Virus record (IMG/VR): IMGVR_UViG_2603880148_000010
Source of the DNA: a virus
Lineage: Duplodnaviria > Heunggongvirae > Uroviricota > Caudoviricetes
Reading direction: 5' to 3' (one strand)
DNA length: 6,628 nt
Shown: piece after piece, positions 1 through 6,628 of the stretch
Numbering within the stretch: the first letter of the stretch is position 1
Layout of the letters: each line of letters starts with the position of its first letter
Translations under genes and position numbers: made by a program
Notes under the pieces: model-generated
What the model saw: only the letters and a program-made list of their open reading frames with translations
What the model was told of the DNA's origin: nothing
Database searches by the model: none

Positions 1-155
1 CACCGACGTAGCCCCACTGTTCGTCCATTTCCGCGCAGACGATGACGTCACTGCCCGGCTGTATGCGCGAGGTTACCGACTGCGGCCTGAGTTTTTTAAA
101 TGGCGGAAAATCGTGTTGAGGCCAACGCCCATAATGCGGGCGGTTGCCCGGCATC
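1..155 (-). CDS. insB: IS1 transposase InsB reading frame (5' part only; 3' end beyond window start); normally expressed as the InsAB' fusion by -1 frameshifting
   Basis: Minus-strand frame translates from ATG at 153-155 as [16 protein letters not shown]... and continues without a stop to position 1. It overlaps the insA 3' end in the -1 frame at the A6C slippery motif. Confidence 0.85.
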
Positions 156-348
156 CAACGCCATTCATGGCCATATCAATGATTTTCTGGTGCGTACCGG
201 GTTGAGAAGCGGTGTAAGTGAACTGCAGTTGCCATGTTTTACGGCAGTGAGAGCAGAGATAGCGCTGATGTCCGGCAGTGCTTTTGCCGTTACGCACCAC
301 CCCGTCAGTAGCTGAACAGGAGGGACAGCTGATAGAAACAGAAGCCAC
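73..348 (-). CDS. insA: IS1 InsA (transposition repressor / N-terminal part of the InsAB' transposase), 91 aa
   Basis: ORF translation [43 protein letters not shown]...[11 protein letters not shown] is the canonical InsA, with a CxxC...CxxC zinc finger and helix-turn-helix; TAA stop at 73-75. Confidence 0.93.
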
Positions 349-380
349 TGGAGCACCTCAAAAACACCATCATACACTAA

Positions 381-403
381 ATCAGTAAGTTGGCAGCATC
401 ACC
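381..403. repeat. IS1 terminal inverted repeat (insA-proximal end, IRL); element/chromosome junction at 403|404
   Basis: Minus-strand sequence GGTGATGCTGCCAACTTACTGAT ends exactly where the ynfA reading frame resumes. Confidence 0.85.
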
Positions 404-687
404 AAATTATTGGATGCTTTCTGCCCTGGTTGTGGTTAAAACGAAACGCCAGTATCTGGCTGTTGCTTCCGGCGGGGATTTCACTGGCGCTGTTTGTCTG
501 GTTGTTAACGTTGCATCCAGCGGCGAGTGGGCGTGTTTACGCGGCTTATGGTGGCGTTTATGTCTGCACGGCGTTGATGTGGCTGCGCGTTGTGGATGGC
601 GTGAAACTGACTCTTTATGACTGGACGGGTGCGTTGATTGCGCTTTGCGGCATGTTGATCATTGTTGCGGGCTGGGGGCGCACGTAG
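404..687 (+). pseudogene. ynfA: ynfA (UPF0060 family small inner-membrane protein) 3' fragment, disrupted by IS1 within codon 15
   Basis: In-frame translation from 406 reads [93 protein letters not shown], which I recognise as YnfA residues ~16-108. The first ~15 codons and the native start are absent and are replaced by the IS1 end. The ORF track's 'M' at 430 is a TTG that corresponds to an internal Leu. Confidence 0.85.
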
Positions 688-689
688 GA

Positions 690-892
690 ACATAAATCCA
701 TTTTATCAATAAGATAAGAGGAAGTGTCAGCTGACAAAAGGTATTCTATTTCATCTTTTGTCAACCATTCACAGCGCAAATATACGCCTTTTTTTGTGAT
801 CACTCCGGCTTTTTTCGATCTTTATACTTGTATGGTAGTAGCTCAGTTGCGTAGATTTCATGCATCACGACAAGCGATGCAAGGAATCGAAC
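690..892 (+). promoter_or_regulatory. rspA upstream regulatory region (putative promoter; exact elements not resolved)
   Basis: A 200-bp AT-rich non-coding gap precedes rspA. It contains a TATACT -10-like hexamer (823-828), an 8-bp palindrome GTGATCAC (796-803) with a Dam GATC and a TGTGA CRP-like half-site (795-799), and a Shine-Dalgarno AAGGA (881-885) 7 nt before the ATG. The operon is known to be regulated, but the site assignments are my inference. Confidence 0.3.
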
Positions 893-2107
893 ATGAAGAT
901 CGTAAAGGCTGAAGTTTTTGTTACCTGTCCGGGGCGTAATTTCGTCACATTAAAAATCACCACTGAGGACGGTATTACGGGCCTTGGGGATGCCACCCTC
1001 AATGGACGTGAGCTTTCCGTGGCCTCTTATTTGCAGGATCACCTTTGTCCGCAGCTTATTGGTCGCGATGCGCACCGTATCGAAGATATCTGGCAGTTTT
1101 TCTATAAAGGTGCTTACTGGCGTCGCGGTCCGGTTACGATGTCGGCCATTTCAGCGGTTGATATGGCGCTGTGGGATATTAAAGCCAAAGCTGCCAACAT
1201 GCCGCTTTACCAGTTACTCGGCGGCGCGTCTCGTGAAGGGGTGATGGTTTATTGCCATACCACCGGTCACAGTATTGATGAAGCTCTGGATGATTATGCC
1301 CGTCATCAGGAGCTGGGATTCAAAGCCATCCGCGTGCAGTGCGGAATCCCTGGTATGAAAACCACCTACGGCATGTCGAAAGGTAAAGGTCTGGCTTATG
1401 AACCCGCAACCAAAGGACAGTGGCCGGAAGAGCAGCTGTGGTCGACGGAGAAATACCTCGATTTCATGCCGAAATTGTTTGACGCGGTACGTAACAAGTT
1501 TGGTTTTAATGAACATTTGCTGCATGACATGCACCATCGCTTAACGCCTATTGAAGCGGCGCGCTTTGGTAAAAGCATTGAAGATTATCGCATGTTCTGG
1601 ATGGAAGACCCGACGCCTGCAGAAAACCAGGAATGCTTCCGTCTCATTCGCCAACATACCGTCACACCCATCGCAGTGGGTGAAGTCTTCAACAGCATCT
1701 GGGACTGCAAACAACTGATTGAAGAGCAACTCATCGATTATATCCGCACCACGCTGACCCATGCAGGCGGAATTACCGGTATGCGCCGGATTGCCGATTT
1801 TGCTTCGTTGTATCAGGTACGTACTGGCTCACACGGTCCTTCCGATTTGTCACCAGTCTGCATGGCTGCGGCGCTGCACTTTGATCTGTGGGTCCCCAAT
1901 TTCGGTGTCCAGGAGTACATGGGTTATTCCGAACAAATGCTCGAAGTCTTCCCGCACAACTGGACTTTCGATAACGGCTATATGCATCCGGGAGACAAAC
2001 CGGGTCTTGGCATCGAATTCGATGAAAAGCTGGCGGCGAAATATCCCTATGAACCTGCTTATCTGCCAGTCGCACGTCTGGAAGATGGCACGCTGTGGAA
2101 CTGGTAA
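893..2107 (+). CDS. rspA: RspA, starvation-sensing protein; enolase-superfamily D-mannonate dehydratase-like enzyme (404 aa)
   Basis: Translation from ATG 893 ([43 protein letters not shown]...[11 protein letters not shown]) matches RspA as I know it. SD AAGGA sits at proper spacing. The upstream in-frame ATG at 860 in the ORF track lacks an RBS and would add 11 non-native residues. Confidence 0.93.
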
Positions 2108-2118
2108 GGAGTAAGGTA

Positions 2119-3138
2119 ATGAAAAGCATTTTAATTGAAAAACCGAATCAACTGTCGATTATCGAACGTGAAATACCCACCCCGTCAGCGGGTGAAGTAC
2201 GAGTAAAAGTGAAACTTGCCGGAATTTGTGGTTCAGATAGCCATATTTACCGTGGGCATAATCCTTTTGCGAAATATCCGCGCGTCATTGGTCATGAATT
2301 CTTTGGCGTCATTGATGCGGTGGGTGAAGGTGTGGAAAGCGCCAGAGTCGGTGAACGCGTTGCTGTCGATCCAGTGGTCAGCTGTGGGCATTGCTATCCG
2401 TGCTCTATAGGTAAGCCGAACGTTTGTACGACACTTGCTGTATTAGGTGTGCACGCTGACGGTGGTTTCAGTGAATATGCCGTGGTTCCGGCAAAAAATG
2501 CGTGGAAAATTCCTGAAGCAGTGGCCGATCAATATGCGGTGATGATCGAACCTTTTACCATTGCGGCTAACGTTACCGGTCATGGTCAACCGACTGAAAA
2601 TGATACCGTTCTGGTTTATGGTGCCGGTCCAATCGGCCTGACGATCGTTCAGGTATTAAAAGGCGTCTATAACGTTAAAAATGTGATTGTTGCCGATCGC
2701 ATTGATGAACGACTGGAAAAAGCGAAAGAGAGCGGGGCTGACTGGGCGATTAATAACAGCCAGACACCGCTTGGCGAGATTTTCACTGAAAAAGGCATCA
2801 AGCCGACATTAATTATCGATGCGGCTTGTCATCCTTCTATCCTGAAAGAGGCCGTAACGCTGGCTTCTCCAGCGGCACGTATTGTATTGATGGGCTTCTC
2901 CAGTGAACCGTCTGAAGTGATTCAGCAAGGAATTACCGGAAAAGAACTCTCTATTTTCTCTTCACGCTTAAATGCAAATAAATTCCCGGTCGTTATCGAC
3001 TGGTTAAGTAAAGGGTTAATTAAACCAGAAAAATTAATTACCCATACGTTTGATTTCCAGCATGTTGCTGATGCCATTAGTTTATTTGAACAGGATCAAA
3101 AACATTGCTGCAAAGTCTTACTCACTTTTTCTGAATAA
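2119..3138 (+). CDS. rspB: RspB, zinc-dependent medium-chain alcohol/sugar-acid dehydrogenase family protein (339 aa)
   Basis: Translation from ATG 2119 (MKSILIEKPNQLSIIEREIPTPSAGEVRVKVKLAGICGSDSHIYRGHNPF...) with a strong SD AAGGAGTAAGG just upstream. It carries MDR hallmarks: catalytic-zinc motif CGSDSH, GHE motif (VIGHEFFGV), structural-zinc Cys cluster CGHCYPCSIGKPNVC, and a Rossmann GxGxxG (VYGAGPIGL). It starts 12 nt after the rspA stop, so the two form an operon. Confidence 0.93.
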   Translation: MKSILIEKPNQLSIIEREIPTPSAGEVRVKVKLAGICGSDSHIYRGHNPFAKYPRVIGHEFFGVIDAVGEGVESARVGERVAVDPVVSCGHCYPCSIGKPNVCTTLAVLGVHADGGFSEYAVVPAKNAWKIPEAVADQYAVMIEPFTIAANVTGHGQPTENDTVLVYGAGPIGLTIVQVLKGVYNVKNVIVADRIDERLEKAKESGADWAINNSQTPLGEIFTEKGIKPTLIIDAACHPSILKEAVTLASPAARIVLMGFSSEPSEVIQQGITGKELSIFSSRLNANKFPVVIDWLSKGLIKPEKLITHTFDFQHVADAISLFEQDQKHCCKVLLTFSE

Positions 3139-3151
3139 TACCAATAACGGC

Positions 3152-3182
3152 GAGTAAGTAGTACGCATCTTACCTCTTTTTT
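3152..3182 (+). terminator. Weak candidate intrinsic terminator downstream of rspB
   Basis: A short stem GTAAG (3154-3158) / CTTAC (3169-3173) with a 10-nt loop is followed by CTCTTTTTT (3174-3182). The stem is only 5 bp and AT-rich, so this is tentative. Confidence 0.2.
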
Positions 3183-3195
3183 AGAGATAACCATT

Positions 3196-3306
3196 ATGAC
3201 AATAGAAAAACACGAAAGAAGCACTAAGGATTTGGTGAAAGCAGCAGTATCGGGATGGCTGGGCACTGCGCTTGAATTTATGGATTTCAAGAGTCATGCG
3301 TGTTAA
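3196..3306 (+). pseudogene. ydfJ: Orphan 36-codon ORF resembling the N-terminus of a metabolite:H+ symporter (MHS)-type MFS transporter; probable 5' remnant of a gene split by prophage integration
   Basis: ATG 3196 translates as MTIEKHERSTKDLVKAAVSGWLGTALEFMDFKSHAC*. The AxxG-x-L-x-E-(W/F)-x-DF segment is the conserved N-terminal motif of ProP/KgtP/ShiA-type transporters, and the frame stops 5 codons later, right at the AT-rich prophage edge. Naming it ydfJ rests on my recollection that the reference K-12 genome has ydfJ split by the Qin prophage next to rspB; this is unverified here. Confidence 0.55.
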
Positions 3307-3325
3307 CTATTTGATAAATATTAAA

Positions 3326-4606
3326 TTAATTTTTCATTGCTTCGTTATGGGGCATGGTTGGGGCAAACTCGCTTAACTGTGTATTTAACAAAGCTACCTG
3401 TGCATTATTGTTTTCAGACATCCATTTTCCGTATACCTGAAATACCATTTGCGCATCTGCATGGCCCATCTGGTTTGCTATAAATGCCGGGTTAGCACCA
3501 GCTGTCAGCGACCAGCAGGCATAAGTATGTCTCGACTGATATGATTTTCGATGGCGGAGTCCGGCACGTTTTATCGCTGCGTCCCACATCTGCCTTATTG
3601 AGTCAACGGTAAAATGGTCACCATAATTTTTTACTCTCGCTGACACTTCAGGTTGAAAAACAAAGGTGCATTTTTGTTTTTCTGTTCTGCCATACTCTCT
3701 GAGGTGAACATCAATGATATGCTCTTTGCTCAGTCTCGTTAATGTCATCTGACTCCGGAGAGCGTCGATTGCTGGCTTAATAAGATGAATGACCCGATTG
3801 GTTCCCGCCTGTGTTTTTGGTACCGTGAAACGGTCTTTTGCTAAATTTCTCCTGATCATCATTGTTCCATTTTTCAGATCTATGTCCTCCCATCCAAGTG
3901 CACACAGCTCACCAGGGCGAACGCCAGTATAAACAGAAACACACCATAAATTTTTTGCTTGCTGATTTCTGCACGCATCGATAAGACGGATAAATTCCTC
4001 CCGCGAAAGAGGATCCGGAATGGTTCTTGATTCCTTTAATGGCGAGATCCCCTTAAACGGGTTATCTGCCAGGTAACCGTTATCAACACCAAACTGGAAC
4101 ACGGCGTTAAGATTTGTCATGTAATTATTTACAGTTACAGCCGATCTCCCTGGTTGTGTAACAATATAGTTACTTTTGGGGATCTGGTATCCAGTCAGTA
4201 GCTCTTTACGAACCTCCAGTAATTTTTCTTTATTAATCGATGAGGCAAGATTTTTTTCACCGATTATGCTCAGGATATTTTTGATGACGGCACGGTATGT
4301 GTTGAGTGATGTTTTTGCGACTTCAGTTTCTTTCAGTGCCAGAAATTTTTCAGCCAGTTCTTTTATGGTTAAATCTTGTCGGGCCTCACCAAATTTTTCC
4401 AGATTGCGTGAGGAGGGAAACTGTTTTGCATAGTCGAAAACACCAGTTTTTATTGCGTAACAAACAGAGGCGCGTAGCTCACCTGCAACGCGCCTGTTTT
4501 TTGCTGTGTCAGGAACCCCCAGGTTTTCCCTGACTCTTACGCCTTTATAAACAAACCAGATACGTAATTTCCCTCCATGGTTTTCCACGCCTGTCGGATA
4601 TTTCAT
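3326..4606 (-). CDS. Phage integrase, tyrosine site-specific recombinase (about 426 aa)
   Basis: Long minus-strand ORF with tyrosine-recombinase box I (TGVRPGELCALGWEDID) and box II (SRHTYACWSLTAGANPAFIANQMGHADAQMVFQVYGKW), giving an R...H-x-x-R...Y catalytic set. I prefer the ATG at 4606 (MKYPTGVENHGGKLRIWF..., preceded by purine-rich GAGAGAAG) over the ORF-track start at 4621, which has no SD. It sits at the prophage edge next to the host junction. Confidence 0.92.
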   Translation of the reverse strand: MKYPTGVENHGGKLRIWFVYKGVRVRENLGVPDTAKNRRVAGELRASVCYAIKTGVFDYAKQFPSSRNLEKFGEARQDLTIKELAEKFLALKETEVAKTSLNTYRAVIKNILSIIGEKNLASSINKEKLLEVRKELLTGYQIPKSNYIVTQPGRSAVTVNNYMTNLNAVFQFGVDNGYLADNPFKGISPLKESRTIPDPLSREEFIRLIDACRNQQAKNLWCVSVYTGVRPGELCALGWEDIDLKNGTMMIRRNLAKDRFTVPKTQAGTNRVIHLIKPAIDALRSQMTLTRLSKEHIIDVHLREYGRTEKQKCTFVFQPEVSARVKNYGDHFTVDSIRQMWDAAIKRAGLRHRKSYQSRHTYACWSLTAGANPAFIANQMGHADAQMVFQVYGKWMSENNNAQVALLNTQLSEFAPTMPHNEAMKN

Positions 4607-4640
4607 TTCAACTTCTCTCATTAGTTAGTGTGGCTTTTAG

Positions 4641-4892
4641 TCAAGTAAGATGACGTCTTGGTCTTGCTGATGCCTGGCGCTCAATCCAGCGATCAATTTC
4701 TTCCAGGTTGTAAAAGCATGGACTGTTATCCCATGGCATACCGTCATGAGCGACATGCTTATATTCCCTTCCTTCCATAAACGATTTTTCCCGGGCCTTT
4801 TTTAACGTACCTTTTTTTATTCCTTTCAGCGCAATTAACTGCTCTTCGGATACCCATTTGCCGGGAGAGACAATCATGATTACTTCGCTCAT
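4641..4892 (-). CDS. Excisionase-like / small DNA-binding protein (83 aa), the xis position of the int-xis module
   Basis: Small basic ORF (MSEVIMIVSPGKWVSEEQLIALKGIKKGTLKKAREKSFMEGREYKHVAHDGMPWDNSPCFYNLEEIDRWIERQASARPRRHLT) immediately upstream of int and co-directional with it. Size, position and charge fit prophage excisionase-like proteins. The start is ambiguous: ATG 4892 or the in-frame ATG at 4877 (MIVSPGKW...). Confidence 0.7.
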   Translation of the reverse strand: MSEVIMIVSPGKWVSEEQLIALKGIKKGTLKKAREKSFMEGREYKHVAHDGMPWDNSPCFYNLEEIDRWIERQASARPRRHLT

Positions 4893-4920
4893 CGATTTCT
4901 TTATCTCTTACATCAGACGA

Positions 4921-4955
4921 GCGCCGGTTGCAGAATACCAGTCACAACCGGCGAC
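4921..4955. other. Inverted repeat in the intergenic gap between the exonuclease gene and xis
   Basis: CGCCGGTTG (4922-4930) and CAACCGGCG (4946-4954) form a perfect 9-bp stem around a 15-nt loop. On the transcribed minus strand no U-tract follows, so it is not a classical intrinsic terminator. Confidence 0.5.
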
Positions 4956-4964
4956 AGTTGAACA

Positions 4965-6628
4965 TTAAGAATCAGCCTGACTCGGGATCAGTTTTTGCCA
5001 GATAGCTGAAACGTATTTTGCCTGGTAACGGGCGTCATCAAGTGCATTATGGCGCTCACCTTCGAATGGAATAGCCGTTCTGGCATCGAAGTCTATGGCT
5101 TTCCCCAGCTCAACGATTGTGCGTACATCGCGATCGTTGTAGTAACGCCACGGGCAGGGGATTCCCTGCCGTTCGTATGAACGGCGCAAAATCGTGTTGT
5201 CGAAGTTGGCTCCATTTCCCCAGACATGAACAAAAAATTCACCGGAGTTTTCGTCGATAAATTCCCGCAATTGTAACAGTGCATCATCTAACGGGATTTC
5301 ATCGGTCATAATGGCAGATTGCGCTTCGCGTGATTGCTTAAGCCACCATTTAATGGTGTCCCGATCAATGACTCCGCCAGCAGTTTCCAGATCGATAGTC
5401 TTACTAAATTCCGGTCCCATATCTCCGGTTTGCGGATCGAAAAATATTGCACCTATTGAGATGATCGGGGCATCAGGATTTTTTCCCATGGTTTCAAGGT
5501 CGATCATTAGATGGTCACACGTCCTGCTGGTGGATGTGATTTCGTGATGACCGTTCACCTTAATTGAGTGATCTGCCGTCTCGCCAGTTTCATTATCGCT
5601 ATTGTGATGCTGATTGCCGCCAGTGTTCTCCTTGTGCTGATGCGCAGTGCCTTCCATTTCCTCCGGATCATTTTCCTGAACTTCAGGCTGATTCTCTCCA
5701 TCGAATATTTCCTGGTATGTTGCGTCACCCATCACCGCACCACAATCAGGGCAGTTGCCGCCACCGCTATGACCGCAGGCGGTGCAGATCTTTTCCGGTT
5801 CCTGTTGCACTACTGGTTCAGGTTGTTTCGTTTCTGGCTCGTTTTGTTGCGTATTTGGGCTGTTTTGTTCCGCTTTCTGGTCGTTCTGTTCCGTTTCTTG
5901 CTGGTTCTGGTTCACAGAATCGCGGGTCTGGATCCCCTTAACCCATTTCGGATCATTCGGGTCGCTAATCCCTTCAACAAATTCACCACGTGATACTGCA
6001 AGCAGTTCATCGGCGTCAGGCTGGCTGATATTGGCTGCCTGCATAATTTTGTTTACTTCGTCAGCGGTAACTTTTACTGACCCTGGTTGTGCGGTCGTGT
6101 CAGATGCACCAGTATTTTGTTGTGAACCTGAGTATGTACCGTTTTTGCGGGCGAAATATTCTTCTTTCGTGATTTCAGTAGCCCCAGCAGACAGCGCCTT
6201 ATCCAGACCAGAAAGTTTGTTTGCGCGACCGTATTTTTCGCCATCCTTGTCGGTGAAGAGGAAGTAGAACGGCCCCTCACGTTCTACAGATGGTTCGACT
6301 TCCACTTTGCATTCGGTTTTTTCGTTGTCTGGAATTGCCGTTTCCACTGCATCAGTTTCTGGTACTGGCGACGAGAGAGTATCAGTTGCGCTCTGATTTG
6401 TTCCTTCATCTTCAAACACGCCCTTTGTAGTCAGGTATTCAGTAATGTATTTGTTCAGTGCCACAGGGTCTTTGTGAATGTCGATCGGACGTTCACGGAC
6501 AAGGCCAAAAATAGTCTGGCGGTCGTAGCGAAGGGCATCAGGCTGTTTGCGCATTGATGCCGAGATACGCTTCCAGTCTTCGCGGTCGTTGTCGATAACT
6601 TCATTTTTTGCCCAGCGATGGATGCTGC
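4965..6628 (-). CDS. Large prophage protein (5'-partial; >553 aa visible) with a C-terminal DnaQ-like DEDDh 3'-5' exonuclease domain, a CxxC-x7-CxxC zinc-ribbon-like motif, a His-rich tract and a Q/E/N-rich repeat linker
   Basis: The minus-strand ORF stops at TAA 4965-4967. The frame stays open upstream of the ORF-track ATG (6554) to the window edge (...SIHRWAKNEVIDNDREDWKRISAS-MRKQPD...) and no SD precedes 6554, so the true start is outside the window. The C-terminal ~180 aa carry the three DEDDh motifs: Exo I MIDLETMG, Exo II VWGNGANFDNT, Exo III HNALDDARY. Confidence 0.8.
   Translation of the reverse strand, partial: SIHRWAKNEVIDNDREDWKRISASMRKQPDALRYDRQTIFGLVRERPIDIHKDPVALNKYITEYLTTKGVFEDEGTNQSATDTLSSPVPETDAVETAIPDNEKTECKVEVEPSVEREGPFYFLFTDKDGEKYGRANKLSGLDKALSAGATEITKEEYFARKNGTYSGSQQNTGASDTTAQPGSVKVTADEVNKIMQAANISQPDADELLAVSRGEFVEGISDPNDPKWVKGIQTRDSVNQNQQETEQNDQKAEQNSPNTQQNEPETKQPEPVVQQEPEKICTACGHSGGGNCPDCGAVMGDATYQEIFDGENQPEVQENDPEEMEGTAHQHKENTGGNQHHNSDNETGETADHSIKVNGHHEITSTSRTCDHLMIDLETMGKNPDAPIISIGAIFFDPQTGDMGPEFSKTIDLETAGGVIDRDTIKWWLKQSREAQSAIMTDEIPLDDALLQLREFIDENSGEFFVHVWGNGANFDNTILRRSYERQGIPCPWRYYNDRDVRTIVELGKAIDFDARTAIPFEGERHNALDDARYQAKYVSAIWQKLIPSQADS
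5822..5913. repeat. About 4.5 imperfect 21-bp tandem repeats inside the exonuclease CDS (in-frame heptapeptide repeats)
   Basis: Plus-strand units GTTGTTTCGTTTCTGGCTC / GTTTTGTTGCGTATTTGGGCT / GTTTTGTTCCGCTTTCTGGTC / GTTCTGTTCCGTTTCTTGCTG / GTTCTGGTTC... encode (minus strand) ...QQETEQN-DQKAEQN-SPNTQQN-EPETKQP... Confidence 0.7.

Follow-up and report, generated by a model that had tools for sequence, protein, structure and literature searches.

We consider it highly probable that, in the window (the whole 6,628-nucleotide stretch of DNA analysed here), an IS1 element sits in codon 15 of ynfA, that the allele is null, and that the neighbouring rspAB genes are essentially unaffected. The case is an ordinary strain-specific IS1 knock-out, in which the element, the target gene and the mechanism, insertional inactivation, are already known; only the insertion site, unrecorded in the collections searched, is new. 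To the right of the element, positions 404 to 6628 hold the ynfA remnant, rspA and rspB and then three genes of a Qin-like prophage, for integrase, excisionase and exonuclease. The features at the left edge of the window are as follows.

Positions 1 to 403, minus strand: the first 403 nucleotides of IS1 (IS1B-like), numbered from its IRL end; the rest lies beyond the left edge of the window.
Positions 73 to 348, minus strand: insA, an open reading frame of 91 amino acids with a GTG start, lying just inside the IRL.
Positions 91 to 97, minus strand: A6C motif, read in the sequence as AAAAAAC; site of the programmed -1 frameshift that gives InsAB'.
Positions 369 to 396, minus strand: IS1 promoter in the IRL, CTGCCA-16-TATGAT, pointing left into insA and away from ynfA and rspA.
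Positions 381 to 403, minus strand: left terminal inverted repeat of IS1 (IRL), 23 bp, with its outer end at 403; exact reverse complement of GGTGATGCTGCCAACTTACTGAT.
Positions 404 to 412, no strand assigned: AAATTATTG, which for a simple insertion would be the right copy of the duplicated target site; 8 of 9 bases are A or T.
Positions 404 to 687, plus strand: what remains of ynfA, beginning at base 2 of codon 15 and running to its stop, without start codon, ribosome-binding site, residues 1-14 and Glu15.

A full IS1 measures 768 bp and includes insB', with the DDE domain, and the right repeat, IRR. Positions 1-403 match many E. coli IS1 copies, whose annotation reads IS1B-like or IS1 family, at every base (403/403), and chance is excluded for this identity because the perfect match stops exactly at the IS1 terminus. 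IS1-like sequence is widespread, occurring in 4,966 of 5,426 complete E. coli genomes. The plus-strand letters of 381-403 are ATCAGTAAGTTGGCAGCATCACC, and the same IRL end is found in the IS1 copies of strains PM7, E41 and K71-77; the outer ends of the element begin with GGTGATGCTGCC... at the IRL and, as in full copies from other genomes, with GGTAATGACTCC... at the IRR. The promoter within the IRL is the sole sigma-70-like site on either strand of positions 1-1000 in a promoter scan, a method that here means consensus matching only.

InsA scores 41 bits against the IS1/IS1595 zinc-binding domain model (cut-off 28) and covers positions 1-81 of the IS1 transposase model with 90 bits, which lies under the whole-protein cut-off of 100 because InsA alone was scored. 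A "programmed frameshift" note, in keeping with the A6C motif, is present on annotated IS1 copies in other genomes. Compared with the known IS1 isoforms of E. coli and Shigella (IS1A, IS1B and IS1R), the IRL, its promoter, insA, the A6C motif and the start of insB' are identical over the visible 403 bp. An AT-rich target is likewise shared with known copies; the element itself thus carries no difference, and its site of insertion alone sets it apart.

The junction can be read to the base. The first-pass annotation had placed the IRL end at 403, with ynfA resuming mid-codon at 404, and this is exactly what we find, the entry point being the second base of codon 15 (Glu). Intact ynfA of relatives begins ATG ATT AAA ACA ACG TTA CTA TTT TTT GCT ACT GCG CTG TGT GAA ATT ATT GGA TGC, and the window from 404 reads AA ATT ATT GGA TGC, joining the intact reading at base 2 of codon Glu15. 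The IRL end of IS1 therefore abuts nucleotide 44 of ynfA, and the k-mer that defines the right junction is GGCAGCATCACCAAATTATTGGATGC.

YnfA is a small SMR-like efflux protein of four helices. Positions 404-687 are identical to ynfA of E. coli strain 600029 and of K-12, and the residues encoded by 406-687 align with positions 18-107 of the 109 in the YnfA model NF002586 (UPF0060, PF02694) at 137.4 bits, above the cut-off of 114. Absent is the complete 108-residue protein with its start, TM1 and conserved Glu15, since the gene has lost codons 1-14 together with base 1 of codon 15. The remnant is a pseudogene fragment. As had been proposed from a first reading, the native start and first codons are cut off: promoter, ribosome-binding site, start and 14 codons are parted from the remaining 93. 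The claim that an internal TTG without a ribosome-binding site is the only start left also stands, in that the TTG at 430 is the first in-frame start and has no Shine-Dalgarno sequence upstream. None of GGAG, GAGG or AGGA lies upstream of any of the eleven in-frame candidate starts, and the scan of 1-1000 returned no plus-strand promoter.

An IS1-ynfA fusion protein was considered and ruled out. Inside IS1, the ynfA frame meets a stop at 313-315 and offers no ATG, GTG or TTG before the TTG at 430, so no fusion is possible. Because the first hydrophobic segment of YnfA spans approximately residues 4-25 in a hydropathy plot, the break lies midway through TM1. The inactivation of ynfA suggested by the first-pass annotation is hence supported: with start, ribosome-binding site and fusion frame absent and the Glu15/TM1 part gone, ynfA is very probably inactive.

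The loss of Glu15 bears directly on function. In Shigella flexneri, the E15A substitution in YnfA lowers ethidium and acriflavine efflux by 30-38% and reduces resistance, and Glu15 has been proposed as a substrate or proton site, corresponding to Glu14, which is essential in EmrE (PMC9295541). With IS1 in codon Glu15 and neither a replacement start nor a fusion frame at hand, no functional YnfA would be made, and, judging from the sequence, the strain very probably carries a ynfA null allele. We regard it as extremely improbable that the remnant is translated from TTG 430 into 85 amino acids that retain some YnfA activity, although the open reading frame is present, three of the four predicted helices are kept and low-level readthrough across IS1 is conceivable. 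Neither a promoter nor a Shine-Dalgarno sequence serves that frame; its product would lack half of TM1 as well as Glu15, when E15A by itself impairs function; and the loss of one helix in four would probably upset membrane insertion and dimerisation of a dual-topology protein.

A null allele of ynfA would resemble the ynfA knock-out of S. flexneri 1c (Sarkar et al., PMC9295541), in which the same SMR-like transporter is lost; that mutant is an engineered deletion, whereas the E. coli case is a natural IS1 disruption recognised here from sequence. By analogy, the expected phenotype is a modest rise in sensitivity to cationic compounds such as ethidium and acriflavine, and the cationic dyes and biocides that YnfA exports may be slightly more harmful to the strain. 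For annotation, the locus is a ynfA pseudogene interrupted by IS1, which matters little beyond the description of the strain.

Two lesions of ynfA that do not involve an insertion sequence were also seen. In GCA_054664835.1 (locus L016, near its position 9990), TGG has become TAG, a stop at W25, and in CP020107.1 (locus L019, near its position 8320) a 1-bp deletion, CTTTCTG to CTTCTG, shifts the frame. The gene appears to have been lost repeatedly in E. coli, and a dispensable ynfA fits these independent events.

The closest relative of the DNA beyond the element is E. coli 600029, a human stool isolate from Bangladesh. Over 404-6628, the two differ by 2 SNPs in 6,225 bp: one at 1808, synonymous and the only difference in rspA, and one at 4147, G159R in the integrase. 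Comparison with a strain that has an uninterrupted ynfA had been recommended by the first-pass annotation, and 600029 provides it, carrying an intact ynfA preceded by ynfB and speG. Because so near a relative keeps the gene whole, the insertion is best seen as recent and lineage-specific, and its junction serves as a marker that distinguishes the strain from 600029 and other close relatives. The exact right junction is absent from the 5,426 complete E. coli genomes, from the GTDB species representatives, from the JGI metagenomes and from IMG/VR. The predicted left junction, built as the ynfA 5' end plus AAATTATTG (...GCGCTGTGTGAAATTATTG; in a longer form ...GCTACTGCGCTGTGTGAAATTATTG) followed by the IRR, has no match among complete E. 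coli genomes, none of which covers at least 80% of the query. In the genomes that exact-protein look-ups with the remnant calls, the partial exonuclease, the integrase and RspB brought up, ynfA was either intact or truncated in an unrelated way.

Two public Logan contigs with truncated ynfA calls were examined as possible IS1 junctions and rejected. In the contig with an 85-residue call (L001), the first 29 nucleotides resemble the 3' end of the integrase by eye, and the contig with a 74-residue call (L017) starts with a Nextera adapter, CTCGGAGATGTGTATAAGAGACAG (1-29). The foreign 5' ends of both, positions 1-33 in L001 and 1-29 in L017, are assembly artefacts.

How the junction arose can be argued from its own letters and from other IS1 copies nearby. 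The target-site duplication of IS1 is 9 bp, rarely 8 bp, and the element prefers AT-rich targets. The candidate duplication named by the first reading, AAATTATTG on the right flank, is correct in letters and coordinates, and of the 319 nine-mers in ynfA it is one of the 12 richest in A and T. This fit to the IS1 preference favours a primary insertion at the junction. Within about 2 kb of the site, IS1 has inserted independently in four complete genomes, PM7, K71-77, E41 and EC05, which split 2:2. In PM7 it lies in rspA as a simple insertion whose 9-bp duplication, AAAGGTGCT, is perfect, and in K71-77 it lies in speG, likewise as a simple insertion with a 9-bp duplication, GAGATTGAG. In E41, IS1 in rspA is joined straight to hokD of the Qin prophage with no duplication, marking a deletion, and in EC05 two IS1 copies bracket ynfB-ynfA-rspA, again with no duplications, marking a rearrangement. 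All four involve the same element in the same speG-ynfB-ynfA-rspAB neighbourhood, but their target genes and positions differ from ynfA codon 15; PM7 and K71-77 bear the 9-bp duplication expected here, while E41 and EC05 carry deletion or rearrangement scars. Since the nearby copies show both outcomes, simple insertion and rearrangement are both realistic at this locus, and the present junction adds one more case of IS1 activity around speG-ynfA-rspAB, where both occur.

On balance, we think it likely that IS1 simply transposed into AAATTATTG, in which case a second copy of these nine bases would lie at the far end of the element; such an event would have been recent and would have taken place in an E. 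coli lineage very near 600029. A possible but less probable account is that IS1 here marks a deletion, an inversion or recombination between IS1 copies, so that the DNA to its left is not the ynfA 5' end and no target duplication exists; ynfB, speG and their neighbours may then have been deleted or moved. Deletions and inversions next to IS1 are among its known effects (PMC9330008), and E41, with its IS1-hokD joint, and EC05, with its two IS1 copies, supply instances at the same locus, both without duplication. Set against this are the simple insertions of PM7 and K71-77, the position of the junction in one of the most AT-rich nine-mers of ynfA, as for a primary insertion, and the normal ynfB-ynfA order in the closest relative. 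It is very improbable, in our assessment, that the junction instead arose during assembly, with a copy of the repeat IS1 wrongly joined to a contig. The absence of the junction from every other genome and metagenome searched would suit a mis-join, multi-copy IS1 often breaks assemblies, and the two truncated-ynfA contigs from public data proved to be artefacts. The break, however, falls exactly at the last base of the IRL and in an AT-rich target, a signature of transposition unlike a random mis-join, and a mis-join would be expected along shared sequence, of which ynfA and IS1 have none.

The region to the right of the remnant, which holds the rspAB operon and its control elements, comprises the following features.

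Positions 688 to 892, plus strand: spacer between ynfA and rspA, intact, with the rspA control region; 100% identical to K-12 MG1655.
Positions 795 to 799, plus strand: CRP half-site TGTGA (as defined in PMC8249747 and PMC7567609).
Positions 824 to 833, plus strand: RspR box ATACTTGTAT, operator type ATACnnGTAT (as defined in PMC8249747 and PMC7567609).
Position 863, plus strand: mapped transcription start site of rspA (C), 30 bp upstream of the ATG.
Positions 893 to 2107, plus strand: rspA, intact, 404 amino acids; D-galactonate dehydratase family model at 820 bits, ManD at 744 bits.
Positions 2119 to 3138, plus strand: rspB, intact, 339 amino acids; PRK10083 at 695 bits.

The distance of about 490 bp from the IS1 end to rspA given in the first-pass annotation is right, with 490 bp separating it from the rspA ATG at 893. 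Its suggestion that outward transcription from IS1 could perturb rspAB, however, is not supported: it is the IRL end that faces rspA, and the promoter within it drives insA leftwards. Positions 404-900 are 100% identical to K-12 MG1655; this stretch includes the CRP site, the RspR box and the mapped promoter of rspA (795-863), none of which comes closer to the IS1 end than 390 bp. The rspAB genes form an autonomous unit with a 2.3-kb, rspAB-only transcript that starts from their own transcription start site under control of CRP and RspR (YdfH) (PMC8249747, PMC7567609).

The IS1 inverted repeat carries an outward -35 element, which can form a hybrid promoter if a -10 is suitably spaced (PMC8764528, PMC9330008). 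Here, the outward candidate combines TTGGCA (390-395, the known IS1 -35, 5/6 of the consensus) with GATGCT (413-418, 3/6) across 17 nucleotides, for a total of 8/12. No plus-strand promoter in 1-1000 passes the scan threshold, the TTGGCA/GATGCT pair falling below it, and a strong hybrid promoter at the junction was rejected both by the scan and by the manual count of hexamer matches. Since the promoter of IS1 points the other way, the junction offers no usable hybrid promoter and the native promoter and operators are kept, expression of rspAB should stay essentially unchanged; the operon would run from its own promoter and operators, with the promoter of IS1 directed away from it.

A measurable change in rspAB expression, whether through a hybrid promoter, read-out from IS1 or blocked readthrough from the ynfA promoter, seems to us unlikely. 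Its appeal lies in the documented ability of the outward -35 to create hybrid promoters, in the good match of TTGGCA to the consensus and in the fact that a strong terminator between ynfA and rspA was not found. The best -10 at the 17-nt spacing, however, matches at only three positions, and where a -10 was not optimally placed in the mBio study, no increase in transcription followed: osmB fell and ugd was unchanged (PMC8764528). The orientation of the IS1 promoter and the intact CRP- and RspR-controlled unit downstream also count against such a change. Quite improbable, taken as a single proposal, is that either a weak TTGGCA/GATGCT promoter, starting near 425, reads through the remnant into rspAB, or IS1 forms the end of a larger removal or move of speG-ynfB. 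If it were true, the hybrid promoter would give this starvation-sensing operon an input that bypasses RspR and CRP, and either this effect or the loss of the efflux protein could have led to selection of the insertion.

The remainder of the window belongs largely to the prophage.

Positions 3326 to 4621, minus strand: integrase of the Qin-like prophage.
Positions 4641 to 4892: excisionase.
From position 4965, minus strand: YdfE-type exonuclease, occupying 4965-6628 of the window.

The Qin-like prophage sits inside ydfJ, after approximately codon 31, with its junction near 3288; agreement between the window and genomes that lack the prophage extends 150 bp beyond the stop of rspB and breaks off at TTTATGGATTTC. 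The rspAB operon is thus flanked on both sides by mobile-element disruptions, ynfA::IS1 on the left and ydfJ::prophage on the right. The open reading frame of 529 amino acids at 4965-6554 was considered as a truncated exonuclease, relatives of which have 823 residues, and dismissed: the region is colinear with and identical to that of 600029, and the gene runs off the end of the window. At 4147, the integrase allele of the window, R159 (G159 in 600029), is the common one, the exact protein being found in 391 blocks of the public collection.

Follow-up and report, generated by a model that had tools for sequence, protein, structure and literature searches.

Integrase-proximal junction of a Qin/mEp460-type lambdoid prophage in ydfJ and the chimeric open reading frame ynfP

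Results

Gene content of the window and the unoccupied ydfJ locus

The window, by which we mean the whole 6,628-nucleotide stretch of DNA analysed here, carries in order a partial IS1, an IS1-truncated ynfA, rspA, rspB, a short open reading frame (ORF), and then an integrase (int), an excisionase (xis) and an exonuclease gene, the last three on the minus strand (Table 1). The partial IS1 occupies window positions 1-403, with insA at 73-348 on the minus strand and the terminal inverted repeat ending at 403. This element sits in ynfA near codon 15, and only the 3' part of the gene remains adjoining it (404-687); the contiguous IS1::ynfA junction was found in 0 of 5426 complete E. coli genomes.

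At a prophage-free site, such as that of CFSAN061761, the same DNA runs on into an uninterrupted 455-aa ydfJ ('MHS family MFS transporter YdfJ') and then into ydfI. The identity between the window and this unoccupied locus is perfect from rspB to base 3288, and the two sequences are unrelated from base 3289. The initial annotation had placed the prophage edge inside the 5' end of an MFS transporter gene rather than in a tRNA, and had proposed a comparison with an unoccupied site; that comparison bears out the placement and identifies the gene as ydfJ. The intact 455-aa YdfJ of the unoccupied strain passes the TIGR00883 model ('metabolite/H+ symporter') with 462.9 bits against a curated cutoff of 443.45, and also matches Pfam MFS_1, in agreement with its assignment to the MHS family.

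Table 1. Features in and around the junction, in window coordinates
Feature	Coordinates	Strand	Basis or remarks
rspB, Zn-dependent oxidoreductase, directly upstream of ydfJ	2119..3138	+	RefSeq annotation of the identical sequence in K-12 and other genomes
rspB-ydfJ spacer, 57 bp, host DNA	3139..3195	+	Identical to the unoccupied locus
ynfP, chimeric ORF	3196..3306	+	ydfJ codons 1-31 (3196-3288), then five phage codons and TAA (3289-3306)
att site, attL (BOP' type), TGAATTTATGGATTTCAAG	3273..3291	.	Four-way comparison of attP, attB, attL and attR
Non-coding part of the phage P' arm	3289..3325	.	Matches mEp460_ev081 attP past the core, with few single-base differences
Candidate IHF site, TATCAAATAGTTA	3304-3316	-	Consensus match only
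Two candidate arm-type Int-binding motifs, TGGGGCA, 11 bp spacing	3348-3354, 3359-3365	+	Inside the 3' coding end of int
Tyrosine integrase (int), intact, 426 aa, convergent with ynfP	3326..4606	-	Pfam domains, mEp460 comparison
Excisionase (xis), 83 aa	4641..4892	-	Pfam DUF1233 putative excisionase, 1.6e-31
Prophage exonuclease gene, 3' part	4965..6628	-	Pfam Rv2179c-like 3'-5' exonuclease domain, 2.6e-67

A consensus scan of both strands between 2900 and 3500 identified no sigma-70-like promoter, either in the rspB-ydfJ spacer or elsewhere in that interval, and no terminator-like site. A literature search on the function of the rspB/ydfI cluster (gulonate) returned nothing usable, and we make no claim about the substrate.

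The short ORF is a chimera of ydfJ and phage DNA

The short ORF on the plus strand begins with ATG and encodes a 36-aa product, MTIEKHERSTKDLVKAAVSGWLGTALEFMDFKSHAC. Residues 1-31 are exactly residues 1-31 of YdfJ (pairwise comparison, 31/35 identities, E 9e-21), and the five remaining codons, KSHAC, are phage-derived and are followed by a TAA stop at 3304-3306. The composition is thus the one proposed in the initial annotation, a transporter N-terminus with five further codons. Full-length members of the MHS family (TIGR00883, TC 2.A.1.6) have about 400-450 aa, and the 36-aa peptide matched no Pfam or NCBIfam model because it is too short; its identity was therefore set by comparison with full-length YdfJ.

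The interval 3139-3330 (192 bp) is 100% identical to positions 1652704-1652895 of K-12 MG1655 (NC_000913.3), which are annotated as ynfP (b4534, 'protein YnfP'), the cryptic prophage Qin and the intQ pseudogene; the ORF and the junction are therefore not chance features. The peptide is the small protein YnfP, with the same sequence and in the same context between rspB and int. As judged from its sequence, the 36-codon ORF is the already annotated ynfP, a fragment of an MHS-family transporter gene and not itself a member of the family.

The phage-derived tail of the ORF varies with the phage arm that supplies it. It reads KSHAC before the stop in the window and in K-12, KSHTCQLFDKY with an mEp460-type arm and also in Escherichia ruysiae, and is predicted to read KSHSI in a second attP subtype. 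This lack of conservation argues that ynfP is a by-product of integration and not a selected gene. The length of the ORF is set by a single C/T difference within window positions 3298-3306, compared with about 1510-1545 of the mEp460 locus L007, where CAA (mEp460 and E. ruysiae) gives 42 aa and TAA (window and K-12) gives 36 aa; lysogens of mEp460 would accordingly make the longer chimeric product.

The attachment site and the position of strand exchange

Comparison of the four attachment sites delimits the recombined segment. These are attB from CFSAN061761, gcgctTGAATTTATGGATTTCcagttatatt; attL from the window, gcgctTGAATTTATGGATTTCaagagtcatg; attR from K-12 and LR-06, acctgTGAATT-ATGGATTTCcagttatatt; and attP from the free phage mEp460_ev081, acctgTGAATT-ATGGATTTCaagagtcata. 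All four have in common an exact 11-bp core, TTATGGATTTC, at window positions 3278-3288, which lies within an extended att sequence of 18/19 bp, TGAATT(T)ATGGATTTCNAG, at 3273-3291, where one base of difference in the T-run and one mismatch are allowed. This is also the length of the '18- or 19-bp att sequence' that Nakamura et al. (2021, PMC8112680, S7 Fig legend) derived from attP, attL, attR and attB for the prophages in ydfJ (PPydfJ). The presence of the core in both attL and attR provides the short direct repeat that had been expected at the two prophage ends. Its predicted position, 3285-3325, meets the actual att site only at the right-hand edge of the site, and the remainder of that interval, 3292-3325, is DNA of the P' arm.

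The attL of the window combines the T-run of attB with the base that follows the core in attP, and attR displays the reverse combination. A reciprocal exchange within ATGGATTTC (3280-3288) predicts exactly such a pattern. From this switch between attL and attR, strand exchange must fall within ATGGATTTC, as far as aligned sequences can place it; the exact crossover bases would lie somewhere in this segment. The K-12 Qin boundary is annotated at the base equivalent to window position 3289.

Compared with window positions 3274 onward, the uninterrupted attP of mEp460_ev081 gives the same sequence from the core rightward, with a few single-base differences; its left arm is equal to the phage-derived part of the attR found in K-12 and LR-06. 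Contiguous attP sequences are also present in four IMG/VR contigs.

An intact recombination module adjoins the junction

The int gene lies 37 nt from the core. Its product has an Arm-DNA-bind_2 domain (PF12167, residues 4-67, 5.5e-24) and a Phage_integrase domain (PF00589, residues 201-392, 3.9e-18), and so has the lambda-type (heterobivalent) layout of an N-terminal arm-DNA-binding domain with a C-terminal tyrosine-recombinase catalytic domain. Solved integrases are only distantly similar to this protein, the best being Tn1549 Int (E 3.9e-9); alignment to the latter assigns the catalytic residues as R230, K264, R359, H382 and Y392. Position 356 is a tyrosine (Y356xxR359) where Tn1549 Int and many tyrosine recombinases have the first histidine of the HxxR motif; Tyr356 is also present in mEp460 Int. 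The integrases of the window and of mEp460_ev081 differ at 2 of 426 residues (301 and 311), and the two excisionases are identical.

The exonuclease ORF was listed as 529 aa from position 6554. Its frame stays open to the right end of the window (6628), and its relatives have 823 aa, so the gene is cut by the window edge and is not truncated. While the intact int and xis genes suggest that the prophage in the window may still excise and restore ydfJ, this competence is deduced from those two genes only.

The DNA between the core and int is AT-rich, with a GC content of 24% at 3289-3325 against 47% for the window, and 19 nt separate the ynfP stop from the int stop (3326-3328, minus strand). Both observations match the initial description of an AT-rich edge in which the ORF ends about 20 bp before the integrase stop.

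The att arms also contain putative protein-binding sites, of which the arm-type and IHF sites are candidates only. The IHF pattern has a single match in the 4.6-kb mEp460 locus, at +26 relative to the core, and the second attP subtype has it at +26 as well. All four matches of TGGGRCA in the 4.6-kb mEp460 locus (L007, with pairs at 1353-1370 and 1560-1577) fall in the att arms, at -137, -126, +70 and +81, and the offsets of the pairs are conserved in two attP subtypes; this motif was picked post hoc, after the repeats had been seen, and the sites are to be read as leads. A possible secondary core site, a 21-nt core-like repeat in the 3' end of int (window 3396-3416, ACCTGTGCATTATTGTTTTCA) that agrees with the attP core region at 18/21 positions, was dropped as probably incidental, since it is not kept within five mismatches in the second attP subtype. 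The same 21-nt repeat is also present in E. ruysiae.

The far end of the prophage

The remainder of the transporter gene had been predicted at the opposite prophage boundary, and this is where two genomes that share the junction have it. LR-06, whose attL is the same and whose int is intact, has a 'ydfJ ... missing N-terminus' and then ydfI at the distal prophage end; the far end of the K-12 prophage likewise carries the 3' part of ydfJ and then ydfI. Met29 of YdfJ is encoded by the ATG within the core. Two codons before this methionine, attR has an in-frame TGA, and the distal ydfJ fragment can therefore start at Met29 at the earliest. Ramisetty and Sudhakari (PMC6379469) describe for ydfJ the loss of the promoter and truncation by 28 codons. 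The fragment that starts at Met29 is annotated inconsistently, as a 427-aa CDS in K-12 (locus L003, 2003-3286) and as a PGAP pseudogene 'missing N-terminus' in LR-06 (locus L006, 4034-5317).

The far end of the prophage in the window lies outside the 6.6 kb analysed. It would be expected to read ...ACACCTGTGAATTATGGATTTCCAGTTATATTCGC..., followed by ydfJ codons 32-455 and ydfI, and excision would reconstitute attB as GCGCTTGAATTTATGGATTTCCAGTTATATT.

Distribution of the occupied and unoccupied sites

Across 5426 complete E. coli genomes, the uninterrupted attB was present in 2010, the window-type attL in 2706 and the matching attR in 3186. About 37% of the genomes thus have an intact ydfJ and hence no ynfP ORF. 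The same attL is also present in the diverged ydfJ of E. ruysiae. Together with the attP sequences in IMG/VR, these counts indicate that ydfJ is a very common and long-recognised integration site of lambdoid phages.

Two database matches carry labels outside Escherichia. Contig JAGZPX010000007.1 (L012, 286-305), from a metagenome-assembled genome (MAG) labelled Veillonella parvula, carries the 5' end of E. coli ydfJ fused to an mEp460-type P' arm; it carries an E. coli attL and looks like a mis-binned Escherichia contig. A 20-mer match in a Parachlamydiales MAG (L013) was rejected as chance, as its flanks are unrelated on either side and a search of 596 Gb, both strands included, would be expected to give about one such match by chance.

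Discussion

The window interval 3139-3330 is almost certainly the integrase-proximal junction (attL, BOP') of a Qin/mEp460-type lambdoid prophage inserted in ydfJ. We propose that the phage entered codons 26-32 of ydfJ by site-specific recombination, in which its lambda-type tyrosine integrase would have recombined the phage attP with the 18/19-bp look-alike inside the gene. This event would have split ydfJ in two. The first 31 codons stay beside rspB and are read five codons into the AT-rich P' arm before the stop, producing the 36-aa ORF, while the remainder of the gene, from Met29, would be placed at the far prophage end by ydfI, without its upstream region. We infer that YdfJ function is lost.

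The explanation that stands up best beside this one, and that is compatible with a junction origin, is that ynfP is a selected small-protein gene with a function of its own, for example in recovery from nitrogen starvation. The 36-aa sequence is listed in Table 1 of VanOrsdel et al. (2018, PMC6001520) among the small proteins of K-12 that were detected in tagged form. In addition, ynfP is among the genes upregulated in long-term nitrogen starvation, and a delta-ynfP strain had a longer lag on recovery from 24 h of nitrogen starvation (bioRxiv 2020.03.30.016519). This phenotype has n=2 and comes from a kan-marked deletion beside rspB and int, where polar effects are possible; the authors of the same study call YnfP 'a small, possibly fragmented, protein'. 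The three different phage-derived tails, the identity of the host-derived 31 residues with merely the first part of a transporter N-terminus, and the absence of the ORF wherever ydfJ is intact all argue against a selected gene, and we consider a dedicated function unlikely.

The detection of tagged YnfP in K-12 also bears on the proposal that the fragment may still be expressed from the native promoter. Expression of the fragment is supported by this detection; as for the promoter, the lack of a sigma-70-like match in 2900-3500 suggests that transcription may start at the rspAB promoter farther upstream and that the 'native promoter' may not be one belonging to ydfJ itself. A more speculative extension, to which we attach a low probability, is that the split of ydfJ is not neutral debris, and that transcription and translation from the rspAB side run on across attL, where no terminator-like site was identified; this would yield YnfP as well as a transcript antisense to the int 3' end, and each of these products could have been co-opted.

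The two remaining explanations are refuted by the comparative data. An independent, conserved small gene that happens to resemble MFS N-termini, with the prophage in the adjoining intergenic region, would fit the ATG of ynfP and its separate CDS in the K-12 annotation, and is nonetheless extremely improbable: the 93 nt in question make up codons 1-31 of the 455-aa ydfJ in unoccupied strains, at 100% nucleotide identity that includes the upstream spacer, and the missing remainder of ydfJ is found at the other prophage end in K-12 and LR-06. An origin of the junction by IS-mediated or illegitimate rearrangement or deletion, for which the region offers IS1 at the left end of the window and copies of IS1, IS2 or IS66 in related prophages, has a vanishingly small probability, as there is no IS end at 3289, the breakpoints agree to the base with an attP that is uninterrupted in free phages and in IMG/VR contigs, the core is repeated at the two ends of the prophage, and thousands of genomes, as well as E. 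ruysiae, share the junction.

The prophage Qin of K-12 has the same ynfP as the window, the same prophage edge (window 3289), the same rspA-rspB flank, and the 3' part of ydfJ with ydfI at its other end. In Qin, however, IS2E interrupts intQ, which is a pseudogene, and the exonuclease gene is represented by the ydfE pseudogene; the window has int and xis undamaged and an open exonuclease frame. K-12 also lacks the IS1 that the window has in ynfA. The phages mEp460_ev081 (LR597641.1), HannyBb, Tritos and PhiR42_1 carry int-xis modules that are 99.4-99.6% identical to that of the window, although these are free phage genomes and not prophage junctions. As described, mEp460_ev081 is a functional temperate phage that carries dicB/dicF/dicA/rem genes resembling those of Qin.

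Nakamura et al. (2021, PMC8112680) report many strains, K-12 among them, in which ydfJ is occupied by phages. The PPydfJ prophages and clusters of STEC/EPEC that are covered there use ydfJ as the same chromosomal integration locus as the prophage in the window; they are reported to have T3SS effector loci, tandem clusters and secondary attB sites, while no such cargo is visible in the window. Integration inside an ORF and not a tRNA is likewise site-specific in e14 (in icd) and Rac (in ttcA) of K-12. The Fig 4 legend of PMC6379469 places e14 at the 3' end of icd, with a 163-bp icd' segment left in duplicate, and states that Rac changes the TtcA N-terminus alone. In ydfJ the phage provides no replacement N-terminus, and ydfJ loses 28 codons together with its upstream region.

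The system also resembles that of phage lambda in the arm-binding and catalytic domains of Int, and in gene order: int adjoins attP, its transcription runs toward attP, and xis follows. The likeness would extend to the candidate paired arm motifs on both arms and to the IHF-consensus match located between core and P' motifs. The attB of lambda is intergenic (gal-bio), and in window-type phages the P' arm-motif candidates lie within the int coding sequence, which is a further difference from lambda.

The K-12 reference genome already annotates the junction, the split ydfJ and the small ORF, all of which are also published, and the present reading of them is correct but ordinary. For annotation, it means that ydfJ should be described as prophage-disrupted, that the 36-aa ORF is ynfP, and that the exact att site is 3273-3291. 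If the less probable co-option of read-through were true, YnfP would serve in starvation recovery, or the read-through would act as a host-signal-dependent brake on integrase expression and excision. Unlike K-12 Qin, the prophage in the window keeps an int and an xis that hardly differ from the genes of a phage reported to be functional.

Follow-up and report, generated by a model that had tools for sequence, protein, structure and literature searches.

Which state of the prophage end beside rspB is the normal one in Escherichia coli? In K-12 the prophage Qin occupies this position with a damaged integrase gene, and a relative of Qin at the same chromosomal site with an undamaged integrase would raise the further questions of whether that prophage could still leave the chromosome and how much of it is left to do so. 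We addressed these questions with a 6,628-nucleotide stretch of DNA from IMG/VR virus record IMGVR_UViG_2603880148_000010 (the window, meaning this whole stretch, with position 1 as its first letter). Our reading, to which we give a probability of roughly 0.85, is that the window covers the right-hand junction between the chromosome and a Qin-family (mEp460-like) lambdoid prophage inserted in ydfJ codons 27-31 beside rspB, and that it holds attL, a full-length lambda-type int gene, a xis gene of the DUF1233 family and the start of the early-left operon. Integration and excision would follow the lambda paradigm, with a module that is competent for excision as judged from its sequence and a prophage that is probably a defective remnant. 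The features of the window are as follows.

1 to 403, minus strand: partial IS1, with insA at 73-348 (Pfam InsA domains) and a terminal inverted repeat reaching to 403
404 to 687, plus strand: 3' remnant of ynfA, codons 15-108 (PF02694, E=2e-35; mapped on K-12 ynfA)
893 to 2107, plus strand: rspA, 404 aa, chromosomal flank (open reading frame list; the protein equals K-12 RspA)
2119 to 3138, plus strand: rspB, 339 aa, chromosomal flank (open reading frame list; 3 substitutions relative to K-12 RspB)
3197 to 3307, plus strand: 5' fragment of ydfJ, named ynfP in K-12 (K-12 annotation, alignment, PMC6379469)
3278 to 3288, no strand assigned: att core TTATGGATTTC, 11 bp, in attL (comparison of attL, attR and attP)
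3289 to 3325, no strand assigned: P' arm, 37 nt from the core to the int stop codon, with a candidate arm-type site inside
3326 to 4606, minus strand: int, heterobivalent tyrosine integrase, 426 aa (open reading frame list, Pfam, PHROGs, phmmer)
4641 to 4892, minus strand: xis, DUF1233-family excisionase, 83 aa (open reading frame list, PF06806, PHROGs)
4893 to 4964, minus strand: spacer of 72 nt between the exonuclease gene and xis (RNA fold)
4965 to 6628, minus strand: 3' two-thirds of a ydfE-type exonuclease gene (PF16473, E=2.6e-67; alignment with the full-length gene)

The two ends of the window lie on opposite sides of the junction. At the chromosomal end, the IS1 part (positions 1-403) matches the IS1 copies of E. 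coli strain 600029 at 100% identity, and its insertion point, mapped on K-12 ynfA, falls after nucleotide 43, in codon 15. This IS1 in ynfA belongs to the flanking context and lies outside the prophage. An exact search of one genome per species did not find the IS1/ynfA junction, complete E. coli genomes do not have it as one uninterrupted stretch, and the truncated YnfA reading frame matched only a read-assembly contig of 2,994 nt whose sequence stops within int. At the phage end, the exonuclease gene runs open, free of stop codons, to the last position of the window; its match to the PHROGs exonuclease profile covers profile positions 271-822 of 823, and the protein has 823 aa in relatives. 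Between the two, the reading frame of the ydfJ fragment crosses the att core and then stops in phage DNA.

The att core places the junction to the nucleotide. The same 11-mer is common to attL (in the window and in K-12), to attR (in K-12 and in strain 600029) and to attP (in the phages mEp460_ev081 and PhiR42_1), and the flanking sequences change exactly there. The attL of the window joins bacterial to phage DNA on the side nearest int, and it is the same as that of K-12 over the 101 nt compared (the 11-nt core with 45 nt to its left and right). The other three sites are the following.

attR, the ydfJ 3' junction: ...CACCTGTGAATTATGGATTTCCAGTTATATTCG...
attB, the empty site: GCGCTTGAATTTATGGATTTCCAGTTATATTC
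attP, the circular junction: CACCTGTGAATTATGGATTTCAAGAGTCATGCG

A core in ydfJ codons 27-31, beside rspB, agrees with two published descriptions, one in which Qin is inserted at the 5' end of ydfJ and truncates 28 N-terminal codons of YdfJ (PMC6379469), and one in which an att sequence of 18-19 bp was defined for the ydfJ prophages (PMC8112680). Within the P' arm, a candidate arm-type site, TAACTATTTGATAAA, occupies positions 3303-3317. The motif (C/T)AACTAT(C/T)TGA is found there, in the P arm in direct orientation and in one inverted copy further out, and these three copies in all may be the arm-type sites at which the integrase binds.

The two genes that would act on this site are both whole. 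The int reading frame has an alternative upstream ATG at 4621 (3326-4621, minus strand, 431 aa), while the RefSeq start in relatives is the one at 4606, which gives the 426-aa protein beginning MKYPTG. The arm-binding domain matches the full PF12167 profile (Arm-DNA-bind_2, E=5.7e-24) at residues 9-72 of the 431-aa frame, and the catalytic domain matches PF00589 (Phage_integrase, E=4.1e-18) with a score of 66 bits, where the cut-off is 27.1. The protein also matches the integrase family PHROG_1 with E=1e-76 and, by phmmer, the Tn1549 Int in the PDB with E=4e-9. Xis matches PF06806 (DUF1233, putative excisionase) over profile positions 1-69 of 70 with E=1.6e-31, the excisionase family PHROG_539 with E=1.4e-35 and, weakly (E=0.004), the PDB entry 2KVV, described as a putative excisionase. 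The first-pass annotation of this DNA had placed the xis stop 15-35 bp upstream of the int start; the stop codon lies at 4641-4643, and the measured gap of 34 nt (start at 4606) or 19 nt (start at 4621) bears this out.

Set against this module, K-12 Qin is the damaged copy. The same annotation had described the Qin integrase by rspB as disrupted in K-12, and this is right: MG1655 intQ (b1579) is annotated as a pseudogene and abuts an IS2E remnant. This remnant replaces int codons 1-41, which make up most of the arm-binding domain, together with the whole of xis and the 3' portion of ydfE, and xis is absent from Qin in the MG1655 annotation. K-12 DNA is near-identical to the window from rspB to about position 4486 and unrelated past that point. 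Alignment of Int with the K-12 remnant, a comparison that the annotation had proposed, gives a match from residue 42 on: residues 42-426 of IntQ differ from the window by two substitutions, A46S and L302F, and residues 1-41 are IS2-derived. K-12 Qin and the window have in common the 11-bp core in ydfJ by rspB, the integrase gene itself, a ydfE-type exonuclease gene and the dicB operon, and they differ in that IS2E has damaged int, xis and ydfE in K-12, whereas int and xis are intact in the window and its exonuclease gene reaches 4965. Both att cores are retained in K-12 Qin. Excision of Qin was not detected in K-12 in an earlier study, which ascribed this to the inactive integrase (Wang et al. 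2010, PMC3105296).

The frequency of the two states in E. coli is lopsided. A 1.9-kb query spanning the junction was covered to at least 80% in 2,356 of 5,426 complete E. coli genomes, and a query consisting of int and xis found a match in 3,057 complete E. coli genomes, with coverage of at least 80% in 2,350. In a spread sample of the matches, the truncation of the K-12 type (query positions 1-1160) was confined to laboratory or derived strains; derivatives of E. coli B had a match 1 nt shorter, with int annotated as an arm-domain protein alone; and O157:H7 genomes had either module matches of 94% identity or just 950 nt, comprising xis and the 5' part of int. The exact 426-aa Int is indexed in 12,610 blocks of an assembly collection, and among the matches listed from these blocks it lies between xis and rspB in 10 of 10 places. 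The intact module is the majority state in E. coli, and K-12 is the exception. According to a review, multiple mutations in intQ are present in most Qin hits (PMC6379469), a statement that disagrees with our counts; comparison against the truncated K-12 gene may explain the difference. The feature is already known and belongs to a very common element, whose intact form is known from living phages. As a separate observation, many E. coli genomes retain exactly these Int and Xis proteins undamaged, and the prophage is decayed in both carriers that were read through.

Sequenced temperate phages carry nearly the same DNA. The int-xis region is 99.4-99.7% identical to that of mEp460_ev081 (LR597641), PhiR42_1 (PV340562, host ECOR13), HannyBb (PP925841) and Tritos (OV696610), and these four phage records are 45-49 kb long, the window being the integrated, attL form. 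In mEp460_ev081 and PhiR42_1, the two that were translated, Xis is 100% identical and Int is identical at 424 of 426 residues, with the differences at non-catalytic positions. These two phages have the same core and P' arm as the window, with the exonuclease gene downstream, and in both the P arm is joined to the core and the P' arm as one contiguous attP. We take their records to represent the excised form because attP is joined in them. The mEp460_ev081 record, the one phage record whose whole annotation was read, contains complete head, tail, lysis and early regions. That phages with a joined attP encode an identical Xis points, indirectly, to a role of this protein as the directionality factor.

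By the lambda paradigm, the catalytic and core-binding domains of Int would act on the core while its N-terminal domain would hold the arm sites. Integration would proceed by recombination of attP with attB in ydfJ by Int, presumably with host bending proteins, and excision would proceed by recombination of attL with attR by Int and Xis, which would rebuild an uninterrupted ydfJ. The expression route that we infer puts xis and int last in the dicB (pL-like) operon, which DicA represses and which would have to be derepressed for excision. In the gene order of the family, ydfA through dicB is followed by ydfD, the exonuclease gene and then xis-int, all downstream of dicBp and, in relatives, with xis-int several kilobases away from it. 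DicA represses dicBp (bioRxiv 10.1101/2023.04.14.536235), and because xis and int lie downstream of this repressed promoter, their expression probably needs derepression of the dicB operon.

This arrangement gives some weight to the possibility that int and xis are intact in sequence yet silent in the source strain, the prophage being grounded by permanent repression or by lost early-left read-through. A scan of positions 3100-5100 for terminators and for promoters of the sigma-70 consensus returned 3 terminator-like sites and 2 that were promoter-like, counts that did not exceed those from shuffled sequence; no pI-like promoter can be claimed, and no convincing promoter lies near xis or int. 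The repressor adds to this. In sampled relatives, the immunity repressor DicA has 135 aa and its recorded matches are to HTH families only. Because these matches alone are on record, we infer a DicA that lacks a peptidase domain, such as SOS cleavage would act on, so that SOS induction may not trigger excision. Lambdoid prophage repressors of this kind, without a peptidase domain, have been described in O157 Sakai (PMC2669165). The experimental record at related prophages speaks the other way. The same work on O157 Sakai found that defective lambdoid prophages with intact int and xis excise and circularize, spontaneous circular forms being found for several of them (PMC2669165), and for a ydfJ prophage of the O26:H11 strain 11368, PCR yielded the attP junction, which was sequenced from the amplicon (PMC8112680). 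We consider a permanently silent module possible but doubtful.

A second alternative concerns the rest of the prophage, namely that a complete temperate phage of the mEp460_ev081 or PhiR42_1 type resides at ydfJ in the source strain, is inducible, and can excise, replicate, package and re-lysogenize. In its favor are the near-identity of int-xis to phages of 45-49 kb, one of them with a full structural module, and an exonuclease gene that is intact to the end of the window. The nearest carriers of the same DNA argue against it. The closest complete genome is that of strain 600029, from human stool in Bangladesh, which is 100.0% identical over window positions 404-6628 (6,225 nt). Its attL and attR cores are intact and lie 35.1 kb apart, and the prophage between them contains two IS1 copies, one IS66-family element and truncated Q, J and YdfR genes; terminase, portal and head genes are absent from its annotation. 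STLEFF_47, a near-identical carrier, has IS2 in the holin gene and IS3 downstream. The source itself has been subject to IS1 activity, as the IS1 in ynfA attests, and prophages at the ydfJ site have been published as ranging from 11 to 97 kb and as mostly mosaic (PMC6379469). A complete phage is, in our judgment, unlikely.

The same evidence bears on the proposal in the first-pass annotation that this copy is a less degraded and possibly excision-competent relative of Qin. Excision is plausible, given that int, xis and the attL core are intact and near-identical to those of phages with an attP. "Less degraded" has no support from the 6.6-kb window, which ends in the exonuclease gene, and is probably wrong for the lineage, in which the closest complete genome has an IS-ridden remnant. 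The annotation had regarded a heavily deleted or IS-disrupted prophage as speaking against its proposal, and such a remnant is what the completeness check in strain 600029 found; a degraded prophage is still compatible with excision, because excision needs only int, xis, attL, attR and their expression. From the sequences compared, the prophage in the window is likely a cryptic remnant that keeps a working integration/excision end, from which excision would be plausible and phage production unlikely.

Our preferred reading, an excision-competent end on a probably defective prophage, has close counterparts among known systems. Rac is one for which excision has been documented experimentally in K-12 (PMC3105296). 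Its IntR is 43% identical to Int over 414 aa and shares the arm-binding N-terminus, the Y-x-x-R-H box II and the C-terminal motifs; its XisR is distantly homologous to Xis, at 26% identity (E=2e-5); and its gene order, att, int, xis, is that of the window. Rac differs in its attachment site, which is ttcA, and in that the Xis proteins are much more divergent. Lambda offers the same plan at a greater distance: a heterobivalent recombinase and a small Xis, with int adjoining the P' arm and a leftward early operon that ends in xis-int. The lambda xis and int genes overlap by 23 nt whereas those of the window do not overlap, and the distance from the core to the int stop codon is 37 nt in the window compared with about 75 nt in lambda. 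Lambda Xis is not among the matches to Xis, which belongs to a different family, DUF1233. By published description, the PPydfJ prophages of STEC and EPEC are lambda-like and inserted in ydfJ, as here.

For the biology of E. coli, the comparison means that a prophage end found very commonly in the species is present in the K-12 reference in an untypical form, damaged by IS2, and that the int-xis-attL module, in its intact form, is what sequenced temperate phages use. One should not presume from K-12 that the ydfJ prophages of wild isolates are grounded; such a prophage may leave the chromosome, restore ydfJ, or undergo recombination with phages that enter the cell and share its attachment site. 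Beyond such bookkeeping the significance is small. A more ambitious interpretation, in which the host retains int-xis under host-level selection as a reversible switch ("active lysogeny"), strikes us as very improbable. If it were true, ydfJ would return to full length on excision, regaining its own promoter and its 28 N-terminal codons, and would be switched off when the prophage re-integrated.

The catalytic residues of Int call for one qualification. Placed by phmmer alignment to Tn1549 Int and numbered on the 426-aa protein, they are R230 (TGVRPGE), K264 (PKTQAG), R359, H382 (MGH) and Y392 (VYGKW). The first-pass annotation had called the integrase full length with all catalytic residues in place; the open reading frame, both arginines and the Tyr of VYGKW are as it described them, but box II reads Y356-Q-S-R359-H360 rather than H-x-x-R, with a Tyr at the position of the first His in the Tn1549 Int alignment. 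Among the catalytic positions, conservation is lowest at the first His of H-x-x-R, and Y356 leaves the nucleophile and both Arg residues unaffected. Rac IntR has Y-H-T-R-H at the matching position, and the phage copies of Int keep Y356, since they depart from the sequence of the window solely at residues 22, 46, 301 and 311. Because Rac IntR and the phage copies also carry it, this Tyr is best regarded as a trait of the family and not a defect. That the substitution impairs catalysis, so that Int would be intact as a reading frame alone, has next to nothing to recommend it apart from the location of Y356 at a His position of the catalytic pocket in the Tn1549 Int alignment, for this Tyr also occurs in Rac IntR, with Rac excision measured in K-12 (PMC3105296), and in phage copies with a joined attP, and Int homologues of 58-61% overall identity occur in Stx-converting phages.

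Another register for box II came from a MAFFT alignment with lambda Int, which is about 23% identical to Int and aligns unreliably near this box. It set lambda H308 opposite H360, one register off the phmmer placement on Tn1549 Int, and was dropped because the two proteins share just 23% identity and because the motif R-H-T-[FY]-A can be aligned with both Tn1549 Int and IntR without ambiguity.

Two smaller sequence elements complete the description of the module. A 21-nt att-like sequence inside int (3396-3416) was considered as a secondary att site and set aside; with agreement at 18 of 21 positions and no more than two copies, it probably matches by chance. The 72-nt spacer upstream of xis folds at -27.1 kcal/mol (z = -2.98) into a 9-bp stem rich in G+C and a further helix in which the region of the xis start codon is paired, and this predicted fold could affect the translation of xis.

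In box II of the integrase encoded by int, a tyrosine replaces the first histidine of the usual H-x-x-R. Because IntR of the Rac prophage carries Y-H-T-R-H at the position equivalent to Y-Q-S-R-H, this tyrosine looks, from the sequences compared, like a subfamily trait.

Features discussed here (window coordinates unless another record is named)
1-403, IS1; 404-687, remainder of ynfA; insertion point after ynfA nucleotide 43 (codon 15)
3303-3317, copy of the motif (C/T)AACTAT(C/T)TGA; other copies at 19889-19903 and 19662-19670 of record L002
3396-3416, 21-nt att-like sequence ACCTGTGCATTATTGTTTTCA within the 3' end of int
3529-3543, minus strand, integrase box II (int codons 356-360, Y-Q-S-R-H)
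4893-4964, minus strand, spacer separating xis from the exonuclease gene, folded as RNA
4965-6628, ydfE-type exonuclease gene; K-12 counterpart at 22079-22999 of the MG1655 stretch L001
14374-49449 of L017 (NZ_CM128582.1 284500-334400), 35.1-kb ydfJ prophage of strain 600029

Elsewhere in the species, the int-xis module has decayed by routes that differ from the IS2 truncation in K-12. The matches among the complete E. coli genomes (e.g., NZ_CP053600.1, NZ_CP117044.1; NZ_CP017436.1) include E. coli B derivatives in which the int-xis alignment is shorter by 1 nt and int bears no annotation beyond "Arm DNA-binding domain-containing protein," a combination suggestive of a frameshift. They also include several O157:H7 genomes that match just 950 nt of the module, comprising xis and the 5' part of int. 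The closest complete genome, that of strain 600029, has a ydfJ prophage that keeps both att cores but in which no head or packaging genes are annotated. Two copies of IS1 and one IS66-family element lie in this prophage, along with a cargo annotated as Mom/Com-family, AAA family ATPase, YbgA-family, and lipocalin-family proteins.

The motif (C/T)AACTAT(C/T)TGA has a single copy in the P' arm and two in the P arm, of which the outer one is inverted; all three are candidate arm-type Int binding sites. The att-like sequence within int is identical at 18 of 21 positions to ACCTGTGAATTATGGATTTCA, which spans the P-arm/core junction of attP. This resemblance may be due to chance or, alternatively, mark a relic or secondary att-like site.

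Upstream of xis, the spacer is predicted to form a G+C-rich stem of 9 bp and then a helix in which the region of the xis start codon is paired (−27.1 kcal/mol; z = −2.98). Such a fold may influence how xis is translated or how the transcript is processed. The adjoining exonuclease is 823 aa long in intact relatives, whereas the K-12 ydfE pseudogene represents its N-terminal part alone. The Pfam domains listed for the exonuclease are YdfE_N, YdfE_C, and Rv2179c-like 3'-5' exoribonuclease, and the window sequence also contains a cysteine-rich CTACGH...CPDCG stretch and an acidic, glutamine-rich linker.

As a single piece, the IS1/ynfA junction was found in none of the 5,426 complete E. coli genomes, nor in species-representative genomes. 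The truncated ynfA open reading frame is shared with only one 2,994-nt read-assembly contig (SRR32315696), and the junction could be used as a lineage marker of the source strain.

What the first reader, a model, noticed from the sequence alone, without database searches (positions are those of the whole stretch)
5822..5913. In-frame 21-bp tandem repeats encoding a heptad-like Q/E/N-rich linker
About 4.5 imperfect head-to-tail copies of a 21-nt unit lie inside the exonuclease gene and encode xQxxEQN-type heptapeptides. A period of 21 is divisible by 3, so copy-number changes from replication slippage or recombination would alter linker length without breaking the frame. That is a potential source of between-strain length polymorphism or rapidly evolving spacer length between the N-terminal region and the zinc-ribbon and nuclease modules. 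The same repetitiveness explains the long spurious antisense ORFs in the track.
Basis: seen in the sequence. Interest (0 to 1): 0.4.

Follow-up and report, generated by a model that had tools for sequence, protein, structure and literature searches.

The report
In-frame 21-bp repeat, variable linker
A real but decayed 21-base tandem repeat inside a prophage exonuclease gene encodes a floppy Q/N/E/P-rich spacer whose unit number occasionally changes between E. coli strains (2 to 9 units, 5 in about 96-97% of gene copies), an ordinary slow coding minisatellite rather than a switch.

Summary
On the minus strand, window 5909-5790 holds four good, one degenerate and one partial 21-nt unit. They are in frame and encode QNQQETE/QNDQKAE/QNSPNTQ/QNEPETK/QPEPVVQ/QEPEK. 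TRF scores the array 87. Lag-21 identity is 0.60 against 0.40 for codon shuffles.

The gene is the intact homologue of the K-12 Qin pseudogene ydfE, with a C-terminal DEDDh 3'-5' exonuclease domain. The repeat sits between a conserved RGEFVEGISDPNDPKWVKG motif and a C4 zinc ribbon.

The distance between the flanking anchors falls in classes 119, 137, 158, 179, 200 and 263 nt. The main classes differ by exact multiples of 21. At least nine independent gains or losses of one or two units lie on otherwise near-identical alleles. One genome carries five identical units in tandem.

The polymorphism is rare. About 185 of 4069 E. coli genomes, roughly 3-4% of 8104 gene copies, carry a copy that is not 5 units long. 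Variant alleles are inherited stably.

The same module, with 3-5 units, also sits in the RecE (exonuclease VIII) N-terminal region.

The peptide has no hydrophobic heptad core, so it is most likely a disordered tether and not a coiled coil. Nothing points to a DNA-level function. This is an ordinary, low-interest finding.

The parts
4965..6626 (-). 3' 553 codons plus stop of the prophage exonuclease gene. Full-length homologues are 823-824 aa with the architecture YdfE_N + YdfE_C + Rv2179c-like. The N-terminus lies beyond the window edge.
   Evidence: The frame is open to 6626. Homologues of 823-824 aa are 92-98% identical. PHROG 2082 'exonuclease' matches profile positions 271-822 of 823.
5934..5990 (-). 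Conserved motif RGEFVEGISDPNDPKWVKG just upstream (N-terminal side) of the repeat. PKWVKG was used as the 5' anchor.
   Evidence: Nearly invariant in 121 homologues. Retained in RecE and in distant RecE-like proteins that have no repeat.
5790..5909 (-). The 21-nt in-frame tandem array as a whole: 5 units plus a partial sixth, 40 codons.
   Evidence: TRF, unit table and shuffle test, unit-register indels in homologues.
5889..5909 (-). Unit 1: CAGAACCAGCAAGAAACGGAA = QNQQETE
5868..5888 (-). Unit 2: CAGAACGACCAGAAAGCGGAA = QNDQKAE. This is the unit most often lost or duplicated in other strains.
5847..5867 (-). Unit 3: CAAAACAGCCCAAATACGCAA = QNSPNTQ. This is the unit expanded to five copies in strain JNEC-KY176.
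5826..5846 (-). Unit 4: CAAAACGAGCCAGAAACGAAA = QNEPETK
5805..5825 (-). Unit 5 (degenerate): CAACCTGAACCAGTAGTGCAA = QPEPVVQ. This unit is deleted in the commonest variant allele.
5790..5804 (-). Partial unit 6: CAGGAACCGGAAAAG = QEPEK
5739..5786 (-). C4 zinc-ribbon-like motif CTACGHSGGGNCPDCG (CxxC-x8-CxxC). The first CxxCG was used as the 3' anchor.
   Evidence: Read from the translation. The four Cys are invariant or nearly invariant in 121 homologues.
5514..5738 (-). Acidic, His/Asn-rich low-complexity linker between the zinc ribbon and the nuclease domain.
   Evidence: Composition for the 72 residues after the zinc ribbon (protein residues 301-372): mean Kyte-Doolittle hydropathy -1.7, net charge -14. 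Highest pN/pS of the gene, 0.73.
4998..5513 (-). DEDDh 3'-5' exonuclease domain (Pfam Rv2179c-like).
   Evidence: PF16473, E = 2.6e-67, residues 348-519 of the 529-aa ORF. Motifs DLET, NFDN and HNALDD are visible.

Best explanation
**What it is.** The tract is an old, partly decayed coding minisatellite. A 21-nt unit (one heptapeptide, consensus Q-N-x-[Q/P]-x-[T/A]-[E/Q/K]) was duplicated in tandem within a mobile protein module. That module consists of the RGEFVEGISDPNDPKWVKG motif, the repeat, a C4 zinc ribbon and an acidic tail. Lambdoid and Rac-type prophages of Escherichia and Shigella place it in front of either a DEDDh 3'-5' exonuclease (this gene, the intact form of K-12 ydfE) or the RecE 5'-3' exonuclease.

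**DNA level.**
- The units have diverged to 62-81% identity but keep in-register stretches such as GAACARAAC.
- Occasional replication slippage or unequal recombination between neighbouring units therefore still adds or removes exactly 21 or 42 nt, always in frame.
- Once a duplication makes two identical units, further expansion becomes easier. One allele has five identical units.
- That these events occurred is shown. The molecular route (slippage versus RecA-dependent unequal exchange) is inferred.

**Protein level (inferred from composition).**
- The 41 residues are 93% Q/E/N/K/P/S/T/D, have no hydrophobic periodicity and contain 5 prolines.
- They most likely form a disordered, acidic tether between the N-terminal YdfE/RecE-N part and the zinc ribbon plus nuclease.
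- Intact genes exist with 2 to 9 units, so length is tolerated over a wide range. Five units predominate, which suggests weak stabilising selection on length or simply a low mutation rate.

It is not a phase-variation switch.
For: **The repeat is real and in frame**
- TRF and shuffle statistics.

**All main length classes differ by 21 nt**
- Anchor-to-anchor lengths are 137, 158, 179 and 200 nt in 250 loci, and 263 nt in one genome.
- The rare exceptions are 3-9-nt codon indels: 146, 161, 182 and 185 nt.

**Each variant is a clean indel**
- Each aligns to an otherwise 98-100% identical 5-unit allele with a single 21- or 42-nt gap placed in short direct repeats (L026). This indicates recent, independent events.
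- Distinct events seen:
  - loss of unit 5
  - loss of unit 2, in three backgrounds
  - loss of units 4-5
  - loss of units 2-3
  - duplication ERNYQKA
  - the hybrid QNGQKAE/QNSQKAE
  - duplication QNSPNAL, in at least three backgrounds

**Frequency in 5426 complete E. coli genomes**
- The DEDD domain is present in 4069 genomes, at 8104 places.
- Junction-specific probes found:
  - loss of unit 5 in 133 genomes, 192 places
  - other -21 alleles in 16 genomes
  - -42 alleles in about 11 genomes
  - +21 alleles in 9 + 2 genomes
  - the QNSPNAL duplication in 14 genomes
- An even sample of 59 genomes showed 58 canonical lengths and one +21.
- Of 114 protein cluster representatives with the anchor motif, 111 are canonical and 3 are -7 aa.

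**Expansion after duplication**
- Strain JNEC-KY176 has four identical units plus one near-identical unit in tandem, and the gene is intact at 851 aa.

**Module shared with RecE**
-.

**Linker character**
- Mean Kyte-Doolittle hydropathy is -2.5, 5% of residues are hydrophobic, and at most 2 of 11 a/d positions are hydrophobic in any register.

**No DNA-level constraint**
- pS in the repeat is 0.15, against 0.11-0.23 in the flanks.
Against: - Disorder is inferred from composition only. The one structure prediction was uninformative throughout: mean pLDDT 37, and even the nuclease domain was below 50.
- pN/pS in the repeat (0.33) is lower than in the adjacent acidic linker (0.73). Many Q/N/E positions are invariant in close homologues. 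The peptide sequence, and not only its length, may therefore matter.
- Allele frequencies are lower bounds.
- No mutation rate was measured.
Confidence: 0.8

Rival explanations
1. Hypermutable contingency-type VNTR. Under this reading the tract changes unit number at high frequency within populations, and the phage or host exploits this for rapid adaptive switching of exonuclease properties.
For: - At least nine independent unit gains or losses are seen on near-identical backgrounds.
- One allele has expanded to five identical units.
- Indels are several-fold more frequent per codon here than in the flanking 95-110-codon segments, where 1 of 97 and 1 of 78 genes vary.
Against: - Units are only 62-81% identical, which is poor substrate for slippage.
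- About 96-97% of copies keep 5 units, although synonymous divergence between alleles reaches 15%.
- The commonest variant junction is identical in 133 genomes and 192 places, so it is inherited rather than regenerated.
- No allele is out of frame, so there is no on/off switching.
- No +2 allele exists in IMG/VR.
Confidence: 0.06
2. Array of short linear motifs. Under this reading each heptad (QNxPxTx or QNxQKAE) is a binding site for a partner, either a host or phage protein or the protein's own domains. Unit number would then set valency rather than spacer length alone.
For: - The repeat is under more purifying selection (pN/pS 0.33) than the adjacent acidic linker (0.73).
- Q, N and E positions recur in register and are invariant across 121 close homologues.
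- The same tract is kept in front of two unrelated nucleases.
Against: - Distant RecE-like proteins from Citrobacter and Atlantibacter keep the flanking DPNDPKW motif but replace the tract with unrelated acidic or S/T-rich low-complexity sequence.
- Intact genes tolerate 2-9 units.
- No partner is known and none can be tested here.
- The homologues compared are close (at least 92% identical), so invariance carries little weight.
Confidence: 0.1
3. DNA-level element. Under this reading the 21-bp repeats are protein-binding sites that happen to lie in a coding region, as the lambda ori iterons lie inside gene O, or they serve an antisense gene.
For: - The period of 21 bp is about two helical turns.
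- All three antisense frames are open across the tract.
- The gene lies next to xis and int.
Against: - Synonymous divergence in the tract (pS 0.15) is not reduced relative to the flanks (0.11-0.23).
- Units differ at all codon positions.
- The antisense frames are open because the sense strand is 3.3% T, and the antisense ORFs extend far beyond the tract.
- The tract travels with the protein module into RecE genes in a different genomic context.
- The att site expected beside int lies on the other side of int, next to rspB.
Confidence: 0.03
4. Compositional artefact. Under this reading the apparent periodicity is only what a Q/E/N-rich low-complexity segment with biased codons would give.
For: - The segment is strongly biased: 50% A and 3% T on the sense strand.
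- The fifth and sixth units are barely recognisable.
Against: - Codon shuffles that preserve composition never reach the observed lag-21 identity (0 of 20,000). Only 0.12% reach it at any lag.
- TRF scores the array 87.
- Natural indels fall exactly in unit register.
Confidence: 0.01

Closest known systems
Linker in the N-terminal region of RecE (exonuclease VIII) of the Rac prophage and its relatives
   Same: It is the homologous module: motif RGEFV[DE]GISDPNDPKWVKG, the same 21-nt heptad units, a C4 zinc ribbon and an acidic tail, at 63-88% identity. Unit number also varies in steps of 21 nt: 137 nt in K-12-type RecE, and 158, 161, 179 and 182 nt in others.
   Different: The C-terminal nuclease is a RecE-type 5'-3' exonuclease rather than a DEDDh 3'-5' exonuclease, and the N-terminal part differs. 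K-12-type RecE has 3 units plus a partial unit, against 5 plus a partial unit here. From my own knowledge, not tested here: the N-terminal ~600 residues of RecE are dispensable for RecET recombineering, and their role is unclear.
Intragenic tandem repeat of E. coli tolA (Zhou, Michiels and Aertsen 2012, PMC3477136)
   Same: It is an in-frame tandem repeat inside an E. coli gene that encodes a spacer-like region. Copy number differs among strains. Contractions arise spontaneously, are RecA-dependent, and occur at up to 6.9e-5 according to the abstract. The protein functions over a wide range of copy numbers.
   Different: The authors describe tolA as 'highly variable' among strains, and copy number there affects stress tolerance. 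Here about 96-97% of copies share one length, the units are much more diverged, no phenotype is known, and the gene is prophage-borne.
Phase-variable simple-sequence contingency loci
   Same: Repeat-mediated slippage changes the number of units.
   Different: Contingency loci use 1-7-nt units that are perfect, shift the reading frame and switch expression on and off at high rates. Here the units are 21 nt and imperfect, all changes are in frame, and change is rare.
DnaQ-like 3'-5' nuclease genes of lambdoid phages near int (Genome Res 2025, PMC12315714)
   Same: That survey notes DnaQ-type nuclease genes in lambdoid early-left operons, some 'very near int', and RecE relatives with shuffled domains. 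The gene here lies directly next to xis-int.
   Different: In the passages retrieved, the paper does not describe the repeat or the module shared with RecE.

Membership tests
Coding minisatellite / in-frame VNTR | Statistically significant head-to-tail copies of one unit | tested here: met
   TRF score 87 with period 21. z = 4.6 against codon shuffles.
Coding minisatellite / in-frame VNTR | Unit length is a multiple of 3 and in register with the reading frame | tested here: met
   21 nt = 7 codons, and unit 1 starts at a codon boundary.
Coding minisatellite / in-frame VNTR | Copy number differs among strains, by whole units | tested here: met
   Lengths of 137, 158, 179, 200 and 263 nt, seen as clean 21- or 42-nt gaps. 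About 185 of 4069 genomes carry a variant copy.
Hypermutable contingency locus | Near-perfect units and a high rate of change within lineages | tested here: not met
   Units are 62-81% identical. One deletion junction is identical in 133 genomes. About 96-97% of copies are canonical. The rate itself was not measured.
Hypermutable contingency locus | Changes switch expression, by frameshift or promoter spacing | tested here: not met
   All length classes keep the frame. The variant genes inspected are intact.
Coiled-coil heptad repeat | Hydrophobic residues at the a and d positions, and no helix breakers | tested here: not met
   At most 2 of 11 a/d positions are hydrophobic in any of the 7 registers, and there are 5 prolines in 41 residues.
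Intrinsically disordered linker | Low hydropathy, high content of polar and charged residues and proline, and no predicted or observed fold | tested here: inconclusive
   Composition fits: mean Kyte-Doolittle hydropathy -2.5 and 93% Q/E/N/K/P/S/T/D. The AlphaFold model was poor everywhere, so it does not discriminate. No solved structure covers the tract.
DEDDh / Rv2179c-like 3'-5' exonuclease (host gene) | Match to the family profile above its threshold | tested here: met
   PF16473, 226 bits against a cut-off of 27.
DEDDh / Rv2179c-like 3'-5' exonuclease (host gene) | Catalytic D-E-D-D and H residues | tested here: met
   DLET, NFDN and HNALDD are present in the translation and invariant in homologues. 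Assignment of these residues to the Exo I-III motifs rests on my own knowledge. Activity was not tested.
Zinc ribbon (flanking element) | Two CxxC pairs that are conserved | tested here: met
   CTAC-x8-CPDC. The Cys residues are invariant or nearly invariant. Metal binding cannot be tested here.
Iteron-type DNA binding-site array | Sequence constraint independent of coding, seen as reduced synonymous change | tested here: not met
   pS is 0.15 in the repeat against 0.11-0.23 in the flanks.

The most novel reading that the evidence does not exclude
The heptad array could be a functional, tunable element of a mobile 'adaptor' module shared by two unrelated phage nucleases (RecE and the YdfE-type DEDDh exonuclease). 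Unit number would then set the reach or valency with which the zinc ribbon and nuclease are coupled to an N-terminal scaffold or to a host partner. The occasional expansions and contractions, including the 9-unit allele, would be selected variants in phage-host or phage-phage conflict rather than neutral slippage products.
Probability: 0.07. Interest if true: 0.5.

Novelty: new member of a known kind. Interest (0 to 1): 0.22.

Why it matters
- It adds one more documented in-frame minisatellite in E. coli prophage genes. The locus is a simple length marker that could separate some prophage lineages. For example, the unit-5 deletion is found in strains labelled O26, O103, O45 and O111.
- It shows that the poorly understood region upstream of the RecE nuclease domain and the YdfE-type exonuclease share one exchangeable module with a length-variable tether. 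That is useful when engineering truncated or chimeric RecE proteins, or when annotating these mosaic genes.
- It does not change any general picture. In-frame repeats that encode variable linkers are well known.

Tried and rejected
1. **AlphaFold2 on the 553-residue window protein, with 120 homologues.** Mean pLDDT was 37 and even the nuclease domain was below 50, because the alignment holds only sequences at least 92% identical. The model says nothing specific about the repeat and was not used for fold searches.
2. **First pooled junction-probe search.** It gave 263 genomes. About 90-100 of those were hits at 93-96% identity to the probe for loss of units 2-3. Fetching two of them showed they are canonical 5-unit alleles in which unit 2 resembles unit 4. 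Only full-length matches at 97.7% identity or more were counted afterwards.
3. **Automatic choice of probes by minimal shared substring.** It picked SNP-rich windows rather than junctions. It was replaced by junction-centred probes.
4. **Literature searches.** Searches for ydfE/Qin/exonuclease and for a 21-bp VNTR in a prophage exonuclease found nothing. A search for 'full-length RecE' was swamped by 'receptor'.
5. **Coiled-coil reading of 'heptad'.** Rejected.
6. **Iteron or antisense-gene reading.** Rejected on synonymous-site and composition grounds.
7. **Exact allele frequencies in IMG/VR.** These could not be obtained because the scans for the common length classes stop at 120 rows. Only the rare classes were scanned to completion.
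Full report
**1. The observation**

Tandem Repeats Finder reports a single array in the gene, at 5823-5906. It has period 21, 4.0 copies, 74% matches and a score of 87.

The gene is on the minus strand. Its stop codon is at 4965-4967, and the frame is still open at the right edge of the window. The window therefore holds only the C-terminal 553 codons. Close homologues are 823-824 aa long.

In the coding sense the units start on a codon boundary:

| Window coordinates | Peptide |
|---|---|
| 5909-5889 | QNQQETE |
| 5888-5868 | QNDQKAE |
| 5867-5847 | QNSPNTQ |
| 5846-5826 | QNEPETK |
| 5825-5805 | QPEPVVQ (degenerate) |
| 5804-5790 | QEPEK (partial) |

The four good units are 62-81% identical to one another.

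Lag-21 nucleotide identity over the tract is 0.60, against 0.40 +/- 0.04 in 20,000 codon shuffles (z = 4.6). No shuffle reached the observed value at lag 21, and 0.12% reached it at any lag that is a multiple of 3. Amino-acid identity peaks at lags 7, 14 and 21. The repeat is real and is more than a composition effect.

**2. The gene and its surroundings**

The C-terminal domain matches Pfam Rv2179c-like 3'-5' exoribonuclease (PF16473, E = 2.6e-67). The DLET, NFDN and HNALDD motifs are present.

Full-length homologues additionally carry the YdfE_N and YdfE_C families. In K-12, ydfE is a pseudogene of the Qin prophage cut by IS2. It lies beside intQ, rspB, rspA and ynfA.

The window shows the same chromosomal site with an intact prophage end:
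- an IS1 end
- a ynfA remnant
- rspA
- rspB
- int (3326-4621, minus strand)
- xis (4641-4892, minus strand)
- the exonuclease gene

A recent survey of lambdoid phages notes DnaQ-type nuclease genes close to int (PMC12315714).

Within the protein, the repeat lies between a nearly invariant motif RGEFVEGISDPNDPKWVKG (5990-5934) and a conserved C4 motif CTACGHSGGGNCPDCG (5786-5739). An acidic linker and then the nuclease domain follow.

**3. Comparison with orthologues**

I measured the distance from the PKWVKG codons to the first CxxCG codons. It is 179 nt in the window.

- *Close protein homologues.* Among the 114 close homologues (at least 92% identical) that carry the anchor motif, 111 have the same length. 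Three lack exactly one heptad, and their DNA shows a clean 21-nt deletion.
- *Even sample of E. coli genomes.* An even sample across 4125 matching complete-genome records gave 58 canonical lengths and one +21. That one is strain TB06052, with a perfect duplication of the unit encoding ERNYQKA.
- *IMG/VR pattern scans.* Of the 240 matches from the first two scans, 226 fell into the classes 137, 158, 179 and 200 nt. The rest were a few alleles with 3-9-nt codon indels (146, 161, 182 and 185 nt) and two chance matches of 138 and 157 nt.
- *Rare classes, scanned to completion.* These gave one allele of 119 nt (about 2 units), thirteen of 200 nt in three different architectures, and none of 221 nt.

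Each variant aligns to a 5-unit allele that is otherwise 98-100% identical. The alignment has one 21- or 42-nt gap lying in short direct repeats such as GAACARAAC or ACAG. Counting distinct architectures and backgrounds gives at least nine independent events.

**4. How common the variants are**

The nuclease domain is present in 4069 of 5426 complete E. coli genomes, at 8104 places.

I used junction-specific 44-48-nt probes. They were designed so that the 5-unit alleles in the reference panel share fewer than 28 consecutive bases with them, with one probe at exactly 28. They found:

| Variant | Genomes |
|---|---|
| Loss of unit 5 | 133 (192 places), including strains labelled O26, O103, O45 and O111 |
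| Loss of unit 2, three backgrounds | 6 + 5 + 5 |
| Two-unit losses | 4 + about 7 |
| ERNYQKA duplication | 9 |
| QNGQKAE/QNSQKAE hybrid insertion | 2, including strain 55989 |
| QNSPNAL duplication | 14 |

Hits at 93-96% identity to one probe turned out to be canonical alleles and were discarded.

In total, about 185 of 4069 genomes carry a copy with a unit number other than five. That is roughly 3-4% of gene copies. It is a lower bound, because only junctions already seen elsewhere were probed.

One of the QNSPNAL-duplication genomes, JNEC-KY176, has four identical units plus one near-identical unit in tandem. Its anchor-to-anchor distance is 263 nt, and the gene is intact at 851 codons. Expansion therefore continues once identical units exist.

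In one IMG/VR sample, flanking segments of 95-110 codons varied in length in about 1% of genes. The 41-codon repeat is thus several-fold more indel-prone per codon than its neighbours. It is still far from hypermutable.

**5. The module is shared with RecE**

DNA and protein searches showed that the stretch from the RGEFVEG motif to the end of the acidic tail also occurs in exonuclease VIII (RecE) genes.
- K-12-type RecE has YQNQPET/EKTSPDM/NQPEPVV/QQEPE (137 nt).
- Rac-SA53 RecE has one more unit (158 nt).
- Other RecE genes have 161, 179 or 182 nt.

Representatives at 50% identity show further combinations:
- a RecE-type N-terminus joined to the DEDD nuclease
- the module followed by other C-termini
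- a diverged D/E-rich version of the repeat

More distant RecE-like proteins of Citrobacter and Atlantibacter keep the DPNDPKW motif. They replace the repeat and zinc ribbon with unrelated acidic low-complexity sequence. The repeat therefore belongs to an exchangeable module of Escherichia/Shigella prophage nucleases. That position in the protein generally accepts low-complexity spacers.

**6. What the tract does**

- *Composition.* The 41 residues are 93% Q/E/N/K/P/S/T/D. Mean Kyte-Doolittle hydropathy is -2.5, net charge is -6, and there are 5 prolines.
- *No coiled coil.* In none of the seven heptad registers are more than 2 of 11 a/d positions hydrophobic. The tract most likely forms a disordered acidic tether. 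This is an inference from composition.
- *No structural confirmation.* The structure prediction was uninformative, and no solved structure covers the region.
- *Substitution pattern.* Among 61 distinct 5-unit alleles, pN/pS in the repeat is 0.33. It is 0.19 in the upstream domain, 0.19 in the zinc ribbon, 0.73 in the acidic linker and 0.49 in the nuclease domain. pS is 0.15, not lower than elsewhere.

The tract is therefore not evolving fast by substitution, and its synonymous sites carry no extra constraint. That argues against a DNA-level role such as iterons. The moderate protein-level constraint leaves room for a sequence-specific role of the heptads, which I keep as a minority rival.

**7. 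The antisense ORFs**

All three plus-strand frames are free of stop codons across the tract, because the sense strand there is 50% A and only 3.3% T. The three long antisense ORFs are 378-486 nt long and only 25-33% of each overlaps the repeat. T-poor composition of the whole linker region explains them, not repetition as such.

**8. Verdict**

This is an in-frame 21-nt coding minisatellite that does generate between-strain differences in linker length, from 2 to 9 units.

It is a slow, mostly fixed one, with five units in about 96-97% of copies. It is not a coiled coil and there is no sign of switching.

The closest analogues are the homologous tract in RecE and the intragenic repeat of E. 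coli tolA (PMC3477136).

It is a new member of a well-known kind, and interest is low.

Noticed in passing
window 1-403 (IS1 end; insA ORF 73-348, minus strand) and 404-687 (ynfA remnant, plus strand): An IS1 element is inserted in the 5' part of ynfA. It shows InsA zinc-ribbon and HTH domains, and a terminal inverted repeat ending at about 403. The remaining ynfA ORF matches only positions 24-106 of the 107-position YnfA/UPF0060 profile, so ynfA is disrupted in this strain.
   Followed up: partly
window 860-6626; compare L270 (K-12 NC_000913.3 1646000-1658000): The window is the K-12 Qin prophage attachment site (ynfA-rspA-rspB | int-xis-ydfE) with an intact integrase, excisionase and full-length exonuclease. 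In K-12, ydfE and intQ are pseudogenes cut by IS2.
   Followed up: yes
window 5511-5990; L002 (Rac-SA53 recE); L007-L012 (K-12-type recE): The whole module of about 150 residues (motif + repeat + zinc ribbon + acidic tail) is shared at 63-88% identity between the DEDDh 3'-5' exonuclease and the RecE 5'-3' exonuclease. Chimeras exist with a RecE N-terminus and a DEDD C-terminus, or with other C-termini (P0122, P0127, P0135). This points to domain shuffling among prophage nucleases.
   Followed up: partly
L299 (E. coli JNEC-KY176, NZ_AP045172.1 3376448-3377291): This allele has five tandem QNSPNAL-type units, four of them identical at the DNA level, in an intact 851-codon gene. It is the only expanded array found.
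   Followed up: yes
window 4998-5513, and loci with the DEDD domain: Pairwise pN/pS of the nuclease domain among 5-unit alleles is unexpectedly high (0.49). The likely cause is that divergent allele classes are mixed by recombination. This was not examined further.
   Followed up: no
L005, L010, L011, L014 (genome-contig hits): Near-identical copies of this E. coli prophage gene appear in metagenome-assembled genomes labelled Veillonella parvula, Roseburia sp. and 'Proteobacteria bacterium', and in a Nitrolancea hollandica contig. These are most likely binning or contamination artefacts.
   Followed up: no
window 3002-3024: TRF also lists a trivial 12-nt repeat of 1.9 copies (GGTTAAGTAAAG, score 39) near the 3' end of rspB. 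It is probably chance.
   Followed up: no
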